DNA from: Escherichia coli
Lineage (GTDB): Bacteria > Pseudomonadota > Gammaproteobacteria > Enterobacterales > Enterobacteriaceae
Strand: one strand, 5' to 3'
Assembly: GCF_030013595.1 (NCBI RefSeq)
Contig: NZ_CP122768.1
Length of the DNA stretch: 64,000 nucleotides
In this document: positions 1 to 64,000 of the stretch, piece after piece
How the letters are laid out: the number at the start of each line of letters is the position of its first letter
Position numbering within the stretch: the stretch's first letter is position 1
The notes under the pieces: model-generated
What the model was told of the DNA's origin: nothing
Database searches by the model: none
The model's input: the letters and a program-made list of their open reading frames with translations, nothing else
Position numbers and translations under genes: made by a program

Positions 1-635
1 TGCTGAAAGAATATCTGCCAGCGTCCTACCACGAAGGATCTAAAAATCCGGTAGCGCGTGAACGTGTTCACAGTGCAGCAACTATCGCGGGTATCGCGTT
101 TGCGAACGCCTTCCTGGGTGTATGTCACTCAATGGCGCACAAACTGGGTTCCCAGTTCCATATTCCACACGGTCTGGCAAACGCCCTGCTGATTTGTAAC
201 GTTATTCGCTACAACGCGAACGACAACCCGACCAAGCAGACTGCATTCAGCCAGTATGACCGTCCACAGGCTCGCCGTCGTTATGCTGAAATTGCTGACC
301 ACCTGGGTCTGAGCGCACCGGGCGACCGTACTGCTGCTAAGATCGAGAAACTGCTGGCATGGCTGGAAACGCTGAAAGCTGAACTGGGTATTCCGAAATC
401 TATCCGTGAAGCTGGCGTTCAGGAAGCAGACTTCCTGGCGAATGTGGATAAACTGTCTGAAGATGCATTCGATGACCAGTGCACCGGCGCTAACCCGCGT
501 TACCCACTGATCTCCGAGCTGAAACAGATTCTGCTGGATACCTACTACGGTCGTGATTATGTAGAAGGTGAAACTGCAGCGAAAAAAGAAGCCGCTCCGG
601 CTAAAGCTGAGAAAAAAGCGAAGAAATCCGCTTAA
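1..635 (+). CDS. adhE: Aldehyde-alcohol dehydrogenase AdhE, C-terminal fragment (5' end lies outside window)
   Basis: Frame open from window edge to TAA 633-635; product ends AAKKEAAPAKAEKKAKKSA, recognisable AdhE C-terminus; ORF-track Met at 132 is internal. Confidence 0.85.
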   Translation, partial: LKEYLPASYHEGSKNPVARERVHSAATIAGIAFANAFLGVCHSMAHKLGSQFHIPHGLANALLICNVIRYNANDNPTKQTAFSQYDRPQARRRYAEIADHLGLSAPGDRTAAKIEKLLAWLETLKAELGIPKSIREAGVQEADFLANVDKLSEDAFDDQCTGANPRYPLISELKQILLDTYYGRDYVEGETAAKKEAAPAKAEKKAKKSA

Positions 636-661
636 TCAGTAGCGCTGTCTGGCAACATAAA

Positions 662-688
662 CGGTCCCTTCTGGGGCCGTTTTTTTGT
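662..688 (+). terminator. Rho-independent terminator downstream of adhE
   Basis: GC hairpin cggtccc-ttct-ggggccg followed by T7 run. Confidence 0.5.
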
Positions 689-937
689 TTTACCCAAAGC
701 AACTTTCCCATAAACCGACAGCATTTGCCTTCATCATATTTACGGCGATGTATAACGCCTAAACACAGCGATATTGTACTTTACAGGTCACAAGTCAACG
801 TCGGTGCTTAAGCGCCCTGTGAGGCGTATAGCGGCGTTAAAGAACTGTCGAGAAGGGTATATACACCGGAAGAAGTGAGTAAAACGAACTGACAGGATAA
901 AAGCGCCCTGCTCACCCTGTCAGTAAAGAAATTCTTA

Positions 938-1555
938 TTAATCGTGGCGATGCCTTTCCTGAATAGCCGTTAATGAGCCGACTTCTAACGCCTCTTTATA
1001 GTGTTTACGGCATACAGAAACGTAGCGTTCATTACCACCAATAACCACCTGCTCACCTTCGTTATAAGGTCTGCCTGCTTGATCAAGACGCAGCACCATG
1101 CTTGCTTTACGACCACAAAAACAGATGGTTTTTAATTCAACCAGTTTGTCGGACCATGCCAGTAAGTATTGGCTGCCAATAAATAATTCACCTCGAAAAT
1201 CGGTACGTAAACCATAACAAAGTACGGGTATATCGAGTTGATCGACAACCTCCGATAATTCATATACTTGTTGTCTGGTTAAAAACTGGCATTCATCAAC
1301 CAGTACGCAATGAATTGCCTGCTGTTCATGTTCCGCACGAATCTCATCAAATAATGATGAATTTTGGTTAAATAATTTTGCAGGCGATGACAAACCTATA
1401 CGCGAACTGACTTTCCCGGCACCAAAGCGATCATCAATTTCTGCCGTATATACGACAGTGCGCATGCCGCGTTCCTGGTAATTGTATGAAGATTGCAACA
1501 ATGCTGTAGACTTACCCGCATTCATTGCGGAATAGTAGAAATATAGCTGTGCCAT
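938..1555 (-). CDS. tdk: Thymidine kinase
   Basis: 205 aa ORF; P-loop GKS near N-terminus ([10 protein letters not shown]); length and sequence match Tdk. Confidence 0.93.
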
Positions 1556-2158
1556 CAGCCACAGGCCCTCAATGATATGAATTAAAGTTGGCTGGAGTTT
1601 ATCATAATTCGTCAGTTTTTCAGCTCAACAGTATGCACAGAAGTGGTATATGCGTTCTCCCTTACGAAGCCTTGCATAATCCTTCTGAGCTATCATTACA
1701 ACTGCCTCGCTTGTTATAAGCGGGTAAATGACTGCTGGTAACTATTCACAATCTTTAACCTGTTGCGCAAGTAATAGCCCTCTGTTGACCTCCTGGAGAT
1801 AGTGCAATACTAAGTCCCTGCTCTTATTGCGACTGTTCTACTTTTCATCATTCGCTTAATAGGGAATTCTCGTAAACACGACTAATACAGAAGACTGAAA
1901 GGTCGTCAGCCTACGATAATCTCCCCATAAAATGTGACATGAATCAGGAAGTTTTAACCTCACGTGCTGCGAAATCATCGGCGCAAATAGGGCTATATGC
2001 CGCGTCTTTTCTGGCTAATTTTATGAAAAGATATTTATTGGCGGCACAAAATAAAGAACAATTTTGAATTCCTTACATTCCTGGCTATTGCACAACTGAA
2101 TTTAAGGCTCTATTATTACCTCAACAAACCACCCCAATATAAGTTTGAGATTACTACA

Positions 2159-2572
2159 ATGAGCGAAGCACTTAAAATTCTGAACAACATCCGTACTCTT
2201 CGTGCGCAGGCAAGAGAATGTACACTTGAAACGCTGGAAGAAATGCTGGAAAAATTAGAAGTTGTTGTTAACGAACGTCGCGAAGAAGAAAGCGCGGCTG
2301 CTGCTGAAGTTGAAGAGCGCACTCGTAAACTGCAGCAATATCGCGAAATGCTGATCGCTGACGGTATTGACCCGAACGAACTGCTGAATAGCCTTGCTGC
2401 CGTTAAATCTGGCACCAAAGCTAAACGTGCTCAGCGTCCGGCAAAATATAGCTACGTTGACGAAAACGGCGAAACTAAAACCTGGACTGGCCAGGGCCGT
2501 ACTCCAGCTGTAATCAAAAAAGCAATGGATGAGCAAGGTAAATCCCTCGACGATTTCCTGATCAAGCAATAA
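2159..2572 (+). CDS. hns: Nucleoid-associated protein H-NS
   Basis: 137 aa [23 protein letters not shown]...TWTGQGRTP...; canonical H-NS sequence and length; AT-rich upstream region. Confidence 0.97.
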
Positions 2573-2595
2573 TCTTTTGTAGATTGCACTTGCTT

Positions 2596-2627
2596 AAAAA
2601 TCCCGCCATCGGCGGGATTTTTTATTG
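2596..2627 (+). terminator. Rho-independent terminator of hns
   Basis: aaaaatcccgcc-atc-ggcgggatttttt hairpin plus T-run immediately after hns stop. Confidence 0.7.
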
Positions 2628-2661
2628 TCCGGTTTAAGACAATTTAATAAGAATAAGCTAT

Positions 2662-2695
2662 AAAAAAACGGCGTCGATTGCTCAACGCCGTTTCG
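2662..2695 (-). terminator. Probable terminator of galU
   Basis: Inverted repeat aacggcgt...acgccgtt flanked by A/T runs just downstream of galU stop on minus strand. Confidence 0.55.
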
Positions 2696-2716
2696 TGGAT
2701 AACACCGATACGGATG

Positions 2717-3625
2717 TTACTTCTTAATGCCCATCTCTTCTTCAAGCCAGGCTTTAAATTCCGTGCCAAGGGTGTTATGACGAATACCGTATTCAACGAA
2801 GGCCTGCATGTAACCTAATTTATTACCGCAGTCATGGCTCTTCCCTTTCATATGATAGGCTTCCACCGTTTCTTTTTCGATCAGCATATCAATTGCGTCG
2901 GTGAGCTGAATTTCATCACCAGCTCCCGGAGGGGTTTTTGCCAGCAACGGCCAAATATCCGCGCTAAGTACGTAACGACCCACAATAGCGAGATTAGACG
3001 GCGCAACATCCGCTTTTGGTTTTTCAACCACGCCAACCATCGGTACGCTTTCACCCGGCGCTAATTCAACGCCTTTGCAATCCACAACGCCATATGCGGT
3101 CACATCAGCAACCGGTTCAACCATGATCTGGCTATGACCCGTTTCATCAAAGCGGCGGATCATCTCTGCCAGGTTATCCTGTGACAAATCGGATTCATAT
3201 TCATCCAGAATAACGTCAGGCAAAATAACAGCCACAGGTTCATCACCCACTACCGGGTGAGCACACAATACCGCGTGTCCCAGGCCTTTCGCCAGCCCCT
3301 GACGAACTTGCATAATAGTCACGTGCGGCGGACAAATAGACTGCACTTCATCAAGTAGTTGACGTTTTACACGTTTTTCCAGCATTGCTTCCAGTTCAAA
3401 ACTGGTATCAAAGTGGTTTTCAATCGAGTTTTTAGATGAGTGAGTAACCAGCACAATTTCAGTAATGCCAGCCGCAATACATTCATTCACGACGTATTGA
3501 ATTAATGGCTTATCGACAAGTGGCAGCATCTCTTTCGGGATGGCTTTCGTCGCCGGCAACATCCTGGTTCCTAATCCCGCAACGGGGATAACGGCTTTTT
3601 TGACTTTCGTATTAATGGCAGCCAT
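2717..3625 (-). CDS. galU: UTP--glucose-1-phosphate uridylyltransferase
   Basis: 302 aa ORF; N-terminal nucleotide-binding motif [22 protein letters not shown]; length matches GalU. Confidence 0.96.
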
Positions 3626-3826
3626 TTAAATTCTCCTGGACTGTTCGTGTTTTGAACGTGTTCATATTTCTGTATCGCATCCCAGTATATCAGCACCCCG
3701 AAGGGGCTAAGTTCTGAAAAGGATGCGAGTTAGCATAATTAAGACAATTACTTATACGAATGGCGACGATAGTACCACCAGCCGACATTAGCTGGTAATG
3801 CAAATTTAGCCCGCGTTATCGTTTGC

Positions 3827-4840
3827 TCATTCTGCAGACAACATCAAGCGCAGCCGACCACCGGTTCCCCATATTTGGCATTGCCAGGCATCGCATCGCT
3901 GGCTCAATTGATTCAAATAAGCGTTACCTAAAGTGCCTAACGGAACACCATTACTGATTTGCACCTGGTGTTCGCCGGTATTTAACGTCGCATTCAGCCC
4001 CGCAGAAACCAGAATGAGATTTTTCAGTTCGCGATGATAATAGCCAACTAATAGCGGAAACTGCCCCGGCAGATTGGCCTGACGGAGTAAATGGTTTACC
4101 TGCTTCAATAACGCGCCCAACTCTGGCAACCGTTGATTTTGGTGTGCAAGCTGTTCCTGTAATAATCCGTTAAACAATGCGCGTAATAACAAGGCAGCAA
4201 GTACGCCATTATGTCCAGCTCGGGTGACATCAAGGCAATAAAATGCCAGATCGTTTTCCGAAAGTGCGGCAATATCAAGCACCAGGCCGGGTTTGTCCGC
4301 GGCAACCAATTGACGATAATTAACCCGGCAATGGGAAATCACCTGCTGAACCGGCGGTTGCAATTCCTGTAATAATTTCGCCGCTGCGGCAGGGTTATCA
4401 ACCATTGCATCCCAGTCGCGAAAAAGCCTTTCCTCTTCCTCAACGCGGGAATTAAACATGCTGGGATAGAGACAGGCAAAAACCATCTCGCGCAAGCGAT
4501 TCAGATCTTTAACTGGTTTCAGCAAAACATCTTCAACGCCCAGACGTAACGCTTTGGCAATATCTGCCATATTTTCAGTGGCAGATATCACGAGAACAGG
4601 TGTCTGGTCACCTCTGTTACGTATATGCTCCAGCAGTTTAAGCCCGTTCATTCGTGGCATCGCGATATCACATATCATCAGGTCTGGAGTGAAACCTCCC
4701 AGCAACTCAAGGGCATCCACCCCATCAGCCGCCAGTACCGTTGTCGCTCCCAATGAGGAAAACCACGAATCCAGAAGCGAGCGAAATACCTGCTCATCTT
4801 CAACAATGAGAATCTGTTTTCCGACCAATGGCTGCGTCAT
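3827..4840 (-). CDS. rssB: Response-regulator adaptor for RpoS proteolysis (RssB)
   Basis: 337 aa ORF with N-terminal receiver domain (ILIVEDEQVFR...DLMICDIAMPRMNGL) and PP2C-like C-terminal domain. Confidence 0.94.
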   Translation of the reverse strand: MTQPLVGKQILIVEDEQVFRSLLDSWFSSLGATTVLAADGVDALELLGGFTPDLMICDIAMPRMNGLKLLEHIRNRGDQTPVLVISATENMADIAKALRLGVEDVLLKPVKDLNRLREMVFACLYPSMFNSRVEEEERLFRDWDAMVDNPAAAAKLLQELQPPVQQVISHCRVNYRQLVAADKPGLVLDIAALSENDLAFYCLDVTRAGHNGVLAALLLRALFNGLLQEQLAHQNQRLPELGALLKQVNHLLRQANLPGQFPLLVGYYHRELKNLILVSAGLNATLNTGEHQVQISNGVPLGTLGNAYLNQLSQRCDAWQCQIWGTGGRLRLMLSAE

Positions 4841-4931
4841 GTTCTCTCCCCTGACTGGCTTTACTCAATAGTGGCATGCTATTGCCACCTGCGCCTGTCA
4901 GAATTAACTTAAGTGTAGATAAAAATTCTGG

Positions 4932-5837
4932 TCAAATGTTGGTGCGTACCAACGGCAAAAGTTCGTCCATTTTCTTTTCCACTGCCAGCTGCCCAGCCGC
5001 AATGGCAGCGTGCGCGCGATGGAAATCAAGCGTAGATATTTGCGGGCAAACAGGTTGAATCAGAATATCGGGCGGATCACCTGCCATGCGGTTCCTTTTA
5101 AGGCGGTTCTCCAGCACCTGGATAGAAGTGGTCATAATCTCTGTTGCCGTTGGCGCTGTCACCGCCCGACGTGTCGTTATGCTGCCCAACCTTTCTTTCA
5201 GACGCGCATGCCACGGTAGAGAATCACCATTCTCGCTATTTTCTTCACTGACATTAAAGGAGAGCAGATCTTGTTGCATCAAATGAGCATCGTGCTGCAG
5301 GTCGACCGCTATCACAATATCAGCACCCAATGCACGCGTGAGCGAAATAGGAATTGGGTTAACTACAGCGCCATCAACCAGCCAGTAGCCGTTATGCGCA
5401 ACGGGTGCCATTAGTCCTGGAATACTGCATGATGCACGAATAGCAAGATGGAGATCGCCTTCAGTAAACCATAATTCGCGCCCAGTACTTAAATTGGTGG
5501 CAACAGCCGCGAAGCGACGGGAACAATTTTCGATCTCTGTTTCCGGCATTATTTCGCGATATTGATTGAAGACACGCTCGCCGCGCAGTAACCCACCGCG
5601 CTGCCAGGAGAGATCCATCAGGCGTAAAACATCCCAATAACTGAAAGAGGTCACCCAATCTTCCAGCGCAGACAGTCGATCGCATGCATAGGCAGCGCCC
5701 ACCAGCGAACCAATTGAACATCCTGCAACGATATCAATTTCAATACCCACTTTTTTTAGCGCATTAATAACGCCAATATGCGACCAACCTCTCGCCGCGC
5801 CAGATCCCAGCGCCAGCCCTATTTTTATCTTTCTCAT
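4932..5837 (-). CDS. rssA: Patatin-like phospholipase RssA
   Basis: 301 aa ORF; patatin GxSxG/oxyanion motifs (GLALGSGAARGWSHIGV, AGCSIGS). Confidence 0.92.
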   Translation of the reverse strand: MRKIKIGLALGSGAARGWSHIGVINALKKVGIEIDIVAGCSIGSLVGAAYACDRLSALEDWVTSFSYWDVLRLMDLSWQRGGLLRGERVFNQYREIMPETEIENCSRRFAAVATNLSTGRELWFTEGDLHLAIRASCSIPGLMAPVAHNGYWLVDGAVVNPIPISLTRALGADIVIAVDLQHDAHLMQQDLLSFNVSEENSENGDSLPWHARLKERLGSITTRRAVTAPTATEIMTTSIQVLENRLKRNRMAGDPPDILIQPVCPQISTLDFHRAHAAIAAGQLAVEKKMDELLPLVRTNI

Positions 5838-5949
5838 TATTCCCGCAAGATTCCCCTGGAATGCAATCGTAGCAACATCGCTACTGCTCGGTTAACATAG
5901 TGCTACTCAGGCGGTTAATACGCCGTTATTGTTTCCAGGGAGATTATTT

Positions 5950-6408
5950 GTGTCTCAGCTTTGTCCCTGTGGTAGTGCTGTCGAGTATAGCCTATGTTGC
6001 CACCCTTATGTGTCTGGTGAAAAGGTTGCACCTGATCCAGAACATCTCATGCGTTCGCGTTACTGCGCTTTTGTGATGAAAGACGCAGATTATTTAATAA
6101 AGACCTGGCATCCATCTTGTGGAGCGGCGGCGTTACGTGCCGAATTGATTGCCGGATTTGCGCATACTGAATGGTTGGGATTGACCGTATTTGAACATTG
6201 TTGGCAGGACGTCGACAATATCGGATTTGTCAGTTTTGTTGCGCGATTTACCGAAGGTGGCAAAACAGGTGCAATCATTGAACGTTCGCGATTTTTGAAA
6301 GAAAACGGTCAATGGTACTATATTGACGGTACACGTCCGCAGTTTGGCCGCAACGATCCCTGCCCTTGTGGTTCAGGTAAAAAATTTAAAAAGTGCTGCG
6401 GCCAATAA
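5950..6408 (+). CDS. ychJ: UPF0225 / SEC-C motif protein YchJ
   Basis: Cys-rich SEC-C-like motifs at both ends (CPCGS...[13 protein letters not shown]); GTG start at 5950 gives 152 aa; ORF-track start at 5929 is a 7-codon extension. Confidence 0.85.
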
Positions 6409-6457
6409 TGGTTGACGGTACGGTTTAGCAAACACTCTCAACAAGGTTTTTCCAGCA

Positions 6458-7300
6458 ATGCATTCACTCCAACGTAAAGTTCTGCGTACTATTTGTCCGG
6501 ACCAAAAAGGTCTGATCGCACGTATTACCAATATTTGCTACAAGCACGAGTTAAATATCGTACAGAACAATGAATTTGTTGATCACCGTACCGGGCGCTT
6601 TTTTATGCGCACGGAACTGGAAGGAATTTTTAATGATTCCACCCTGCTGGCGGATCTCGACAGCGCATTGCCAGAAGGCTCCGTACGTGAGCTGAATCCT
6701 GCTGGTCGTCGCCGGATAGTGATTCTGGTCACTAAAGAGGCGCATTGCCTTGGCGATTTGTTGATGAAAGCCAATTACGGCGGCCTGGATGTCGAAATCG
6801 CGGCAGTTATTGGTAACCACGATACTTTACGTTCTCTGGTTGAGCGTTTCGATATTCCGTTTGAGCTGGTAAGTCATGAAGGATTAAGCCGCAACGAGCA
6901 CGATCAAAAGATGGCGGATGCCATTGATGCTTATCAGCCTGACTACGTGGTGCTGGCGAAGTATATGCGGGTATTAACGCCAGAATTTGTGGCACGCTTC
7001 CCGAATAAGATCATCAATATTCACCATTCATTCCTGCCAGCGTTTATCGGCGCACGTCCTTATCACCAGGCCTATGAACGTGGCGTGAAGATTATTGGCG
7101 CAACCGCTCACTATGTGAATGACAATCTGGACGAAGGTCCAATCATCATGCAGGACGTTATTCATGTCGATCATACCTACACAGCTGAAGATATGATGCG
7201 CGCAGGTCGTGACGTCGAGAAAAACGTCTTAAGTCGCGCACTCTACAAAGTACTGGCGCAGCGCGTCTTTGTTTACGGTAATCGGACGATTATTCTTTAA
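6458..7300 (+). CDS. purU: Formyltetrahydrofolate deformylase
   Basis: 280 aa ORF; N-terminal ACT-like domain plus formyltransferase core (HHSFLPAF motif). Confidence 0.95.
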   Translation: MHSLQRKVLRTICPDQKGLIARITNICYKHELNIVQNNEFVDHRTGRFFMRTELEGIFNDSTLLADLDSALPEGSVRELNPAGRRRIVILVTKEAHCLGDLLMKANYGGLDVEIAAVIGNHDTLRSLVERFDIPFELVSHEGLSRNEHDQKMADAIDAYQPDYVVLAKYMRVLTPEFVARFPNKIINIHHSFLPAFIGARPYHQAYERGVKIIGATAHYVNDNLDEGPIIMQDVIHVDHTYTAEDMMRAGRDVEKNVLSRALYKVLAQRVFVYGNRTIIL

Positions 7301-7381
7301 TCGCCAGCAAAAATAACTGGTTACCTTTAATCCGTTACGGATGAAAATTACGCAACCAGTTCATTTTTCTCAACGTAACAC

Positions 7382-7409
7382 TTTACAGCGGCGCGTCATT
7401 TGATATGAT
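7382..7409 (+). promoter_or_regulatory. tyrT promoter (-35 TTTACA, 16-bp spacer, -10 TATGAT, GC-rich discriminator GCGCCCCGC)
   Basis: Sequence ctTTTACAgcggcgcgtcatttgaTATGATgcgccccgc matches the classic stringently controlled tyrT promoter, about 50 bp upstream of the first tRNA. Confidence 0.8.
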
Positions 7410-7459
7410 GCGCCCCGCTCCCCGATAAGGGAGCAGGCCAGTAAAAAGCATTACCCCGT

Positions 7460-7544
<85 letters not shown>

Positions 7545-7579
7545 TCTCAAGCATTACCTCAAAATTTGAATTACCCCGT

Positions 7580-7648
<69 letters not shown>

Positions 7649-7664
<16 letters not shown>

Positions 7665-8205
7665 TCACTTTCAAAAGTCCGTGAACTCTCAAACGAATCC
7701 GCGATTAAATATTCTGCCCATGCGGGGAAGGATGAGAAGCTTCGACCAAGGTTCGACTCGAGCGCCAGCGAGAGAGCGTGGCCGCAGGCAACGACCCGAA
7801 GGGCGAAGCGCGCAGCGCTGAGTAATCCTTCCCCCACCACCATCACTTTCAAAAGTCCCTGAACTCTCAAACGAATCCGTAATTAAATATTCTGCCCAAG
7901 CGGGGAAGGATGAGAAGCTTCGACCAAGGTTCGACTCGAGCGCCAGCGAGAGAGCGTTGCCGCAGGCAACGACCCGAAGGGCGAAGCGCGCAGCGCTGAG
8001 TAATCCTTCCCCCACCACCATCACTTTTCAAAAGTCCGTGAACTCTCAAACGAATCCGCAATTAAATATTCTGCCCATGCGGGGAAGGATGAGAAGCTTC
8101 GACCAAGGTGCGACTCGAGCGCCAGCGAGAAAGCGTTGCCGCAGGCAACGACCCGAAGGGTGAAGCGCGCAGCGCTGAGTAATCCTTCCCCCACCACCAT
8201 CACTT
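7649..8205 (+). repeat. Three and a bit tandem copies of a 178-bp repeat at the 3' end of the tyrT-tyrV operon (rtT/tpr region)
   Basis: Unit starts at 7649, 7827, 8005 and partial at 8184, each beginning with the tRNA 3'-end-like ccttcccccaccaccatcac; units differ by a few substitutions. Confidence 0.9.
7732..7821 (+). CDS. tpr: Protamine-like small protein Tpr (29 aa) encoded inside first 178-bp repeat
   Basis: ATG 7732 to TGA 7819-7821 encodes [29 protein letters not shown], Arg-rich; matches my recollection of the 29-aa Tpr; paralogous ORFs in repeats 2 and 3. Confidence 0.35.
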
Positions 8206-8286
8206 CCTGTAAATACTCAAAACCTGTTACTCCGAGCTAATTCTACCCAATGGCACCGCGTTTACCGGACCTACAATATCCTCCCC

Positions 8287-8318
8287 TGTAGGTCGGATAA
8301 GCGAAGCGCATCCGACAA
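8287..8318. repeat. REP (repetitive extragenic palindromic) element
   Basis: tgtaggtcggataagcg-aagc-gcatccgacaa imperfect palindrome of the REP type between repeat array and narI. Confidence 0.45.
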
Positions 8319-8339
8319 CTCACCCCGTACCGTGCCCAT

Positions 8340-8364
8340 AAAAAAACCCCGCCGAAGCGGGGTC
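8340..8364 (-). terminator. Rho-independent terminator of narGHJI
   Basis: Minus-strand reading gaccccgcttcggcggggttttttt: GC stem with ttcg loop and T7 run 20 bp after narI stop. Confidence 0.75.
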
Positions 8365-8383
8365 TATGCAAACTAAAATTCGC

Positions 8384-9061
8384 TTAGTGACGAGCGCGCA
8401 CCAGCTGATACTTACGTGTCAGATACTCCACCGGTACGCTCCAGATGTGCACCAGACGTGAGAACGGGAACAGCAAGAATAACGTCATCCCCAGCACCAG
8501 GTGCAGACGGAAGATAAACGCCACACCATCAAGGTGTTGAGAAGCGCCACCGTGGAAGGTCACTACCGACTGCGCCCAGCCAACCAGTTTCATCATCTCG
8601 CTACCGTCCATATGCTGGGCGGAGAACGGAATGGTCAGCAAGCCCAGAGCGCACTGGATAACCAGCAGAGACAGGATCAGGATATCCGCTCCGGTAGTCG
8701 TTGCACGCACGCGTGGGCTGAACAGACGACGTTTCAGCAACAGCACGCCGCCAATCAGACACAGCACGCCGCTGGCACCACCAGCAAACATCGCCATTTT
8801 CTGTTTCACTTCAATCGGCAGCCAGGCTTCATACATCCAGTGCGGCGTCAGCATACCGAAGAAGTGACCAACAAAAATCCCCAGAATACCGATATGGAAC
8901 AGGTTCGACGCCAGGTTCATCCCTTTGCGATCCAGCATCTGGCTGGACGCCGCGCGCCAGGTGTACTGCCCGTAGTCATAACGCAGCCAGCTACCAATCA
9001 GGAAGACCGCCCCGGCTATGTACGGGTAGATATCAAAGAAGAACATATTCAGGAATTGCAT
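8384..9061 (-). CDS. narI: Respiratory nitrate reductase gamma subunit (cytochrome b)
   Basis: 225 aa polytopic membrane ORF, last gene of narGHJI. Confidence 0.96.
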
Positions 9062-9771
9062 TAGTGCTGTCCTCCGGTGGTGATATTCAGATATTGCGGC
9101 GCGACGGCACCAGCAAAGCGACGCTGATGAGCAGTGATTGCTGAATCACCGCAGCCTTTGTCAGCAAAGAATTTAACCTGCTCTTCTTCCCAGACAGCAT
9201 CCAGCGCCTGCGGCGTATCGTCGCGCGCTTCGTCGGCAATTTTTTCCGCCACTTTGTCGCTGTCGATTGCGGTATTCGCCAGTTTCAGCAGCAGATCAAA
9301 CAGCACGGCATAACGGCTTTCACGCTGTTGCAGACGCGCACTCAGCAATGCCAGAATCGGCGCAATATCTATCAAACCCTCCACGGCTTCGCTTTGCGGC
9401 AGCTGCGCCAGGTACTCCAGATACAGCGGCAGATGGTCGGGCAATTCGCGGCTGTTTAACTGCAAACCGTGCTGCTCATACTGCGCCAGCAGGTCTACCA
9501 TCGCCTGACCGCGGTCGCGGGATTCCCCGTGAACGTGTTCAAACAGCAACAGCGACGTGGCGCGACCACGATCGAACAGTTCGCTGTACTGCGCCTGGGC
9601 ATCGAGCGGATCCATCGTCGTTAAATCGCGCAGGAAAATGCCCAGCGCATGGGCATCTTCTTTCGACAGATTTTTCGACGCAGCAATTGCCTCAAACATC
9701 TCTTGTTGATGCTGCCATAAGGCAGCATCCGGATATTCAAGGAGACGCGATACAATCACGAGTTCGATCAT
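9061..9771 (-). CDS. narJ: Nitrate reductase delta subunit / molybdenum cofactor assembly chaperone
   Basis: 236 aa ORF; start overlaps narH stop and stop overlaps narI start. Confidence 0.96.
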
Positions 9772-11306
9772 GGGTGCGGCTCCGTTTTGCTGGTTACGTC
9801 GATGGCATCGATACGGCGGCTGTTGAACAGATTGAATTTGGTATCTGAACCGTGGCAGCCATCACCAAAGGTAAAGCCGCAGCCATTTTTCTCCGGGAAG
9901 GCTTCCCGCGCCAGTTCACGATGACTGCTCGGCACCACAAAGCGATCTTCGTAGTTAGCAATCGCCAGATAACGGTACATCTCCTGTGCCTGGGCTTCGG
10001 TCAGACCGACCTCTTCCAGCGCACGGGTATCGCCTTTACCGTCAACGGTTTCAGCACGTTTGTAATGACGCATCGCCAGCATACGTTTCAGCGCGCGCAG
10101 TACTGGTTTGGTATCACCGGCGGTCAGCAGATTCGCCAGATACTGTACCGGAATACGCAGACTTTCGACGTCTGGCAGAATGCCGTTGCTGCCCAGTTCA
10201 CCCGCATCTGCCGCAGACTGAATCGGCGACAGAGGCGGCACGTACCAGACCATCGGCAGTGTGCGATATTCCGGATGCAGCGGCAGCGCCAGTTTCCATT
10301 CCATCGCCATTTTATAAACCGGCGACTGCTGTGCGGCTTCAATAACGCTCAGCGGAATACCGTCTTTAATTGCCTGCTCGATGACTTTCGGATCGTTCGG
10401 ATCGAGGAACACCTCCAGCTGACGCTGGTAGAGATCTTTCTCGTTCTCGGTGCTGGCTGCACGTTCAATGGCGTCCGCATCGTACAGCAGCACGCCGAGA
10501 TAACGGATACGACCGACACAGGTTTCAGAGCACACCGTCGGCTGACCCGCTTCAATACGCGGATAGCAGAAGATGCACTTCTCAGACTTACCGCTCTTCC
10601 AGTTGAAGTAGATTTTTTTGTACGGGCATCCGGTGATGCACATACGCCAGCCACGGCATTTATCCTGGTCGATCAGGACGATGCCATCTTCTTCACGCTT
10701 GTAAATCGCACCGCTCGGGCAGGTCGCCACACATGCCGGGTTCAGGCAGTGTTCGCACAGGCGCGGCAAATACATCATGAAGGTGTTTTCGAACTGGCTA
10801 TACATCGCCTTCTGGATGTTGTCGAAGTTCTTGTCTTTCGCCAGCTTGTCAAACTCACCGCCCAGGTCATCTTCCCAGTTCGGCCCTTTTTCGATTTTCG
10901 CCATACGTTCGCCGGTAATCAGCGAACGCGGACGGGCAATCGGCTGCGATTTGCTGCCTTCCGGCGCGGTATGCAGGTTCTGATAATCAAAATCGAACGG
11001 CTCGTAATAATCGTCGATACCCGGCAGATGCGGGTTAGCAAAGATTTTACCCAGCAGCATGGCGCGGTTACCCATGCGCGGCTGCAGTTTGCCGTTGATT
11101 TTACGGATCCAGCCGCCTTTGTATTTTTCCTGGTTTTCCCAGTCAGTCGGGAAGCCCTGGCCCGGCTTGGTTTCCACGTTGTTGAACCACGCGTATTCCA
11201 CGCCTTCGCGGCTGGTCCAGACGTTTTTACAGGTAACTGAACAGGTGTGGCAGCCGATGCACTTATCGAGATTCAGCACCATGCCGACTTGTGAACGAAT
11301 TTTCAT
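9768..11306 (-). CDS. narH: Respiratory nitrate reductase beta subunit (Fe-S)
   Basis: 512 aa ORF with multiple ferredoxin-type Cys clusters (CIGCHTCSVTC, CEHCLNPACVATCP, CRGWRMCITGCPYKK). Confidence 0.97.
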   Translation of the reverse strand: MKIRSQVGMVLNLDKCIGCHTCSVTCKNVWTSREGVEYAWFNNVETKPGQGFPTDWENQEKYKGGWIRKINGKLQPRMGNRAMLLGKIFANPHLPGIDDYYEPFDFDYQNLHTAPEGSKSQPIARPRSLITGERMAKIEKGPNWEDDLGGEFDKLAKDKNFDNIQKAMYSQFENTFMMYLPRLCEHCLNPACVATCPSGAIYKREEDGIVLIDQDKCRGWRMCITGCPYKKIYFNWKSGKSEKCIFCYPRIEAGQPTVCSETCVGRIRYLGVLLYDADAIERAASTENEKDLYQRQLEVFLDPNDPKVIEQAIKDGIPLSVIEAAQQSPVYKMAMEWKLALPLHPEYRTLPMVWYVPPLSPIQSAADAGELGSNGILPDVESLRIPVQYLANLLTAGDTKPVLRALKRMLAMRHYKRAETVDGKGDTRALEEVGLTEAQAQEMYRYLAIANYEDRFVVPSSHRELAREAFPEKNGCGFTFGDGCHGSDTKFNLFNSRRIDAIDVTSKTEPHP

Positions 11307-14300
11307 TTTACGCTCTCCTGTACCTGGTCATTGCCTTCGCCATCTAACCAGTCAATGTTCTTCATCTTACGCACTACAACAAACTCATCGCGGTTAGAAC
11401 CTACGGTGCCGTAGTAGTTAAAGCCGTATGCCAGATGGGCATAGCCGCCGATCATATGCGTCGGTTTCGGCGTGATACGGGTGACCGAGTTATGGATACC
11501 ACCACGCTGTTGGGTAATTTCCGAACCAGGCAGGTTAACGATACGTTCCTGCGCGTGGTACATCATGGTCATCCCTGCCGGAACACGCTGGCTGACAACC
11601 GCACGGGCAGTCAGAGCACCGTTGCGGTTGAAGACTTCAATCCAGTCGTTATCGGCGATACCCAGCTCTTTGGCATCGGCTTCACTCAGCCAGACCACCG
11701 GACCACCGCGACCTAAAGTCAGCATCAGCAGGTTGTCGCTGTAGGTGGAGTGGATACCCCACTTCTGGTGCGGCGTCAGGAAGTTGAGCGCTTTTTCCGG
11801 GTTGCCGTTGGATTTCTGGCCTATCACTTCTTTCACCGAACGGGTGTCGATCGGCGGACGGTAAACCAGCAAGCTTTCACCGAAATCACGCATCCATTGG
11901 TGATCCTGATACAGCTGCTGACGGCCAGAGAGCGTACGCCACGGGATCAGCTCGTGAACGTTGGTGTAACCGGCGTTGTAAGAAACGTGTTCATCTTCAA
12001 GGCCAGACCAGGTCGGGCTGGAGATGATTTTGCGCGGCTGTGCCTGAATATCGCGGAAGCGAATCTTCTCGTCTTCTTTATTCAGCGCCAGATGCGTATG
12101 GTCACGACCGGTAAACTCGCTCAGGGCAGCCCAGGCTTTCACGGCTACCTGACCGTTGGTTTCCGGTGCCAGCGTCAGGATCATCTCTGCCGCATCAATT
12201 GCGGTATTGAGCATCGGCTGACCTTTTGCCGGACCTTCCGCTTTGGTGTAGTTGAGCTTACGCAGCAGATCCATCTCGCTCTGGGTGTTCCAGGCAATCC
12301 CTTTACCGCCGTTACCGATTTTCTCCATCAGCGGGCCGATAGAGGTAAAGCGTTCGTAAGTTGCCGGATAATCGCGCTCTACGACCATAATGTGCGGTGC
12401 AGTTTTACCTGGGATCAGGTCGCATTCGCCTTTTTTCCAGTCTTTCACATCCAGCGGCTGCGCCAGTTCAGCGGCAGAGTCGTGCTGGATAGGCAGCGTG
12501 ACGATGTCAGTTTCTTTACCCAGATGACCAACGCACACTTCGGAGAATTTCTTCGCGATGGCTTTGTAGATTTCCCAGTCGCTTTTCGCTTCCCAGGCCG
12601 GATCGACCGCCGCAGACAGCGGGTGAATAAACGGATGCATATCCGAAGTATTCATGTCGTCTTTTTCGTACCAGGTCGCCGTCGGCAAAATGATGTCGGA
12701 ATAGAGACAGGTGCTCGACAGACGGAAGTCCAGCGTCACCACCAGATCCAGCTTGCCTTCCAGACCGTTGTCCTGCCAGTCCACTTCTTCCGGCTTCACG
12801 CCGCCCTGCTGACCCAGGTCTTTACCCTGGATACCGTGCTCCGTCCCCAGCAGGTACTTGAGCATAAACTCATGACCTTTACCGGAAGAACCGAGCAGGT
12901 TAGAGCGCCAGATGAACAGGTTACGCGGGTGGTTTTTACCGTTTTCTGGTTGTTCTGCCGCAAAACGGATAGAACCCTCTTTCAGGGATTTCACGGTGTA
13001 ATCCACCGGATTCATGCCCGCTTTTTCCGCTTCGCGAGCGATAGTCAGCGGGTTAGTGCCTAACTGCGGCGCAGACGGCAGCCAGCCCATACGTTCTGCA
13101 CGGACGTTAAAGTCGATCAGATGTCCGGTATAACGGGATTTATCCGCCATCGGTGACAGCAACTCTTCCGCCGTGACGGTTTCATAACGCCACTGGCTGG
13201 AGTGGTTATAGAAATAAGAAGTGCTGTTCATGTGACGCGCCGGACGCTGCCAGTCAAGGGCAAACGCCAGCGGCTGCCAGCCGGTTTGCGGACGCAGTTT
13301 TTCCTGACCTACATAGTGCGCCCAGCCGCCCCCGCTCTGACCGACACAGCCGCAGAAAATCAGCATGTTGATCAGACCACGATAGTTCATATCGAGGTGA
13401 TACCAGTGGTTCAGCCCCGCACCGACGATAATCATTGAACGACCGTGGGTTTTATCAGCGTTATCGGCAAATTCACGGGCGATGCGAATAATCTGGCTGC
13501 GAGAAACGCCGGTAATCTGCTCGGCCCAGGCAGGGGTGTAAGCTTTCACATCGTCATAGCTGGTTGCACAATTAACGTCGTTCAGGCCACGTTCCAGACC
13601 GTAGTTTGCCAGCGTCAGATCATAAACGGTGGTCACCAGGGCGGTGCTGCCATCAGCCAGTTGCAGGCGTTTCACCGGCAGTTTGTGCAGCAGCACGTTT
13701 TCCAGTTCCACTTTGTTGAAGTGTTCAGTACCGTCGCCACCAAAGTACGGGAAGCCAACCTCAGCGATCTCATCCTGGCTACCCAGCAGGCTTAGTTGCA
13801 GCTCGGTTTCTTCGCCAGTTTTGCCGTCGCGCTGTTCAAGATTCCATTTGCCCTTCTCGCCCCAGCGGAAGCCGATAGAACCGTTCGGCGCAACCATTTC
13901 GCCATTGGTATTAAAGGCGACAGTTTTCCATTCCGGATTGTTTTCCTGGCCCAGCGCATCCACCAGATCAGCAGCGCGCAGCATACGACCCGCAGCGTAG
14001 TAACCGTCGCGTTCTTCCAGCATCACCAGCATCGGCATGTCGGTGTAGCGACGCACATAGTCGGTGAAATACTGGCTTGGGTTGTCGAGGTGGAATTCAC
14101 GCAGCATTACGTGGCCCATCGCCAGCGCCATTGCCGCATCGGTGCCCTGTTTCGGTGCCAGCCACAGATCGCACAGTTTGGCGATTTCAGCGTAGTCTGG
14201 CGTGACGGCAACAGTTTTGGTGCCTTTGTAACGCACTTCAGTAAAGAAGTGAGCATCCGGGGTACGCGTCTGCGGCACGTTTGAACCCCAGGCGATGATG

Positions 14301-15046
14301 TAGCTGGAGTTGTACCAGTCAGCAGATTCCGGTACGTCAGTCTGCTCGCCCCAGGTTTGCGGAGACGCAGGAGGCAGGTCGCAGTACCAGTCGTAGAAGC
14401 TTAAGCAAGTACCGCCAAGCAGCGAGAGATAGCGCGCACCCGACGCGTAAGAAACCATCGACATTGCCGGAATTGGCGAGAAGCCAGCGACGCGGTCCGG
14501 GCCGTAGTTTTTGATGGTGTAAACGTTAGAGGCGGCGATCAGTTCGTTCACTTCCTGCCAGGAAGAACGAACAAAACCACCGCGTCCACGCGCCTGCTTA
14601 AAGCTTTTCGCTTTATCGGCGTCTTCAATGATAGAAGCCCATGCCTCAACCGGATCGCTATGCAGCGCCTTCGCTTCACGCCACATTTTCATCAGGCGTT
14701 TGCGCATCATTGGGTATTTCAGGCGGTTGGCGCTGTAAAGATACCAGGAGTAGCTGGCACCGCGCGGGCAGCCGCGAGGTTCATGGTTTGGCAGGTCCGG
14801 GCGAGTACGCGGATAGTCAGTCTGCTGGGTTTCCCAGGTCACCAGACCGTTTTTGACGTAGATTTTCCAGCTGCAGGAGCCGGTGCAGTTTACCCCGTGG
14901 GTAGAGCGGACGATTTTGTCATGCTGCCAACGCTGGCGATATCCATCCTCCCAGTCACGGTTGGTATTGAGAAGCTGGCCATGCCCATCGGCAAAGGTTT
15001 CACCCTTCTGTTTGAAGTAGCGAAACCGGTCCAGGAATTTACTCAT
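11303..15046 (-). CDS. narG: Respiratory nitrate reductase alpha subunit (molybdopterin)
   Basis: 1247 aa ORF; N-terminal Fe-S motif HGVNCTGSCSWKIYVKNG, molybdopterin oxidoreductase core; 4-nt overlap with narH. Confidence 0.97.
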   Translation of the reverse strand: MSKFLDRFRYFKQKGETFADGHGQLLNTNRDWEDGYRQRWQHDKIVRSTHGVNCTGSCSWKIYVKNGLVTWETQQTDYPRTRPDLPNHEPRGCPRGASYSWYLYSANRLKYPMMRKRLMKMWREAKALHSDPVEAWASIIEDADKAKSFKQARGRGGFVRSSWQEVNELIAASNVYTIKNYGPDRVAGFSPIPAMSMVSYASGARYLSLLGGTCLSFYDWYCDLPPASPQTWGEQTDVPESADWYNSSYIIAWGSNVPQTRTPDAHFFTEVRYKGTKTVAVTPDYAEIAKLCDLWLAPKQGTDAAMALAMGHVMLREFHLDNPSQYFTDYVRRYTDMPMLVMLEERDGYYAAGRMLRAADLVDALGQENNPEWKTVAFNTNGEMVAPNGSIGFRWGEKGKWNLEQRDGKTGEETELQLSLLGSQDEIAEVGFPYFGGDGTEHFNKVELENVLLHKLPVKRLQLADGSTALVTTVYDLTLANYGLERGLNDVNCATSYDDVKAYTPAWAEQITGVSRSQIIRIAREFADNADKTHGRSMIIVGAGLNHWYHLDMNYRGLINMLIFCGCVGQSGGGWAHYVGQEKLRPQTGWQPLAFALDWQRPARHMNSTSYFYNHSSQWRYETVTAEELLSPMADKSRYTGHLIDFNVRAERMGWLPSAPQLGTNPLTIAREAEKAGMNPVDYTVKSLKEGSIRFAAEQPENGKNHPRNLFIWRSNLLGSSGKGHEFMLKYLLGTEHGIQGKDLGQQGGVKPEEVDWQDNGLEGKLDLVVTLDFRLSSTCLYSDIILPTATWYEKDDMNTSDMHPFIHPLSAAVDPAWEAKSDWEIYKAIAKKFSEVCVGHLGKETDIVTLPIQHDSAAELAQPLDVKDWKKGECDLIPGKTAPHIMVVERDYPATYERFTSIGPLMEKIGNGGKGIAWNTQSEMDLLRKLNYTKAEGPAKGQPMLNTAIDAAEMILTLAPETNGQVAVKAWAALSEFTGRDHTHLALNKEDEKIRFRDIQAQPRKIISSPTWSGLEDEHVSYNAGYTNVHELIPWRTLSGRQQLYQDHQWMRDFGESLLVYRPPIDTRSVKEVIGQKSNGNPEKALNFLTPHQKWGIHSTYSDNLLMLTLGRGGPVVWLSEADAKELGIADNDWIEVFNRNGALTARAVVSQRVPAGMTMMYHAQERIVNLPGSEITQQRGGIHNSVTRITPKPTHMIGGYAHLAYGFNYYGTVGSNRDEFVVVRKMKNIDWLDGEGNDQVQESVK

Positions 15047-15137
15047 CGGTTTTCTCCTGTGGGAGCCTGTCGGCCCTCTGATAAATCGACATTGCTAATG
15101 TTTAAGGGCAAGGTAACGCTCTGAAACAGCGTGAGAA

Positions 15138-15151
15138 TTGATAACGATCAA
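15138..15151. promoter_or_regulatory. FNR binding site in narG promoter
   Basis: Perfect TTGATaacgATCAA palindrome about 92 bp upstream of narG ATG, consistent with a class II (-41.5) FNR site. Confidence 0.75.
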
Positions 15152-15188
15152 GAGTGATGGGGATGAAAAATAAAGTAAATTCCTAAGA

Positions 15189-15195
15189 TACCCCT
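15189..15195. promoter_or_regulatory. NarL heptamer (TACCCCT) upstream of narG
   Basis: Matches TACYYMT NarL consensus; further heptamer-like sequences (aggagta/taccca) near 15280-15310. Confidence 0.4.
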
Positions 15196-15440
15196 TTAGG
15201 ATAATTAACAGCCACCACATAACAGACTGTAAATTAAGACGTTTTATACCTGTAGTTATTTAAACTATTAAGATTTTTATGCAGATGGGTATTAAGGAGT
15301 ATTCCCCATGGGTAACATATTAATGGCTCTTAATGAAATCCGGCGAAATAAGCCACTCACACATAAGTATGTTGTAACTAAACGACAGATAAAAAAAAGC
15401 GCGACACCATGCCGCGCAAAGGATAATCAAATATTAAGAT

Positions 15441-16832
15441 TTATTTTTTAGAATGCCGACCATATACCGCCCAGGTAATCACTACGCAGGCGATATAGAA
15501 AATCAAAAATACTTTCATTGCGCCGACTGGCGAACCCGTTAATGCCAGCGAGCTACCGAACGCTTTCGGGATAAAGAAGCCACCAATCGCGCCAATCGCA
15601 GAGATGAAACCCAGCGCCGCCGCCGTGTCGGTTGCCGCTTCACGCATCGCACGTTCGTCAGAACCCCCTTCTGCTTTCACGCGATCCATTGTCAGTTTAC
15701 GGAAGATCACGGAAATCATCTGGAAAGTGGAACCACTACCCAGCCCAGCTGTCAGGAACAGCGCCAGGAAGACTGCGAAGAACGCCATGAAGCTTCCGCC
15801 CTGCCCGTCAGTCGGTAAGGTCAGGAACAGCAGGCCGCTGAAAATCGCCATCAGAATAAAGTTCACCAGCGTGACACGAGTTCCGCCCAGACGGTCAGAT
15901 AATGCACCACCTGCAGAACGCGCCAGCGCACCAATAAACGGCCCGAAGAAAGCGTATTGCAGAATCTGAACATCCGGGAACTGCGTTTTTGACAGCATCG
16001 CAAAGCCCGCGGAGAAGCCGATGAAGGAGCCGAAGGTTGCCAGATACAGCAGGCTCATAATCCACAGATGACCCCGTTTGAGTACCGGCAACTGCTCCTT
16101 GATGGAGGCTTTCGAGGTAGCAAGATCGTTCATGCCAAACCACGCCGCAATGGTGAAGATGGCAAGGAACGGCACCCATACCCAGGACGCATTCGCCAGA
16201 TACAGCTCACTCCCATCCGGCTGTTTGACACCCTGGCTACCAAATACTGCGAAAATCGACAGTGATACCACCAGCGGAGCAACCAACTGCATGACGCTGA
16301 CGCCCATGTTGCCCAGACCACCATTCAGACCCAGCGCGCCACCCTGCTTCTGTTTCGGAAAGAAGAAGCTGATGTTTGCCATACTGGAAGCGAAGTTCGC
16401 GCCAGCAAAGCCGCACAGCAGAGAGATGATGATGAAGACGCTATAAGGCGTGGAGGTATCCTGCACGGCAAAACCCAGCCAGACGCAAGGAATAATCAGA
16501 ATACCGGTGCTGAACGCCGTCCAGCGACGACCACCGAAGATAGGAACCATAAAGGAGTATGGAACACGTAATAACGCGCCAGAAACCGAAGGCAGCGCAG
16601 TCAACATAAATAGCTGATCTGTCGTAAAATTAAAACCAACTTTTGGTAAGTTCACCGCAACAGCGCTGAACAACATCCATACGCAAAACGCCAGCAGCAG
16701 ACAGGGAACGGAAATCCACAGGTTGCGGCTGGCAATACGTTGACCGCGTTGTTGCCAGAACGCAGGATCTTCCGGTCGCCAATCTGTAATGACAGCTCCA
16801 GTAGCCCTTTCGGGGGCGGATGAGTGACTCAT
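15441..16832 (-). CDS. narK: Nitrate/nitrite transporter (MFS)
   Basis: Polytopic MFS ORF; start chosen at second Met (MSHSSAPERATG) giving 463 aa; ORF track begins two codons earlier at 16838. Confidence 0.92.
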   Translation of the reverse strand: MSHSSAPERATGAVITDWRPEDPAFWQQRGQRIASRNLWISVPCLLLAFCVWMLFSAVAVNLPKVGFNFTTDQLFMLTALPSVSGALLRVPYSFMVPIFGGRRWTAFSTGILIIPCVWLGFAVQDTSTPYSVFIIISLLCGFAGANFASSMANISFFFPKQKQGGALGLNGGLGNMGVSVMQLVAPLVVSLSIFAVFGSQGVKQPDGSELYLANASWVWVPFLAIFTIAAWFGMNDLATSKASIKEQLPVLKRGHLWIMSLLYLATFGSFIGFSAGFAMLSKTQFPDVQILQYAFFGPFIGALARSAGGALSDRLGGTRVTLVNFILMAIFSGLLFLTLPTDGQGGSFMAFFAVFLALFLTAGLGSGSTFQMISVIFRKLTMDRVKAEGGSDERAMREAATDTAAALGFISAIGAIGGFFIPKAFGSSLALTGSPVGAMKVFLIFYIACVVITWAVYGRHSKK

Positions 16833-16891
16833 AGACACCTCTGATACTCGTTTCGATGTCTGCCACCTTAGTGTCTGTAGCTAAAGGCAAT

Positions 16892-16905
16892 TTGATGTAA
16901 ATCAA
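16892..16905. promoter_or_regulatory. Promoter-proximal FNR site of narK
   Basis: TTGATgtaaATCAA perfect FNR palindrome about 60 bp upstream of narK start. Confidence 0.65.
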
Positions 16906-16929
16906 ACGATAAGATAACTTTATCTATCA

Positions 16930-16943
16930 TTGATATTTATCAT
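16930..16943. promoter_or_regulatory. Second (upstream) FNR-like site of narK
   Basis: TTGATatttATCAT, one mismatch to consensus, centre 38 bp from the proximal site (two helical turns apart, as expected for -41.5/-79.5). Confidence 0.5.
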
Positions 16944-17170
16944 TACCCATAGTGAGTACAGTGATTTCATAAAAATTATGAGATTTTTCACGGTGCTGTA
17001 GAATCCCTACCCTTACCGATGTAAAGCGACTAACCACACGGCAAATAAGGAGTAACTCTTTCAGGGTATGGGTATACTTCAGCCAATAGCCGAGAATACT
17101 GCCATTCCAGAATGTATCGTCACATTCATTAAGGTTATTGCTCATTTAAAGCCTGAAGGAAGAGGTTTAC

Positions 17171-18967
17171 ATGCTTAAACGTTGTCTCTCTCCGCTCACC
17201 CTGGTTAATCAGGTTGCGCTTATTGTGTTGCTTTCTACTGCTATTGGACTGGCAGGGATGGCAGTTTCTGGCTGGCTGGTGCAAGGCGTTCAGGGCAGCG
17301 CCCATGCGATCAACAAAGCGGGATCGCTGCGCATGCAAAGTTACCGTCTGTTGGCAGCAGTGCCATTAAGCGAGAAAGACAAGCCCTTAATTAAAGAAAT
17401 GGAACAAACGGCATTTAGCGCCGAGTTAACCCGAGCAGCAGAACGAGACGGACAACTGGCGCAATTACAGGGTTTACAAGATTACTGGCGTAATGAACTG
17501 ATCCCTGCGCTGATGCGTGCACAAAACCGCGAAACGGTGTCAGCGGATGTCAGCCAGTTTGTTGCCGGGCTTGATCAGCTGGTATCTGGTTTTGACCGCA
17601 CCACGGAAATGCGCATTGAGACAGTGGTGCTGGTCCATCGGGTAATGGCGGTATTTATGGCACTTTTACTGGTGTTCACTATTATCTGGTTGCGGGCGCG
17701 ACTGCTACAACCGTGGCGGCAATTGCTGGCAATGGCGAGTGCCGTCAGTCATCGCGATTTTACCCAACGCGCGAACATCAGCGGGCGCAACGAAATGGCG
17801 ATGCTTGGAACTGCGTTGAACAATATGTCTGCAGAACTGGCCGAAAGTTATGCCGTACTTGAGCAGCGGGTTCAGGAGAAAACCGCCGGGCTGGAGCATA
17901 AAAATCAGATCCTCTCTTTTTTATGGCAGGCCAACCGCCGATTGCATTCCCGCGCCCCGCTGTGTGAACGCCTGTCACCTGTACTCAACGGCTTACAGAA
18001 TTTGACCCTGCTACGTGATATTGAACTGCGGGTGTATGACACTGATGATGAAGAGAATCATCAGGAGTTTACCTGCCAGCCAGATATGACTTGTGATGAT
18101 AAAGGCTGCCAGCTCTGCCCGCGCGGCGTATTACCCGTTGGCGATCGCGGCACAACCCTGAAGTGGCGGCTGGCTGACTCTCATACGCAGTACGGTATTT
18201 TGCTGGCGACCCTGCCGCAGGGGCGTCATCTTAGCCATGATCAACAACAACTGGTGGATACCCTGGTTGAACAACTCACCGCCACGCTGGCGTTGGATCG
18301 CCATCAGGAACGTCAGCAACAGTTGATCGTGATGGAAGAGCGTGCCACCATTGCGCGCGAACTGCATGATTCTATTGCCCAATCTCTCTCTTGCATGAAG
18401 ATGCAGGTGAGTTGTTTACAGATGCAGGGCGATGCGCTGCCAGAAAGCAGCCGCGATCTGTTGAGTCAGATCCGTAACGAACTGAATGCATCCTGGGCGC
18501 AGTTGCGTGAATTGCTCACCACATTCCGTTTGCAGCTCACCGAGCCTGGATTACGTCCGGCGCTGGAGGCGAGTTGCGAAGAGTACAGCGCCAAATTTGG
18601 CTTCCCGGTGAAGCTGGATTATCAATTGCCGCCTCGTCTGGTGCCTTCGCATCAGGCAATCCACTTGTTGCAAATTGCCCGTGAGGCATTAAGTAACGCC
18701 CTCAAACATTCGCAAGCGAGTGAGGTCGTGGTGACGGTGGCGCAAAACGATAATCAGGTCAAACTGACCGTCCTGGATAACGGCTGCGGCGTGCCTGAAA
18801 ATGCCATCCGCAGCAATCACTACGGCATGATAATAATGCGCGACCGTGCGCAAAGTTTACGAGGCGATTGCCGCGTCCGCCGTCGTGAATCAGGTGGCAC
18901 CGAAGTGGTTGTCACCTTTATTCCCGAAAAAACTTTCACAGACGTCCAAGGAGATACCCATGAGTAA
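17171..18967 (+). CDS. narX: Nitrate/nitrite sensor histidine kinase
   Basis: 598 aa; two TM segments flanking periplasmic P-box, HAMP, H-box ([18 protein letters not shown]) and HATPase domain. Confidence 0.97.
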
Positions 18968-19610
18968 TCAGGAACCGGCTACTATCCTGCTGATCGACGA
19001 TCACCCGATGCTGCGAACTGGCGTAAAACAGCTTATCAGTATGGCACCAGATATCACCGTGGTTGGCGAAGCGAGTAATGGCGAACAGGGTATTGAACTG
19101 GCGGAATCTCTTGATCCCGATCTGATCCTGTTAGATCTCAATATGCCCGGCATGAATGGTCTGGAAACGCTGGATAAACTGCGCGAAAAGTCCCTCTCCG
19201 GGCGCATTGTGGTATTCAGCGTTTCTAACCATGAAGAAGATGTGGTCACCGCACTGAAACGCGGCGCGGATGGCTATCTGTTAAAAGATATGGAACCGGA
19301 AGATCTGCTGAAAGCATTGCATCAGGCTGCTGCTGGCGAAATGGTATTAAGCGAAGCATTAACGCCTGTTCTGGCCGCCAGCTTGCGCGCTAACCGTGCC
19401 ACTACTGAGCGCGATGTTAACCAGTTAACCCCACGCGAGCGCGATATTCTCAAGCTGATTGCCCAGGGTTTGCCGAACAAGATGATTGCCCGCCGCCTGG
19501 ATATCACCGAAAGCACAGTAAAAGTGCACGTCAAGCACATGCTGAAGAAAATGAAGCTCAAGTCTCGCGTGGAAGCAGCAGTATGGGTGCATCAGGAGCG
19601 CATTTTCTGA
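18960..19610 (+). CDS. narL: Nitrate/nitrite response regulator
   Basis: ATG at 18960 gives 216 aa ([21 protein letters not shown]...), receiver plus LuxR-type HTH; overlaps narX stop by 8 nt; ORF-track start 18846 is an upstream extension. Confidence 0.95.
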
Positions 19611-21041
19611 TTACAGTTCCCAGCGCAGTTCGTCGTTTGACAATGCGTCGAACGGTTCGACAAGCGTTAGCGTGATCTCATTGGAGGAGACACGCTGCCC
19701 CTGGTTATCTTCCACCACTACAGATAATCGCCAGTGATTGCTTGCCCCTTCCCCGTTTTGCCAGTCAGGCATGATCAGCGTCCAGCCCTCCGCGCTGTTG
19801 GCTTGTGCGCCCGACGTCAAACTTAATATCTGCGTATCGCCCTGCCAAATCAGTTGCCGAATACCATAACGACTGCGGATTTGTAATTTCAGCGGCACTG
19901 TTTCGCCTGGTTTAAGATCCCACGGCGGTGTCGCCAGAAACACCGTTAACGTTTTTCGCTGTCGGTACTCAAGAGTCGGTAGATTATTTCGCTGCGGATT
20001 ATCATAGCGACTACCACGTAACGACTGACTTTCGGCAACCTCGCCCGCAGAAAGTTGTTTTTTGAGCGGGACACCAAAGCGGTAGTTAAGATTCAGCCCG
20101 AGGTTATTTTGATTCTCACCACTTTCACCCTGTTTATGCTGGGCCGTCACAGTGACTAAGGGCACAGGGGTGTAATTTAATCCCAGACTCAATGCGACGG
20201 GATTGTGATAACCCGTACCAGAGTTAAACAAATCAACACGATCACCAAAATACTGTTCTACGCTGACACTGGTATTGAGGTGTTGATAAAACGGCATGCG
20301 CATCCGGGCTGTCAGGTCGTACCCGCGCGCCATCCGTTGTTCCTGCGTGGCTGTCTGTTCATGCCATGCAGCAAACGGCTGATAAAAGTTTGCCGATAGT
20401 CGCAAATATTCGCCCCACGCTTCGGCACCGAAGCCCGCTCGCTGAAGATTTTCGTCCAGCAAGTTGTCATAAAAAGTGTTATAACCCACCAGCCAGCTGC
20501 CGCGCGCCCAGCGTTGCCCAACGCCCACATTGCTCACCAGCCCATCATCCTGCTGAGTAAGACCAAGCTGGCTCCAGGTGAGATAACGATCATTATCTTG
20601 TAACGGCACAAACCAGCTTCCACGACTGCCGGTGAAATGTCCTTCGTTATCCACTTTGACGTCAACACTGGCATTTCCCCACGCTGATAGCCAGGACTCT
20701 ACGTGCTGATTAACCTGTTGACTAAGCGCATCGCGGACTTTTCCCAATGCGAAAGCTTTTGCCTGCTCGCCAGTATCCAGCCCGTTATCATTCATACTGG
20801 TTTCGCCGAAATCTTTCACAATTTCAGCAAAGTGTTTTTCCCCATCATGATTTTCAGGTGCCATGCCTAAATCCGGCAGACCATCATTGTTATTATCAAA
20901 GGGATTTGCCGCTTTTTGCTCGAAGGTAGATTGTGCGTTAGCTGTACCGCCTGCCGCCAGCAAGAGTAAATAAAACGGAATAATGCGAGGAACGAAACGG
21001 CTCAAAACGTCGGTAACTTCCGGTAAAAAATGAAAAACCAT
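19611..21041 (-). CDS. ychO: Invasin/intimin-like outer-membrane protein YchO
   Basis: 476 aa ORF with signal-peptide-like hydrophobic stretch and beta-rich invasin-type sequence; precise start uncertain; stop abuts narL stop. Confidence 0.75.
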   Translation of the reverse strand: MVFHFLPEVTDVLSRFVPRIIPFYLLLLAAGGTANAQSTFEQKAANPFDNNNDGLPDLGMAPENHDGEKHFAEIVKDFGETSMNDNGLDTGEQAKAFALGKVRDALSQQVNQHVESWLSAWGNASVDVKVDNEGHFTGSRGSWFVPLQDNDRYLTWSQLGLTQQDDGLVSNVGVGQRWARGSWLVGYNTFYDNLLDENLQRAGFGAEAWGEYLRLSANFYQPFAAWHEQTATQEQRMARGYDLTARMRMPFYQHLNTSVSVEQYFGDRVDLFNSGTGYHNPVALSLGLNYTPVPLVTVTAQHKQGESGENQNNLGLNLNYRFGVPLKKQLSAGEVAESQSLRGSRYDNPQRNNLPTLEYRQRKTLTVFLATPPWDLKPGETVPLKLQIRSRYGIRQLIWQGDTQILSLTSGAQANSAEGWTLIMPDWQNGEGASNHWRLSVVVEDNQGQRVSSNEITLTLVEPFDALSNDELRWEL

Positions 21042-21069
21042 AGCCCTAAAGAATAACGATTACTGGCAA

Positions 21070-21173
<104 letters not shown>

Positions 21174-21190
21174 GAATACAGGAGTAAATA

Positions 21191-21544
21191 ATGCAAAAAA
21201 TCGTGATCGTTGCCAATGGCGCACCTTACGGGAGCGAATACTTGTTTAACAGCTTGCGGCTGGCCATTGCGTTACGAGAGCAGGAGAACAATCTGGATCT
21301 GCGTCTGTTCCTGATGTCTGATGCGGTCACAGCCGGGTTGCGCGGGCAAAAACCAGGGGAAGGCTACAACATTCAGCAAATGCTGGAGATCCTTACCGCT
21401 CAGAATGTACCGGTGAAATTGTGCAAAACCTGTACCGACGGGCGCGGGATTAGCACACTTCCTCTGATTGATGGGGTGGAAATCGGTACTCTTGTGGAAC
21501 TGGCGCAATGGACGCTGTCAGCCGATAAAGTGCTCACATTTTAA
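21191..21544 (+). CDS. ychN: DsrE/DsrF-like family protein YchN
   Basis: 117 aa ORF MQKIVIVANGAPYGSE..., good SD (aggag) upstream. Confidence 0.92.
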   Translation: MQKIVIVANGAPYGSEYLFNSLRLAIALREQENNLDLRLFLMSDAVTAGLRGQKPGEGYNIQQMLEILTAQNVPVKLCKTCTDGRGISTLPLIDGVEIGTLVELAQWTLSADKVLTF

Positions 21545-21583
21545 TGTTTGAGGGGGCGTCTGACGCCCCACTATGAGGGAAGT

Positions 21584-22282
21584 TTACTCAGGCGAATCCC
21601 GGCCGTAACACACCATCCGGATAATTCTCCGCCAGCAGTTTTTTACCGATACCAGCAAATCATTCAGCCCATCGTCCTGCATTCCCAGTTTGATAAGCTC
21701 CTGTTCCAGTGAAAACAGGTATTGTGCGTTGGTTCCCAGTGGACCGCTCGCCGCCGCAATCAACGGCGCGATGACCTGAGCGCGAGTGTCAGATTCATAT
21801 TCTGGATGTCGCGGGTCCATAATAAACACAATGGCGTTTACTGTGCGTCCATCATCAAGATCAAGCTGACACCAGGTTGGCAGATAACAGCCGGTAATCA
21901 TCTCGCGCTTCCACAACAGGGTTAGTTCCTGCTCCAGCGTCTCTTCTGGCAGTCGATAGGCGACGCCTGTGGTGCGTCCGCCCTCTTTCAGTGCAAGCAT
22001 CCGTCCCGGCTGGTGCGCAGTCCCGCGCCCGGCGGTCAGGCGCAGGCAAAACGCGCGATGCCATCCAACCAGTGTACCGGTGCACGACTCGGTAAACTCC
22101 AGTGCCGGATTCCACATCAACGATCCATAACCGAAGATCCACACCGGTCCCTCATCAGGTCGACAAGCCAGCGTCGCCGCCAGCGAAGCCGCCCGTTGCT
22201 CTGCTGACCATAAGAGTGATTCTTCAATGGCACCAAATGCCGTTTTACAATCGGCATTCATCAAGAAATCACGCGTTATCAC
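21584..22282 (-). CDS. chaC: ChaC (gamma-glutamylcyclotransferase family), with possible 3'-terminal frameshift
   Basis: GTG start at 22282 gives MITRDFLMNADCK...; YGSLMWNP motif present; the last 18 codons look out-of-frame, see findings. Confidence 0.8.
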   Translation of the reverse strand: MITRDFLMNADCKTAFGAIEESLLWSAEQRAASLAATLACRPDEGPVWIFGYGSLMWNPALEFTESCTGTLVGWHRAFCLRLTAGRGTAHQPGRMLALKEGGRTTGVAYRLPEETLEQELTLLWKREMITGCYLPTWCQLDLDDGRTVNAIVFIMDPRHPEYESDTRAQVIAPLIAAASGPLGTNAQYLFSLEQELIKLGMQDDGLNDLLVSVKNCWRRIIRMVCYGRDSPE

Positions 22283-22439
22283 CTTACACCTCCGCCACTG
22301 CATACTTCCCTGCGACAACTTTTTGGTGTCTTCCGGACATTTTTACTGCTCATTTTGAAACCACTAACGGGACAATATGCAATCCACGGACCACTTGCAA
22401 GGCAACACCGCACGAATAGCTTTAACTAAGCTACCGGTT

Positions 22440-22670
22440 TTACGATTTTTTATGCCATTTATCATCATCCCCTTTGGCATATTCATGCTTCACAGCAGCC
22501 CAGGCCACTTTATGCGCGGTTTCTTCGCGACTGGCGTCATCACGCCGATCTTCTTTATCTTTATATTGATCCCATGCGCTGTTAAACGCTTCTTTATAGA
22601 TATCCTGGGCATGAGACGGAAGCACGTGCTTTACGCTTTCCGGCAGATCGCTTTTCGTTTTATACGGCAT
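22440..22670 (-). CDS. chaB: Cation transport regulator ChaB
   Basis: 76 aa ORF MPYKTKSDLPESVKHVLPSHAQDIYKEAFNSAW... Confidence 0.92.
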   Translation of the reverse strand: MPYKTKSDLPESVKHVLPSHAQDIYKEAFNSAWDQYKDKEDRRDDASREETAHKVAWAAVKHEYAKGDDDKWHKKS

Positions 22671-22939
22671 CGTTGACTCCTTTTACAAAGTTGAACATTA
22701 AGTGTGGTCAACAATATCCACTCTTGCCAAAACATAAGAATTTTCATGTCAGACTCTTCTTAAGAAATGCTAAAACAAACATTGTCTAAACGCATTGCTT
22801 ATTTTTATGGCCCAATGAGTAAAAAATCGACAGCGGGGTAAAAATTCGTAAAATGTTACCGATATCCAGACACTTTCTGTTATTTTTCCTACCTATTTTT
22901 TACATTTTCGATAAATTCATCTGCAAAGGGATAACCATA

Positions 22940-24040
22940 ATGTCAAATGCTCAAGAGGCGGTAAAAACCCGCCACAAGGAGACTTCGCTTATTTTCCCGG
23001 TTCTGGCGCTGGTAGTGCTGTTCCTGTGGGGAAGCAGCCAGACACTACCAGTGGTCATTGGCATCAATCTTCTTGCTCTTATTGGTATTTTAAGTAGCGC
23101 CTTTAGTGTTGTCCGTCATGCGGACGTATTAGCCCATCGCCTGGGAGAACCTTACGGTTCGCTTATTCTTAGCCTTTCAGTGGTTATTCTTGAAGTCAGT
23201 TTGATTTCAGCTTTAATGGCAACCGGCGACGCCGCGCCAACGCTAATGCGTGATACGCTCTATTCAATCATTATGATTGTTACCGGTGCGCTGGTTGGCT
23301 TTTCATTATTGTTGGGCGGACGCAAGTTTGCCACCCAATATATGAATCTGTTTGGTATCAAGCAGTATTTAATTGCGCTGTTCCCCCTGGCGATAATCGT
23401 ACTGGTATTTCCAATGGCTCTGCCTGCGGCGAATTTTTCAACCGGTCAGGCGTTACTGGTAGCATTAATTTCTGCGGCAATGTATGGCGTATTTTTGCTG
23501 ATCCAGACCAAAACGCATCAAAGTTTATTTGTCTACGAGCACGAAGATGACAGTGATGATGACGACCCGCACCACGGTAAACCGTCTGCCCATAGCAGCC
23601 TTTGGCATGCTATCTGGTTGATTGTCCATCTGATTGCCGTTATTGCAGTCACCAAAATGAACGCCAGCCCGCTGGAGACATTGCTCGACAGCATGAATGC
23701 CCCTGTCGCCTTTACTGGCTTCCTGGTAGCTCTGTTGATTCTGTCGCCGGAAGGTTTAGGTGCGTTAAAAGCAGTGTTGAACAACCAGGTCCAGCGCGCG
23801 ATGAATCTGTTCTTTGGTTCAGTGTTAGCAACCATTTCGCTTACCGTACCTGTCGTCACGCTAATTGCCTTTATGACGGGTAACGAATTGCAGTTTGCAC
23901 TTGGTGCGCCAGAAATGGTGGTGATGGTGGCCTCTTTAGTGCTGTGCCATATCTCCTTCTCCACCGGACGTACTAACGTGCTCAATGGCGCAGCGCATCT
24001 CGCACTGTTTGCCGCCTATTTGATGACGATATTTGCCTGA
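22940..24040 (+). CDS. chaA: Ca2+/H+ (Na+/H+) antiporter
   Basis: ATG 22940 (MSNAQEAVKTRHKE) gives 366 aa polytopic CaCA-family protein; ORF-track start 22853 is an extension. Confidence 0.93.
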   Translation: MSNAQEAVKTRHKETSLIFPVLALVVLFLWGSSQTLPVVIGINLLALIGILSSAFSVVRHADVLAHRLGEPYGSLILSLSVVILEVSLISALMATGDAAPTLMRDTLYSIIMIVTGALVGFSLLLGGRKFATQYMNLFGIKQYLIALFPLAIIVLVFPMALPAANFSTGQALLVALISAAMYGVFLLIQTKTHQSLFVYEHEDDSDDDDPHHGKPSAHSSLWHAIWLIVHLIAVIAVTKMNASPLETLLDSMNAPVAFTGFLVALLILSPEGLGALKAVLNNQVQRAMNLFFGSVLATISLTVPVVTLIAFMTGNELQFALGAPEMVVMVASLVLCHISFSTGRTNVLNGAAHLALFAAYLMTIFA

Positions 24041-24445
24041 CAGATATATCTCCTCCGATGACAGAAATCGGGGGAGATAATATAAATTCCTGCTTATTGT
24101 ATTTCTTCATACTACCTGAACAGGTTGTTAATCAGAATTGCGAGCCTGTACCAGAACCTGCACGAAACCACTGCAACAGCTGTTGAAAAGCCGGAATGTA
24201 CTCTTTATTGCAAACATTTCAGGGATGAAGTGAAGATGAATTGAGACGTAGTATCCACACCAAGCCGGCGTTATCCGGTGAGGCGCAATGTTGCGGGGGC
24301 TTTATCCCTGGTGGCATTGGTTGCTGGAAAGAGAAAACCCCCGCACGTTGAGAGGTAAAACCTGACAACAGAACGGGGGCTAATCTTGAACCATCAACAA
24401 TTCAAGAATAGCCGCAAAATGTTGTCATTACAACAAGGCGGCTAT

Positions 24446-24553
24446 ATGACGCTCGCGCAGTTTGCCATGATTTTCTGGCACGACCTGGCAGCACCGATCC
24501 TGGCGGGAATTATTACCGCAGCGATTGTCAGCTGGTGGCGTAACCGGAAGTAA
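24446..24553 (+). CDS. ldrA: Ldr-family small toxic peptide (35 aa)
   Basis: ATG to TAA encodes MTLAQFAMIFWHDLAAPILAGIITAAIVSWWRNRK, single TM helix; matches Ldr toxin family. Confidence 0.8.
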   Translation: MTLAQFAMIFWHDLAAPILAGIITAAIVSWWRNRK

Positions 24554-24602
24554 GGTGAAAACGGGCGTCAGGCTGCCGTGATGGCAATATGCGCCCGAAA
24601 CC

Positions 24603-24635
24603 GGCCGCAGGGGTAACAGCCTGCGGCCTTTTTTG
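24603..24635 (+). terminator. Rho-independent terminator of ldr transcript (copy 1)
   Basis: ggccgcagg-ggtaacag-cctgcggcc followed by T6. Confidence 0.75.
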
Positions 24636-24980
24636 TCTTTATCTCTTCCACAAGTAAATATTGGCAACCCGAGCTGGAAGCATCATCCAGAGCACTCATG
24701 AAACGACTGTAACAGCTGTTGAAAAACCGGAATGCACTCTTCATTGCATACATTTCAGGGATGAAGTGAAGATGAATTGAGTCGTAGTATCCACACCAAG
24801 CCGGCGTTATCCGGTGAGGCGCAATGTTGCGGGGGCTCTATCCCTGGTGGCATTGGTTGCTGGAAAGAGAAAACCCCCGCACGTTGAGAGGTATAACCTG
24901 ACAACAGAACGGGGGCTAATCTTGAACCAGAACAATTCAAGAATAGCCGCAAAATGTTGTCATTACAACAAGGCGGCTAT

Positions 24981-25151
24981 ATGACGCTCACGCAGTTTGC
25001 CATGACTTTCTGGCACGACCTGGCAGCACCGATCCTGGCGGGAATTATTACCGCAGCGATTGTCAGCTGGTGGCGTAACCGGAAGCAAGGTGAAAACGGG
25101 CGTCAGGCTGCCGTGATGGCAATATGCGCCCGAAACCGGCCGCAGGAGTAA
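24981..25151 (+). CDS. Ldr-family toxin variant with stop codon replaced by CAA (56 aa read-through form)
   Basis: MTLTQFAMTFWHDLAAPILAGIITAAIVSWWRNRK followed by Q (CAA at 25086-25088 where copy 1 has TAA) and 20 further codons through the terminator hairpin. Confidence 0.6.
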   Translation: MTLTQFAMTFWHDLAAPILAGIITAAIVSWWRNRKQGENGRQAAVMAICARNRPQE

Positions 25152-25170
25152 CAGCCTGCGGCCTTTTTTG
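25138..25170 (+). terminator. Rho-independent terminator of ldr transcript (copy 2)
   Basis: ggccgcagg-agtaacag-cctgcggcc followed by T6. Confidence 0.75.
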
Positions 25171-25183
25171 TATCCGGCCCCAT

Positions 25184-25221
25184 GAAAAAAGCCTTAACGC
25201 AGAACGCTAAGGCTTTAGTTT
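25184..25221 (-). terminator. Probable terminator of kdsA
   Basis: Imperfect inverted repeat gccttaacgc...gctaaggc with flanking T/A runs just downstream of kdsA stop. Confidence 0.45.
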
Positions 25222-25235
25222 TCAAGCAAAAAAGA

Positions 25236-26099
<864 letters not shown>

Positions 26100-26125
26100 T
26101 TAATCTTGAGTAAAATGTCGATTAA

Positions 26126-26935
26126 TTAATGCAGCACAATATGTTTATGCGCGATGTTATTTATTTGCGCACGGATCATTTCGCTGATCGGGTCTTCCGG
26201 ACACTGTTCAACGAAATAACTTAAATCGTTCAACGCAACGTGTTCGCAATCCAGTTGCGCATAAATCAACCCGCGATCGCGAATTTCATAGGGATCTTCC
26301 GGGTTGAATTGTAATAAAGCTTCGCTGGTGCGTAACGCCAGCTCCATCTGATTTTCTTCCATCAATGAAGCTTTGAGTGTATCCAGCAATTTGCGGATTA
26401 CCTCAATGTTATCAGCTTCATCAAGGTCTTCATAAAACAGTTCCGCCGACGGGCTGATATTTCCCTTTAACCATACGTCCAGCATATGTTCGCTTAACGA
26501 TTCACCGTTAAAAGGATTAATCAACCAAATTTCGCCATCCGGACATTCAATGCGCAATATCAGCTGCGTAGGGAAAATCACCGGCAGCAGCGGCAAATCG
26601 AGACGATTCGCGACCCATAATAAAACGGCACCTAATGATACCGCACTGCCCTGTCGATTCTTTAACACCTGGTCCAGCCATAATGCATCGGAAAGACGAT
26701 AAACGCCGCGTGAGGCTTTAAATCCCCAGTCGCCGTAAAACAGCGCGATCAGTTTTTCCAGCTGCTCTTCTAAAGGCAGAAGCTGGCTGATTTCTTCCTT
26801 CGCCAGAGTAACGAGACGCTCCAGTTCGTCGTAAACATCTTGCGAGGGAAAATCGCGGCGGATTGCTTCGCAAGCCAGGATCATGCCTTCGCACAATGGC
26901 GCTTTATTAAATTCGAAATCAGCTAACGATCTCAT
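26126..26935 (-). CDS. sirB1: SirB1/YchA family protein (transglutaminase-like/TPR)
   Basis: 269 aa ORF immediately upstream of kdsA in same orientation. Confidence 0.9.
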   Translation of the reverse strand: MRSLADFEFNKAPLCEGMILACEAIRRDFPSQDVYDELERLVTLAKEEISQLLPLEEQLEKLIALFYGDWGFKASRGVYRLSDALWLDQVLKNRQGSAVSLGAVLLWVANRLDLPLLPVIFPTQLILRIECPDGEIWLINPFNGESLSEHMLDVWLKGNISPSAELFYEDLDEADNIEVIRKLLDTLKASLMEENQMELALRTSEALLQFNPEDPYEIRDRGLIYAQLDCEHVALNDLSYFVEQCPEDPISEMIRAQINNIAHKHIVLH

Positions 26936-26938
26936 GAC

Positions 26939-27331
26939 TTACCCCAGTAACGGTACTTTTGTGGTGGCGAGTTTAATGATGATGTACAGCACCACCAACG
27001 CCAGCGGGAAGGCAATAATGCGCGCCTGCTGACTGTGCATACGACGATAATCGAGTGCAATAAAACCCAAAACGATATAAATGATAACTCCAAACAGCTT
27101 TTCAGTCAGCCACTGTGCCTGCCCGGAAAATGGCAGGATGTGCGCTTTAGCCATCAACGCAATGCCGCTTAACAATAACACCGTATCGACAACCGGCGGC
27201 ACAATGCGCGTCCAACGAGCAAATGCCTGTGGATGCTTCTGATAACGTAGCCAGAAACGTAAGGTTAATAGCCCTACAGAAAGCGCAATGCTAATGAGAT
27301 GAACGCTAAGCAGTGTAGAAAAACTTGTCAT
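26939..27331 (-). CDS. sirB2: SirB2/YchQ family inner-membrane protein
   Basis: 130 aa, four hydrophobic segments; overlaps prmC stop by 4 nt. Confidence 0.9.
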   Translation of the reverse strand: MTSFSTLLSVHLISIALSVGLLTLRFWLRYQKHPQAFARWTRIVPPVVDTVLLLSGIALMAKAHILPFSGQAQWLTEKLFGVIIYIVLGFIALDYRRMHSQQARIIAFPLALVVLYIIIKLATTKVPLLG

Positions 27332-28161
27332 TGATAATAGCGGCCGAGCGTTACGCGCTCGTTATCACCATAGTCCCGACAGGTTTCGACGTCATGATAT
27401 CCCGCGTGGATAAATGCCTGTCGCACCGCTTCGCCCTGCTGCCAGCCATGTTCCAGAAGCAGAAAGCCGCCGGATACCAGCGCGTTACGCGACTGTTCGA
27501 TGATATGCACGATGTCTGCCATTCCACTGTCTGCCGCAACCAGCGCAGTGAGCGGCTCAAAGCGGACATCGCCTTGTTGAAGATGTGGGTCCTGCTCGTC
27601 AATATACGGCGGATTACTGACAATCATCACAAACTGCTGCCCGGCTAGCGCGCTAAACCAGTCGCTTTGCAGAATATGGATGTTTTTGATCGCCAGATTC
27701 TGGGCATTACGTTGCGCCAGAGAGACAGCATCTGGCATACGATCTACAGCGGTAATTTCGCAGTCCGGGCGCTCGCTAGCCAGCGCCAGCGCAATCGCCC
27801 CGGTACCCGTCCCGAGATCGAGAATACGGCAAGGTTGTTCAGGCAACCGCGCCAGTGCCTGTTCCACCAGACACTCCGTATCCGGGCGCGGAATTAAGGT
27901 CGCTGGCGAAACAAATAACGGCAGCGACCAGAATTCTCGCACCCCGGTTAAATGAGCAATAGGTTCACCATCGCGACGACGCGTCAGTAGCGCATCAAGT
28001 TGCTGACATTGTTCGTCAGTCAGCTGCGTTTCACCAAAGGCGAGAATAAAAGTACGCCCTTTGCCGGTAACATGCTCCAGCAGGATTTCAGCATCACGCC
28101 GCGGGCTTTCGCTCGCCTGAAGTTGGCTTATTGCTTCACGTAACCAGTGTTGATATTCCAT
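27328..28161 (-). CDS. prmC: Release-factor glutamine N5-methyltransferase (HemK/PrmC)
   Basis: 277 aa; SAM motif LDLGTGTGAIALALA and NPPY catalytic motif (VSNPPYI). Confidence 0.95.
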   Translation of the reverse strand: MEYQHWLREAISQLQASESPRRDAEILLEHVTGKGRTFILAFGETQLTDEQCQQLDALLTRRRDGEPIAHLTGVREFWSLPLFVSPATLIPRPDTECLVEQALARLPEQPCRILDLGTGTGAIALALASERPDCEITAVDRMPDAVSLAQRNAQNLAIKNIHILQSDWFSALAGQQFVMIVSNPPYIDEQDPHLQQGDVRFEPLTALVAADSGMADIVHIIEQSRNALVSGGFLLLEHGWQQGEAVRQAFIHAGYHDVETCRDYGDNERVTLGRYYQ

Positions 28162-29243
28162 TATTCCTGCTCGGACAACGCCGCCAGTTGGTCGGCCTGA
28201 TGTTCCTGGATAATCGGTTCAATCAGCATATCCAGCTTACCTTCCATCACTTCATCCAGGCGGTAGAGCGTCAGGTTGATGCGGTGATCGGTAACGCGCC
28301 CCTGCGGGAAGTTGTAAGTACGGTTACGGTCGCTGCGATCGCCACTCCCCAGCAGGTTACGACGGGTAGACGCTTCGGCCTGTTGCCGTTTTGCCATTTC
28401 TGCAGCGTGGATGCGAGCACCGAGTACAGAAAGTGCTTTAGCTTTGTTTTTATGTTGTGAACGTTCGTCCTGACATTCAACAACAATCCCGGTCGGCAAG
28501 TGAGTAATACGAATTGCCGAATCGGTGGTGTTAACGTGCTGACCACCCGCCCCTGAGGAGCGGAAAGTATCAATGCGCAAATCTGCTGGGTTGATGTCCG
28601 GCAGTTCTGCGTCAGGCAGTTCTGGCATTACAGCAACAGTACAAGCAGAAGTATGAATACGCCCCTGCGATTCCGTAGCAGGCACACGCTGCACGCGATG
28701 ACCGCCAGATTCAAATTTCAGACGACCATACACACCATCACCGCTAATTTTGGCGATGATCTCTTTATAACCACCATGTTCACCCTCGCTGGCGCTCATG
28801 ATTTCTACCCGCCAGCGGCGGGCTTCGGCATAACGGCTGTACATACGGAACAGATCGCCAGCGAAGAGCGCCGCTTCGTCGCCGCCGGTTCCGGCACGGA
28901 CTTCGAGGAAGGCGTTACGTTCGTCATCAGGATCTTTTGGTAGTAACAGAACCTGTAATTGCTGTTCCAGTTGCTCGCTTTTTTCTTTAGCTTCACGCAG
29001 TTCATCCTGCGCCATCTCACGCATTTCAGGATCGTCGAGCATCATCTGTGCGGTTTCGATATCTTCCTGAACCTGTTGCCAGTCGGTAAAACAGCGCGAA
29101 ACATCACTTAACTGCGCATATTCGCGTGATAATGCGCGAAAACGTTCCTGGTCGGCGATAGTTTGCGCGTCACCCAGCAACGCCTGAACTTCTTCATGGC
29201 GTTCATGCAGGGCTTCCAGTTTGGCAACGATAGAAGGCTTCAT
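28161..29243 (-). CDS. prfA: Peptide chain release factor 1
   Basis: 360 aa; GGQ motif ([14 protein letters not shown]) and PxT-type stop-codon recognition region. Confidence 0.97.
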
Positions 29244-29284
29244 AGGCGTAAATGCACCCTGTAAAAAAGGAAAATGATGTACTG

Positions 29285-30541
29285 CTACTCCAGCCCGAGG
29301 CTGTCGCGCAGAATATTCAGGCGTTCGTTATCCCCGTCACGGGCGGCCTGTTGAAGTGATTTCGTTGGCGCATGGATCAGGCGGTTAGTCAGTTTCCATG
29401 CCAGATCCTGCATAATGGCTTGAGCGTCGCCGCCCTGCTCAAGGGCCGCTAACGCTTTGGCGGTTAACTCATCGCGAACGTGCTCTGCCTGGCTGCGATA
29501 CTCGCGAATGGTCTCGCTGGCGCTTTGTGCACGCAGCCACGCCATAAATTCGCTGGTTTCCTGAGCGACAATAGTTTCCGCCTCAACCGCTGCGGCTTTA
29601 CGCTGCGCCAGGTTGTGCGAAATGATGCTTTGCAGATCATCAACGCTATAAAGATAAGCATTCGCCAGTTTGCCAACTTCCGGCTCAACATCGCGCGGAA
29701 CGGCAATATCCACCAACAGCATTGGTTGGTTGCGACGGCTTTTTAATGCCCGCTCCACCATGCCTTTACCGATAATCGGTAACGGGCTTGCAGTTGAACT
29801 AATGATGATATCGGCTTCGCGCAGACGCTCGTCGATATCGCTCAGGGCAATCACTTCCGCGCCGACTTCATCTGCCAGAATTTGGGCACGTTCGCGAGTG
29901 CGGTTGGCGATAATCATCTTCTGTACTTTGTGTTCGCGCAGATGACGCGCCACCAGCTCGATGGTTTCGCCCGCACCCACCAGCAGTACCGTCACCGTAG
30001 AGAGCGATTCAAAGATCTGCCGCGCCAGCGTACAAGCCGCAAAAGCGACAGAAACAGCGCTGGCACCGATATCTGTTTCAGTGCGAACACGTTTCGCTAC
30101 AGAGAAAGATTTCTGAAACATGCGTTCCAGTTCGCTGGCCTTCATATGGCCTTTTTGCGAATCGGCAAACGCTTTTTTAACCTGACCGAGGATCTGCGGC
30201 TCCCCCAGAACCAGTGAATCCAGGCCGCTGGCAACACGCATTAAATGGCTAACCGCGTCGTTATCCTGATGCCAGTAGAGGCTTTTGCGCAGGTCTTCTT
30301 CATTAAGATTGTGATAATCGCAAAGCCAGCGGATTAACGCCTCTTGCAGGTTATCCTGCTCTTCAACGCTAAGATAAAGTTCCGTGCGATTGCACGTCGA
30401 CAGCACCACGCCGCCCTGCACCATCGGCTGCGCAAGCAGGCTGTCAAGCGCCTGATCGAGCTTATCCGGCGAAAACGATACACGTTCTCGCAGCGATACA
30501 GGTGCCGTTTTATGGTTGATACCGAGTGCTAAAAGGGTCAT
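29285..30541 (-). CDS. hemA: Glutamyl-tRNA reductase
   Basis: Start at [21 protein letters not shown] gives 418 aa; ORF-track extension to 30739 has no SD and runs into the divergent lolB promoter region. Confidence 0.94.
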
Positions 30542-30685
30542 GTCTGCGGGAAATAATACCAACGTTGATAGGGTTAGTCTGCTTGCATCATACAGGATGC
30601 GTAAGATCAATAAAAGAGAGCGACCCCTTTTGGAGTAATTGCCGAAAGCCGTTAGATTCTGGCAATTAAGACAACTTGAACATAG

Positions 30686-31377
<692 letters not shown>

Positions 31378-31378
<1 letters not shown>

Positions 31379-32229
31379 TGCGGACACAGTGGCCCTCTCC
31401 GGCAAAACTTAATCTGTTTTTATACATTACCGGTCAGCGTGCGGATGGTTACCACACGCTGCAAACGCTGTTTCAGTTTCTTGATTACGGCGACACCATC
31501 AGCATTGAGCTTCGTGACGATGGGAATATTCGTCTGTTAACGCCCGTTGAAGGCGTGGAACATGAAGATAACCTGATCGTTCGCGCAGCACGGTTGTTGA
31601 TGAAAACTGCGGCAGACAGCGGGCGTCTTCCGACGGGAAGCGGTGCGGATATCAGCATTGACAAGCGTTTGCCGATGGGCGGCGGTCTCGGCGGTGGTTC
31701 ATCCAATGCCGCGACGGTCCTGGTGGCATTAAATCATCTCTGGCAATGCGGGCTAAGCATGGATGAGCTGGCGGAAATGGGGCTGACGCTGGGCGCAGAT
31801 GTTCCTGTCTTTGTTCGGGGGCATGCCGCGTTTGCCGAAGGCGTTGGTGAAATACTAACGCCGGTGGATCCGCCAGAGAAGTGGTATCTGGTGGCGCACC
31901 CTGGTGTAAGTATTCCGACACCGGTGATTTTTAAAGATCCTGAACTCCCGCGCAATACGCCAAAAAGGTCAATAGAAACGTTGCTAAAATGTGAATTCAG
32001 CAATGATTGCGAGGTTATCGCAAGAAAACGTTTTCGCGAGGTTGATGCGGTGCTTTCCTGGCTGTTAGAATACGCCCCGTCGCGCCTGACTGGGACAGGG
32101 GCCTGTGTCTTTGCTGAATTTGATACAGAGTCTGAAGCCCGCCAGGTGCTAGAGCAAGCCCCGGAATGGCTCAATGGCTTTGTGGCGAAAGGCGTTAATC
32201 TTTCCCCATTGCACAGAGCCATGCTTTAA
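31378..32229 (+). CDS. ispE: 4-diphosphocytidyl-2-C-methyl-D-erythritol kinase
   Basis: 283 aa GHMP kinase; motif [14 protein letters not shown]; start overlaps lolB stop. Confidence 0.95.
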
Positions 32230-32253
32230 GCCGGGCAAGCTGAGTTTCGGTGA

Positions 32254-33327
<1,074 letters not shown>

Positions 33328-33343
33328 TCGAACCCGGCTCAAA

Positions 33344-33367
33344 GACCCGCTGCGGCGGGTTTTTTTG
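33344..33367 (+). terminator. Rho-independent terminator of prs
   Basis: gacccgc-tgcg-gcgggt followed by T8 run. Confidence 0.75.
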
Positions 33368-33451
33368 TCTGTAATATCCATTTGTATGACCTATGCCTCC
33401 TTCACCTGCCATTTAGTTGACAGATGATGCGCTCACGGATGAAACATTATT

Positions 33452-35131
33452 GTGAACAAAATATTTTCCTCACATGTGATGCCTTTCCGCGCTCTGATCG
33501 ACGCTTGCTGGAAAGAAAAATATACTGCCGCACGGTTTACCCGTGACCTGATTGCCGGGATAACCGTCGGGATTATTGCTATCCCGCTGGCAATGGCGTT
33601 GGCTATTGGTAGTGGTGTGGCACCCCAGTACGGTTTATATACCGCAGCTGTTGCGGGGATTGTCATTGCTCTGACGGGTGGGTCACGCTTTAGCGTTTCC
33701 GGTCCGACTGCGGCATTTGTGGTAATTCTCTATCCCGTTTCGCAACAGTTTGGACTGGCAGGACTGCTGGTCGCGACACTCATGTCAGGTGTCTTTTTGA
33801 TCCTGATGGGGCTGGCACGTTTTGGACGCTTGATTGAATATATTCCGGTTTCCGTGACCTTAGGTTTCACCTCGGGTATCGGGATCACCATCGGTACCAT
33901 GCAGATTAAAGATTTTCTCGGTCTGCAAATGGCCCATGTCCCGGAGCATTATCTACAAAAAGTCGGCGCATTATTTATGGCGCTGCCGACCATTAATGTG
34001 GGTGATGCAGCCATTGGCATTGTGACGCTTGGCATTCTGGTTTTCTGGCCGCGTCTGGGCATTCGTTTGCCTGGTCACCTTCCGGCCTTGCTGGCTGGTT
34101 GCGCGGTGATGGGGATTGTTAACCTGCTCGGCGGACATGTTGCTACCATCGGTTCGCAGTTCCACTACGTTCTGGCCGATGGTTCTCAGGGTAACGGTAT
34201 TCCGCAATTGCTGCCACAACTGGTGCTGCCGTGGGACCTGCCCAATTCAGAATTCACGCTAACCTGGGATTCTATTCGCACACTGCTGCCTGCGGCATTC
34301 TCAATGGCAATGCTCGGCGCAATCGAATCTCTGCTCTGCGCCGTGGTGCTGGATGGTATGACCGGAACGAAACACAAAGCGAACAGCGAACTGGTTGGAC
34401 AGGGACTGGGGAATATCATCGCCCCGTTCTTTGGTGGTATTACCGCTACAGCTGCCATCGCGCGCTCTGCCGCTAACGTCCGTGCCGGGGCAACTTCCCC
34501 TATCTCGGCGGTGATCCACTCTATTCTGGTTATTCTTGCCCTGCTGGTACTGGCACCGCTGCTCTCCTGGCTGCCGCTTTCCGCCATGGCTGCCCTGCTG
34601 TTGATGGTGGCGTGGAACATGAGTGAAGCGCACAAAGTGGTCGACTTGCTGCGTCATGCGCCGAAAGATGACATCATCGTCATGCTGCTGTGCATGTCGC
34701 TGACCGTGCTGTTTGATATGGTTATTGCCATCAGCGTGGGGATCGTGCTGGCATCGCTGCTGTTTATGCGTCGTATCGCACGTATGACTCGCCTGGCCCC
34801 GGTAGTCGTAGACGTTCCAGACGATGTTCTGGTTCTGCGCGTTATTGGCCCGCTGTTCTTTGCTGCCGCTGAAGGCTTGTTCACGGACCTGGAGTCACGT
34901 CTTGAAGGCAAACGGATTGTGATTCTGAAGTGGGATGCCGTTCCGGTACTTGATGCTGGTGGTCTTGATGCGTTCCAGCGTTTTGTGAAGCGTCTACCCG
35001 AAGGATGTGAACTGCGCGTGTGCAACGTGGAATTCCAGCCACTGCGCACTATGGCTCGAGCAGGCATTCAACCGATCCCGGGCCGCCTTGCTTTCTTCCC
35101 GAATCGTCGCGCGGCGATGGCGGATTTATAA
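33452..35131 (+). CDS. dauA: C4-dicarboxylic acid transporter DauA (SulP family, STAS domain)
   Basis: 559 aa polytopic SulP-type ORF with C-terminal STAS domain. Confidence 0.94.
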
Positions 35132-35185
35132 GTACGAGATTGACCAGTCAGCGCAAACTGACTGGTCAGCAAACTGCAGTATTTG

Positions 35186-35464
35186 TTAGCTATGACGGCG
35201 ATTATCGCTACGGCGGCAACGTTTGTCATAGTGGCGAACCCACCAGTAACGGTCGCACACCTGTTCATGCCCGCCAACACGGGCCCCCGCCAGCCAGAGA
35301 ATGGCACCGACGAAAATACTTAGCACTGCACCATGTGCGAAATACTGGGGCATATTAAACTGTGGTAACTGGTTGAGGATTGAATACCCCACGCCGACCA
35401 CCATTACCACCAGACCCAACCCCATGAGCACGTTACCGAGTAACGAAGCGTTTTTGCGTTTCAT
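35186..35464 (-). CDS. ychH: Small inner-membrane protein YchH
   Basis: 92 aa ORF with two hydrophobic helices. Confidence 0.88.
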   Translation of the reverse strand: MKRKNASLLGNVLMGLGLVVMVVGVGYSILNQLPQFNMPQYFAHGAVLSIFVGAILWLAGARVGGHEQVCDRYWWVRHYDKRCRRSDNRRHS

Positions 35465-35741
35465 ATGTCACCTCCGGAACTTTCTGGGTTGTAACAGGGA
35501 ATACCCCTCTTCCTTATGTGTAAAGTATAGACAACACCCTGTGGGTTATGTGCGGGCGTGATCACAATTACAACCCTTATTTCAACAAAACTTTACAAAT
35601 AAACGCCTGAACACCTTGACTTTCTAATAGTCCACTCAGGCAATTATTGCGTTATCTGCATTTGATACGCAGTTTTTTGTCAAGCGGGGCCGCAACCAGT
35701 AAACTACGCGCCAGTTATGTACACACTCAGGACAAAAAAAC

Positions 35742-36326
35742 GTGACGATTAAATTGATTGTCGGCCTGGCGAACCCCGGCGCTGAATACGCCGCAACGCG
35801 ACATAATGCTGGTGCCTGGTTCGTTGACTTACTGGCAGAGCGATTGCGCGCTCCGCTGCGCGAAGAGGCTAAATTCTTTGGTTATACTTCGCGAGTCACC
35901 CTTGGAGGCGAAGATGTCCGCCTGTTAGTCCCGACTACATTTATGAATCTCAGCGGCAAAGCCGTTGCGGCGATGGCCAGTTTTTTCCGCATTAATCCGG
36001 ACGAAATTCTGGTGGCCCACGACGAACTGGATCTGCCTCCTGGCGTCGCCAAATTTAAGTTGGGCGGTGGCCATGGTGGTCACAATGGACTGAAAGACAT
36101 CATCAGTAAATTGGGTAATAACCCTAACTTTCACCGTTTACGCATCGGAATCGGTCATCCGGGCGATAAAAATAAAGTTGTTGGTTTTGTATTAGGCAAA
36201 CCGCCTGTTAGTGAACAGAAGTTAATTGATGAAGCCATCGACGAAGCGGCGCGTTGTACTGAAATGTGGTTTACAGATGGCTTGACCAAGGCAACGAACC
36301 GATTGCACGCCTTTAAAGCACAATAA
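35742..36326 (+). CDS. pth: Peptidyl-tRNA hydrolase
   Basis: 194 aa; [27 protein letters not shown]... canonical Pth. Confidence 0.96.
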
Positions 36327-36442
36327 GTCGTTGTCTGCGGCATTTTTGCCGAGTGCCGTGTATAATAGGCAAAGTTATTTCCATTTCTGCAATCTGTTAG
36401 CAATAACAGGTTGATTATTAAGATATTAAGGTGATTTAAATC

Positions 36443-37534
36443 ATGGGATTCAAATGCGGTATCGTCGGTTTGCCCAACGTCGGGAAATCTACCCTGTTCA
36501 ACGCGCTGACCAAAGCCGGTATTGAAGCGGCCAACTTTCCATTCTGCACCATTGAGCCGAACACAGGCGTCGTACCAATGCCTGACCCTCGCCTGGATCA
36601 ACTGGCTGAAATCGTAAAACCGCAGCGTACGCTTCCCACGACCATGGAATTTGTCGATATCGCCGGTCTGGTAAAAGGCGCATCGAAAGGCGAAGGTCTG
36701 GGTAACCAGTTCCTGACTAACATCCGTGAAACCGAAGCGATCGGTCACGTTGTTCGCTGCTTTGAAAATGACAACATCATTCACGTTTCCGGCAAAGTTA
36801 ACCCGGCGGATGATATTGAAGTTATCAACACCGAACTGGCGCTGGCGGACCTCGACACCTGCGAACGTGCGATTCATCGCGTACAGAAGAAAGCCAAAGG
36901 TGGCGATAAAGACGCGAAAGCCGAGCTGGCGGTACTGGAAAAATGCCTGCCGCAGCTGGAAAACGCAGGTATGCTGCGCGCGCTGGATTTAAGCGCTGAA
37001 GAGAAAGCGGCTATTCGTTACCTGAGCTTCCTGACGCTGAAACCAACAATGTACATCGCCAACGTCAACGAAGACGGTTTTGAAAACAACCCGTATCTTG
37101 ACCAGGTGCGTGAAATCGCGGCGAAAGAAGGTTCTGTTGTGGTTCCGGTTTGTGCTGCTGTTGAAGCAGACATTGCCGAACTGGACGACGAAGAACGTGA
37201 CGAGTTTATGCAGGAGCTTGGGCTGGAAGAGCCGGGCCTGAACCGTGTGATCCGTGCCGGTTATAAGCTGCTGAACCTGCAAACTTACTTCACCGCTGGG
37301 GTGAAAGAAGTACGTGCATGGACCATTCCGGTTGGTGCAACCGCGCCGCAGGCCGCTGGCAAAATCCATACTGATTTTGAAAAAGGCTTTATCCGTGCAC
37401 AAACTATTTCGTTCGAAGATTTCATCACTTACAAAGGTGAACAAGGCGCGAAAGAAGCAGGCAAAATGCGTGCAGAAGGCAAAGATTACATCGTTAAAGA
37501 TGGCGATGTAATGAACTTCCTGTTCAATGTCTAA
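36443..37534 (+). CDS. ychF: Ribosome-binding ATPase YchF (Obg-family GTPase)
   Basis: 363 aa; P-loop [15 protein letters not shown] domain at C-terminus. Confidence 0.97.
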
Positions 37535-37593
37535 TTAATTTGTTGTCTCATGAGGTTTCGCTAAATCTCATGAAGAGCGCAAAAGTATATAAA

Positions 37594-37620
37594 ATCCACG
37601 CAATTGCGTGGATTTTTCAT
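37594..37620 (+). terminator. Rho-independent terminator of pth-ychF
   Basis: atccacgc-aatt-gcgtggat followed by T5. Confidence 0.7.
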
Positions 37621-37779
37621 TTCACCGAGTCCTAACCATTCTTATAACATCCTACACTTTTGTGCTTATTGCCTATAGTGAACCACCAGAATAATTAAAG
37701 ACATAAGTGTTCAGATGAGGGATATCTCATTAGCAATGAGATAACGTAAGTTTGTGTTCCACTGCACATCAGACACCTT

Positions 37780-38034
37780 TTACAGCTGATCAATATTGAT
37801 CACGCTCCAATATGCTGGCGAGAAAAGGACTTGCCTGAAGGGCAATATCCAGCAGATAAAGCCCCCGAATAACGTGATTACGTGCGATCCTGGCAAGATG
37901 AAAATGATAACCAGTAGCACGATAATAACGATAAGCCAGAAAATCCATTGATCAAAAATGAATATCGATGTTTTTTGCTTTTTCTTATTAGTAATGCAAA
38001 AATGGCTCATATTGTTTTTGTTATGCAGATACAT
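37780..38034 (-). CDS. Hypothetical small membrane protein (doubtful ORF in AT-rich intergenic region)
   Basis: 84-85 aa ORF with two hydrophobic segments in a very AT-rich region; no clear SD; may be non-coding. Confidence 0.2.
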   Translation of the reverse strand: MYLHNKNNMSHFCITNKKKQKTSIFIFDQWIFWLIVIIVLLVIIFILPGSHVITLFGGFICWILPFRQVLFSPAYWSVINIDQL

Positions 38035-38378
38035 CAAGCGAAAATCCCATAACTAATTAGGATTATTACCAAAAATATTCACCAAATTATTTAACCGCTG
38101 TTTGTTGTAATGTTTTTGTCATATTCATAGTAACGAATTGGAATAAGTAACGACAACTTAGGGAATAACTCGATCTAAACTCACCTTTGTAAGGAGGATG
38201 TTAAATATATATTAATTCCTGTGTTCCTGATTTTGCCCGGTAATAGAGAATTATTCTCAGAGCAGCTCATCATGATTGCACCATACAAATATCATGATGA
38301 TAAGAGGATATTATGCATTGACTTAAACAAAATGACAAAATCCATAGACCCATAGCCTGGGTACTATATAGGAGTGGT

Positions 38379-41246
38379 ATGGGCATCAAACAACACAATG
38401 GGAATACCAAAGCCGATCGTCTCGCTGAATTAAAAATCCGTTCGCCCTCAATTCAACTGATAAAATATGGCGCTATTGGTTTGAATGCAATTATCTTTTC
38501 CCCCCTGCTGATAGCTGCTGATTTAGGAAGTCAAAATGGCACCAATATTACTATTAGTGATGGTGACAGAATTACAGGAGATACCGCCGATCCATCAGGA
38601 AACCTCTATGGTGTAATGACCCCAGCAGGAAACACGCCTGGCAATATCAACCTGGGTAATGATGTCACCGTCAATGTCAACGACGCCTCTGGATATGCAA
38701 AGGGAATCATTATTCAGGGCAATAACAGCTCCCTGACAGCTAACCGACTTACAGTAGATGTTGTTGGTCAAACCTCTGCCATCGGCATTAATTTAATTGG
38801 TGACTATACCCATGCTGACTTAGGCACAGGCAGCACCATTAAGAGTAACGATGACGGCATCATTATTGGACATAGCTCAACACTAACAGCCACTCAATTC
38901 ACCATTGAAAACTCGAACGGTATAGGCCTAACCATCAATGACTATGGCACCAGTGTCGATCTTGGAAGCGGAAGTAAAATCAAGACCGATGGAAGTACAG
39001 GTGTTTATATCGGTGGTCTCAACGGCAATAACGCCAATGGTGCTGCGCGTTTTACGGCGACAGACCTGACAATCGATGTTCAGGGCTATAGCGCCATGGG
39101 AATAAACGTACAGAAAAACTCTGTTGTCGATCTCGGAACAAACAGTTCCATTACAACCAATGGCGATAATGCACACGGCCTCTGGAGCTTTGGCCAGGTG
39201 AGCGCGAATGCACTCACTGTTGATGTAACTGGAGCCGCGGCAAATGGCGTCGAAGTTCGTGGTGGTACAACCACTATCGGTGCTGATAGCCATATTTCTT
39301 CCGCGCAGGGCGGTGGCCTCGTAACCAGTGGTTCAGACGCGACAATCAATTTTTCTGGCACGGCAGCGCAACGAAACAGCATCTTTTCCAGCGGTTCTTA
39401 TGGTGCCTCAGCCCAGACGGCAACGGCTGTTATCAACATGCAAAATACCGATATTACGGTTGATCGTAATGGCAGTCTGGCGCTGGGTTTGTGGGCGCTC
39501 AGCGGCGGTAGAATAACCGGAGACAGTTTGGCTATCACCGGCGCGGCAGGAGCCAGGGGAATTTATGCTATGACCAACAGCCAGATCGACCTCACGAGCG
39601 ATCTGGTCATTGATATGAGTACACCCGACCAGATGGCCATTGCAACGCAACATGACGATGGTTATGCCGCCAGCCGCATCAACGCCTCGGGTCGTATGCT
39701 TATCAACGGTAGCGTTCTTTCCAAAGGTGGGCTAATCAATCTGGATATGCACCCCGGGTCGGTTTGGACAGGTTCTTCCCTCAGCGATAATGTCAATGGC
39801 GGGAAACTGGACGTTGCAATGAATAACAGCGTCTGGAACGTAATAAGTAATTCTAATCTCGACACGCTGGCGCTGAGCCATTCAACTGTCGATTTTGCCA
39901 GCCACACGTCAACTGCCGGCACATTTACCACATTAAACGTAGAGAACCTGAGCGGTAACAGTACCTTTATTATGCGTGCTGATGTTGTTGGCGAGGGTAA
40001 TGGCGTTAATAATAAAGGGGATTTATTGAATATCAGCGGGAGTAGTGCTGGTAATCACGTATTGGCTATCCGTAACCAGAGCAGCGAGGCCACAACGGGA
40101 AATGAAGTTCTGACTGTGGTAAAAACCACTGACGGCGCGGCCTCGTTCAGCGCGTCTTCTCAGGTTGAGTTGGGAGGATATCTGTATGATGTGCGTAAAA
40201 ATGGCACTAACTGGGAGCTTTATGCTTCCGGGACAATTCCGGCGCCGACTCCTAATCCTGAGCCCACACCAGCTCCCGCTCAGCCCCCCATAGTCAACCC
40301 CGATCCTACGCCTAACCCCACTCCCACACCTAAACCCACCACGACCGCAGATGCTGGCGGCAATTATCTCAATGTCGGTTACTTATTAAACTATGTTGAA
40401 AACCGTACGCTGATGCAACGGATGGGTGACCTGCGAAATCAGAGTAAAGACGGAAATATCTGGCTGCGCAGTTATGGGGGAAGTCTGGACTCCTTCGCCA
40501 GTGGCAAACTGAGCGGCTTTGACATGGGTTACAGCGGTATCCAGTTTGGTGGGGATAAACGTCTCTCTGATGTAATGCCGTTGTATGTCGGTCTGTATAT
40601 TGGCTCAACACATGCATCGCCGGACTATAGCGGAGGCGACGGTACCGCACGTTCAGACTACATGGGAATGTACGCCAGTTACATGGCACACAGCGGTTTT
40701 TACAGCGATCTCGTTGTAAAAGCATCACGCCAGAAAAATAGTTTCCACGTACTGGACAGTCAGAACAACGGCGTTAATGCCAACGGCACTGCGAATGGAA
40801 TGAGTATCGCCCTGGAAGCCGGGCAGAGGTTCAACCTGACCCCTACTGGTTATGGGTTCTATATAGAGCCGCAAACCCAGCTCACATACAGCCACCAGAA
40901 TGAGATGGCTATGAAGGCGAGTAATGGCCTCAATATACATCTGAATCACTACGAATCGCTGCTGGGGCGTGCCAGCATGATACTGGGATATGACATCACC
41001 GCAGGCAACAGCCAGCTGAATGTCTATGTGAAGACTGGCGCTATCCGCGAGTTTTCAGGGGATACCGAATATCTGTTGAACAACTCCCGGGAGAAGTACA
41101 GTTTCAAAGGTAATGGCTGGAATAACGGCGTGGGAGTCAGTGCACAGTATAACAAACAGCACACATTCTATCTCGAAGCGGATTACACGCAGGGTAACCT
41201 CTTTGATCAGAAGCAAGTCAACGGAGGATATCGCTTCAGCTTTTAA
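38379..41246 (+). CDS. ycgV: Autotransporter adhesin-like protein YcgV
   Basis: 955 aa; Gly/Thr/Asn-rich repetitive passenger, Pro-rich linker (PAPTPNPEPTPAPAQPPIVNPDPTPNPTPTPKPTT) and C-terminal beta-barrel ending in aromatic residue (RFSF). Confidence 0.9.
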   Translation: MGIKQHNGNTKADRLAELKIRSPSIQLIKYGAIGLNAIIFSPLLIAADLGSQNGTNITISDGDRITGDTADPSGNLYGVMTPAGNTPGNINLGNDVTVNVNDASGYAKGIIIQGNNSSLTANRLTVDVVGQTSAIGINLIGDYTHADLGTGSTIKSNDDGIIIGHSSTLTATQFTIENSNGIGLTINDYGTSVDLGSGSKIKTDGSTGVYIGGLNGNNANGAARFTATDLTIDVQGYSAMGINVQKNSVVDLGTNSSITTNGDNAHGLWSFGQVSANALTVDVTGAAANGVEVRGGTTTIGADSHISSAQGGGLVTSGSDATINFSGTAAQRNSIFSSGSYGASAQTATAVINMQNTDITVDRNGSLALGLWALSGGRITGDSLAITGAAGARGIYAMTNSQIDLTSDLVIDMSTPDQMAIATQHDDGYAASRINASGRMLINGSVLSKGGLINLDMHPGSVWTGSSLSDNVNGGKLDVAMNNSVWNVISNSNLDTLALSHSTVDFASHTSTAGTFTTLNVENLSGNSTFIMRADVVGEGNGVNNKGDLLNISGSSAGNHVLAIRNQSSEATTGNEVLTVVKTTDGAASFSASSQVELGGYLYDVRKNGTNWELYASGTIPAPTPNPEPTPAPAQPPIVNPDPTPNPTPTPKPTTTADAGGNYLNVGYLLNYVENRTLMQRMGDLRNQSKDGNIWLRSYGGSLDSFASGKLSGFDMGYSGIQFGGDKRLSDVMPLYVGLYIGSTHASPDYSGGDGTARSDYMGMYASYMAHSGFYSDLVVKASRQKNSFHVLDSQNNGVNANGTANGMSIALEAGQRFNLTPTGYGFYIEPQTQLTYSHQNEMAMKASNGLNIHLNHYESLLGRASMILGYDITAGNSQLNVYVKTGAIREFSGDTEYLLNNSREKYSFKGNGWNNGVGVSAQYNKQHTFYLEADYTQGNLFDQKQVNGGYRFSF

Positions 41247-41345
41247 GTGGGGGATAGACAAGCCCTTAAACGATGCTGAAAATTGTTAGCGTGCGCCGGA
41301 ATGAAATACAGATCACTCTGATGTATCATAAATCGTTTCTGTCTT

Positions 41346-43265
41346 TCATACCCGGCGCTTAAACTGCCCTGCATCAATGCCATGTTGCTTCATTTTCCGC
41401 CACAGCGTAGTGCGGCCGATTCCAAGTAAAGCCGACATTTCCTGAATGCGACCGCCTGTGACCTGGGCTGCGTTAATAATTGCCTCTTTTTCAACTTCCG
41501 CAAATGACAGACTGGTGGAAAGGCGGGTGGCGCTGACATCATCTGTCGCCTGCTCGGTAAACAGATGTTCAGGTAAATCACTGACGCGAATGCGCCCGTT
41601 ATCACTACTCAGAGCAAGATTCTCGATGACGCTGTAAATTTCAAAATCGTTGCCTGGCCATGCACAAGAAACCAGGCGAGCGAGGGCATCGTCGTCAATT
41701 TTCAGACGCGTAGAGAAGCGTTTTTCAAGACTGCGTAATTTGTTATTCACCAGCGCCGGAATGCTGCCACGCCGCATACGCAGAGGCGGGATGGTAATTT
41801 CAAATGCATGCAGCGCGTAATACAGCTGGCGACTAAAGCGATTTTGTTCCACCAGCATTGCCAGGTCCGCGGTCGTTGTGGCAATCACTTTGACATCAAT
41901 GGGTATTAAACGCCGCGCATCCAGTCGCGTGATAACACCCTGCTTGATAACCTGAAGCAAAGCAGACTGTAACTCCACCGCCAGATATTCAATCTTTTCA
42001 AGAAACAGCGTGCCGCCGTGCGCCAGTTCCAGCCGACTCAGACGGCCATTTTCATTATCCGTGCGATCGCCACCAATAAATTCTTCCGCCAGCGCCGCAT
42101 CACCATATAACTCACAATTGACGGCAATATAAGGCCCCGCTGCACGCTCGCTTTCATTATGAATTGCCTGACTTAGCAGTGCCTTGCCCACGCCCTCTTC
42201 TCCACAAAGCAGGACAGGAAAGCTACTACGCGCCGCCTGGCGACCAAAATGAATCAAGCGGCGGGTTTGCGGATCGTCCTGTGGCATATGAGCGAAAGTA
42301 TGGCTGACTTTTCCTAATTGACTGGTCATTAACTGCCGCATCTGTTCCACAGGATGGAGCAACAAAATAAAGCTGGTTCCCTGCGTTTCTATTATCGGTT
42401 TAAGGGTTATCACCGCATCAATAAACTGGTGCTGGCTTTCAAAGGTTGCTTCTACGTGTTTGAGCGGATGTGCCTGTTTTATTGCTTGTTGCAATACGGC
42501 GGGTAACGTTAAGAGTTCAGTGATTGCCCTTCCCTGACTTGCCGTCGCGTCAAGGCGCAAGGCCCGCGCCGCCTGGGCGTTGATAAATTGCAAATTACCC
42601 TGCTCGTCCCAGCTAATCACGCCATCATCCATACTTTCTAACAGGGCATTAAGTTGATTTAAATGACGGTTAGTTTCAGCGAGCAAACTGTCCGTCAGCA
42701 GTAAATTACCGACCTCGCGGGCGATTGCTAACGTCAACGGCAAATCAGCTGCGGTAGTTTGCTCAACCGGACACGCCAGCGCTATTGTTCCCGTCAATCG
42801 GCCCTTGCTGTCAAACAACGGCGTTGCACAAAAGGCCCAGTTCCAGAGTGCCTGTTTGAAATGTTGATCGGCCATCGTTTTCACGGCCTGACCAGAGATA
42901 GCCGCTAACGATAGCGCACAAGTACCAATAATTCCCTCGGCGCAATACGTGCCGTCATTGAATCCCAGTGTACTTAGTTGCTGCAAGGTTTGCGGATCGC
43001 CATTACGGCTGAGAATGCAGGCGGTTTCATCGAGGATAAACAACGCACACTCTCGCGGTGCCATATATTCCCAGGCATCTTCCAGCGCAGCCTGCCCGAG
43101 CGTCAGCATCGCTTTCTTACGCCGATAAATAGACGCAAATGTCACGCCCTGGGCCTGGTGTGGTACGTTCCATGTCTCCCGTTTCATCAGCTTATTGCAT
43201 CTCTCCCAGGAGGTTGCAATTAAGGGAGATATGCCCCGACCATCGTTGTTAAAAGCGCCACTCAT
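41346..43265 (-). CDS. dhaR: Sigma-70-dependent transcriptional regulator of dha operon (GAF-PAS-AAA+-HTH)
   Basis: Start at MSGAFNNDGRG gives 639 aa; AAA+ motif GEEGVGKALLSQAIH and C-terminal Fis-type HTH; divergent from dhaK. Confidence 0.93.
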   Translation of the reverse strand: MSGAFNNDGRGISPLIATSWERCNKLMKRETWNVPHQAQGVTFASIYRRKKAMLTLGQAALEDAWEYMAPRECALFILDETACILSRNGDPQTLQQLSTLGFNDGTYCAEGIIGTCALSLAAISGQAVKTMADQHFKQALWNWAFCATPLFDSKGRLTGTIALACPVEQTTAADLPLTLAIAREVGNLLLTDSLLAETNRHLNQLNALLESMDDGVISWDEQGNLQFINAQAARALRLDATASQGRAITELLTLPAVLQQAIKQAHPLKHVEATFESQHQFIDAVITLKPIIETQGTSFILLLHPVEQMRQLMTSQLGKVSHTFAHMPQDDPQTRRLIHFGRQAARSSFPVLLCGEEGVGKALLSQAIHNESERAAGPYIAVNCELYGDAALAEEFIGGDRTDNENGRLSRLELAHGGTLFLEKIEYLAVELQSALLQVIKQGVITRLDARRLIPIDVKVIATTTADLAMLVEQNRFSRQLYYALHAFEITIPPLRMRRGSIPALVNNKLRSLEKRFSTRLKIDDDALARLVSCAWPGNDFEIYSVIENLALSSDNGRIRVSDLPEHLFTEQATDDVSATRLSTSLSFAEVEKEAIINAAQVTGGRIQEMSALLGIGRTTLWRKMKQHGIDAGQFKRRV

Positions 43266-43492
43266 ATCCCGCATCCCTTATGACAAAAGGTGTTCCGGCT
43301 CGCAATTTTAAGTATTAATACACGTAAAAGTTTCAATATGGAACATTCATTAAAGCATATGTTTCACTATGAAACATAATTTGGGCTAATTTTCTTTTCC
43401 CTTGCCTGATGCACAATGGATTCATCGGCAGTCAGTGGTCGCCGTGTCGTTGAACATCATCCATGCCCTACCGTAATTGCTGGAGCAAAATA

Positions 43493-44563
43493 ATGAAAAA
43501 ATTGATCAATGATGTGCAAGACGTACTGGACGAACAACTGGCAGGACTAGCGAAAGCGCATCCATCGCTGACACTGCATCAGGATCCGGTGTATGTCACC
43601 CGAGCTGATGCCCCCGTGGCAGGAAAAGTCGCCCTGCTGTCGGGTAGCGGTAGCGGACACGAGCCGATGCACTGCGGTTATATCGGTCAGGGGATGCTTT
43701 CGGGGGCCTGTCCGGGCGAAATTTTCACCTCACCGACGCCCGATAAAATCTTTGAATGCGCCATGCAAATTGATGGCGGCGAAGGTGTACTGTTGATTAT
43801 CAAAAATTACACCGGCGATATTCTTAACTTCGAAACAGCAACCGAGTTACTGCACGATAGCGGCGTAAAAGTGACCACTGTGGTCATTGATGACGACGTT
43901 GCAGTAAAAGACAGTCTTTATACCGCCGGGCGGCGCGGCGTTGCCAACACCGTATTAATTGAAAAACTCGTAGGCGCAGCGGCGGAGCGTGGCGACTCAC
44001 TGGACGCCTGTGCGGAACTGGGGCGTAAGTTGAATAATCAAGGCCACTCAATAGGTATTGCTCTCGGTGCCTGTACCGTTCCTGCCGCGGGCAAACCTTC
44101 TTTTACCCTGGCGGACAATGAGATGGAGTTTGGCGTCGGCATTCATGGTGAGCCAGGTATTGACCGCCGTCCCTTCTCTTCCCTTGATCAAACCGTCGAT
44201 GAAATGTTCGACACCCTGCTGGAAAATGGCTCATACCATCGCACTTTGCGTTTCTGGGATTATCAACAAGGCAGCTGGCAGGAAGAATCACAAACCAAAC
44301 AACCGCTCCAGTCTGGCGATCGGGTGATTGCGCTGGTTAACAATCTTGGCGCAACTCCGCTTTCTGAGCTGTACGGCGTCTATAACCGCCTGACCACACG
44401 TTGCCAGCAAGCGGGATTGACTATCGAGCGTAATTTAATTGGCGCGTACTGCACCTCACTGGATATGACCGGTTTCTCAATCACCTTACTGAAAGTTGAT
44501 GACGAAACGCTGGCACTCTGGGACGCCCCGGTCCACACCCCGGCCCTTAACTGGGGTAAATAA
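43493..44563 (+). CDS. dhaK: Dihydroxyacetone kinase, DHA-binding subunit
   Basis: ATG 43493 (MKKLINDVQDVLDEQLAGL) gives 356 aa; DhaK domain. Confidence 0.95.
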   Translation: MKKLINDVQDVLDEQLAGLAKAHPSLTLHQDPVYVTRADAPVAGKVALLSGSGSGHEPMHCGYIGQGMLSGACPGEIFTSPTPDKIFECAMQIDGGEGVLLIIKNYTGDILNFETATELLHDSGVKVTTVVIDDDVAVKDSLYTAGRRGVANTVLIEKLVGAAAERGDSLDACAELGRKLNNQGHSIGIALGACTVPAAGKPSFTLADNEMEFGVGIHGEPGIDRRPFSSLDQTVDEMFDTLLENGSYHRTLRFWDYQQGSWQEESQTKQPLQSGDRVIALVNNLGATPLSELYGVYNRLTTRCQQAGLTIERNLIGAYCTSLDMTGFSITLLKVDDETLALWDAPVHTPALNWGK

Positions 44564-44573
44564 GGAGATAGCA

Positions 44574-45206
44574 ATGTCACTGAGCAGAACTCAAATTGTT
44601 AATTGGCTCACTCGTTGTGGCGATATTTTCAGCACCGAGAGCGAGTATCTTACCGGACTGGATCGCGAAATTGGCGACGCTGACCACGGGCTAAATATGA
44701 ACCGAGGTTTTAGCAAAGTGGTGGAAAAACTCCCTGCTATCGCAGATAAAGATATCGGTTTCATTCTCAAGAATACCGGCATGACGCTACTTTCCAGCGT
44801 CGGAGGTGCCAGTGGTCCGCTGTTCGGTACCTTCTTTATCCGCGCCGCACAGGCGACCCAGGCACGGCAAAGCCTGACGCTGGAAGAGCTTTATCAGATG
44901 TTCCGCGATGGCGCGGACGGCGTAATCAGTCGCGGGAAAGCCGAACCTGGCGATAAAACCATGTGTGATGTGTGGGTGCCGGTGGTGGAATCGTTACGTC
45001 AGTCCTGCGAGCAAAATCTCTCTGTTCCGGCGGCGCTCGACGCTGCCAGTAGCATCGCCGAATCCGCTGCACAAAGTACGATTACGATGCAAGCCCGCAA
45101 AGGCCGCGCCAGTTATCTCGGTGAACGCAGTATTGGTCACCAGGATCCCGGCGCGACCTCGGTGATGTTTATGATGAAAATGTTGGCGTTAGCCGCAAAA
45201 GAGTAA
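44574..45206 (+). CDS. dhaL: Dihydroxyacetone kinase, ADP-binding subunit
   Basis: ATG 44574 (MSLSRTQIVNWL) gives 210 aa; SD ggag 8 nt upstream. Confidence 0.95.
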   Translation: MSLSRTQIVNWLTRCGDIFSTESEYLTGLDREIGDADHGLNMNRGFSKVVEKLPAIADKDIGFILKNTGMTLLSSVGGASGPLFGTFFIRAAQATQARQSLTLEELYQMFRDGADGVISRGKAEPGDKTMCDVWVPVVESLRQSCEQNLSVPAALDAASSIAESAAQSTITMQARKGRASYLGERSIGHQDPGATSVMFMMKMLALAAKE

Positions 45207-45216
45207 GGAATTGGTG

Positions 45217-46635
45217 ATGGTAAACCTGGTCATAGTTTCACATAGCAGCCGACTGGGAGAAGGTGTCGGTGAATTAGCCCGTCAGATGTTAATGGGTGAT
45301 AGTTGTAAAATCGCCATTGCCGCGGGAATTGACGATCCACAAAATCCCATTGGTACCGATGCCGTCAAAGTGATGGAGGCCATCGAATCTGTTGCCGATA
45401 CCGACCATGTGCTGGTCATGATGGATATGGGTAGCGCATTATTGAGTGCTGAAACTGCGCTGGAATTGCTGGCTCCCGAGATCGCCGCAAAAGTACGTTT
45501 GTGTGCTGCACCGTTGGTCGAAGGTACACTGGCAGCAACGGTCAGCGCGGCCTCGGGGGCGGAGATCGACAAAGTTATCTTTGACGCCATGCATGCGCTG
45601 GAAGCCAAACGTGAACAACTGGGTTTACCCTCCTCCGACACTGAAATCTCTGACACATGTCCTCCGTACGATGAAGAAGCCCGTTCTCTGGCGGTGGTCA
45701 TTAAAAACCGTAACGGCCTGCATGTACGTCCGGCCTCCCGGCTGGTTTATACCTTATCGACATTTAATGCCGATATGTTGCTGGAGAAAAACGGCAAATG
45801 CGTCACACCGGAGAGTATTAACCAGATTGCGTTACTACAAGTTCGCTATAACGATACGCTGCGCCTGATTGCGAAAGGGCCAGAAGCTGAAGAGGCACTG
45901 ATCGCTTTCCGTCAGCTGGCTGAAGATAACTTTGGTGAAACGGAGGAAGTTGCTCCACCTATTCTGCGTCCCGTTCCGCCTGTTTCGGGTAAAGCCTTTT
46001 ATTATCAACCGGTTTTATGTACGGTACAGGCAAAATCAACCCTGACCGTGGAAGAAGAACAAGAACGATTACGCCAGGCCATTGACTTCACGTTATTAGA
46101 TCTGATGACGTTAACAGCGAAAGCAGAAGCCAGCGGGCTTGACGATATTGCCGCAATCTTTTCTGGTCACCATACACTGTTAGATGATCCGGAACTACTG
46201 GCGGCGGCAAGCGAACTCCTTCAGCATGAACATTGCACGGCAGAATATGCCTGGCAGCAAGTTCTTAAAGAACTTAGCCAGCAATACCAGCAACTGGATG
46301 ATGAATATCTACAGGCTCGCTATATTGATGTGGACGATCTTCTGCATCGCACCCTGGTCCACCTGACCCAAACGAAAGAAGAACTCCCGCAGTTTAACTC
46401 GCCAACTATTCTACTGGCGGAGAACATCTATCCCTCCACAATACTGCAACTGGATCCGGCGGTTGTAAAAGGTATCTGCCTTAGCGCCGGAAGTCCGCTA
46501 TCCCACAGCGCCCTGATCGCCCGTGAACTGGGGATTGGCTGGATTTGCCAGCAAGGTGAGAAACTGTATGCGATACAACCAGAAGAAACGCTAACGCTGG
46601 ACGTTAAAACGCAACGTTTCAGCCGTCAGGGTTAA
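45217..46635 (+). CDS. dhaM: Dihydroxyacetone kinase phosphotransfer subunit (EIIA-HPr-EI fusion)
   Basis: 472 aa from MVNLVIVSHSS; PTS HPr-like and EI-like segments. Confidence 0.94.
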   Translation: MVNLVIVSHSSRLGEGVGELARQMLMGDSCKIAIAAGIDDPQNPIGTDAVKVMEAIESVADTDHVLVMMDMGSALLSAETALELLAPEIAAKVRLCAAPLVEGTLAATVSAASGAEIDKVIFDAMHALEAKREQLGLPSSDTEISDTCPPYDEEARSLAVVIKNRNGLHVRPASRLVYTLSTFNADMLLEKNGKCVTPESINQIALLQVRYNDTLRLIAKGPEAEEALIAFRQLAEDNFGETEEVAPPILRPVPPVSGKAFYYQPVLCTVQAKSTLTVEEEQERLRQAIDFTLLDLMTLTAKAEASGLDDIAAIFSGHHTLLDDPELLAAASELLQHEHCTAEYAWQQVLKELSQQYQQLDDEYLQARYIDVDDLLHRTLVHLTQTKEELPQFNSPTILLAENIYPSTILQLDPAVVKGICLSAGSPLSHSALIARELGIGWICQQGEKLYAIQPEETLTLDVKTQRFSRQG

Positions 46636-46643
46636 ACCACCGT

Positions 46644-46672
46644 TCGGATGGCATCGTTCTGATGCCATCCGG
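46644..46672 (+). terminator. Perfect hairpin downstream of dhaM (possible terminator or REP-like element)
   Basis: cggatggcatc-gttct-gatgccatccg perfect 11-bp stem; no strong U-tract. Confidence 0.4.
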
Positions 46673-46954
46673 CTATTTACTCTGCACTAATGTTTTTTAA
46701 CTATCTGTTATATTTTTCACCAATTTATGATGATTTTTCTTCGCTAATCGCGAACCCAACGCCGCTGACTGGCTAACAAACAGACGTTATTTGATCACTC
46801 TATTTCGCCGTTATTTATCCCTTTAATTCCCTTTTCTAAAATGCCTGACCGTTCGCAGAATGAGATTTCGATCATGCAGCTAGTGCGATCCTGAACTAAG
46901 GTTTTCTGATACTTGAATACCGTTTTATTCGGTTTCGCCAAAGGAGAATGATTG

Positions 46955-48652
46955 ATGAAATCCCCCGCAGCTTCTCGCCCGCTAAAAATGGCGTTAATTC
47001 CAGCCTGCATTTTTTTGTGTTTCGCTGCGCTATCGGTGCAGGCAGAAGAAACACCGGTAACGCCACAGCCGCCTGATATTTTATTAGGGCCGCTGTTTAA
47101 TGATGTGCAAAACGCCAAACTTTTTCCGGACCAAAAAACCTTTGCCGATGCCGTGCCGAACAGCGATCCGTTGATGATCCTTGCTGATTATCGGATGCAG
47201 CAAAACCAGAGCGGATTTGATCTGCGCCATTTCGTTAACGTCAATTTCACCCTGCCGAAAGAGGGCGAGAAATATGTTCCGCCAGAGGGGCAATCACTAC
47301 GCGAACATATTGACGGACTTTGGCCGGTATTAACGCGTTCTACCGAAAATACCGAAAAATGGGATTCTCTGTTACCGCTGCCGGAACCTTATGTCGTGCC
47401 GGGCGGACGTTTTCGCGAGGTATATTACTGGGACAGTTACTTCACCATGTTAGGGCTTGCCGAAAGCGGTCACTGGGATAAAGTCGCGGATATGGTAGCC
47501 AATTTTGCTCATGAAATAGACACTTACGGGCATATTCCCAACGGCAACCGCAGTTACTATTTAAGCCGCTCGCAACCGCCCTTCTTTGCCCTGATGGTAG
47601 AGTTACTGGTGCAGCATGAAGGCGATGCCGCGTTGAAGCAATACCTGCCGCAAATGCAAAAAGAATATGCTTACTGGATGGACGGTGTTGAAAACCTGCA
47701 AGCCGGACAACAGGAAAAACGCGTTGTAAAACTTCAGGATGGTACCCTTCTCAACCGCTACTGGGACGATCGCGATACGCCACGACCAGAGTCATGGGTG
47801 GAAGATATTGCCACCGCCAAAAGCAATCCGAATCGACCTGCCACTGAAATTTACCGCGACCTGCGCTCTGCCGCTGCGTCTGGCTGGGATTTCAGCTCGC
47901 GCTGGATGGACAATCCGCAGCAGTTAAATACCTTACGCACCACCAGCATCGTACCGGTCGATCTGAACAGCCTGATGTTTAAAATGGAAAAAATCCTCGC
48001 CCGCGCCAGCAAAGCTTCCGGAGATAACGCGATGGCAAACCAGTACGAAACGCTGGCGAATGCCCGTCAAAAAGGGATCGAAAAATACCTGTGGAACGAT
48101 CAACAAGGCTGGTATGCCGATTACGACCTGAAAAGTCATAAAGTGCGCAATCAGTTAACCGCTGCCGCCCTGTTCCCGCTGTACGTCAATGCGGCAGCGA
48201 AAGATCGCGCCAACAAAATGGCGACGGCGACGAAAACACATCTGCTGCAACCAGGCGGCCTGAACACCACGTCGGTGAAAAGTGGACAGCAATGGGATGC
48301 GCCAAATGGCTGGGCTCCCCTGCAATGGGTGGCGACAGAAGGGTTGCAAAACTACGGGCAGAACGAGGTGGCGATGGACATTAGCTGGCACTTCCTGACC
48401 AATGTTCAGCACACTTATGACCGGGAGAAGAAGCTGGTCGAGAAATATGATGTCAGCACCACCGGAACAGGGGGCGGCGGTGGCGAATATCCATTACAGG
48501 ATGGCTTTGGCTGGACCAATGGCGTGACGCTGAAAATGCTGGATTTGATCTGCCCGAAAGAGCAACCGTGTGACAATGTTCCGGCGACGCGTCCACTCAG
48601 TGAATCAACAACACAGCCGGTAAAACAAAAAGAGGCGGAACCTACGCCTTAA
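46955..48652 (+). CDS. treA: Periplasmic trehalase
   Basis: 565 aa from [30 protein letters not shown] (signal peptide); glycoside hydrolase family 37 motifs. Confidence 0.95.
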
Positions 48653-48666
48653 CTTTGCTGTATATC

Positions 48667-48710
48667 GAGCAATGCCATTATGTGCATAAAATTGGCATTG
48701 CTCTTTTTTC
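48667..48710 (+). terminator. Rho-independent terminator of treA
   Basis: gagcaatgcca...tggcattgctc stem with T6 run. Confidence 0.65.
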
Positions 48711-48982
48711 GCCACGAAATGCCCCCCATTCTACGGTCTATGCCTTTATTTTCTTTTATCAGAGAAGATTTTAATTTTATTTTATCAATTTGTTAATCAT
48801 TACACCTCTATTTATATTTTTCGCCACTCCGCCATTCTCCCTGACAATTTTCTTGTGGAACAAAGTGTTATTTAAGCAACAAGCAAATCATTCTGTCTCT
48901 TTAGACAAATTTTGACATCAAACATGATTTTTTTCGATATATATGTAAATATATAGCGGTTTTTATTATCAGGATATAACTT

Positions 48983-50005
48983 ATGTCACTAACCAGACGG
49001 AGGTTTACACAGATTCTTGCGTCGACATTGTTCCTGCATCATCTGCCGTCCTTTGCACAATCAGTCAAATTCTGGGCCTCACTGACGCTTCCCGAAGCCC
49101 AAAACATTACACGCATCGTCAGCGCAGGCGCGCCCGCCGATTTACTATTGCTGGCTGTCGCGCCAGAAAAAATGGTCGGTTTTTCCTCTTTTGATTTTGC
49201 CCGTCAGGCATTAATTCCATTGCCAGAGCACATTCGCCAGTTCCCCAGGCTGGGACGACTCGCCGGGCGCGCCAGCACACTCTCGCTGGAAGGGCTTATG
49301 GCGTTACATCCCGATTTGGTCGTTGATTGCGGCAATACGGATGAAACCTGGATCTCCCAGGCACGGCAGGTTAGCGAACAGACACAAATACCCTGGTTAT
49401 TGCTTAACGGGAAACTGGAACAATCAGCAGAACAGTTAACAACGCTTGGCAAAACGTTAGGCGAAGAGCACCGCACCGCAGAACAAGCCAATCTCGCCAG
49501 CCGCTTCGTTGGTGAAGCTCAGGCATTCGCCACCTCACCCGCCGCTAACCTCAGCTTTTATGCTGCGCGCGGTCCTCGAGGGCTGGAAACGGGCTTACAG
49601 GGTTCGTTGCATACCGAGGCGGCGGAATTATTAGGTTTGCACAACGTCGCGCAAATAGCCGATCGCCACGGTCTGACACAGGTTTCCATGGAAAATCTCC
49701 TGCGCTGGCAGCCGGATATTATTCTGGTTCAGGAGGCCGTTACTGCAGATTTTATTCGTCGTGATCCTCTCTGGCAGGGCGTGAAAGCGGTTGCGGAACA
49801 ACGCATCTTATTTTTAAGTGGCCTGCCCTTTGGCTGGCTGGATGCCCCGCCGGGAATCAACCGTCTTCTGGGATTACGCAGACTTCACGCCTGGCTGGAT
49901 CCCGCCATCAATCGCCAGTTTAAAAGTGACATGCAGCATTACGCCCAACTGTTCTGGCATTGCCCATTAAGTGACGCCGACTATCAAAAATTGGTGGCGA
50001 GCTAA
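48983..50005 (+). CDS. ABC transporter periplasmic substrate-binding protein (FecB/BtuF-like, class III) with Tat-type signal
   Basis: 340 aa; N-terminus MSLTRRRFTQILASTLFLHHLPSFAQ has twin-arginine motif; SD agga upstream; first gene of operon; stop overlaps next start (TAATG). Confidence 0.85.
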   Translation: MSLTRRRFTQILASTLFLHHLPSFAQSVKFWASLTLPEAQNITRIVSAGAPADLLLLAVAPEKMVGFSSFDFARQALIPLPEHIRQFPRLGRLAGRASTLSLEGLMALHPDLVVDCGNTDETWISQARQVSEQTQIPWLLLNGKLEQSAEQLTTLGKTLGEEHRTAEQANLASRFVGEAQAFATSPAANLSFYAARGPRGLETGLQGSLHTEAAELLGLHNVAQIADRHGLTQVSMENLLRWQPDIILVQEAVTADFIRRDPLWQGVKAVAEQRILFLSGLPFGWLDAPPGINRLLGLRRLHAWLDPAINRQFKSDMQHYAQLFWHCPLSDADYQKLVAS

Positions 50006-50985
50006 TGAGAACCGTAAACGGATGTATTTTGCTGCTGGCAGCTATCAGTATCACTTTTGCCGCCGTAAGTGGGGCTTATCATCTCGATATACAGCAACTG
50101 CTGGCGCTCATTCTGCGTCAAGAAAATGTTCCTGTGCAGGAACAAATTGTCTTCTGGCAAATCCGCGTGCCGCGTATTCTTGCTGCGCTGTTTCTGGGCG
50201 CGGCGCTGGCAGGGGCCGGAACCACCTATCAGGGAATGTTCCGTAATCCCTTAGTGTCACCGGATATTTTAGGCGTCTCCGCCGGTGCCGGACTTGGTGC
50301 CTGCGCGGCAATCCTGTGGGGATTATCCATTGTTTACATCCAGCTGTACGCATTTTGCGGCGGGCTGATGGTGGTCGCGGGCGTCTGGTTGATTACGCGT
50401 CGGGTGACCCGCCACGATCCGATCTTAACCCTGGTGCTGGTAGGCATTGCGTTAGGAACGTTGTGCGGAGCGGGGATATCGCTAATAAAAACGCTGGCCG
50501 ATCCTTACACCCAGTTACCGTCAATTACCTTCTGGTTGCTGGGGGGGCTGTCCACCGTGACCTTACGCGATCTCTGCTATGCTGCACCGATCATTCTCAT
50601 AGGCTCCTTGCCCCTGTTTTTTCTCCGCTGGCGCATGAATTTACTCACGCTTTCCGACGACGAAGCCCGTTCGCTGGGACTGAACGTGACACGTCTGCGC
50701 TTTGGATTAATTGTCTGCGCCACACTAATCACCGCCAGCACGGTAGCAATAGCGGGCATAATTGGTTGGGTCGGCCTGGTCGTTCCGCACATTGCCCGCT
50801 TGTTGACCGGTCATAACCATCAGCAGCTGTTGCCCATGGCAATGTGTACTGGCGCGATTCTGCTCCTGCTTACCGATACGCTGGCACGCAGCATTGGAAC
50901 AACAGAAATCCCACTTGGCATTCTGACCGCTTTTGTTGGTGCACCGTTTTTCCTGTTTTTGTTGTTACGCGGAGGTCGCCAGTGA
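50005..50985 (+). CDS. ABC transporter permease, FecCD family
   Basis: 326 aa polytopic protein with FecCD-type conserved region. Confidence 0.88.
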   Translation: MRTVNGCILLLAAISITFAAVSGAYHLDIQQLLALILRQENVPVQEQIVFWQIRVPRILAALFLGAALAGAGTTYQGMFRNPLVSPDILGVSAGAGLGACAAILWGLSIVYIQLYAFCGGLMVVAGVWLITRRVTRHDPILTLVLVGIALGTLCGAGISLIKTLADPYTQLPSITFWLLGGLSTVTLRDLCYAAPIILIGSLPLFFLRWRMNLLTLSDDEARSLGLNVTRLRFGLIVCATLITASTVAIAGIIGWVGLVVPHIARLLTGHNHQQLLPMAMCTGAILLLLTDTLARSIGTTEIPLGILTAFVGAPFFLFLLLRGGRQ

Positions 50986-51740
50986 CTTTGCTTGCCGTCC
51001 GTCATGCGTCTCTGGGTTACTCCCGCCATCCGGTGCTACGCGACGTGTCCTTCACCCTGTCGCAAGGAACAATTTGTTGTCTGTTAGGAGCCAATGGTTG
51101 CGGCAAAACCACACTCATGCGCTCCATTCTTGGCGTTATACCGTTATTAAAAGGCGAGATCTTACTGGATAGCCTCCCTGTGCAGACACTCAGCCATCGC
51201 CAGCGCGCGCAGGCTATTGCCTGGGTGCCGCAGGCGCACGACGGCATTTTTGCTTTTAGTGTGCTGGATATGGTGTTGATGGGCCTGGCCCCCACCATAG
51301 GCGCTTTTTCCGTTCCCGGTAAGCAAGAACGCCTGAAAGCAACGGAGCAACTGGAAAAGCTGGGCATTTTGCATCTGGCGACACGACGCTGGAATACGCT
51401 TAGCGGCGGTGAACGTCAGCTGGCTTTAATCGCTCGTGCACTCGTCCAGCAACCGCGCTTGTTATTACTGGATGAGCCTGCCTCCAGCCTCGATTTCGGT
51501 CATCAGATCCAACTACTGGACACGCTGGCGCAGCTCAAAAATAACGGCATGACAATGTTAATGTCGACTCATCATCCGCTCCATGCCAACGCCATTGCCG
51601 ACAGCATTATCCAGGTAGAGCCAGATGGACGAGTAACACAAGGCTTACCGACCGAACAGTTAACAACGAACAAACTGGCTGCCCTGTACCGGGTTTCTGC
51701 CGACCAGATTCACCATCACCTCTCTGCAATTAAGCACTAA
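50982..51740 (+). CDS. ABC transporter ATP-binding protein
   Basis: GTG 50982 overlapping permease stop (GTGA); Walker A GANGCGKTT, signature LSGGERQ, Walker B LLLLDEP; 252 aa. Confidence 0.85.
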   Translation: MTLLAVRHASLGYSRHPVLRDVSFTLSQGTICCLLGANGCGKTTLMRSILGVIPLLKGEILLDSLPVQTLSHRQRAQAIAWVPQAHDGIFAFSVLDMVLMGLAPTIGAFSVPGKQERLKATEQLEKLGILHLATRRWNTLSGGERQLALIARALVQQPRLLLLDEPASSLDFGHQIQLLDTLAQLKNNGMTMLMSTHHPLHANAIADSIIQVEPDGRVTQGLPTEQLTTNKLAALYRVSADQIHHHLSAIKH

Positions 51741-51749
51741 GGAAAAATC

Positions 51750-52550
51750 ATGCTCATTGACGATATTGATTTTGCAGACCTTTACCTTCAGCAACTCAGG
51801 CTGGCCCATCGCACAGAAAAAACGCCGGATCACTGGGATCAACGGGCGGAAAATTGCGCCTCGCCTACGGACAGCTACCTGCAACAACTGATCGCTAAAA
51901 TTGACCTACAAGGCGCTCAGACCTTATTCGATATGGGCTGCGGACCGGGTACCGTATCGCTGGCGCTGGCTGACAAACTCACGACGATTTATGGCGTTGA
52001 TTACAGTCAGGGGATGCTGAAGGTTGCCGCCCGTCGCGCCGCCGCGCTAAAGGCAGACAATGTCCACTGGATCCAGCGCGCCTGGGAAGAGGACTGGAGT
52101 GACCTGCCACGCTGCGATATTGCCGTGGCTTCCCGCTCCACTCTGGTGGCTGATATGCGCCAGGCAATGAGCAAACTGAATAATCAGGCACGGCTTCGCG
52201 TCTATACGACTCATCTGGTCAGCACCTCGTTCGTCTCTCCAGCCATTCAGCGGGCGGCTGGTCGGGAAGTGATCGAATTACCCAACTATATCTTTGCGCT
52301 CAACGTCCTGTATCAGATGGGAATTTATGCTCACGTTGATTTTATCCGTGGACAAAATTGCCAACAGGATAACAGCACCTGGGAACGTTTTGAGCAGAAC
52401 GTCAGCTGGAGTCTGGGCGCGCTTAACGACGATGAGCGTGAGCGGTTATATCGCTGGTATCAACAACAAGATGCTCGTGCCCTCGCCCCTGCCAGCCGCG
52501 ACTGGGCGCTCATCTGGTGGGATAGCGTACCGCAAGAGGCACTGCGATGA
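51750..52550 (+). CDS. SAM-dependent methyltransferase (class I)
   Basis: 266 aa; motif I LFDMGCGPGTVSLALA; SD aagga upstream; 4-nt overlap with next gene. Confidence 0.78.
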   Translation: MLIDDIDFADLYLQQLRLAHRTEKTPDHWDQRAENCASPTDSYLQQLIAKIDLQGAQTLFDMGCGPGTVSLALADKLTTIYGVDYSQGMLKVAARRAAALKADNVHWIQRAWEEDWSDLPRCDIAVASRSTLVADMRQAMSKLNNQARLRVYTTHLVSTSFVSPAIQRAAGREVIELPNYIFALNVLYQMGIYAHVDFIRGQNCQQDNSTWERFEQNVSWSLGALNDDERERLYRWYQQQDARALAPASRDWALIWWDSVPQEALR

Positions 52551-53401
52551 TTTTCCTTTCTCAGGCACAAATCGATGCGTTACTTCTGGAAGATATCCAG
52601 GGCGGTGACCTGACCACGCGAGCATTAAATATTGGACACCAGCATGGCTATATAGAGTTTTTTCACCGTCAGGGCGGCTGCGTCAGCGGAATTTCTGTCG
52701 CGTGTAAGATGTTAACTACGCTGGGATTAACTATTGATGACGCGGTCAGCGACGGTTCACAAGCGAACGCGGGTCAGCGGCTAATCCGTGCGCAGGGTAA
52801 TGCCGCAGCACTTCATCAGGGATGGAAGGCAGTCCAGAATGTGCTGGAGTGGAGTTGCGGTGTTTCTGATTATCTCGCTCAAATGCTGGCGTTACTTCGT
52901 GAACGTTACCCTGATGGCAATATCGCCTGCACCCGAAAAGCAATTCCGGGCACCCGCTTACTGGCCTCGCAGGCAATTCTGGCTGCCGGAGGACTGATTC
53001 ATCGTGCCGGATGTGCGGAAACCATATTATTGTTTGCCAACCACCGCCATTTTCTTCATGACAATCAGGACTGGTCAGGCGCAATCAATCAGTTACGTCG
53101 CCACGCACCCGAGAAGAAAATAGTTGTTGAAGCCGACACGCCGAAAGAGGCAATCGCCGCGTTACGCGCGCAACCAGACGTACTTCAGCTCGACAAATTT
53201 AATCCGCAACAGGCAACTGAAATTGCGCAAATAGCACCGTCGCTGGCTCCTCACTGCACGCTGGCTCTGACCGGCGGAATTAATCTGACAACACTCAAAA
53301 ATTACCTCGACTGCGGCATTCGCCTTTTTATTACCTCCGCGCCTTATTACGCGACACCAGCTGACATTAAAGTCAGTCTGCAACCCGCAGCCTCTATTTA
53401 A
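52547..53401 (+). CDS. ModD / nicotinate-nucleotide pyrophosphorylase (QPRTase)-fold protein
   Basis: 284 aa; resembles ModD/NadC family (family assignment from sequence impression, not searched). Confidence 0.7.
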   Translation: MIFLSQAQIDALLLEDIQGGDLTTRALNIGHQHGYIEFFHRQGGCVSGISVACKMLTTLGLTIDDAVSDGSQANAGQRLIRAQGNAAALHQGWKAVQNVLEWSCGVSDYLAQMLALLRERYPDGNIACTRKAIPGTRLLASQAILAAGGLIHRAGCAETILLFANHRHFLHDNQDWSGAINQLRRHAPEKKIVVEADTPKEAIAALRAQPDVLQLDKFNPQQATEIAQIAPSLAPHCTLALTGGINLTTLKNYLDCGIRLFITSAPYYATPADIKVSLQPAASI

Positions 53402-53426
53402 TTCTTTGTTAAACGGAATTTATTCT

Positions 53427-64000: not shown

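Follow-up and report, generated by a model that had tools for sequence, protein, structure and literature searches.

Results and Discussion

The repeated DNA downstream of the tRNA-Tyr genes in this Escherichia coli genome carries three copies of the RtT RNA, and it is this RNA, not a peptide reading frame, that is conserved in the repeat units. The short "Tpr" frames found in the same units are real in the sequence but, across strains and species, they behave like accidental by-products and not like genes. The analysis covered a stretch of 64,000 nucleotides (the window), to which all coordinates below refer.

The tyrT–tyrV Locus and Its Repeats

The locus has the textbook E. coli organization (purU, tyrT, tyrV, rttR/tpr, narI) and is already known. 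In the window, the flanking ORFs and annotations gave the order purU, two tRNA-Tyr genes, repeats and narI, with the following features.

7382–7409, plus strand: tyrT promoter-like site, TTTACA-16 nt-TATGAT with TG, then a GC-rich discriminator (10 of 12 matches)
7460–7544, plus strand: tRNA-Tyr(GTA), tyrT equivalent (ARAGORN; Rfam tRNA, 53.4 bits)
7545–7579, plus strand: tyrT–tyrV spacer, 35 nt
7580–7664, plus strand: tRNA-Tyr(GTA), tyrV equivalent (ARAGORN; Rfam)
7646–7823, plus strand: repeat unit 1, 178 bp (TRF; unit alignment; composition)
7824–8001, plus strand: repeat unit 2, 178 bp (TRF; unit alignment)
8002–8180, plus strand: repeat unit 3, 179 bp, with one extra T (TRF; unit alignment)
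8181–8205, plus strand: terminal 0.14 unit, 25 bp, a fourth copy of the tRNA 3′ end followed by TCACTT (TRF; unit alignment)
7571–8203, minus strand: three overlapping YchS-like antisense ORFs (7571–7870, 7689–8024 and 8021–8203)
8344–8365, minus strand: narGHJI intrinsic terminator

The promoter-like site matches the position of the K-12 tyrT promoter region, and the two tRNA genes delimited by ARAGORN are identical in sequence. A terminator-like site was looked for on the plus strand 3′ of the repeats, and none was seen. The YchS-like ORFs, which lie in the same antisense frame as K-12 ychS (b1228), are incidental opposite-strand readings of the repeat.

TRF was run on the window and on K-12, whose array measures 178 bp × 3.14. 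In the window it returned a 178-bp period, 3.1 copies, 96% matches and no scored indels over 7646–8205, an array that starts inside the distal tRNA-Tyr gene and lies between purU and narI. The last 19 nt of tyrV (7646–7664) double as the first bases of unit 1, and this sequence, AATCCTTCCCCCACCACCA, opens every unit. TRF and the unit alignment thereby agree with the first-pass annotation of this DNA, which had described three tandem units after tyrV, each opening with a copy of the tRNA 3′ end; the common length of 178 bp that it gave holds for units 1 and 2, but not for unit 3. Each 178-bp unit has two parts, a C-rich, G-poor segment of 78 nt (35–36% C, 8–10% G) and a G-rich, structured core of 100 nt (39–40% G).

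Conserved RtT RNA in the Repeat Units

Searching the window with the RtT model of Rfam (RF00391), whose gathering threshold is 45 bits, gave three matches.

7711–7842, plus strand: RtT RNA copy 1, 131.6 bits
7889–8020, plus strand: RtT RNA copy 2, 137.1 bits
8068–8199, plus strand: RtT RNA copy 3, 131.2 bits

All three copies cover model positions 1–130 of 130, sit in the tRNA-Tyr 3′ trailer and end with a copy of the tRNA 3′ end (...CCACCA). The rttR annotation of K-12 runs exactly from 7 nt past tyrV to the next CCA; by those coordinates, the equivalent 171-nt RNA would span 7672–7842 in the window. In other strains, the RefSeq label at the same place reads "RtT sRNA, processed from tyrT transcript". 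As cited in PMC4986893, PMC3318445, PMC2965389 and PMC7542023, Bosl and Kersten (1991) described rtT RNA as the processing product of one tyrT-operon repeat unit and suggested for it a role in the stringent response. The first-pass annotation made no mention of RtT/rttR, the established product of these units.

A 10-bp helix closes the core by pairing GGGGAAGGAU with AUCCUUCCCC of the next tRNA-end copy. This helix is near-invariant across 60 distinct units, and the centroid fold of each window unit contains it. An extended structure of six helices was 97.4% paired in the 60 units, which come from many genera, and for the Rfam RtT structure 98.3% of the cells were paired. Compensatory changes in the 60 units amounted to 9 pairs and 59 cells, a result matched by none of 500 shuffles, and the slid controls gave at most 5 pairs and 8 cells. 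This covariation support is concentrated in two hairpins, the other four helices barely varying, and the Rfam and RNAalifold structures disagree in the central pairing. Folding z-scores against shuffles were unremarkable for the three window units (–0.5 to –1.1), and such scores are uninformative for this G+C-rich RNA.

A derivation of the core from the T-arm of tRNA-Tyr was also considered. The sequence CTTCGA..AAGGTTCGA matches tRNA positions 53–70, but 76 of 2,000 shuffles equalled its score; the match is only suggestive, and the derivation was rejected.

The same data bear on the idea that the units are functionless repeated DNA, left by duplication or by integration/excision at the tRNA-Tyr 3′ end and kept by recombination or gene conversion. 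The direct tRNA 3′-end copies bound each unit as integration scars would, E. coli strains carry from 0 to 5 copies (those with zero copies being viable), and the folding energy is unremarkable. RttR overexpression, moreover, produced no phenotype in one screen (PMC4606813), and a function in trans is therefore not established. However, in many genera of the Enterobacterales the 100-nt core keeps a mean column identity of 85% and always lies beside tRNA-Tyr, whereas the 5′ spacer part of the unit is far more variable, and there are the compensatory changes in two hairpins. Retention at such an evolutionary depth would be unlikely without constraint, and we regard mere relic DNA as distinctly improbable. 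A tRNA-Tyr gene stands directly 5′ of 110 of 137 related arrays, whose size ranges from 1 to 6.

Mini-ORFs and Their Variation in E. coli

Each unit of the window contains one mini-ORF related to K-12 tpr (b1229), which has 29 codons.

7732–7821, plus strand: mini-ORF 1, 29 codons, the C17G variant of Tpr (...ERG..., GGC at 7780)
7910–7999, plus strand: mini-ORF 2, 29 codons (...ERC...), identical to K-12 tpr
8089–8163, plus strand: mini-ORF 3, cut to 24 codons, ending in RPEG and then TGA

The spans of the first two and the lengths of all three are exactly those claimed by the first-pass annotation, and in the alignment of the three units the four mutations it had listed lay where it had placed them. 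One is the loss of an in-frame upstream ATG, which is kept at 7720 (unit 1) and 8077 (unit 3) and reads AAG in unit 2 (7898–7900). For unit 3, the TGA after RPEG (R25stop, CGA to TGA, 8161) and S8A (8110) had been recognized, but E15K (GAG to AAG, 8131) had been missed. The one-residue difference between ERG and ERC is likewise real, but its polarity had been reversed: unit 2 has the canonical K-12 form of Tpr, and the variant belongs to unit 1. The GGC of unit 1 is the derived allele, because T occupies this site in 58 of 60 related units and unit 2 equals K-12 tpr. Outside the ORFs, the units differ at four further places (columns 26, 37, 58 and 59 of the unit alignment).

In principle, such differences could stem from mistakes in sequencing or assembly, with the repeat collapsed or mis-resolved. 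The 534 bp of 96%-identical repeats are hard for short reads, and the exact three-unit combination of the window is absent from complete E. coli genomes, the best match reaching 99.2% over 7300–8400. Nevertheless, each allele recurs in independent complete genomes: the exact 90-nt ORF regions were found in 178 (unit 1), 2,028 (unit 2) and 440 (unit 3) E. coli complete-genome records. Furthermore, the whole of unit 2 has exact copies in several other E. coli genomes, and the unit-3 allele occupies the last position in other strains too. An assembly artifact, which the first-pass annotation had itself raised as a threat to its reading, is hardly credible on these grounds, and we rejected it.

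At this locus E. coli genomes carry 0, 1, 2, 3, 4 or 5 RtT units and one or two tRNA-Tyr genes, natural alleles with 0, 1 and 5 units being of the ECONIH1, JNE181771 and Nord122 types, respectively; the unit variants are shuffled among positions in different strains, and the alleles are arranged as mosaics. These observations support the proposal, already made from the window alone, that the array evolves by point mutation as well as by duplication of units; units are also lost.

Coding Tests on the Tpr Frame

The mini-ORFs could also be taken at face value. Tpr would then be a genuine, young micro-protein of the E. coli lineage and the RtT transcript a dual-function RNA, encoding one to three arginine-rich peptides of 24–33 amino acids, with the unit differences as protein variants. 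Two of the window's three units, as well as unit 1 of K-12, where tpr is still annotated, have an intact 29-codon ORF with an ATG start; about 37% of E. coli records (2,028 of some 5,441) contain the canonical ORF exactly; and E. coli is known to make dual-function small RNAs (PMC8916003 and PMC8915982). In addition, the 29-codon ORF is intact more often in the first, transcribed unit after tyrV than in later units (10 of 15 versus 5 of 18; Fisher p = 0.04, uncorrected for phylogeny), a retention that could reflect selection on the peptide or on the RNA.

Comparison with other species speaks against this reading. Well-scoring units from other Enterobacterales species numbered 155, at 89 loci. 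Of these, 112 have a stop at codon 6; the start column reads ATG in 114 and some other triplet in the remaining 41. Only 8 of the 155 units keep the Tpr frame, and a single one has a 29-codon ATG ORF; the longer ORFs of other genera are frame-shifted. Among the 60 distinct units, the length of the ORF span is off by a non-multiple of three in 37, and the variability at codon positions 1, 2 and 3 (211, 150 and 155, respectively) shows no third-position excess.

Within E. coli, the variable ORF sites at 17 sampled loci comprise 2 synonymous, 11 nonsynonymous and 3 nonsense sites, counts that are compatible with neutrality (p = 0.19) and that reject a 50% synonymous share (p = 0.002). The ORF is intact in 15 of 37 units, no intact copy exists at 6 of the 17 loci (one of them in an O157:H7 strain), and 727 of 5,426 complete E. 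coli genomes have no match to the ORF. At each of the nonsense sites (codons 6, 10 and 25), a C that faces a G in the RNA structures has become U.

No functionally spaced ribosome-binding site with an accessible start was seen on inspection of the sequence. The sole Shine-Dalgarno-like match, AAGGA, runs into the AUG, and every centroid fold places the two inside the 10-bp closing helix. Scans of the peptides identified no Tpr family in Pfam or NCBIfam, and the NCBI pipeline leaves the Tpr ORF uncalled in other strains. The papers that could be searched contain no report of peptide detection.

A reading of the units as carriers of Tpr-like peptide genes, the framing of the first-pass annotation, is at odds with a frame and start that are not conserved, with the lack of purifying selection and with the missing well-spaced Shine-Dalgarno sequence. 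A translated and selected Tpr seems to us quite unlikely.

Proposed Explanation

We consider it highly probable that the tyrT–tyrV transcription unit has its distal, non-tRNA part here, in the form of tandem RtT modules whose ORFs are incidental. Each RtT module would be a unit of 3′ external transcribed spacer of tRNA-Tyr. According to the literature, transcription from the tyrT promoter would pass both tRNAs and enter the array, and tRNA-type processing would free a 171-nt RtT RNA reaching from 7 nt past the tRNA CCA to the next ...CCACCA, in keeping with the K-12 rttR annotation.

Presumably, Rho then stops transcription inside the array; Rho-dependent termination in the tyrT distal region was reportedly described by Kupper et al. 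in 1978 and by Rossi et al. in 1981. A region of this kind should offer, ahead of the stop points, at least 70 nt of C-rich, G-poor, little-structured sequence and no intrinsic terminator. No such terminator was seen on the plus strand, and the 78-nt C-rich segments would, as judged from composition only, suit the loading of Rho.

The 29-codon frames lie inside the structured core with their start codon at the edge of the closing helix, and they would open and close through C-to-U changes that only turn G–C pairs into G–U pairs. Growth, shrinkage and homogenization of the array probably occur by unequal recombination and gene conversion among units and tRNA-end copies, as the population variation suggests. 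The RtT RNA itself has been reported to act in trans, modulating the response to amino-acid starvation.

Two more elaborate scenarios, to which we jointly assign a low likelihood, would give the modules an additional role. In the first, a micro-protein would have arisen in the E. coli lineage when CAA replaced the ancestral stop at codon 6 (TAA in 72% of the units in other genera). An arginine-rich frame of 29 codons would thereby have opened in an abundant by-product of a tRNA operon; the frame would now be polymorphic (open, truncated or absent) and preferentially kept in the transcribed first unit. In the second, the RtT RNA would be a permanently uncharged mimic of the acceptor/T-arm end of tRNA-Tyr, by virtue of a 10-bp helix made with the tRNA's own 3′ strand and of the ...CCACCA tail. 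Such a mimic, if real, could titrate tRNA 3′-end enzymes or the RelA/ribosome sensor, and this would explain the old stringent-response phenotype.

Irrespective of these scenarios, reading the region as a set of RtT modules has consequences for annotation. The K-12 reference still carries tpr (b1229) and the antisense ychS (b1228) as protein genes, while the comparative data indicate that both arise incidentally from reading a repeated module of non-coding RNA. The listing of tpr among the "duplicated, possibly essential" Keio deletions (PMC2824493) is accounted for by the tandem, near-identical copies, and many natural E. coli strains lack the units entirely. The locus also illustrates how a reading frame can be repeatedly opened and closed by substitutions that are silent for RNA pairing, and it offers a natural series of 0 to 5 copies for testing the role of the RtT RNA.

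Comparison with Known Systems

The closest counterpart is the tyrT-tyrV-rttR/tpr locus of K-12 (178 bp × 3.14), which shares with the window the synteny, the repeat period, the 3.1 copies after tyrV and the 19-nt tRNA-end copies; its tpr equals the unit-2 ORF of the window, and the RtT covariance model matches at full length. The two loci differ in the tyrT–tyrV spacer, which in K-12 measures 209 nt and contains a fourth, diverged RtT-like unit of 174 nt, whereas the window has 35 nt and lacks that unit. The ORFs of units 1–3 differ as well, with 29, 5 and 9 codons in K-12 as opposed to 29, 29 and 24 in the window, where C17G (unit 1) and S8A, E15K and R25stop (unit 3) are the changes relative to K-12 tpr.

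Spot 42/SpfP, AzuCR/AzuC and SgrS/SgrT resemble RtT in that a short ORF lies within a structured small RNA. For these three, translation was demonstrated (the two dual-function RNA papers cited above), whereas the RtT frame is not conserved.

With respect to biogenesis, RtT is comparable to 3′ETS-leuZ, since both are stable RNAs processed from the 3′ trailer of a tRNA transcript. 3′ETS-leuZ, which derives from glyW-cysT-leuZ, is a single-copy, Hfq-binding RNA that sponges RyhB and RybB. Its name is listed in the sRNA table of PMC12306157. Unlike 3′ETS-leuZ, RtT is a tandem repeat, and it ends in a copy of the tRNA 3′ end.

Layout of the Array and Its Reading Frames

The repeat array lies in the following setting, each repeat unit being a copy of the RtT RNA (Rfam RF00391).

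6458–7300, + strand: purU
7382–7409: promoter-like site 3' of purU (TTTACA, 16 nt, TATGAT)
7460–7544: tRNA-Tyr(GTA), first of two identical genes
7580–7664: tRNA-Tyr(GTA), second of two identical genes
7646–8205: tandem repeat, as called by Tandem Repeats Finder
7646–7823: repeat unit 1
7732–7821: mini-ORF 1, in unit 1; 29 aa
7824–8001: repeat unit 2
7910–7999: mini-ORF 2, in unit 2; the mini-ORF 1 peptide with C at residue 17
8002–8180: repeat unit 3
8089–8163: mini-ORF 3, in unit 3; 24 aa, then TGA
after 8180: partial unit of 25 bp, at the array end
8344–8365, minus strand: hairpin with a T-run, the narI intrinsic terminator
8384–9061, minus strand: narI

Tandem Repeats Finder gave the array a period of 178 bp, 3.1 copies and 96% matches. 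The units had been described as starting with a copy of the tRNA 3' end, and each does begin with AATCCTTCCCCCACCACCA, which is the final 19 nt of the tRNA, and then reads TCACTT. When the three units were aligned, eight columns showed substitutions and there was a single indel, of 1 nt. A terminator scan of the + strand 3' of the array returned no intrinsic terminator. Between the array and narI there is a REP-like palindrome (taggtcggataagcgaagcgcatccgaca; 8271–8320), followed by the narI terminator.

Our ORF calls placed the three mini-ORFs exactly where the first-pass annotation had them. The reported loss of an upstream in-frame ATG in unit 2 was also borne out, as the codon there is AAG, with ATG kept at 7720 (unit 1) and 8077 (unit 3); so was the shortening of the third frame to 24 aa, by CGA to TGA at codon 25. 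The list of unit differences was correct as far as it went, but overlooked E15K in unit 3 (GAG to AAG at 8131). Furthermore, unit 2 had been regarded as a variant of unit 1, which reverses the polarity: the unit 2 ORF is identical to K-12 tpr and hence is the reference form. Since, in addition, 58 of 60 related units carry T at the position equivalent to 7780 in unit 1, the G found there is the derived allele. Overall, the earlier observation stood apart from this omission and this reversal, while its interpretation is supported only in part.

Dynamics of the Array

Complete E. coli genomes contain 0, 1, 2, 3, 4 or 5 RtT units per locus, with one or two tRNA-Tyr genes; in other genera the arrays comprise 1–6 units, and tRNA-Tyr is directly upstream in 110 of 137. 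The exact combination of units seen in the window occurs in no complete genome (best 99.2%) and neighboring strains are mosaics of the same variants, which fits unequal crossing-over and gene conversion between units. In view of these copy-number and mosaic data, the first-pass annotation was right to see both point mutation and unit duplication at work in the evolution of the array.

The unit alleles of the window are real. Assembly error, which had been raised as a possible source of the unit differences, is ruled out by the exact recurrence of each allele: the ORF regions of units 1, 2 and 3 have exact matches in 178, 2,028 and 440 records, respectively. Several five-unit arrays also contain unit 2 in its entirety, with 100% identity.

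The spacer between tyrT and tyrV differs from that of K-12, being 35 nt in the window (7545–7579) and 209 nt in K-12 (locus L001, 1830–2038, minus strand). What the window lacks is a 174-nt RtT-like unit that K-12 holds between the two genes, a fourth, diverged unit with GTG in the start column and TAA at codon 6. Because the window spacer equals the final 35 nt of the K-12 one, the difference points to a 174-nt indel between two direct tRNA 3'-end copies. Either layout is common among E. coli strains.

The natural strain ECONIH1 (locus L135, 961–1348) carries tRNA-Tyr twice but lacks any RtT unit from tyrV to narI. ST131 EC958 (locus L136, 1661–2853) has one tRNA-Tyr gene and no unit; desaturase-family genes begin 17 nt past the tRNA, where narI would stand, a layout that points to an island or a rearrangement with its junction at the tRNA 3' end.

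Elsewhere in the window, two matches to the rdlD-family antitoxin RNA (RF01813; 84–87 bits; 24332–24397 and 24868–24933, minus strand) are ldr/rdl long direct repeats. The corresponding K-12 locus has three copies, so the copy number of this array may vary too.

Is Tpr a Gene?

To call the units carriers of Tpr-like peptide genes is at odds with their relatives. One genome per bacterial species was scanned for the RtT-core pattern, leaving the start codon and codon 6 unconstrained, and a profile built from the window units yielded 241 units, spread over 119 sequences (the window and 118 further loci). At 89 loci of other Enterobacterales, 155 units scored well; of these, 114 have ATG in the Tpr start column and 41 have GTG, ACG, TTG, GTA, CTG, TCG or TTA there. 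A stop at codon 6 (MRSFD, then TAA) occurs in 112 (72%), and some other units stop at codons 11–17. The Tpr frame is kept in only 8 units and a 29-codon ATG ORF in only one; longer ORFs, as in Pluralibacter, Pseudocitrobacter and others, are in a different frame because of 1-nt indels.

When 60 distinct full-length units were aligned, minor-allele cells at codon positions 1, 2 and 3 numbered 211, 150 and 155, with no third-position excess, and the ORF span departed from 90 nt by a non-multiple of three in 37 units. Neither Pfam nor NCBIfam has a model for the Tpr peptide. The sole Shine–Dalgarno-like bases, AAGGA, overlap the AUG itself. In every window unit, the centroid fold places both inside a 10-bp helix (GGGGAAGGAU/AUCCUUCCCC).

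Within E. coli we compared the window and K-12 with 15 further strains, picked mostly across the similarity ranking; together these 17 loci hold 37 units. The 29-codon ORF is intact in 15 units, and six loci have no intact copy, including an O157:H7 strain and the unit-free ECONIH1 and EC958. The 16 variable sites of the ORF comprise 2 synonymous, 11 nonsynonymous and 3 nonsense changes, a spectrum that fits neutrality (25% synonymous, p = 0.19) and rejects a 50% synonymous share (p = 0.002), so that even mild purifying selection is incompatible with it. The 90-nt ORF is unmatched in 727 of 5,426 complete genomes. Of 10,038 E. coli matches to the tpr/RtT core, 18 are on plasmids instead of chromosomes.

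Two features would be the look of a very young, lineage-specific micro-protein: the ORF is intact in 10 of 15 first units after tyrV versus 5 of 18 later ones (Fisher p = 0.04, uncorrected for shared ancestry), and the CAA allele of codon 6 predominates in E. coli, TAA elsewhere. However, selection on the expressed RNA copy, or shared ancestry, would produce the same pattern equally well, and we consider it very improbable that Tpr is a translated, functional peptide.

Antisense to the units, the window has overlapping YchS-like ORFs of 99, 111 and 60 aa (7571–8203, minus strand). The K-12 annotation ychS (b1228, 91 aa) is very probably spurious, as it is the same frame as these antisense ORFs reading the repeat units. 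An update of the Keio collection (PMC2824493) puts tpr in the group of deletions that 'retain a duplicate', which marked it as a candidate essential gene. That duplicate is trivially explained by the tandem, near-identical units, and the existence of natural strains without any unit means that the tpr sequence is dispensable. Tpr and the antisense ychS are probably not genes, and the evidence against them is what the present analysis adds.

Conserved RNA Structure

We tested six helices, namely the RNAalifold consensus plus one extra 3' hairpin, on the same 60 units. Paired cells amounted to 97.4%, and both-side changes occurred in 9 pairs (59 cells); none of 500 column shuffles matched these values, and slid controls never exceeded 5 pairs and 8 cells. 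The compensatory changes lie in two hairpins (alignment columns 49–66 and 102–115); next to no variation is seen in the GCGUUGC/GCAACG hairpin or the closing helix. The Rfam consensus structure is compatible too (98.3% paired), with variation via wobble pairs only. By folding energy the signal is weak (z-scores of −0.5 to −1.1), so the case for the RNA rests on the comparative data and the literature.

All three E. coli nonsense polymorphisms (codon 6 CAA to TAA, codon 10 CGA to TGA and codon 25 CGA to TGA, the last being the change in window unit 3) are C-to-U opposite G in these structures. They turn G–C into G–U pairs, at little cost to the RNA; such pairing-compatible changes account for a frame that can flicker open and shut at ~95% nucleotide identity.

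Each unit consists of a 78-nt first part (tRNA-end copy and trailer; 35–36% C, 8–10% G) and a 100-nt core (39–40% G). In composition, the C-rich, G-poor segments are what Rho loading sites would be expected to look like, which fits the Rho-dependent stop reported to occur ~225 nt beyond the tRNA CCA. For its 3' strand the closing helix uses the T-stem and acceptor 3' strand of the tRNA itself, and CACCACCA comes next, so the RtT RNA ends like a tRNA; this end would plausibly direct the same 3' trimming. The likeness of the core (CTTCGAccAAGGTTCGA) to a tRNA T-arm is marginal, 76 of 2,000 shuffles scoring equally.

Relation to the Classical tyrT Locus

The array belongs to the classical tyrT locus of E. 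coli, and the feature was already known. Reportedly, Egan and Landy described the 178-bp repeat and Kupper et al. Rho-dependent termination within the repeats, both in 1978, and a 1981 description of the arginine-rich ORF is due to Altman, Rossi and colleagues. From purU toward narI, K-12 MG1655 has the order tyrT, tyrV, rttR, tpr in the corresponding stretch, and its repeat too has a 178-bp period and 3.1 copies (Tandem Repeats Finder). There, tpr (b1229) is annotated as a protamine-like protein, with ychS on the opposite strand, and rttR as the small RNA RttR (b4425, 171 nt), which spans from 7 nt past tyrV to the next CCA, equivalent to 7672–7842 in the window. All window units match RF00391 at full length (131–137 bits; gathering score 45), and RefSeq labels each unit in other strains 'RtT sRNA, processed from tyrT transcript'. 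The statements in which later papers cite Bosl and Kersten 1991 (PMC4986893, PMC3318445, PMC2965389, PMC7542023) describe rtT RNA as set free in tRNA processing and tied to the response to amino-acid limitation.

Follow-up and report, generated by a model that had tools for sequence, protein, structure and literature searches.

Features of the narK-narG Intergenic Region

The window, that is, the whole 64,000-nt stretch of DNA that was analyzed, contains three open reading frames that are relevant here; all were taken from the ORF list and named by megablast against complete E. coli genomes. Read on the minus strand, positions 15047-15440 (394 bp) are exactly the intergenic region between narK and narG, an AT-rich segment with 38% GC vs. 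51% across the window. The genes and the features located between them are as follows, with promoter positions numbered from the narG transcription start.

11303-15046, minus strand: narG, 1247 aa
15047-15103, minus strand: 57-nt 5' untranslated leader of narG; +1 is the A at 15103, placed by published K-12 numbering
15054-15058, minus strand: Shine-Dalgarno sequence AGGAG in the narG leader
15110-15115, minus strand: -10 hexamer TACCTT (-12 to -7), a weak match to TATAAT, from sequence and cross-species register
15134 (-31), minus strand: difference from K-12 in the promoter (T here, C in K-12), from alignment
15138-15151, palindrome: FNR box TTGATAACGATCAA (in the narG sense TTGATCGTTATCAA), -48 to -35, centre -41.5, class II, 10/10 match to TTGAT-N4-ATCAA
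15189-15195, plus strand: NarL heptamer TACCCCT, centre -89, inverted relative to narG, exact TACYYMT match
15198-15204, minus strand: degenerate partner heptamer TTATCCT, centre -98, two mismatches, in 7-2-7 geometry with the -89 heptamer
15220-15232, minus strand: probable IHF core TTACAGTCTGTTA, centre -123, three mismatches to WATCAANNNNTTR, placed by cross-species register
15285-15291, minus strand: distal NarL heptamer TACCCAT, centre -185, pointing toward narG, exact TACYYMT match
15295-15301, minus strand: distal NarL heptamer TACTCCT, centre -195, pointing toward narG, exact TACYYMT match
15308-15314, minus strand: distal NarL heptamer TACCCAT, centre -208, pointing toward narG, exact TACYYMT match
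15362-15384, plus strand: replication terminus site TerD CATAAGTATGTTGTAACTAAACG, G6 at 15367, 21 of 23 bases as in K-12 TerD
15391-15398, minus strand: U8 run after the narK terminator, from the terminator scan
15391-15452, minus strand: NarS-like 3'UTR-derived small RNA, short form of ∼62 nt, from terminator scan, fold and alignment (5' end inferred)
15399-15417, minus strand: narK terminator hairpin, from terminator scan and fold
about 15420-15429, minus strand: NarS seed UUGAUUAUCC, from alignment
15441-16838, minus strand: narK, 465 aa
17171-18967, plus strand: narX, 598 aa

Alignment with K-12 MG1655 gave identity from the narG ATG (+57) up to about -250, a single base excepted. The sites of the narGHJI promoter have the same sequences, spacing and orientation in both strains; the T that replaces the K-12 C at -31 is common to 50-59% of 94 species in the register profile described below. 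After the narK stop codon K-12 carries an ERIC-like insertion of ∼123 bp, which is absent in the window strain and leaves the promoter unaffected.

For a 12-kb segment of the window (9000-21000), identity is ∼99.96% with two E. coli isolates from pigs (HCP5S3_I2 and LCP30S3_I5) and does not exceed 98.9% with any other complete genome. Sequence comparison suggests that the window belongs to a sparsely sampled lineage of E. coli.

Transcription Start, FNR Box and Core Promoter

The narG +1 was fixed independently of the FNR box by mapping published primers onto the window sequence. The 'narG223' fragment (-223 to +70) had been amplified with primers narGup223 and narGDown (Hothersall et al., 2022); their genomic parts begin at window position 15326 and end at 15034, and both ends place +1 at 15103. 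With this start site the FNR box is centred at -41.5, the same as the literature value, which was tabulated for narGHJI on the basis of ChIP and footprinting. A perfect FNR palindrome at 15138-15151, at the class II distance from narG, had been proposed in the first-pass annotation, and both the 10/10 match and the distance were borne out. The narGHJI operon is listed as directly activated by FNR from a site at -41.5 (Myers et al., 2013), and after conversion of K-12 coordinates the K-12 FNR ChIP peak from that work falls within ∼15 bp of the box. Two perfect TTGAT-N4-ATCAA boxes were observed in the window vs. 0.08 expected.

We then compared narG upstream regions by phylogenetic footprinting. 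Sequences from 120 species were fetched by matching the first 13 codons of narG to a degenerate pattern; selection was by the narG coding pattern alone, and promoter sequence had no influence on the sample. A perfect FNR box was present upstream of narG in 101 of the 120 species, 99 times at 91-148 bp from the ATG and twice at 244 bp. Register counts were anchored on the FNR box in 97 species, and the per-position profile was derived from 94.

TACCTT is the commonest hexamer at the -10 register (44/97 species). The narG promoter has class II geometry, with a recognisable -10 ∼29 bp from the centre of the FNR site and a poor -35. There is no usable -35 at narG, and a sigma-70 consensus scan of 14900-15600 found no promoter. 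Such a null result is what an activator-dependent promoter would give; it is uninformative and does not confirm a promoter of that kind.

The narK Terminator and NarS

The small RNA NarS begins within the last narK codons and consists of ∼40 nt followed by a 3' part that doubles as the intrinsic terminator of narK. In the K-12 RefSeq record the ncRNA narS is annotated across the narK stop codon. In an alignment with Salmonella, Citrobacter, Enterobacter and Leclercia the seed TTGATTATCC and the stem were conserved, and the predicted fold of the window NarS (15452 to 15391) leaves the seed unpaired and ends in a hairpin. A permissive E-value search of Rfam over the region gave no match to a NarS family. 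The only hit over the region, a sub-threshold L20_leader match, was rejected (26.6 bits vs. a gathering score of 58.7); it was driven by the terminator hairpin and the A/U-rich flank.

Salmonella NarS-S is 63 nt long, and nt 21-33 form the seed; in Salmonella, NarS was shown to be processed by RNase E, to bind Hfq and to repress nirC (Wang et al., 2020; PMC7038943). The window form (∼62 nt) resembles NarS-S in location, seed, length and the terminator hairpin with its U-run. K-12 NarS is longer owing to an insertion near the narK stop (PMC7038943). The window has no such insertion and should therefore make the short form of NarS. In addition, one loop base differs between the window and the NarS of K-12 and strain 118UI.

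The K-12 insertion resembles an ERIC/IRU element. Of 5426 complete E. coli genomes, 2570 carry an ERIC-like insertion at the narK stop, which makes the length of NarS polymorphic within the species.

TerD

During alignment a block TAGTTACAACATACT was noticed on the minus strand (15380 to 15366) with flanks that could not be aligned on either side. Over its 14-base core, TAGTTACAACATAC, 53 of the 120 enterobacterial species agree at every base with divergent flanks, and the base next to the core is T in all 53 except Salmonella enterica subsp. arizonae. A literature search with TAGTTACAACATACT led to papers using Ter oligonucleotides, and a published oligonucleotide has the same core. The K-12 TerD 23-mer was then found as an exact match in NC_000913.3 at 1279527-1279549, 7 nt past the annotated 3' end of narS. 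The window site departs from this 23-mer by substitutions at two flank positions, 4 and 22; the core, G6, the location in the narK-narG gap and the polarity relative to replication are all as in K-12. After this match, readings of the block as a promoter, a new transcription-factor site or an RNA element were dropped. The window has a single perfect match to the Ter core GTTGTAACTA with its G6, namely GTATGTTGTAACTA at 15367-15380.

The non-permissive face of TerD points to low coordinates, the narG side. The plus-strand GC skew of the window is -0.024; a negative skew indicates that the normal fork runs from high to low coordinates and thus comes from the narK side, meeting Ter position 23 first. 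This orientation agrees with the published arrest of counter-clockwise forks by TerD, and Tus ChIP has been reported at TerA-E and G (PMC8707476). Tus-bound TerD would let the normal fork pass and block a fork from the narG side, the lock forming when unwinding comes from the G6 side.

TerD is packed closely against its neighbors. Only 7 nt (15385-15391) lie between the last U of the terminator U-run and TerD. Of 56 species, 34 have the FNR box at 227-228 bp from TerD, and in 44 this distance deviates from the median by no more than 2 bp. The spacer between TerD and the FNR box is only 39% identical despite its constant length. That the narK/NarS terminator, TerD and the upstream activating region of narG are packed so tightly, and in so many species, may conceivably not be accidental: the terminator might shield Tus-TerD from narK transcription entering the permissive face, or Tus might bound the IHF-looped NarL complex. 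We regard such a role as unlikely.

The near-constant distance could also speak for a more specific arrangement in which TerD and narG are functionally coupled, with Tus at about -255 to -277 forming part or the boundary of the narG activation complex. However, fragments ending at -223 or -236 have been used as fully regulated narG promoters, and in these species the narG leader varies about as little in length, so that a low rate of indels may account for the spacing. Our searches found no literature linking Tus to narG, and we consider such coupling highly unlikely. TerD is best read as an element independent of the narG promoter.

NarL Heptamers and the IHF Site

Four NarL heptamers match TACYYMT exactly in the narG upstream region. 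The TACCCCT proposed by the first-pass annotation at 15189-15195 is present there on the plus strand, and what it had described as heptamer-like sequences near 15280-15310 turned out to be three exact heptamers on the minus strand, at -185, -195 and -208. The annotation was silent on narG being encoded on the minus strand; its positions are nonetheless consistent with that strand. A fifth exact match at 15363-15369 corresponds to Ter positions 2-8 and is a by-product of TerD, so that four real heptamers remain; positions 2-8 of K-12 TerD, unlike those of the window, do not match the heptamer. The five exact heptamers in 394 bp compare with 0.19 expected from shuffles of the window and 0.56 expected from shuffles of the AT-rich region (Poisson P of about 2e-6), and five were reached in one of 5000 shuffles of the region.

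Published NarL-P footprints at narG comprise a -89 region of high affinity and a -195 region of lower affinity, and activation of narG needs both regions plus FNR and IHF (Katsir et al.). The comparison with published footprints that had been suggested for this locus thus came out in agreement, the heptamers at -89, -185, -195 and -208 coinciding with the -89 and -195 regions.

The register counts are consistent with this assignment. The -195 heptamer, pointing toward narG, is exact in 57 of 97 species and lies at -194 to -197 in 71 of 97. At -89, 49 of 97 species have an inverted heptamer that departs from the consensus by no more than one base (vs. a mean of 0.9 per position), and heptamers with at most one mismatch occur at -185 in 42 and at -98 in 40 of the 97; background means for heptamers in these counts were 0.5-1.9 per position. 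In many genera the -98 heptamer forms a 7-2-7-type site with the -89 half. The -208 heptamer was not conserved beyond close relatives in the 97-species count.

An IHF consensus scan of the window alone returned only 2-mismatch matches, none of them at the expected place. Across species the IHF core WATCAANNNNTTR with at most one mismatch peaks at -123/-124 (46/97 species vs. a mean of 0.37 per position), and a core with at most two mismatches lies within -126 to -120 in 85 of 97 species. The peak agrees with an IHF footprint near -125. Since the E. coli core is poor (three mismatches), the site was placed solely by its positional conservation and by this footprint, and we list it as probable.

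In the per-position profile, four islands are conserved (-22 to -7, the FNR box, -92 to -86 and -198 to -183), and the remainder is near random. Judged by conservation, the FNR box, the -10, the -89 and -195 heptamers and the IHF core are under constraint across ∼100 species, and the -208 heptamer is not. Sites that keep a fixed register in so many species while their surroundings diverge are thereby supported as functional. The register analysis provides a compact view of constraint within the classic narG promoter.

The architecture of the upstream heptamers bears on which response regulator they serve. NarP needs an inverted 7-2-7 arrangement of heptamers, and the window has no high-affinity pair of this kind: the -89 heptamer has a partner with two mismatches, and the heptamers of the distal cluster are direct repeats. 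Centred at -93.5, the -89 and -98 heptamers of the window form what is left of a 7-2-7 inverted repeat. Many other genera have a 7-2-7-type inverted repeat at that same centre, and one could argue from them that the upstream heptamers act mainly via NarP, or via NarL and NarP, rather than via NarL alone. The degenerate upstream half (TTATCCT) and the direct repeats of the E. coli promoter speak against such a role, as does the published statement that E. coli narG is without 7-2-7 sites and is activated by NarL (Katsir et al.), and we consider NarP control very improbable. The missing pair is a known peculiarity of narG and is not required of a NarL-activated promoter. Decay of the upstream 7-2-7 half in Escherichia may relate to the control of E. 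coli narG by NarL only and not by NarP.

The least tenable explanation is that the FNR box and heptamers arose by chance in AT-rich intergenic DNA and play no regulatory role: the region is indeed poor in GC, TACYYMT is short and one heptamer is a TerD by-product, but the enrichment survives composition-matched shuffles, the sites hold their register across ∼100 species amid diverging sequence and the DNA matches the K-12 promoter in which the sites were footprinted and mutated, so that this explanation is effectively refuted.

Interpretation of the Locus

We concluded, with a probability of roughly 95%, that 15047-15440 is narK-narG intergenic DNA of the E. coli chromosome with three independent, previously described elements: the narGHJI promoter, the narK terminator with NarS, and TerD. 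The reading of the segment as the narG control region is supported by the match to K-12 (apart from -31), by the published +1 and footprints, and by conservation across ∼100 species.

A working scheme for these elements can be put together from the literature; our own analysis covers K-12 sequence identity, site positions, enrichment and conservation, and protein occupancy, regulation and looping are inferred from published work. Under anoxia an FNR dimer on the perfect box at -41.5 would recruit RNA polymerase as a class II activator to a promoter with a weak -10 and no -35. In the presence of nitrate, NarX would phosphorylate NarL, and NarL-P would occupy the -89 heptamer and the -185/-195/-208 cluster. 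An IHF-induced bend near -123 could then bring the distal NarL-P complex to the promoter-proximal region. RNase E would cut NarS from narK mRNA, and NarS may in turn repress nirC.

The first-pass annotation had called the region ordinary regulatory architecture, of use as an internal control for the window. We agree: every element has been described before, the narG promoter, NarS and TerD are already known in every part, and the DNA is good E. coli sequence. The annotation placed the FNR and NarL sites correctly; it did not locate the IHF site, and it missed the narK terminator with most of NarS, as well as TerD, within its own coordinates. As quality control, the case indicates that a reader working without tools can place FNR and NarL sites correctly. 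It also shows how further functional elements, here a small RNA and a replication terminus site, can go unnoticed behind a plausible regulatory label given to a few hundred bases.

The second perfect FNR box of the window, TTGATGTAAATCAA at 16892-16905, lies upstream of narK in the divergent intergenic region between narK and narX. Exact NarL heptamers were found in the same intergenic region at 16944-16950, 17048-17054 and 17068-17074. This FNR box and the nearby heptamers presumably constitute the narK promoter.

Follow-up and report, generated by a model that had tools for sequence, protein, structure and literature searches.

The narK promoter of Escherichia coli is already known, and is a textbook example of co-activation by FNR and NarL. 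In strain K-12 this promoter, narKp1, was reportedly described in 1992 by Kolesnikow and colleagues and by Bonnefoy and DeMoss, and is said to be catalogued in EcoCyc and RegulonDB. In Table 1 of Myers 2013 (PMC3688515), narK is directly activated by FNR and its best site is at -41.5, as counted from EcoCyc/Kim transcription starts; the study also places narK in its FNR-activated list and gives 0.068 as the ratio of aerobic to anaerobic expression. A ChIP-chip peak at narX/narK was reported by Grainger 2006. In published data from Salmonella, fnr mutants and narL mutants lose the narK transcript, and Li et al. 1994 indicate in their title that NarL binds in vitro to the control region of narK.

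The described systems closest to narK are yfiD, nirB and narG. Like narK, yfiD has a strong class II FNR site together with a weaker upstream FNR site (-40.5 and -93.5), and its upstream FNR dimer modulates (suppresses) activation. The nirB promoter shares the FNR core of narK, TTGATTTACATCAA, at -41.5 and with an identical score of 17.06 on the matrix described below, and is likewise co-activated by NarL. Canonical NarL sites consist of two heptamers with a 2-bp spacing (7-2-7), and nirB has a single 7-2-7 NarL/NarP site at -69.5, which counteracts repression by Fis and IHF; narK, unlike nirB, has heptamers spaced by 1 bp around -94 and a further cluster far upstream. The narG promoter resembles narK in its perfect FNR site at -41.5 and in a NarL cluster ~200 bp upstream, and the two are co-regulated; nitrate induction of narG is IHF-dependent, according to the literature. 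However, narG has no second FNR-like site, and its FNR core scores lower than that of narK (14.78 compared with 17.06).

Set beside these systems, the promoter analyzed here is the same locus as K-12 narKp1, with the transcription start 25 nt from the ATG, FNR at -41.5 and nothing material different. The narK region is very probably just this known class II FNR-dependent, NarL-co-activated sigma70 promoter, in which a second, distal FNR-like site is at most auxiliary or modulatory.

The narK-narX locus

The window, meaning the whole 64-kb stretch of E. coli DNA that was analyzed, contains narG and narK on one strand and, divergent from them, narX followed by narL, a gene order taken from the annotation of strain 042 and K-12. 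Of 5426 complete E. coli genomes, 5415-5416 match a 1.4-kb query around narK/narX, with identities of 95-99.9% and with narK and narX annotated. Plasmid-labelled records make up 13 of the ~5420 narK-narX matching places in complete E. coli assemblies, which one would not expect of a core respiratory gene region; they could reflect large chromids, replicons with the wrong label or genuine transfer. The narK/narX spacer differs from that of K-12 at 3 of 338 positions (16965, 17001 and 17063), none of them in the FNR sites, the NarL heptamers or the -10 hexamer. The occupancy and expression data cited here come from K-12, to which the window strain is identical at both FNR sites. The coordinates of the features are collected in the accompanying table.

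Table. Features of the narG-narK-narX-narL region, in window coordinates; negative positions are relative to the narK transcription start unless stated otherwise.
Feature	Position	Strand	Remarks
narG	11303-15046	minus	start at 15046; ORF list
narG FNR site TTGATAACGATCAA	15138-15151		perfect TTGATnnnnATCAA; score 14.78; listed at -41.5 by Myers 2013 (PMC3688515)
narG NarL heptamers, three exact	15285-15314		~-185, -195 and -208 from the start implied by the narG FNR site
narK CDS, nitrate/nitrite antiporter	15441-16832	minus	ATG at 16832; ORF list and RefSeq annotation of near-identical genomes
narK/narX intergenic spacer	16833-17170		between narK (minus) and narX (plus)
narK Shine-Dalgarno AGAGG	16838-16842	minus	
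narK transcription start (A)	16857	minus	Mendoza-Vargas 2009 start mapped onto the window
narK -10 hexamer TAAGGT	16865-16870	minus	-13 to -8; TAATGT or TAAGGT in most orthologs examined
Proximal FNR site TTGATGTAAATCAA, narK sense TTGATTTACATCAA	16892-16905	minus	0 mismatches to TTGATnnnnATCAA
Distal FNR-like site TTGATATTTATCAT, narK sense ATGATAAATATCAA	16930-16943	minus	1 mismatch to the FNR consensus
Inverted NarL-type heptamers TACCCAT-A-GTGAGTA	16944-16958		~-90 and -98
narX -10-like hexamer CATAGT	16948-16953	plus	right distance from a candidate narX start
narX -10-like hexamer TACAGT	16957-16962	plus	right distance from a candidate narX start
Candidate narX transcription starts	16960 and 16969	plus	5' UTRs of 211 and 202 nt; low read counts
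Conserved block CGTGAAAAAYCWCA (narK sense)	16979-16992		~-122 to -135; followed by a T-tract; kept in all aligned genera
NarL heptamer TACTCCT	17048-17054	minus	~-194; exact TACYYMT
NarL heptamer TACCCAT	17068-17074	minus	~-214; exact TACYYMT
narX CDS, nitrate sensor kinase	17171-18967	plus	ATG at 17171; ORF list and RefSeq annotation
narL	18960-19610	plus	after narX

On the other side of narK, K-12 carries a 121-bp element directly 3' of the narK stop codon (positions 4350-4470 of the K-12 locus L002, corresponding to ~15440 in the window). The element is absent from the window and from strain 042, where the narK-narG spacer measures 394 bp as against 515 bp in K-12. It resembles an ERIC/IRU-type repeat and falls inside the K-12 annotation of the 'narS' sRNA, and thus the length of the narK 3' UTR or NarS precursor varies by strain. 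An Rfam scan of 14900-17400 returned a single sub-threshold chance match, to the L20 leader (26.6 bits, with a gathering score of 58.7).

The FNR site at -41.5

The narK transcription start in the supplement of Mendoza-Vargas 2009 (PMC2760140) is 25 nt 5' of the ATG, has 6 reads and equals the known narKp1. The centre of the proximal FNR site (16898.5) is 66.5 nt upstream of the ATG, and with the start at -25 this places the proximal site at -41.5, the class II activator position, and the distal site at -79.5. A first-pass annotation of this DNA had called 16839-17170, in effect the narK/narX spacer, the narK promoter and had assigned two FNR sites to these same two positions. That much was borne out: the mapped start lies inside the narK/narX spacer, both 14-mers are exactly at the places claimed for them, with 0 and 1 mismatch, and both promoter positions follow from comparison with the start at 16857. 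Start mapping that put neither site at a class II position had been named as the evidence that would tell against the annotation, and the mapping puts the proximal site at exactly -41.5.

Sites were scored with the FNR matrix of Myers 2013, rebuilt by regression on Table S6 of that study as a symmetric additive matrix from ~180 14-mers with PatSer scores. The largest residual was 0.005, so that the rebuilt matrix is effectively the Myers matrix; the published precision-recall cut-off is an ln p of -10.75, or a score of ~12.17. The proximal site scores 17.06, which is near the maximum (the highest score in the table is 17.25), and entry 1277107 of Table S6 (PMC3688515) has the same sequence and the same score. 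In random 332-bp sequence of the same composition, a site scoring at least 17.06 occurs with P ~5e-5, and the proximal site is therefore far beyond chance.

The core promoter has a usable -10 hexamer, TAAGGT, and a -35 element that is weak or absent. A generic -35/-10 scan found no full sigma70 consensus at the narK promoter, and the generic sigma70 scan was uninformative (1 match, with 1.1 expected). By every testable measure, the proximal site is a class II FNR site.

Phylogenetic comparison points the same way. A NarK scan of the genome collection gave at least 80 loci, and ~40 of the matches listed are narK orthologs (at least 83% identity); the remaining listed loci are mostly relatives of ~58-78% identity, probably narU-type paralogs, together with more distant homologs. 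The spacers of E. fergusonii, E. marmotae, E. ruysiae and Salmonella lie outside the compared set. A perfect TTGATnnnnATCAA is found in all ~40 listed enterobacterial narK orthologs, 64.5-68.5 nt 5' of the ATG (nominal distances are greater for loci whose protein match starts 3' of the start codon), and most aligned orthologs keep the block (C)TAAKGT at -10 as well as the Shine-Dalgarno sequence.

For most of the NarK relatives of ~70-77% identity (loci L042-L072, probably narU-type paralogs), the 450 bp upstream contain no FNR consensus with two or fewer mismatches. Clear exceptions are L045 and L070, each with a perfect consensus, and a few other relatives have 2-mismatch matches.

NarL heptamers and other upstream elements

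The inverted heptamer pair at 16944-16958 abuts the distal FNR-like site. One heptamer (16944-16950) is an exact TACYYMT and its inverted partner (16952-16958) is a 6/7 match; the block TACYCAY-N-WWGGRTA is conserved across the aligned genera, with 0 mismatches in E. albertii. The 1-bp spacing of the pair (7-1-7) is the same in the other aligned genera. Farther upstream, the heptamers at -194 and -214 are within the most conserved block of the spacer, in which GTATACCCATACC...TTACYCCTT is nearly invariant across genera.

Between these two sets of heptamers is the conserved block at 16979-16992. The sigma70 ChIP-seq peak of Myers 2013 (PMC3688515), 1,277,023-31, maps to window positions 16981-16989, on this block. 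The block has no good fit to the IHF, Fur, FNR or NarL consensus, and it may be a region of bending by IHF or Fis. A scan for the IHF consensus WATCAANNNNTTR gave a sole 8/9 match at narK, at 16900-16912, which overlaps the proximal FNR site and is not convincing.

These elements suggest how the promoter would operate. Under anaerobiosis, a [4Fe-4S]-FNR dimer would bind the proximal site at -41.5, by the established class II FNR mechanism, and would recruit and activate RNA polymerase at a promoter with a usable -10 and no good -35. In the presence of nitrate, phospho-NarL would presumably bind the heptamers at ~-90/-98 and -194/-214, and bending by IHF or Fis at the conserved region from -120 to -135 could bring the far-upstream NarL close. 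Sequence, start site, FNR occupancy of the region in vivo, dependence of expression on FNR and conservation are direct observations, made here or taken from published data. The NarL and bending steps are inferred from the heptamer matches, their conservation, the parallel layout of narG and the cited literature; the narG promoter in the window has the textbook narG architecture.

The distal FNR-like site

There are rival readings of the distal 14-mer. It may be a fortuitous near-match with no FNR function, the constraint on it coming from NarL, IHF/Fis or promoter geometry. Alternatively, narK may be a true tandem-FNR promoter, in which a second dimer at -79.5 would tune narK in vivo, either through contact with alpha-CTD or by damping of the yfiD kind; that the distal site is a single mismatch from the consensus speaks for this second dimer.

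The first-pass annotation had proposed a PWM scan as a check on its two FNR sites, and the scan upheld the proximal site but not the distal one. At 11.90 the distal site is a near miss, just under the cut-off, which explains why Table S6 of Myers 2013 (PMC3688515) lacks it and has a single narX/narK entry, and why Table 1 gives narK "1" FNR site. Likewise, the proximal site is the only FNR site predicted by Mendoza-Vargas 2009 (PMC2760140). The sub-threshold score favors a fortuitous match, and both published site counts weigh against a second dimer. On the other hand, a site scoring at least 11.9 is expected in random 332-bp sequence of the same composition with P ~0.02, and within +/-60 bp of the main site with P ~0.007. 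A match by chance is unlikely, although the case is less clear-cut than for the proximal site, and this chance of ~1-2% counts for tandem binding and against the fortuitous match. The 64-kb window as a whole has 6 positions scoring at least 11.9, namely the two narK sites, the narG site and three others (36431-36444, 41203-41216 and 54141-54154, with rebuilt-matrix scores of 12.03-12.93), and the existence of these three makes a fortuitous match easier to accept.

Spacing is a second consideration. The centres of the two sites, 16898.5 and 16936.5, are 38 bp apart, as had been annotated. The accompanying description of this distance as two helical turns was mistaken, however: 38/10.5 amounts to 3.6 turns, which is non-integral, and dimers bound to the two sites would lie on different sides of the helix. 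There was also no basis for calling the distance the one expected of tandem FNR dimers, since the other tandem pairs in Table S6 of Myers 2013 (PMC3688515) are 53 bp (yfiD), 52 bp (cydA) and 45 bp (ompW) apart. The yfiD sites, at ~5 turns, are on the same face and both score over the threshold (17.25 and 13.87), whereas narK has 3.6 turns and a distal site below it; still, yfiD, nrdDG, cydA and ompW are precedents for FNR acting in tandem. Upstream FNR is said, in work by Wing and colleagues from 1995, to activate best at ~-61.5, -71.5, -82.5 and -92.5, and -79.5 is not among these optima, which together with the different faces detracts from the case for a second dimer. Barnard and colleagues reportedly found in 2003 that upstream FNR can help a promoter with FNR at -41.5 or, near -85/-95, repress it. 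A tandem arrangement at narK is correct in its geometry and unproven in its function.

We take it that RegulonDB and EcoCyc annotate FNR at both -41.5 and -79.5 for narKp. Such a curated -79.5 site would argue for a second dimer and against a fortuitous match, and if this annotation holds, the first-pass annotation amounts to database knowledge and not to a discovery. Full-text literature searches found no description of a -79.5 narK site, and the supplements of Federowicz 2014 and Ravcheev 2007 had no narK site data.

Occupancy data might be expected to favor one site over the other. The FNR ChIP-seq peak of Myers 2013 (PMC3688515) in K-12, at 1,277,080-82 (U00096.2), maps to window positions ~16930-16932; the proximal site is under this peak, but the peak centre falls on the distal and not the proximal site, as tandem binding would have it. 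However, the same tables yield 63 site/peak pairs, and for these the absolute offset has a median of 23.5 bp and is 33 bp or more in 44%. With offsets this large the peak centre cannot separate the proximal site from the distal one, and the peak position was therefore rejected as proof of distal occupancy. The same study (PMC3688515) reported IHF ChIP-chip enrichment over the narK region, which is consistent with a 14-mer constrained for reasons other than FNR.

Conservation of the distal site

Among the listed orthologs, the distal 14-mer (two or fewer mismatches) is found in E. coli and E. albertii only and is absent from ~35 other promoters. The corresponding stretch of Citrobacter, Klebsiella/Raoultella, Enterobacter, Kluyvera, Kosakonia and others consists of a T-tract, and the right half-site is missing from it. 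The left half, ATGAT or ATGAC, is partly conserved across genera within the NarL block, but the right half, ATCAA, is not. In Escherichia sp. MOD1-EC7003, 3 substitutions destroy both half-sites (ATGAT to ATAAT and ATCAA to ATTCA). The absence from every non-Escherichia ortholog among those listed and the loss in one Escherichia lineage argue against a tandem promoter and fit a fortuitous match, as does the position of the 14-mer next to a cross-genus NarL pair with which its left half, but not its right half, is partly conserved.

The comparison within Escherichia gives a mixed result. Between E. albertii and the window, 39 of the 338 spacer positions differ, yet 0 of the 51 positions in 16909-16959 do, where ~6 differences are expected (P ~0.003). 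This absence of substitutions indicates that the Escherichia-specific segment is constrained, for which FNR need not be the reason. The perfect conservation of the distal site in E. albertii, inside this 51-bp patch, is evidence for a second dimer and against a fortuitous match, and because of the constraint on the segment the site could matter more than a weak auxiliary would. Across E. coli, 4235 of 5417 records show no difference over the 86 bp that contain both sites; in the variants inspected, the changes fall in a NarL heptamer or in the central spacer within the proximal site, and the distal site is intact.

The part of the Escherichia-specific segment between the proximal FNR site and the NarL pair (16906-16943) contains an imperfect 13-bp tandem repeat, AATGATAAATATC and AATGATAGATAAA, as well as a short palindrome, AGATAA-AG-TTATCT. 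The right half of the distal site is at the junction of the repeats, which suggests that the site originated by a small duplication. The narK gene responds to iron, and the GATAAT-like repeats of the segment were considered as a Fur box; this candidate was rejected: the window has no sequence with 3 or fewer mismatches to a Fur box, and in the best 25 hits listed from the Fur scan there is none of 13/19 or better and none in the spacer.

The putative divergent narX promoter

The first-pass annotation had also assigned divergent narX expression to this spacer, a claim that is consistent with two low-count narX-strand starts in Table S1 of Kim 2012 (PMC3415461), at 1,277,043 (3 reads) and 1,277,052 (2 reads). 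The flanking 51-mers given there match the window sequence. The same table has many low-count intragenic starts, and the narX starts are weakly supported.

The distal 14-mer might serve narX and not narK, in that bound FNR would occlude RNA polymerase and lower anaerobic narXL expression, or the 14-mer might simply be part of the narX core promoter. The geometry is suggestive: the centre of the site is at -32.5 and -23.5 from the candidate starts at 16969 and 16960 (33 and 24 bp away), TACAGT and CATAGT are at the correct -10 distance from those starts, and the sigma70 peak at 16981-16989 adjoins them and is ~125 bp from the narK start. If so, the distal site would overlap the core of a weak divergent narX promoter, in an Escherichia segment where comparison of E. 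coli with E. albertii points to constraint; the inverted NarL heptamers overlap both candidate narX -10 hexamers as well. However, the starts have only 2-3 reads in a data set rich in such intragenic starts, narX is not among the FNR-dependent operons in Table S8 of Myers 2013 (PMC3688515), and the searchable literature gave no experimental link between FNR and narXL. TTGATA within the distal site was rejected as a narX -35, its spacing to the -10 candidates (12 or 21 bp) being wrong.

Assessment and implications

Taken together, the data favor the class II promoter with FNR at -41.5 set out at the beginning, and within it the distal site is best seen as an evolutionarily recent, weak FNR-like sequence that is dispensable for the basic FNR logic and at most auxiliary. 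That it is a fortuitous near-match is quite possible, although short of probable. Tandem binding at -41.5 and -79.5 can be entertained as well, on the doubtful side, and a role in narX expression is unlikely; these last two are not mutually exclusive. Very unlikely is a combination in which the distal site is shared by the divergent promoters, so that anaerobic FNR would down-tune narXL while activating narK, as an Escherichia-only gain lost in at least one cryptic lineage.

The added value of the analysis of the distal site is modest. The often-listed -79.5 site is sub-threshold, lineage-specific and off-phase, and it overlaps a putative narX core promoter; for these reasons it should not be taken as an established site of FNR function until it has been tested directly. 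If the narX starts of Kim 2012 are real, the 202-211-nt narX leader includes the conserved -194/-214 NarL block, which would then be a narK DNA element and a transcribed narX leader at once. The cross-genus footprint, for its part, pinpoints the upstream blocks that are under long-term constraint, namely the NarL heptamers and the GTGAAAAAYCWCA box.

Follow-up and report, generated by a model that had tools for sequence, protein, structure and literature searches.

A one-base contraction of an adenine run replaces the C-terminal tail of ChaC in a clone of Escherichia coli

In this study, we found that the chaC gene in a 64-kb stretch of Escherichia coli chromosome (hereafter, the window) has six A's in a run that numbers seven in nearly all E. 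coli, that this deletion is inherited within the clone to which the window belongs and recurs on other backgrounds of the species, and that it lies at the downstream end of the part of the gene that encodes the conserved domain. We conclude with high confidence that this clone's chaC carries a real −1 deletion passed on by vertical descent, most likely produced by slippage, and that this deletion leaves the conserved domain untouched, replaces the tail and appears to be tolerated. In the course of events that we propose, replication slippage would have shortened A7 to A6 at codons 214/215, and translation then shifts to the −1 frame, in which 18 codons are read before a TAA 4 nt beyond the normal TGA. 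The resulting ChaC has 232 amino acids and a catalytic domain unchanged through V213/K214; the final one and a half turns of its terminal helix, together with the floppy tail at the C-terminus, become NCWRRIIRMVCYGRDSPE. The effect on fitness may be mild or neutral. Since the A6 form has arisen independently in several E. coli lineages, the slip appears to be tolerated.

The gene stands in the neighbourhood chaA / chaB-chaC / ychN / ychO of the E. coli chromosome. As read in the window, the chaC CDS occupies 21584-22282 on the minus strand, with a GTG start at 22280-22282, 232 codons and a TAA at 21584-21586, as judged from the ORF, its translation and the RefSeq-annotated orthologue of strain 042; the translated product ends in ...DLLVSVKNCWRRIIRMVCYGRDSPE. 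The A6 homopolymer, where the −1 deletion affects codons 214/215, lies at 21639-21644 on the minus strand (T6 on the plus strand) and appears as a single gap against strain 042 and as a gap against strain HCP5S3_I2. From there the window encodes, on the minus strand, the out-of-frame tail NCWRRIIRMVCYGRDSPE (18 codons, 21587-21640). Translation of the adjacent frame (21588-21641, minus strand) gives the ancestral tail KLLAENYPDGVLRPGFA followed by TGA at 21588-21590, which is read if the run is A7.

The preliminary description of this DNA had proposed a 1-bp homopolymer frameshift in chaC, and comparison with strain 042 bore this out: over 771 nt, one A missing from A7 is the sole difference between the two genes. 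On rechecking, all the positions it gave proved correct. Because the two genes differ in nothing else, the intact length of 231 amino acids that it had given and the tail that it had restored one frame over were both right; the former is the length of 042 ChaC (WP_001295621.1, 231 aa, C-terminus KKLLAENYPDGVLRPGFA), and the ancestral-frame tail is identical to the C-terminus of that protein. Its count of 18 altered residues holds for the 18 new residues that are encoded, but the wild-type residues that they replace number 17. Thus, 17 C-terminal residues of wild-type ChaC (KLLAENYPDGVLRPGFA) give way to 18 unrelated ones (NCWRRIIRMVCYGRDSPE), and the frameshift product is a glutathione-specific gamma-glutamylcyclotransferase with an altered C-terminus.

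The convergent genes chaC and ychN are separated by a GC-rich inverted repeat at 21553-21569 of the window (GGGGCGTCAGACGCCCC on the minus strand), which is probably a terminator hairpin common to both; it was not among the predictions of a simple terminator scan. Beside chaA, at 24151-25171, a unit of about 0.5 kb with Ldr-type toxin genes occurs twice in tandem, the copies being about 96% alike. This repeat is present in one to three copies depending on the strain.

What the new tail does to the protein can be approached from the conservation of the family. The PF04752 profile matches the repaired protein at residues 47-215 (model positions 1-175 of 176, E = 4.8e-57), so that the profile spans the domain and places the protein in the ChaC family, and the exact frameshifted products carry precomputed PF04752 matches. 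The product of the window has both G51-Y52-G53-S54-L55 and K125-R126-E127. The YGSL-type motif and KRE(127) are invariant in alignments of 24 and of 32 Enterobacterales orthologues, and E127 is matched in human ChaC2 by the Glu of 'DFGE'. No column after V213 is invariant in either alignment. The orthologues have Leu, Trp or Cys at position 216; the mutant has Cys, the natural residue in Shimwellia and Cronobacter. Past residue 217 the tails vary in sequence and in length, and the ChaC of Siccibacter stops 3 residues after 216. In an AlphaFold model (mean pLDDT 77.8), a helix is predicted at 204-220 and residues 223-231 have pLDDT < 50. According to the model and the alignment, the frameshift rewrites the last six helical residues and an extension that is poorly ordered and poorly conserved. 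Since the domain and the invariant residues lie upstream of the change and the tail is variable and partly disordered, the frameshift is likely near-neutral, with an uncertain effect. These comparisons and the structure prediction suggest that the lost tail is dispensable, and the A6 allele is probably near-neutral. The new tail is hydrophobic and Cys-rich, and it could destabilise ChaC.

The preliminary description had also pointed to orthologue alignment as a way to judge the two tails. No ending of the NCWRR... type was found in orthologues at the species or the genus level: the C-termini of intact orthologues are variants of ...LLAENYPDGVLRPGFA or shorter tails, and exact-product look-up found the NCWRR tail confined to E. 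coli with this same deletion.

The main alternative is that the frameshift inactivates or destabilises ChaC and makes chaC a pseudogene, its recurrence then reflecting relaxed selection or positive selection that spares glutathione. We regard this as a substantial possibility, to which we give somewhat less than an even chance. The RefSeq annotation pipeline PGAP takes this side, since it labels chaC a 'frameshifted' pseudogene in every complete A6 genome inspected, and the 1-nt gap against 042 and against HCP5S3_I2 is indeed the kind of indel by which PGAP-type frameshift pseudogenes are recognised. The change also starts inside the predicted terminal helix 204-220, and the ...PGFA ending recurs across several genera in the orthologue alignment. 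Against loss of function, the invariant residues and essentially the entire Pfam domain lie upstream of the change, and there are natural orthologues that have no such tail or have unrelated ones. Overexpression of chaC was reported to lower intracellular glutathione in E. coli in a 2026 preprint (bioRxiv 10.64898/2026.05.15.725350). The literature on the ChaC reaction, in which glutathione is converted to 5-oxoproline and Cys-Gly, concerns the wild-type enzyme.

The frequency of the allele also bears on this alternative. A 771-nt chaC query had matches in 5419 of 5426 complete genomes, and the best of these were 99.9% identical and covered 772 nt in the database record. The A6 form, as an exact 40-mer, was present in 16 of the 5426 complete genomes and A7 in about 99.7%. 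This count was made with a 40-nt query that forced the BLAST seed across the run, as the identity bands of a 95-nt query confound A7 genomes with A6 genomes that bear a substitution. Megablast queries for A7 and A8 (41 and 42 nt) gave no match and are uninformative; since thousands of genomes have A7, the empty results must come from the longer run being masked as low-complexity sequence. Exact protein look-up served to assess the A8 and A5 forms. In public data the exact A6 product was found in 103 contigs as a 239-aa call, in 53 as a 232-aa call and in 1 as a 225-aa call. The A8-form product was found in 15 contigs, all of them short (the longest 22.8 kb), and the A5-form product in 2, one of which is 5.24 Mb. 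The clone of the window is absent among the 5426 complete RefSeq genomes, and a literature search on a chaC frameshift returned no paper about this allele. The A6 form of chaC is an ordinary strain polymorphism that is already catalogued.

At least seven haplotype backgrounds, 29-103 substitutions apart over a 6-kb segment, carry A6 in clean assemblies with intact neighbouring genes. These are the window clone; DADIGI01; ABSZYW01; AAWOPS01; 04-00955 (Germany) together with VG38-53E1 (Switzerland); a W-like group made up of B-766 and EC43 by the 6-kb comparison and of W and its derivatives by other comparisons; and PRO_A-1443 (Tanzania) together with fS25a (Malawi). In the W lineage, A6 is found in two separate W assemblies and several derivatives. 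In all six non-W complete genomes with A6 (6/6), chaC is the sole pseudogene within 16 kb. As a control, T7-to-T6 contractions were counted in complete genomes at other coding runs of the window: 2 genomes had one in rssA and none in treA or narH, compared with 16 in chaC, a comparison that is only indicative because the zero of treA may partly reflect masking or flank diversity. This excess would favour loss of function, but when independent lineages are counted among the complete genomes, chaC has 3 and rssA 2, so that the excess is weak, and the zero of treA may itself be a masking artefact. Support for more than ordinary slippage at a tolerated site is weak. It is very unlikely, in our view, that the repeated change from A7 to A6 reflects selection, whether as convergent attenuation of glutathione degradation or as a functional alternative C-terminus, possibly one already produced by low-level −1 slippage on the wild-type A_AAA_AAA.

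The preliminary description had left it between a strain polymorphism and a sequencing error, and the quality of the assembly together with A6 in other assemblies of the same clone settles this toward a real polymorphism. If A6 were a homopolymer or assembly error in this genome, the strain would truly have A7 and an intact ChaC of 231 amino acids. Such errors do occur at this run: nine long-read-style single-contig assemblies also have A6, but they contain 12-56 other indels per 13 kb and many of their genes are fragmented, and because of these surrounding indels and broken genes their A6 is most likely a miscall. The A8 and A5 protein forms in public data could be read in the same way. The window, however, does not look like those assemblies. 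Against its nearest complete relative, HCP5S3_I2 (NZ_CM149870.1), it shows about 45 substitutions over 64 kb and only three 1-bp length differences, in the chaC run, in a G-run at 53776 and at position 7846; the last falls among the tyrT-rtT repeats, which align ambiguously, and the G-run lies within a gene that is broken in the window and in HCP5S3_I2 alike. The genes flanking chaC in the window are all intact.

Moreover, an identical A6 is found in at least three same-clone assemblies, which are 0-2 substitutions from the window and have intact neighbouring genes. The match listed for GCA_012098455.1, which has 16 more such places, agrees with the window at 100% of 20,699 nt; that listed for GCA_002460785.1, which has 5 more, differs by 1 substitution in 20,720 nt; and GCA_020302665.1 differs by 2 in 12,854 nt. 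A6 is present in each of the three drafts. From their contig sizes and intact genes, we infer that they are short-read assemblies. Since the same-clone drafts all have A6, independent assemblies of slightly different isolates agree. The closest relative that carries A7 is 3 substitutions from the window over 6 kb, so the change to A6 is recent and clone-specific. A recent mutation that became fixed in a clone would be expected to leave this pattern. A6 is almost certainly a real allele, and we consider a sequencing error highly improbable.

It is hardly credible that the A-run is a programmed frameshift or transcriptional slippage site with two C-terminal isoforms, or a phase-variable tract that toggles ChaC: the A_AAA_AAA of the A7 allele does have the X_XXY_YYZ register of canonical shift sites, and slipping by −1 on it would give the NCWRR... 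tail, which is constitutive in the window clone, but the predicted folding of the RNA 3′ of the run is not stronger than that of shuffled sequence (z = −0.30 and −0.21) and the Lys-Lys pair is unconserved outside Escherichia (VKRL, VKAL or VRAL in other genera), and length variants A5, A6 and A8 are all in public data, but the window clone is A6 throughout its four sequences and shows nothing that suggests switching, and the tract lies at the 3′ end of the gene (codon 214 of 231), where only a probably dispensable tail changes. In E. coli, A_AAA_AAA is reported to be far less shift-prone than A_AAA_AAG (PMC5009743). Being without a stimulatory structure and with an unconserved slippery Lys-Lys, the run does not have the make-up of a programmed −1 frameshift site, nor, with the clone uniformly A6 and the tail alone altered, that of a phase-variable contingency locus.

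The finding bears mainly on annotation: the allele should be retained as sequenced, uncorrected, and labelled as frameshifted chaC or as a 232-aa variant. The chaC run also illustrates how a true homopolymer polymorphism and a miscall differ, for the same contraction is polymorphic in clean assemblies and an artefact in noisy long-read ones. The biological stakes of chaC A6 are small.

Other differences between the window and HCP5S3_I2 were seen. A TonB-dependent receptor gene at 53406-55397 on the plus strand of the window has an in-frame stop at 53919-53921, which is due to a substitution at 53919 (T in the window, C in HCP5S3_I2). The same gene in HCP5S3_I2 has an extra G at about 53776 (G6 vs G5) and is annotated as 'frameshifted'. 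Thus, with a stop in one and an extra G in the other, two close relatives carry different inactivating lesions in the receptor gene. In the tyrT/tyrV-rtT region (about 7450-8205 of the window), overlapping BLAST segments indicate that the number of repeat units differs from that of HCP5S3_I2.

Some records that carry A6 are themselves unusual. Two RefSeq records labelled 'DH5alpha', NZ_CP026085.1 and NZ_CM135829.1, are of 4.83 Mb and both have chaC A6, and in a comparison of 2440 nt NZ_CP026085.1 did not differ from E. coli W. This suggests that both are mislabelled, as they look W-lineage rather than K-12-derived. In NZ_CP118014.1 (B-766), the segment 268-10701 contains chaA-chaB-chaC-ychN-ychO-narL twice in tandem, with A6 in both copies of chaC; the block is either a real duplication of 5.35 kb or an assembly artefact.

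Among known proteins, human ChaC2 (PDB 6K95, 6KY0 and 6KY1) has a GGCT-like core that aligns to residues 45-219 of the E. coli protein, and from these alignment limits the solved ChaC2 fold ends about where the frameshift begins. Human ChaC2 is distant (E about 1e-16) and has no counterpart of the ...NYPDGVLRPGFA extension of E. coli ChaC. Intact E. coli ChaC (WP_001295621.1, 231 aa, PF04752) and the product of the window are the same over residues 1-214, FGYGSLMWNP included, and differ in that the last 17 residues of the former are replaced by 18 unrelated ones. The closest known parallel to the allele is chaC of the E. coli W lineage (e.g. WFL_RS06715 in NC_017664.1), labelled a 'frameshifted' pseudogene, in which the same run is shortened from A7 to A6 within an identical surrounding 40-mer. 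As the contraction is the same, the tail of the W-lineage protein shifts into the same frame as that of the window. The backgrounds differ, however: W has 35 differences from the window in 2.4 kb, and the W-like B-766 and EC43 have 92-93 differences in 6 kb. This difference in haplotype background implies that the A6 of the window and that of W arose separately.

What the first reader, a model, noticed from the sequence alone, without database searches (positions are those of the whole stretch)
24165..25175. Tandem ldr/rdl type I toxin-antitoxin repeats between chaA and kdsA: two copies here
Two nearly identical ~475-bp units, each with a small hydrophobic toxin ORF and a strong terminator, are arranged head to tail. 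K-12 is described as having three such long direct repeats at this locus (ldrABC/rdlABC), so copy number differs, consistent with recombination between repeats. The antisense Rdl RNAs are expected on the opposite strand in the 5' part of each unit, but I could not place their ends from sequence alone.
Basis: partly seen in the sequence, partly recalled or inferred. Interest (0 to 1): 0.3.

Follow-up and report, generated by a model that had tools for sequence, protein, structure and literature searches.

The report
Two ldr/rdl toxin-antitoxin repeats, one stop-less
This is the well-known E. coli ldr/rdl small-toxin/antisense-RNA repeat between chaA and kdsA, here in two copies, which is a common natural variant; the only unusual detail is that the second toxin gene has lost its stop codon.

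Summary
Two head-to-tail LDR units lie between chaA and kdsA, with a period of 535/536 bp and ~476-bp cores about 95% identical. Each unit has a Pfam Ldr_toxin ORF, an intrinsic terminator, and a full-length Rfam rdlD match on the minus strand (24397->24332 and 24933->24868), 49 nt upstream of the toxin ATG. K-12 has three units at 535-bp spacing; unit 1 here resembles K-12 ldrC and unit 2 resembles ldrA.

Two copies is ordinary. In 59 complete E. coli genomes taken at even steps down the hit ranking, intergenic length indicates 3 copies in 26, 2 copies in 17-18 and 1 copy in 12-14. The nearest complete genomes carry the same two-copy structure, so assembly collapse is unlikely.

The kdsA-proximal toxin gene has TAA->CAA at 25086. 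It now reads as 56 codons and ends at a TAA in the terminator loop. This allele occurs in only 2 of 5,426 complete E. coli genomes, and PGAP calls it a pseudogene. The extension crosses a 3'UTR segment predicted to pair with the toxin's ribosome-binding region (conserved pairing, little covariation). Any functional effect is untested.

Verdict: already known, low interest.

The parts
22940..24040 (+). chaA (Na+/K+:H+ antiporter), left flank of the array
   Evidence: ORF. The RefSeq annotation of the near-identical genome maps to these coordinates.
24160..24636 (+). LDR unit 1 conserved core (most like the K-12 LDR-C unit)
   Evidence: 474/485 identical to the K-12 ldrC unit.
24249..24254 (+). 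-10-like hexamer TAGTAT for ldr-1 (inferred promoter element; TSS inferred near 24261)
   Evidence: Strong conservation with K-12 LDR-D starts here, and LDR-D has TAGAAT at this position. The consensus promoter scan found nothing, so this is inference only.
24332..24397 (-). rdl-1 antisense antitoxin RNA (66 nt)
   Evidence: Rfam RF01813, 83.6 bits, gathering score 50, model positions 1-66. Folds at -27.3 kcal/mol, z = -4.5.
24405..24433 (-). Inferred rdl-1 promoter: -35 TTGTAA (24433->24428), 17-nt spacer, -10 TATTCT (24410->24405), 7 nt before the Rdl 5' end
   Evidence: Read from the sequence. The block is conserved in all units compared. It matches 8/12 consensus positions, below the scan threshold. 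Inferred.
24386..24445 (+). Leader reading frame of unit 1: TTG with a GGGGG Shine-Dalgarno-like run 6 nt upstream, inside the Rdl-complementary stretch. Here it is in frame with ldr, giving a 55-codon fused ORF.
   Evidence: The allele is present in 2816 of 5426 genomes.
24446..24553 (+). ldr-1 toxin gene, 35 aa, identical to K-12 LdrA/LdrC
   Evidence: translation; PF13940, 86 bits; WP_000170955.1.
24603..24636 (+). ldr-1 intrinsic terminator (9-bp stem, 8-nt loop, T6)
24696..25171 (+). LDR unit 2 conserved core (most like the K-12 LDR-A unit)
   Evidence: 475/484 identical to the K-12 ldrA unit.
24785..24790 (+). -10-like hexamer TAGTAT for ldr-2 (inferred; TSS inferred near 24797)
   Evidence: Same position as in unit 1. 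Inferred.
24868..24933 (-). rdl-2 antisense antitoxin RNA (66 nt)
   Evidence: Rfam RF01813, 87.0 bits. Folds at -26.7 kcal/mol, z = -5.3.
24940..24968 (-). Inferred rdl-2 promoter (-35 TTGTAA 24968->24963; -10 TATTCT 24945->24940)
   Evidence: Same block as unit 1. Inferred.
24922..24984 (+). ldrX-like leader ORF of unit 2 (TTG, 20 codons). Its TGA stop overlaps the ldr ATG (ATGA).
   Evidence: K-12 units A, B and C have the same arrangement. The ldrX hypothesis is described in PMC4147584 and PMC8167048.
24981..25151 (+). ldr-2 toxin ORF with its stop codon lost: a 35-aa Ldr core (A4T, I9T relative to LdrA) plus a 21-aa read-through tail, QGENGRQAAVMAICARNRPQE
   Evidence: PF13940, 85.3 bits over residues 1-35. 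PGAP marks the same sequence as a pseudogene 'missing C-terminus'.
25086..25088 (+). Former stop codon, TAA->CAA (T->C at 25086)
   Evidence: Strain ST2747 differs at this site, carrying T at 25086. The allele is found in 2 of 5426 complete genomes.
25138..25171 (+). ldr-2 intrinsic terminator. The new stop codon (25149-25151) sits in its loop.
   Evidence: and the sequence.
25236..26090 (-). kdsA, right flank of the array (convergent with ldr)

Best explanation
The region is the chromosomal LDR (long direct repeat) array of E. coli. It holds two tandem ldr/rdl type I toxin-antitoxin modules between chaA and kdsA. Each unit makes a structured ldr mRNA of about 375 nt that encodes a small membrane toxin, and from the opposite strand a 66-nt Rdl RNA. 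Rdl is complementary to the ldr 5'UTR, 49-114 nt upstream of the toxin AUG. It covers a leader start codon (TTG with a GGGGG Shine-Dalgarno-like run) but not the toxin's own ribosome-binding site. Rdl pairing is thought to block leader translation, and so toxin translation, and the resulting duplex is an RNase III substrate. The two-copy state is a normal species polymorphism (1, 2 or 3 units) produced by unequal homologous recombination between the 535-bp repeats. It is not an anomaly relative to K-12. The kdsA-proximal toxin gene carries a recent, lineage-specific T->C change that removes its stop codon. If translated, it yields a 56-aa Ldr with a hydrophilic C-terminal tail. All its regulatory parts are intact, so it is most likely still a repressed and possibly still toxic module.

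Shown here: the repeat structure, the family matches, the Rdl positions, the terminators, synteny, the copy-number spread and the rarity of the stop-loss allele. Inferred: the promoters and transcription start sites, the mode of repression, the recombination origin and the activity of the extended toxin.
For: Repeat structure. Toxin family: PF13940 at 86 and 85 bits, and LdrD structure 5LBJ at E = 1.6e-9. Antitoxin: RF01813 at 83.6 and 87 bits, full length on the minus strand, with stable hairpins at z = -4.5 and -5.3. Terminators. Synteny and naming. Copy-number spread among 59 genomes sampled down the ranking: 3 copies in 26, 2 copies in 17 (+1 with IS200C), 1 copy in 12 (+2 with IS200C). 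The same chaA-ldr-kdsA synteny holds with 2 tandem units in Escherichia whittamii and Escherichia sp. E1V33, and with 1 unit in Pseudocitrobacter. Stop-loss allele: found in 2 of 5426 genomes; it is one of only three differences from ST2747 over 1351 bp. The window is a third, closely related genome, 99.9% identical over 25 kb against 99.2% for the next nearest. [quoted passage not shown] C-terminally FLAG-tagged LdrA keeps full toxicity (PMC12643268).
Against: Nothing contradicts the identification. The weak points are these. No expression data were available. The consensus promoter scan found no sigma-70 site, so both promoters are inferred. The copy-number distribution comes from intergenic length in a ranking-spread sample, not a random one. 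The repression mechanism is still called unknown or hypothetical in reviews (PMC8309996). The frame of the leader ORF relative to ldr differs between the two units, so strict stop/start coupling cannot be the universal mechanism. PGAP treats ldr-2 as a pseudogene.
Confidence: 0.93

Rival explanations
1. Only unit 1 is a working toxin-antitoxin pair. Unit 2 is a fresh pseudogene whose read-through product is non-toxic or unstable, which leaves Rdl-2 as an orphan antisense RNA.
For: PGAP annotates the identical sequence as an incomplete pseudogene. The allele is very rare, 2 of 5426 genomes, so it is not maintained by selection. Sporadic stop-loss and frameshifted Ldr variants occur elsewhere in the protein collection, as expected for mutational noise. 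The stop codon now lies in the terminator loop, so translating ribosomes would melt the protective 3' hairpin.
Against: The 35-aa Ldr core is intact (PF13940, 85.3 bits). A C-terminal FLAG tag leaves LdrA fully toxic (PMC12643268), and the C terminus is predicted to be cytoplasmic (PMC8309996). The Rdl-2 match, the leader ORF, the toxin's ribosome-binding region and the terminator are all intact.
Confidence: 0.35
2. The two-copy array is an assembly collapse of a true three-copy array like that of K-12.
For: Near-identical 535-bp tandem repeats are a classic target for collapse in short-read assemblies. Three copies is the most frequent state in the sample.
Against: The same 1351-bp two-copy structure, differing by only 1-5 bases, is present in many independent complete genomes, including the closest relatives. 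About 30% of sampled complete genomes have the two-copy length. The two units differ at more than 20 positions and each matches a distinct K-12 unit, with no chimeric junction.
Confidence: 0.03
3. The C at 25086 is a sequencing or consensus error and the toxin gene is a normal 35-codon ldr.
For: It is a single transition. The two database genomes that share it come from one study, have near-identical lengths, and are probably one clone.
Against: The window is not either of those records: it is 99.9%, not 100%, identical over 25 kb, and it differs from HCP5S3_I2 at 24337. The base therefore appears in at least two separate assemblies. The sequence context is not a homopolymer.
Confidence: 0.04

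Closest known systems
ldrA/rdlA, ldrB/rdlB, ldrC/rdlC of E. coli K-12 (LDR-A, -B, -C; Kawano et al. 2002)
   Same: Same locus (chaA-kdsA) and orientation, same 535-bp period, same toxin (unit 1 is identical to LdrA/LdrC), and the same Rdl position and terminator.
   Different: Two units instead of three. Unit 1 has a 1-nt insertion in the leader and Rdl 5' tail. The unit 2 toxin has A4T and I9T and has lost its stop codon.
ldrD/rdlD (LDR-D, near bcsG-yhjV in K-12), the experimentally studied member
   Same: Homologous over the whole transcribed region. The 5'UTR, Rdl, the toxin's ribosome-binding region and the 3'UTR are nearly invariant, while the coding region diverges. The solved LdrD structure 5LBJ matches at E = 1.6e-9.
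   Different: Single copy at another locus. The sequence upstream of the -10 region is unrelated. In LDR-D the leader frame is in frame with ldrD.
hok/sok (mok leader, fold-back inhibition)
   Same: A long 5'UTR, with the antisense RNA aimed at a leader start rather than at the toxin's RBS. The predicted 5'-3' and RBS-3'UTR pairing resembles the closed hok mRNA (reviews PMC4147584 and PMC8167048).
   Different: Unrelated toxin family. The Rfam sok model scores only 27-30 bits against a gathering score of 59 on the ldr 5'UTR. 3' processing of ldr mRNA has not been shown.
ibs/sib tandem type I toxin-antitoxin repeats
   Same: Tandemly duplicated in one intergenic region, with lineage-specific copy number and cis-encoded antisense RNA. 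Differences between copies are concentrated in the likely recognition parts of the antisense RNA (PMC2887945, PMC2943612; by eye).
   Different: Sib overlaps the whole ibs ORF, whereas Rdl overlaps only the 5'UTR. The toxins are unrelated.

Membership tests
Ldr/Rdl type I toxin-antitoxin (LDR repeat) | Toxin matches the Ldr toxin family (35-aa membrane peptide with the conserved W and a basic C terminus) | tested here: met
   PF13940 at 86.0 bits (unit 1) and 85.3 bits (unit 2) against a cutoff of 27, covering profile positions 1-35. LdrD structure 5LBJ at E = 1.6e-9.
Ldr/Rdl type I toxin-antitoxin (LDR repeat) | Toxin ORF is 35 codons and ends at its own stop codon | tested here: inconclusive
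   Met for unit 1 (24446-24553). Not met for unit 2, where TAA->CAA extends the ORF to 56 codons. Unit 2 is a mutated member, not a different family.
Ldr/Rdl type I toxin-antitoxin (LDR repeat) | Cis-encoded antisense Rdl RNA of about 60-66 nt | tested here: met
   RF01813 at 83.6 and 87.0 bits against a gathering score of 50, full length on the minus strand in both units.
Ldr/Rdl type I toxin-antitoxin (LDR repeat) | Rdl overlaps the ldr 5'UTR and not the toxin's RBS or start codon | tested here: met
   The Rdl 5' ends at 24397 and 24933 lie 49 and 48 nt upstream of the toxin ATGs at 24446 and 24981, the same offset as the K-12 annotation.
Ldr/Rdl type I toxin-antitoxin (LDR repeat) | Repeat unit of about 530 bp, in tandem between chaA and kdsA | tested here: met
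   Spacing of 535/536 bp, flanked by chaA and kdsA. K-12 spacing is 535 bp.
Ldr/Rdl type I toxin-antitoxin (LDR repeat) | Toxicity of Ldr and its neutralisation by the cognate Rdl | not testable with these tools
   Known for LdrD/RdlD and LdrA from the literature (PMC4147584, PMC8309996, PMC12643268). Not tested for these alleles.
Ldr/Rdl type I toxin-antitoxin (LDR repeat) | Both transcripts are expressed (stable ldr mRNA, unstable Rdl) | not testable with these tools
   No transcript data. The promoters are only inferred.
hok/sok-like regulation (leader-ORF coupling plus closed mRNA) | Leader ORF whose start lies in the antisense target and whose end overlaps the toxin start | tested here: inconclusive
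   Unit 2 and K-12 units A, B and C have a 20-codon TTG ORF ending in ATGA. Unit 1 and LDR-D have the same TTG in frame with the toxin instead. The in-frame allele is in 52% of genomes.
hok/sok-like regulation (leader-ORF coupling plus closed mRNA) | Long-range pairing that sequesters the toxin's ribosome-binding region | tested here: inconclusive
   RNAalifold on 17 sequences recovers the helices. Cells paired: 97.8% against 31-50% for slid controls. One pair shows two independent compensatory changes, but most pairs are invariant.

The most novel reading that the evidence does not exclude
The stop-loss allele of ldr-2 may be more than a dead gene. Its 21-codon read-through runs along the 3' strand of the helices predicted to clamp the mRNA 5' end and the toxin's ribosome-binding region (SD and AUG) to the 3'UTR, and it ends in the terminator loop. 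The first ribosome to finish the ORF would then open the ribosome-binding region for following ribosomes and melt the protective 3' hairpin. That would change how leaky, or how short-lived, this toxin message is. If so, the allele is a natural mutant that tests the still-unresolved ldr/rdl control mechanism.
Probability: 0.2. Interest if true: 0.35.

Novelty: already known. Interest (0 to 1): 0.12.

Why it matters
It matters little beyond annotation. The locus should be annotated as two ldr/rdl modules, with the Rdl genes at 24332-24397 and 24868-24933 on the minus strand. The second toxin should be flagged as a stop-loss variant. Two modest points may interest people who work on type I toxin-antitoxin systems. 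First, LDR copy number at chaA-kdsA is a three-state polymorphism in E. coli, and K-12's three copies are only the most frequent state in the sample. Second, this lineage carries a natural read-through allele that could be used to test whether the ldr 3'UTR controls toxin translation, since reviews still describe the mechanism as unknown.

Tried and rejected
- Tandem Repeats Finder returned nothing. Its period limit is 500, so this is uninformative; the repeat finder and direct alignment were used instead.
- The consensus sigma-70 scan found no promoter in 24000-25260. The promoters given are weaker matches (8/12 for rdl), placed by position and conservation, and are marked as inferred.
- Rfam 'sok' hits on the plus strand of both 5'UTRs (27-30 bits against a gathering score of 59) were rejected as family membership.
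- The junction-query search could not give copy number cleanly, because the query's terminator part also matches terminal units. It was replaced by the flanking-gene span method.
- The covariation test on unit 1, unit 2 and LDR-D alone was uninformative with three sequences. It was repeated on 17 sequences.
- The 16-mer scan of genome contigs gave 56 loci, of which about 45 are chance matches in unrelated phyla. Only the Escherichia, Pseudocitrobacter and Citrobacter loci were used, and no Salmonella locus was recovered.
- The Kawano 2012 review, which may already describe the ldr mRNA fold, could not be retrieved.
- The idea that the unit 1 leader frame fusion is a peculiarity of this strain was rejected: the allele is in 52% of genomes.

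Full report
**What is in the sequence**

The stretch between the end of chaA (24040) and the end of the convergent kdsA (25236) contains two head-to-tail copies of one unit. The repeat finder reports start-to-start spacings of 536 and 535 bp. Alignment shows ~476-bp cores, 24160-24636 and 24696-25171, that are 462/485 identical. The cores are separated by about 59 bp, which in unit 1 is replaced by sequence unique to the chaA flank. A repeat of this length and identity cannot arise by chance. TRF missed it only because its maximum period is 500.

**Identity of the parts**

- Each unit has a small ORF that matches Pfam Ldr_toxin over its whole 35-position profile, at 86.0 and 85.3 bits against a cutoff of 27.
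- The unit 1 peptide is identical to K-12 LdrA/LdrC. The solved LdrD structure 5LBJ is the only PDB match.
- Each ORF is followed by a 9-bp GC-rich hairpin and a T tract.
- On the minus strand, Rfam's rdlD model matches end to end at 24397->24332 (83.6 bits) and 24933->24868 (87.0 bits), against a gathering score of 50.
- Both Rdl RNAs fold into the expected long hairpin, with z-scores of -4.5 and -5.3.
- The Rdl 5' ends lie 49 and 48 nt upstream of the toxin ATGs, the same offset as in the K-12 annotation. The antisense RNAs lie opposite the ldr 5'UTR, which is the middle of each repeated core.

**Comparison with K-12 and the species**

K-12 MG1655 has chaA, ldrC/rdlC, ldrB/rdlB, ldrA/rdlA and kdsA, at 535-bp spacing. 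Unit 1 here is closest to the ldrC unit (474/485 in the core, and it shares the chaA flank). Unit 2 is closest to the ldrA unit (475/484). A site-by-site comparison shows no obvious chimeric junction.

To see how unusual two copies is, I joined 2.5 kb of the chaA side to 2.5 kb of the kdsA side and read the intergenic length from the span of the matches. The matches were 59 complete genomes taken at even steps down the ranking.

| State inferred from intergenic length | Genomes |
|---|---|
| Three-copy length | 26 |
| Two-copy length | 17, plus 1 with an IS200C insertion |
| One-copy length | 12, plus 2 with IS200C |
| Odd length (2229 bp) | 1 |

The rows show O157:H7 genomes at two copies and K-12 derivatives at three. 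This sample is ranking-spread and classified by length only, so the fractions are rough. It is still clear that two copies is one of three common states.

The same chaA-ldr-kdsA synteny occurs outside E. coli. There are two tandem units in Escherichia whittamii and Escherichia sp. E1V33, and one unit in Pseudocitrobacter. Unequal recombination between the repeats is the natural explanation, but it is an inference.

Assembly collapse is unlikely. The identical two-copy structure, with 1-5 differences over 1351 bp, is present in many independent complete genomes.

In unit 2 the toxin stop codon is CAA (25086-25088). The frame continues for 21 more codons to a TAA at 25149-25151, which sits in the loop of the terminator hairpin. 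Strain ST2747 has T at this site, and it differs from the window at only three positions in 1351 bp.

I used a 51-nt query centred on the C, so that a 28-nt seed cannot avoid it. It found the allele in only 2 of 5,426 complete E. coli genomes. Both are pig isolates from one study, and PGAP labels the gene as an incomplete pseudogene. The window is not either record. It is 99.9% identical over 25 kb, it differs from HCP5S3_I2 at 24337, and the next genomes are at 99.2%. The allele is therefore real and marks a lineage.

Other rare stop-loss Ldr proteins with the same 3'UTR-encoded tail exist in the large protein collection, for example a 56-aa LdrA-type and a 56-aa LdrD-type with stop->Tyr. This is a recurrent kind of mutation.

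Whether the 56-aa product is toxic is unknown. A C-terminal FLAG tag leaves LdrA fully toxic (PMC12643268), whereas an N-terminal tag abolishes toxicity (PMC8309996). A C-terminal tail is therefore not necessarily inactivating.

**How the module most likely works**

From the literature:
- Ldr overproduction kills the cell or arrests growth, and Rdl counteracts it.
- Rdl overlaps the 5'UTR, not the ribosome-binding site.
- A leader ORF, ldrX, has been proposed to couple Rdl binding to toxin translation, as mok does for hok. This is unproven (PMC4147584, PMC8167048, PMC8309996).
- The ldrD-rdlD duplex is recovered as an RNase III product (PMC7373196).

In this window a TTG preceded by GGGGG lies inside the Rdl-complementary stretch in both units. 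In unit 2, as in K-12 units A, B and C, it opens a 20-codon ORF whose TGA overlaps the toxin ATG (ATGA). In unit 1 a 1-nt insertion puts the same TTG in frame with ldr, giving a 55-codon fused ORF. LDR-D is also in frame. The unit 1 allele is in 2816 of 5426 genomes. If leader translation matters, it probably acts by opening structure rather than by strict stop/start coupling. This is my inference.

The promoters are also inferred. For rdl there is a TTGTAA-17-TATTCT match ending 6-7 nt before the Rdl 5' end. For ldr there is a TAGTAT -10-like hexamer at the point where conservation with LDR-D begins (TAGAAT in LDR-D). The consensus scan found nothing.

**mRNA structure**

The inferred ~376-nt ldr mRNAs fold far better than shuffled controls, with z-scores of -5.6 and -7.0. 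In the fold, the 5' end and the SD/AUG region pair with the 3'UTR just after the stop codon.

I collected 17 ldr mRNA regions from E. coli, E. whittamii, Escherichia sp. E1V33, Pseudocitrobacter and Citrobacter sedlakii. On these:
- RNAalifold recovers the same long-range helices on its own.
- 97.8% of cells are paired, against 31-50% when the partners are slid.
- One pair changes A-U to G-C in one sequence and to U-A in another.
- The covariation score exceeds all 500 shuffles.

Most pairs never vary, so the support is modest. The strong conservation of both UTRs relative to the coding region points the same way. I could not check whether this fold is already published, because the Kawano 2012 review is not held.

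The unit 2 read-through runs exactly along the 3' strand of these helices and into the terminator. That is the basis of the speculative 'novel case'.

**Verdict**

The finding is correct and ordinary. It is a known type I toxin-antitoxin repeat in a common copy-number state. The stop-less second toxin gene is a small, rare twist whose consequence is untested.

Noticed in passing
window 24386-24553, with the insertion at about 24393: A 1-nt insertion in unit 1 (CCATCAAC against CC-AGAAC) puts the leader TTG in frame with ldr, giving a 55-codon fused ORF. In unit 2 and in K-12 units A, B and C, the leader is a separate 20-codon ORF ending in ATGA. The in-frame allele is in 2816 of 5426 complete E. 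coli genomes, including CFT073 and O157:H7, and LDR-D is also in frame. This argues against strict stop/start coupling in the ldrX model.
   Followed up: partly
window 24261-24637 and 24797-25173 (alignment A3): The predicted ldr mRNA fold pairs the 5' end and the SD/AUG region with the 3'UTR just after the stop codon, like the closed hok mRNA. It is recovered by RNAalifold on 17 sequences from 4 genera. Cells paired are 97.8%, and one pair has two independent compensatory changes. Most pairs are invariant.
   Followed up: partly
window 24332-24397 and 24868-24933: Differences between Rdl copies, both here and across species, cluster in the apical loop (about 24358 and 24894) and in the first 5-6 nt of the 5' tail. 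The stems are invariant. This suggests that these parts set cognate specificity, as in Sib/Ibs.
   Followed up: no
window 24295-24448 and 24831-24983, plus strand: Sub-threshold Rfam 'sok' (RF01794) matches lie on the ldr 5'UTR and end at the toxin AUG (27 and 30 bits against a gathering score of 59, E = 0.0036 and 0.0005). They are probably chance or a loose structural resemblance.
   Followed up: no
window 7460-8199: Two tRNA-Tyr(GTA) genes (7460-7544 and 7580-7664) are followed by three RtT repeats (7711-7842, 7889-8020 and 8068-8199; Rfam RF00391 at 131-137 bits). This is another tandem-repeat locus in the same window, consistent with the tyrT-tyrV operon.
   Followed up: no
chaA-kdsA intergenic region in other genomes (hits H95, H96 and H97): Some E. 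coli genomes carry an IS200C transposase annotation under the match. Their intergenic lengths of 1371 or 1906 bp equal one or two LDR units plus about 710 bp.
   Followed up: no
window 24337, compared with L001 (HCP5S3_I2): The only difference from the closest database genome over 1351 bp is A against C at the A4/C5 boundary of the Rdl-1 terminator tail. In HCP5S3_I2 this shortens the Rdl-1 U tract from UUUU to UUU. It could be a real SNP or a homopolymer error in that assembly.
   Followed up: no
L039 5137-5670 (Escherichia sp. E1V33) and L044 5467-6021 (E. whittamii): Two other Escherichia species also have two tandem ldr/rdl units between chaA and kdsA (spacings 518 and 539 bp), while Pseudocitrobacter has one. 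Duplication at this locus is either old or recurrent.
   Followed up: partly

Follow-up and report, generated by a model that had tools for sequence, protein, structure and literature searches.

The second of two ldr toxin genes in the window (the whole stretch of Escherichia coli DNA analyzed, 64,000 nucleotides) lacks its normal stop codon, TAA having become CAA at 25086-25088 through one base change, and carries a 56-aa open reading frame. The frame opens with the ATG at 24981-24983, has CAA as codon 36, and closes at the next in-frame stop, a TAA at 25149-25151 (product MTLTQFAMTFWHDLAAPILAGIITAAIVSWWRNRKQGENGRQAAVMAICARNRPQE). The first-pass annotation had identified the stop loss and the 56-aa product correctly, but it counted 20 added codons where there are 21 sense codons (Q36-E56). 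It also had the frame reading through the terminator, whereas the new stop lies inside it, in the 8-nt loop of the hairpin at 25138-25163. On the evidence of genome comparisons, the C allele is genuine and inherited within one uncommon E. coli lineage.

On balance, the allele is probably a tolerated, nearly neutral variant in a redundant family, with toxicity likelier to be reduced than enhanced and with no designed coupling of translation to termination. It arose by one T-to-C transition in the kdsA-proximal unit of a two-unit LDR array. The rest of the copy 2 module is unchanged, including the Rdl gene, the SD, the start codon, core residues 1-35 and the terminator, and the module would stay silenced as usual by Rdl and by folding of the mRNA. 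Ribosomes that did translate it would run 21 further codons through the 3'UTR arm that pairs with the initiation region; their path over 25089-25151 would take in the whole closing arm and the 5' half of the terminator stem, where the normal allele stops 9 nt before the arm. They would stop at the TAA in the terminator loop, and the product would be the Ldr transmembrane core with a 21-residue tail on the cytoplasmic side. The family is redundant in the carriers, with an intact copy adjoining the variant and about four LDR units per genome (a 601-base query found four matching places in each). Since no phenotype has been reported for deletion of Fst/Ldr modules (PMC7472228), a change confined to a single copy would be expected to carry little cost.

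The allele alone is minor, as an infrequent point mutation that affects a single member of a redundant set of copies of a well-known toxin gene, and the 56-aa form is already in databases, labeled 'toxic polypeptide' or pseudogene. It is also a natural experiment on whether the strictly conserved 35-residue length of Ldr is needed for toxicity, and it bears on the ldr 3'UTR, whose conservation across five genera is at the RNA level and whose predicted partner, with compensatory changes, is the ribosome-binding site and start codon. The carrier strain and strain C4, which differs by one base, provide a direct comparison for the silencing of ldr mRNA. The most useful by-product of the analysis is comparative support for this predicted pairing.

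The two-unit LDR locus

The two LDR units are about 530 bp each and 95% identical to one another, and both have the same layout, in which an ldr ORF on the plus strand is followed by an intrinsic terminator and opposed, across its 5'UTR, by an Rdl gene on the minus strand (Table 1). Copy 2 belongs to the LDR elements by its place in a tandem array of such units between chaA and kdsA, in synteny with K-12, and by the intrinsic terminator at its end; it belongs to the type I modules by the Rdl gene encoded in cis and antisense to the ldr 5'UTR. The flanks assign copy 1 to K-12 ldrC and copy 2 to K-12 ldrA. Both Rdl genes score above the Rfam gathering score of 50 for RF01813. The antisense gene matching copy 2, whose integrity the first-pass annotation had proposed checking, is intact, and the promoter region flanking it is identical to that of copy 1. 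Copy 1 encodes a canonical peptide (MTLAQFAMIFWHDLAAPILAGIITAAIVSWWRNRK) followed by TAA (24551-24553).

Table 1. Features of the chaA-kdsA interval, in window coordinates
Feature	Position	Strand	Basis
chaA (+), two LDR units, kdsA (-)	22853-26090		sequence reading
rdl copy 1, antisense RNA antitoxin gene	24332..24397	-	RF01813, 83.6 bits, full length
ldr copy 1 (ldrC position, adjoins chaA), canonical 35-aa toxin ending RNRK-TAA	24446..24553	+	annotated WP_000170955.1
ldr copy 1 terminator	24603..24634 (hairpin 24603-24628)	+	terminator scan
rdl copy 2, antisense RNA antitoxin gene, full length and intact	24868..24933	-	RF01813 rdlD, 87 bits, model positions 1-66/66
copy 2 translation-initiation region (SD ~24972-24978, AUG 24981-24983)	24954..24989	+	predicted duplex 5' arm
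ldr copy 2 (ldrA position, adjoins kdsA), 56-codon ORF and TAA	24981..25151	+	sequence, translation
CAA codon in place of TAA stop (T to C at 25086)	25086..25088	+	sequence
copy 2 3'UTR arm, anti-SD/anti-AUG (untranslated in normal alleles, translated here)	25098..25125	+	predicted
copy 2 intrinsic terminator: 9-bp GC-rich stem, 8-nt loop, U tract	25138..25169 (hairpin 25138-25163)	+	terminator scan
predicted helix	24954-24966 with 25113-25125	+	minimum-free-energy fold
predicted helix, SD	24972-24978 with 25106-25112	+	minimum-free-energy fold
predicted helix, AUG and next codons	24982-24989 with 25098-25105	+	minimum-free-energy fold

Compared with strain C4, the LDR region (24100-25200) had 3 differences in about 1.1 kb, and the chaA, kdsA and sirB1 flanks had 34 differences in the remaining 2.5 kb or so. 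This low divergence of the LDR region relative to its flanks suggests strong constraint or repeat homogenization. In many complete genomes, for example NZ_CP159698.1, an IS200C insertion was found in the 601-base region from ldr copy 2 to the start of kdsA; the unit was 99.7-99.8% identical in these relatives, and the window is without the insertion.

Inspection of the sequence downstream of copy 2 revealed a second hairpin at about 25184-25214 (AGCCTTA...TAAGGCT), with a run of A flanking one side and T-rich sequence the other. It was absent from the terminator scan because its loop is longer than 8 nt. It resembles a terminator for kdsA on the minus strand and, on the plus strand, could back up termination of ldr read-through.

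The extended peptide and its parent allele

Residues 1-35 of the copy 2 product matched the Pfam Ldr_toxin model over its whole length (PF13940, model positions 1-35/35, E 3.8e-24, 84.9 bits), and the LdrD structure (PDB 5LBJ) aligned to these residues only. The signature of the toxins is a hydrophobic helix with PXXXG, a conserved Trp and a charged C-terminal segment (Weaver 2020, PMC7472228). On inspection the copy 2 peptide has P17-ILA-G21, W30-W31 and the charged segment R32-N-R-K35, and its hydropathy peak covers residues 13-28. It departs from the family in length, at 56 residues where Ldr peptides have 35 and end after RNRK or NKRK. The tail (residues 36-56, QGENGRQAAVMAICARNRPQE) is mostly polar, with a net charge of +1, a mean hydropathy of -0.96 and a hydrophobic patch of only 8 residues. 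It had no match in Pfam or NCBIfam, and in NCBIfam no Ldr model scored above its cut-off with the 56-aa protein. The C-terminus of LdrA has been modeled as cytosolic (PMC8309996, PMC7472228), and by analogy the tail of copy 2 would lie on that side. It would seem to be translated RNA-structure sequence rather than an evolved protein segment.

The parent of this allele can be recognized in strain C4 (NZ_CP010121.1), which equals the window at all but one of the 601 bases of 24640-25240, having T at 25086. The gene there encodes WP_000176713.1, a 35-aa protein found on at least 995 contigs. Relative to copy 1, copy 2 does carry the substitutions A4T and I9T, as first reported, at positions N-terminal to the hydrophobic helix, but they are not marks of decay, as both define this common normal allele. 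I9T by itself is present in K-12 LdrB. Because the C4 allele already carries both substitutions and is otherwise identical, they are ordinary polymorphism and the stop loss is the sole lesion. The first-pass suggestion of an inactivated or attenuated toxin allele thus loses the part of its argument that came from A4T and I9T, and stays viable through the pseudogene label, the near-invariant 35-aa length and the rarity of the extended form.

In its strongest version, that suggestion makes copy 2 a plain pseudogene, in which the tail abolishes membrane insertion or toxicity and the gene is dead and decaying in a redundant family. This is possible but somewhat doubtful. The PGAP pipeline labeled copy 2 a pseudogene in both complete carrier genomes, with the note 'missing C-terminus', but the label stems from an annotation rule. 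A pseudogene in the usual sense has a disrupted or incomplete frame, and the copy 2 ORF is uninterrupted from ATG to TAA, complete and merely longer, extended rather than truncated. Also in favor of the pseudogene is the length of the peptide across genera. A pattern scan of one genome per species yielded homologues in Citrobacter, Kluyvera, Pseudocitrobacter, Escherichia and Salmonella, and 46 of the 48 ldr units with readable full-length sequence encoded exactly 35 aa. The two exceptions were copy 2 itself and a copy with a premature stop. Together with the roughly 11,000 TAA copies against 5 stop-loss copies in E. coli, this near-invariance suggests that the C-terminus or the position of the stop matters, and that the change is maybe not neutral.

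Work on related peptides points the same way, in that Lpt requires a charged C-terminus and truncation of Fst appears to lower its toxicity (PMC7472228). LdrA itself is sensitive to appendages, as a His tag at the N-terminus abolishes its toxicity (PMC8309996). Against a dead gene, no second lesion was found in copy 2, whose promoter region, SD, core codons, rdl and terminator equal those of a functional allele; RNRK is kept, and a polar, positive tail is compatible with a cytosolic location. A nearly neutral variant, probably of reduced toxicity, remains the preferred reading.

The premature stop in the homologue set is a TAG at codon 31 (W31) in Pseudocitrobacter vendiensis (L042:1393-1632), the sole truncated copy among the 48 units.

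Predicted pairing of the ldr 3'UTR with the initiation region

In the minimum-free-energy fold of the full-length copy 2 mRNA, the initiation region pairs with the 3'UTR in three helices totaling about 28 bp (Table 1). The equivalent duplex of copy 1 joins 24419-24454 with 24563-24590. When the homologues were folded singly, the duplex was present in 44 of the 48 minimum-free-energy structures, with an ensemble median of 24.6 expected base pairs. Across an alignment of 47 sequences, standard pairs made up 90.1% of duplex cells, compared with 29-62% when the partners were slid by 1-3 columns; the sequences are mutually related, and one of them supplied the long-range structure. Six pairs changed on both sides, and the covariation score exceeded all 500 shuffles. 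The alignment pair 36-193, for example, was AU in 20 sequences, GU in 12, GC in 11 and UA in 3, and those with UA disrupt the rival local hairpin.

Alternative local hairpins were equally conserved (97.3% paired). One masks the SD with an upstream AGCCGC and the other lies within the 3'UTR; pair 31-36 of the local fold was CG in 24 sequences and UA in 18. The terminator helix (helix 5) was paired in 99.3% of cells across the homologues. The region looks like a switch between two mutually exclusive folds that would both hide the ribosome-binding site, and the SD is predicted to be masked in the local hairpin on nascent RNA as well as in the full-length fold. Refolding of the RNA was considered as the main consequence of the SNP and rejected, as the T-to-C change altered the mRNA fold by about 1 kcal/mol and left 412 of 416 positions unchanged. 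Folds run from three assumed mRNA 5' ends (24755, 24790 and 24800) gave the same result.

In reviews, the mechanism of ldr/rdl is either called unknown or likened to that of hok, with a leader ORF (ldrX) proposed (PMC8309996, PMC4147584, PMC8167048). Full-text literature searches, whose scope did not extend to the primary ldr papers (Kawano 2002, 2012), returned no account of an initiation region paired with the 3'UTR, and the predicted pairing of the ldr 3'UTR with the ribosome-binding site and start codon is put forward here as new.

In all 48 units, the ldr ribosome-binding site is crossed by an upstream ORF whose start lies within the region complementary to Rdl. Relative to ldr this ORF is in frame in 32 cases, ends at an ATGA overlap in 9 and uses the third frame in 12. 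Copy 2 and K-12 ldrA share a 56-codon GTG ORF of this kind (24814-24984, plus strand), whose TGA overlaps the ldr ATG; a TTG start is also available at 24922-24924. The upstream ORF is consistent with the proposed ldrX leader acting to unwind the RNA whatever its frame. The ATGA overlap was considered as a general coupling device and rejected, since it is present in copy 2 and K-12 ldrA and is not conserved.

The predicted duplex raises a different possible consequence of the stop loss, a gain or change of expression, in which ribosomes open the closing arm and melt the terminator, with more initiations or an altered 3' end or stability as the outcome. If the duplex is real, translation of its 3' arm could raise toxin output, which is the counterpoint to near-neutrality. 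The case for it draws on the approximately 28 bp predicted between the initiation region and the 3'UTR, on the recurrence of the duplex in the individual folds, on pairing and compensatory changes above both the shuffles and the slid controls, and on the normal stop lying only 9 nt upstream of the arm. In addition, ribosomes that stop near a terminator can repress it under coupled translation (PMC4824070). This reading is nevertheless unlikely. Its support is entirely computational, the promoter scan found no sigma-70-like promoter for ldr and hence no match that fixes the mRNA 5' end, and the local hairpins are as well conserved as the duplex. Masking of the SD on nascent RNA argues against coupling at the terminator, and the putative kdsA terminator would probably catch any read-through. 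A hyperactive allele should moreover be counter-selected or suppressed, but the carriers show no compensating change in the 601 bases and their lineage has diversified. Ribosome-mediated anti-termination at copy 2 is unlikely for two of these reasons, the SD being predicted as masked on nascent RNA and a second hairpin lying just downstream.

A specific form of this idea treats the 3'UTR as an arm against the ribosome-binding site that locks the full-length mRNA, with the normal stop placed just ahead of it to keep ribosomes out. The stop loss would then be an 'arm-invading' mutant in which each translating ribosome would reopen the initiation region and melt the terminator, with burst-like, self-amplifying translation of a tail-bearing toxin or altered 3'-end processing. 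This form has only a slim chance of being right. If true, the allele would be a regulatory variant and a ready-made probe of ldr/rdl control, which reviews call unknown (PMC8309996).

Across the five genera, the 3'UTR was better conserved than the CDS. Its frame relative to ldr took three different values among the 48 homologues (K-12 ldrD, for example, has a 1-nt indel), and the spacer directly after the stop varied in length. Judged by these patterns, the 3'UTR is conserved as RNA and not as hidden coding sequence. The first-pass proposal that translation is functionally coupled to the terminator finds no footing here, given the varying frame among lineages and the predicted masking of the SD.

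The variable frame and spacer length also rule out a conserved long isoform or programmed read-through, of which the allele would make a low-level cryptic extension constitutive; this explanation is highly improbable. The 20 codons 3' of the stop in E. coli ldrA/B/C are without an in-frame stop, and several of the extended proteins in databases share 'GRQAAVMAICARNRPQG', but a run of 20 codons free of stops has a chance probability of about 38% ((61/64)^20). K-12 ldrD and most Citrobacter and Kluyvera units use other frames or reach early stops, and conservation tracks base-pairing, not codons. The preferred reading of copy 2 is still that of a tolerated variant, whose tail would be read from a conserved RNA arm.

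Distribution of the allele and comparison with known systems

The frequency of the allele was determined with 55-base megablast queries centered on the variable base, in which every 28-base seed must span that base. The extended form was rare, with the C allele in 2 of 5,426 complete E. coli genomes and the T allele (TAA) in 5,408 of them, at 11,002 places. Both carriers are isolates from pigs in a single UK study; they are near-identical, were assembled separately and represent one clone. They were the only complete genomes to match the surrounding 24 kb at approximately 100%, and both have C; the next-best match was 99.1%, and strain C4, one of the genomes at that level, has T.

The exact 56-aa protein was also found on 23 contigs in a large protein collection (SQM79654.1 and others; UniRef A0A2X6JKC0), which include at least three further NCBI assemblies (GCA_021646965.1, GCA_900479205.1 and GCA_001650605.1). 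Its context on the 23 contigs was always chaA-ldr-ldr-kdsA, with the extended gene between the intact ldr and kdsA, and over as much as 6 kb of flank the carrier contigs showed 0-3 SNPs relative to the window. The window sequence is identical to neither pig isolate. At 24337, on the edge of the 3' stem and U tract of rdl copy 1, it has A, against C in strain C4 and in both pig isolates, and this private base in the rdl copy 1 terminator sets the window apart as another member of that lineage.

A sequencing or assembly error at 25086 can practically be dismissed: although polishing errors can occur in a repetitive region of this kind (two units of about 530 bp, 95% identical), independent projects recovered the identical base, in two complete genomes and on 23 contigs, the site is outside Dam and Dcm motifs on inspection, and no paralogous ldr copy in the complete genomes searched has C at the codon-36 position, so mis-polishing or cross-mapping from a paralogue cannot have made it.

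Other stop-loss alleles were sought in the same 5,426 complete genomes with the six remaining one-change sense codons, concatenated with CC spacers between blocks. TTA (6EVA), GAA (BR1220) and TCA (23AR0998) were found in one genome each, and AAA, TAT and TAC at ldr codon 36 in none. In total there were four independent stop-loss events in five genomes, among about 11,000 copies. The protein collection contained Y, L, Q and E forms (P0001, P0130-P0133, P0005 and P0159) on ldrA/B/C-type and ldrD-type backgrounds. One other extended form was on 12 contigs, and the Q allele described here was the most widespread, with its 23. Most extended forms share the length of 56 aa, since translation past codon 36 next meets an in-frame stop at the terminator-loop TAA. 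From these counts, loss of the ldr stop is recurrent, rare and sometimes transmitted.

Neither TAG nor TGA occurred at ldr codon 36 in the 5,426 complete genomes, and rarity alone is therefore no measure of selection, as this neutral comparator is absent altogether. The invariance of TAA is an observation in its own right, since TAG or TGA would also stop translation; it may be due to generally very low LDR diversity or to constraint from the RNA fold.

The closest characterized relative of copy 2 is K-12 ldrA/rdlA (b4419/b4420), which shares its kdsA-adjoining position, flanks, 5'UTR, Rdl target, SD, 3'UTR and terminator, and belongs to the same families (Pfam PF13940, Rfam RF01813). The K-12 array has three tandem units (ldrC-ldrB-ldrA, LDR-A/B/C), whereas that of the window has two. 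K-12 LdrA is 35 aa and ends at TAA; copy 2 has CAA at codon 36, is 56 aa long, and differs further by A4T and I9T. The normal allele of strain C4 is nearer still, with A4T, I9T, rdl and terminator all within the 601 shared bases, and the T that ends its peptide at K35 as the sole difference. The other stop-loss alleles resemble copy 2 in kind, but they are independent mutations, with Y, L, E, S or Q at position 36, in other ldr paralogues and other strains, and all are rare.

Beyond the Ldr family, ldr/rdl is like hok/sok of plasmid R1 and aapA1/IsoA1 of Helicobacter pylori in pairing a stable toxin mRNA with an unstable antisense RNA. Sub-threshold matches to the sok family, RF01794, were found over both ldr 5'UTRs on the plus strand (24295-24448, 27 bits; 24831-24983, 30.1 bits); against a gathering score of 59 they were rejected as evidence of membership in the hok/sok RNA family, and they are probably chance or a faint echo of similar architecture. 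A leader ORF has been invoked in both hok and ldr, as mok and ldrX respectively, with ldrX only proposed (PMC4147584, PMC8167048). Masking of the ribosome-binding site by a distant 3' segment is experimentally established for hok and aapA1 (PMC4147584, PMC5416894), whereas the similar masking in ldr is predicted, with covariation as its support. The geometry would also differ, in that the SD and AUG themselves, not the 5' end, are the predicted partners of the ldr 3' arm.

Follow-up and report, generated by a model that had tools for sequence, protein, structure and literature searches.

A composite AT-rich spacer of three parts, most probably non-coding, separates ychF from the adhesin gene ycgV in Escherichia coli

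In Escherichia coli, the intergenic spacer between ychF and the autotransporter adhesin gene ycgV was found to be a composite of three parts: a terminator and arm adjoining ychF, an orphan filler, and the upstream region of ycgV. The analysis was carried out on a stretch of 64,000 nucleotides of contig NZ_CP122768.1 (hereafter the window, to which coordinates refer unless a strain or locus is named). Taken as a whole, the spacer is very probably a non-coding region consisting of an island arm, a filler and an H-NS-bound ycgV regulatory region, and the small open reading frame (ORF) that crosses it is most likely accidental. An original prediction, made from the letters of the sequence, had proposed an H-NS-bound spacer upstream of a silenced, horizontally acquired adhesin gene, containing an ORF that could be either a small membrane protein or AT-rich noise. 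The part on H-NS and the acquired adhesin is supported and noise is the favoured option for the ORF; the composite make-up and the island arm at ychF had been missed.

The ychF reading frame ends at 37534 and the ATG of ycgV lies at 38379, so that the spacer measures 844 bp (37535-38378), within the chromosomal gene order dauA-ychH-pth-ychF-spacer-ycgV-dhaR. The description of this interval as long and very AT-rich proved accurate: with a GC content of 0.354, compared to 0.508 for the window, 0.512 for ychF and 0.495 for ycgV, it is the most AT-rich 844-bp stretch within the 64 kb, and the equally AT-rich 844-bp windows (less than 0.1% of those in the 64 kb) each overlap it. A/T tracts of at least 4 nucleotides occur at 22.5 per kb in the spacer versus 9.7 per kb in the window, above the expectation from mononucleotide shuffles (12.4 +/- 3.0; P = 0.027). 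The AT run that had been quoted as an example corresponds to 37971-38005, inside the AT-richest zone of the spacer (approximately 37922-38221, core 37935-38135, 72% AT). Of 5426 complete E. coli genomes, 5422 were matched by region 37400-38500 in a megablast search, with 100% identity in a single genome, and 4092 (75%) have the arrangement of spacer plus ycgV. In strain CUWW10 (NZ_CP182145.1) an IS1-like transposase is annotated together with ychF and ycgV under the match to this region, which is split into three pieces and suggests an IS1 insertion within the spacer. Contigs 97-98% identical to the E. coli locus were also encountered in an Actinomycetes MAG (L021) and a Nocardioides malaquae assembly (L022), where they are probably contamination.

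The part adjoining ychF (37535-37631, plus strand) comprises the ychF 3' UTR and terminator and is homologous to the integrase-proximal (attL) arm of islands that target ychF. With a pi of 0.0097, this 97-bp segment varies less than any other part of the spacer; it is approximately 90% identical to the arm of E. coli islands (L005-L007, L017), 88.8% identical to the arm of a similar Salmonella island (L018) adjoining ychF, and unrelated to the 'empty' site of B2 strains. Within it lies a perfect 13+13 palindromic hairpin flanked by A/T runs (37591-37616), a bidirectional intrinsic terminator for ychF; the weak Leu_leader hits returned on both strands by Rfam at a permissive E-value fall on this hairpin only. 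The last 13 nucleotides of ychF (GTTCAATGTCTAA, 37522-37534, plus strand) correspond to the att core of P4-type integrase islands and match the core GTTCAACGTCTAA at 12 of 13 positions. In strain 20AR0192 (L017, 1-40200) a 40-kb integrase-led island, flanked by a 13-bp direct repeat of GTTCAACGTCTAA, is located between ychF and a B2-type site. The island integrase is a P4-type tyrosine recombinase with the domains Arm-DNA-bind_3, Phage_int_M and Phage_integrase, and in some strains an integrase gene follows ychF at a distance of about 215 bp. The cargo of the ychF islands is variable and appears defence-like, including DEAD/DEAH helicases, AAA ATPases and a protein kinase with an FRG-domain protein.

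No trace of an integrase was detected in the spacer by tblastn with three island integrases, and a search for an att-like direct repeat flanking ycgV, or a second copy of the core, gave none; the spacer was therefore classified as an island remnant and not as an island. From these sequence matches we infer that the window carries the attL left by a P4-type island, the integrase and right end of which would since have been lost. More generally, comparison of the loci points to the ychF 3' end as a putative attachment site that P4-type islands use in both E. coli and Salmonella; in the literature searched, we found no description of a ychF attachment site in Enterobacteriaceae. A phage collection contained no match to the spacer, and matches labelled 'plasmid' were mislabelled chromosomal pieces, except for Salmonella and E. 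coli records that match the island arm only.

At the opposite end, 37941-38378 (plus strand) is the own upstream regulatory region of ycgV. It could be aligned to the region upstream of ycgV in Citrobacter sp. with 59% identity over approximately 400-460 columns, at a score of 45 versus 12 +/- 1.6 (maximum 18) in 200 shuffles, from which we conclude that about 440 bp of upstream DNA travels with ycgV. The ycgV orthologues, with 80% amino acid identity in Citrobacter sp. and 60% in Leminorella, reside in unrelated contexts and are likewise preceded by long, AT-rich regions (GC 0.41 in Citrobacter and 0.34 in Leminorella). In Leminorella grimontii (L020), the full-length orthologue (6001-8862) is followed downstream by two more ycgV-like segments (10963-12511 and 14093-14844), which share 68-69% nucleotide identity with the 3' part of ycgV. 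In E. coli, ycgV itself is often decayed, with annotations of a truncated gene in O157:H7 and strain 2018-05-2CC and of a frameshifted one in CUPS TF 6/1_01, which fits a dispensable, silenced gene. Between the arm and this upstream region, the filler (37632-37940) is found in E. coli only. Polymorphism within the spacer peaks here (pi 0.033-0.052). The filler lacks homology to the islands, the B2 site and the ycgV loci of Citrobacter or Leminorella, and holds the hydrophobic segments of the ORF, a 75-bp indel and a GATC palindrome.

The convergent genes ychF and dhaR enclose a stop-to-stop interval that differs between strains, being occupied by the spacer and ycgV, by an empty site or by islands. 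In B2 strains there are 409 unrelated bp with a 58-aa ORF and no ycgV, and compared to the window the whole interval from the ychF stop to the dhaR stop is replaced, not merely deleted. The 58-aa ORF of the B2-type site is His/Pro-rich with a lipoprotein-like signal (MKKTFTFSLLAIVFASLLSAC...; L004 6327-6503, L017 40359-40535), is annotated as hypothetical and has no Pfam match; since it is found only in E. coli, it is uninformative on the polarity of the empty site. The window is again homologous to B2 strains from 41353 onwards, a position a few bases within the dhaR 3' end (region 41247-41352), so the last dhaR codons may differ between ycgV-bearing and ycgV-less strains. The varied occupancy of this site among strains, the island arm and the scatter of ycgV orthologues over unrelated loci are in keeping with horizontal acquisition.

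We would reconstruct the order of insertion and deletion events as follows. A P4-type island may once have inserted at the last 13 nucleotides of ychF, leaving 37535-37631 as its attL arm; loss of the integrase and other island genes would then have left 37632-37940 as a fast-evolving orphan filler, and 37941-38378 would be the long, AT-rich stretch that precedes the horizontally acquired ycgV and belongs to it. Conversely, spacer and ycgV could be ancestral E. coli DNA that was lost by phylogroups F, G and B2, with the shared 97 bp being the native ychF 3' UTR. One paper indeed reads the absence of ycgV from these phylogroups as loss, the spacer-ycgV arrangement prevails in three quarters of the complete genomes and an integrase fragment is not detectable in the spacer. 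At the right end of the 20AR0192 island, however, the 13-bp ychF core is directly followed by B2-type sequence and the 58-aa ORF, which implies that the site entered was B2-like and that the 97-bp arm came in with the element. Together with the occurrence of the same arm beside an integrase at ychF in Salmonella, the dispersed loci of the ycgV orthologues in other genera and the complete replacement of the B2 interval, this makes an ancestral spacer an unlikely explanation, and acquisition through the ychF site is preferred.

The K-12 promoter island 1255333_301 was placed using a coordinate offset to NC_000913.3 that we take to be +777, and by blastn its counterpart in the window is 37922-38221 (95.3% identity). 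This island, the K-12 ycgV-ychF intergenic region, is an entry among the 78 'promoter islands' of Panyukov and Ozoline (PMC3661553, Table 1), in which it carries the mark 'A', for H-NS binding in every ChIP study compared. One predictor there classes ycgV as foreign, and a promoter island is likewise listed for yfaL. An H-NS-bound AT-rich regulatory region upstream of ycgV is thus already described and catalogued for K-12, and this published record supports the earlier idea of an acquired, H-NS-silenced adhesin gene. An abnormal density of promoter-like sites was obtained with PlatProm in the published work (PMC3661553); our simple sigma-70 consensus scan, which uses a different algorithm, returned 2 promoter-like sites in the spacer versus 4.7 +/- 2.3 expected. 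Nor was the high-affinity H-NS motif TCGATAAATT enriched in the spacer.

Closer to the gene, 38253-38378 (plus strand) contains the proximal ycgV promoter and 5' UTR. Mapping of published primers showed this segment to be the 126-bp probe shifted in EMSA by YbdO, which represses ycgV in avian pathogenic E. coli (APEC) (PMC11681634). An AGGAG Shine-Dalgarno sequence (38371-38375) precedes the ycgV ATG at 38379, and the Shine-Dalgarno region is conserved in Citrobacter. In vitro, genomic SELEX with RNA polymerase holoenzyme carrying a minor sigma factor also gave a peak in the spacer (PMC5493296). In the mechanism that we propose, H-NS would polymerise on the AT-rich, A-tract-rich DNA with a core at approximately 37920-38220, this cover would keep ycgV cryptic, and local regulators of the YbdO type would act on the proximal 126 bp. 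For the window allele, which differs from K-12 by about 5% plus the 75-bp indel, H-NS occupancy and YbdO binding are predicted by analogy with the K-12 and APEC literature, and silencing may by the same analogy be the function of the spacer in this strain.

Two further sequence elements were observed in the spacer. The 3' end of the ORF contains, at 37787-37802 and some 590 bp upstream of ycgV, a perfect 16-bp palindrome, TGATCAATATTGATCA, with two Dam GATC sites. K-12 has an imperfect version (TGATCAAAATTGATCA), and a methylation study lists ycgV among the genes with differentially methylated GATC sites. A strong Shine-Dalgarno-like motif, AAGGAGG, abuts an ATG (38191-38200) that opens an ORF of only 5 codons, and is not conserved, because the A at 38195 is a G (AAGGGGG) in most other aligned strains.

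The minus-strand ORF of 84 codons (37780-38034; ATG 38034-38032, stop 37782-37780) starts in the ycgV-linked segment and runs across the junction into the filler; with a TTG start one codon upstream it would count 85 codons. Its main features were verified as originally described: the length, two hydrophobic segments with Kyte-Doolittle windows above 1.6 (a strong one at residues 22-57 with a core at about 24-47, and a weaker one at 50-66 with a core at about 52-66), and the lack of a Shine-Dalgarno core match of at least 4 nucleotides within 40 nucleotides upstream of the ATG. The length is within chance expectation, as ORFs of at least 84 codons arose in 13% of 3000 dinucleotide-preserving shuffles of the spacer, and the 67- and 59-codon forms found in other strains were matched or exceeded in 39% and 58% of such shuffles. 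A T at the second codon position specifies F, I, L, V or M in the genetic code; in codons 23-66 of the ORF the second base is a T in 66% of cases, and this richness in T accounts for the hydrophobicity and thereby for the 'helices'.

Scans of the 84/85-aa ORF against Pfam, NCBIfam and PHROG gave nothing above noise. A word-indexed search of 5.8 billion proteins yielded no relatives beyond E. coli and Shigella, and HMMER, run exhaustively on 1.84 billion representative proteins, likewise turned up E. coli and Shigella alleles but nothing more distant. The ATG and frame of the ORF are absent from the Citrobacter ycgV upstream region, where the indel lengths are not divisible by three. In the ychF islands, tblastn detected no match to the ORF. 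None of the RefSeq records examined, including the curated K-12 record NC_000913.3, carries an annotated feature under the spacer. Among the other reading frames, a plus-strand frame of 51 aa was considered as a decayed gene on account of a best PHROG hit of 22.6 bits (E = 2e-4) and rejected, because Pfam, NCBIfam and the search of 5.8 billion proteins gave E. coli copies only; apart from that hit, the PHROG scan of eight further spacer ORFs gave nothing above noise.

Comparison across the E. coli population shows that the frame is not maintained. The predicted-protein databases contain versions of 84, 81 (with a frameshifted tail), 77, 67 and 59 aa, some of them frameshifted in a poly-A run, and the allele forms could be explained by alignment of 11 strains. 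At 37833 (minus strand) the window has a G that makes codon 68 CAA, where most strains have an A that makes it TAA and limits the product to 67 aa. In addition, K-12 and about half of the strains lack a 75-bp segment (37815-37889) that is bounded by CTGGC microrepeats, and with it codons 49-73, i.e. the whole second hydrophobic segment. Alleles were counted by means of exact allele-specific sequences (32-mers for codon 68 and a 37-mer for the deletion junction). The CAA allele of the window, which allows up to 84 aa, occurs in 271 genomes, the TAA allele (67 aa) in 1789 and the K-12 type deletion (59 aa) in 1987, which adds up to 4047 of the 4092 genomes with the spacer. Strains HCP5S3_I2 and KE47 are among those with the 84-aa allele, and the K-12 form lies at NC_000913.3 1256297-1256476 on the plus strand. 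The two-helix protein is therefore a minority allele, present in at most 7% of these genomes (271/4092), and the second helix is truncated or deleted in 93% of them. Codons 1-48 are intact in all 11 aligned strains, and their pN/pS is approximately 1, at about 3% divergence and 6-8 substitutions only. Between the window and K-12 they differ by five nonsynonymous changes and one synonymous change (pN/pS 0.043 / 0.036). Four residues (L, P, H and S) alternate between strains at position 34, which lies inside the helix, and the nucleotide diversity of codons 1-48 (0.027) is no lower than that of the flanking non-coding DNA (0.022-0.052).

Most likely, the ORF is an accidental reading frame across the junction of filler and ycgV upstream region. 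Of the options left by the original prediction, AT-rich noise is favoured by the broken frame, the pN/pS, the chance-range length, the missing homologues and the missing Shine-Dalgarno sequence; a real two-helix membrane protein did not survive the comparison of frames between strains, with the second helix lost or truncated in the large majority of spacer-bearing genomes. A less demanding version would have the ORF encode a lineage-specific small membrane protein with the N-terminal 48 residues as its core and a tail giving 59, 67 or 84 aa, arisen de novo at the junction of two acquired segments and made when H-NS silencing is lifted. That these codons are open in every aligned strain and shared by most database alleles speaks for it, as do a KKKQK stretch followed by a strongly hydrophobic segment of 24 residues, a typical layout of small inner-membrane proteins, and the prediction of the ORF by gene callers in hundreds of assemblies. 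Upstream, the minus strand moreover offers a promoter-like site, TTGTCA-17-CATAAT (10/12 matches, 38338-38310), and downstream lies the bidirectional terminator. This promoter-like site, however, falls in H-NS-bound DNA, and the substitution pattern, with four different residues at position 34 and poly-A frameshift variants, the restriction of homologues to E. coli and Shigella, the loss of frame and ATG in Citrobacter, the length within chance and the lack of a RefSeq gene in the records examined, K-12 included, render such a protein highly improbable. We give a very slim chance to its most specific form, in which codons 1-48 would be a young, E. coli-specific single-pass membrane peptide born de novo at the filler/ycgV-upstream junction, with a tail to 59, 67 or 84 aa and expressed only on relief from H-NS; if true, this peptide would capture, in nature, the birth of a gene within a promoter island.

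The same hydrophobic ORF, minus-strand promoter-like site and bidirectional terminator could be read as parts of a functional non-coding RNA locus, such as a type I toxin-antitoxin pair centred on the ORF or a transcript that is divergent or antisense. Scarcely any probability can be attached to this, given that no Rfam family was matched at gathering score, the best hits (31 bits versus a threshold of 50) being the terminator hairpin and fstAT reaching E = 6.7, and that a local hairpin at 37719-37746 is broken by substitutions in most strains. The ORF, as the would-be toxin, is truncated or deleted in most genomes, and diversity is at least equal to that of neighbouring synonymous sites. An accidental frame in a non-coding, composite spacer thus remains the preferred reading.

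The locus is a textbook case of a cryptic, acquired adhesin gene preceded by AT-rich, H-NS-bound DNA, and the finding as originally stated matters little by itself. Of use are the putative attachment site at the ychF 3' end, which would explain where the ycgV module came from, and the ORF, which illustrates how convincing-looking 'two-helix membrane proteins', predicted in hundreds of assemblies, can arise from an AT-rich strand when T occupies the second codon positions.

Compared with known systems, the ORF resembles small inner-membrane proteins and type I toxins (Ldr, Hok, TisB, YohP-type) in its size, its basic N-terminus and its one very hydrophobic helix, but unlike these it has no Shine-Dalgarno sequence, conservation of length or sequence, antisense RNA family or homologues, and its substitutions are neutral. 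The spacer as such corresponds to the E. coli 'promoter islands' of Shavkunov, Panyukov and Ozoline (PMC3661553, PMC7054387), being the same locus, AT-rich and located beside a predicted foreign gene. Compared to the K-12 island, the window has 75 bp extra just outside the island and approximately 5% substitutions, and the published excess of promoter-like sites was not reproduced by a simple sigma-70 scan. In having a long AT-rich region before a normally silent autotransporter adhesin gene, the locus also fits xenogeneic silencing of cryptic adhesins by H-NS, known for the Ag43/flu relatives yfaL, ypjA and ycgV and for chaperone-usher fimbriae; in contrast to flu, no Dam/OxyR phase-variation switch is evident in the spacer, which contains 5 GATC sites versus about 3 by a rough composition-based estimate. 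Finally, with the P4-type tyrosine-integrase islands, which enter at the 3' end of a gene and replace its terminal sequence, the locus shares the 13-bp core at the ychF stop, the element-borne 3' UTR and terminator, the variable cargo and a site common to E. coli and Salmonella. It differs from them in that the target is a protein-coding gene instead of a tRNA or tmRNA gene, and in that the window retains the arm only, with no integrase, right-hand repeat or potential to excise.
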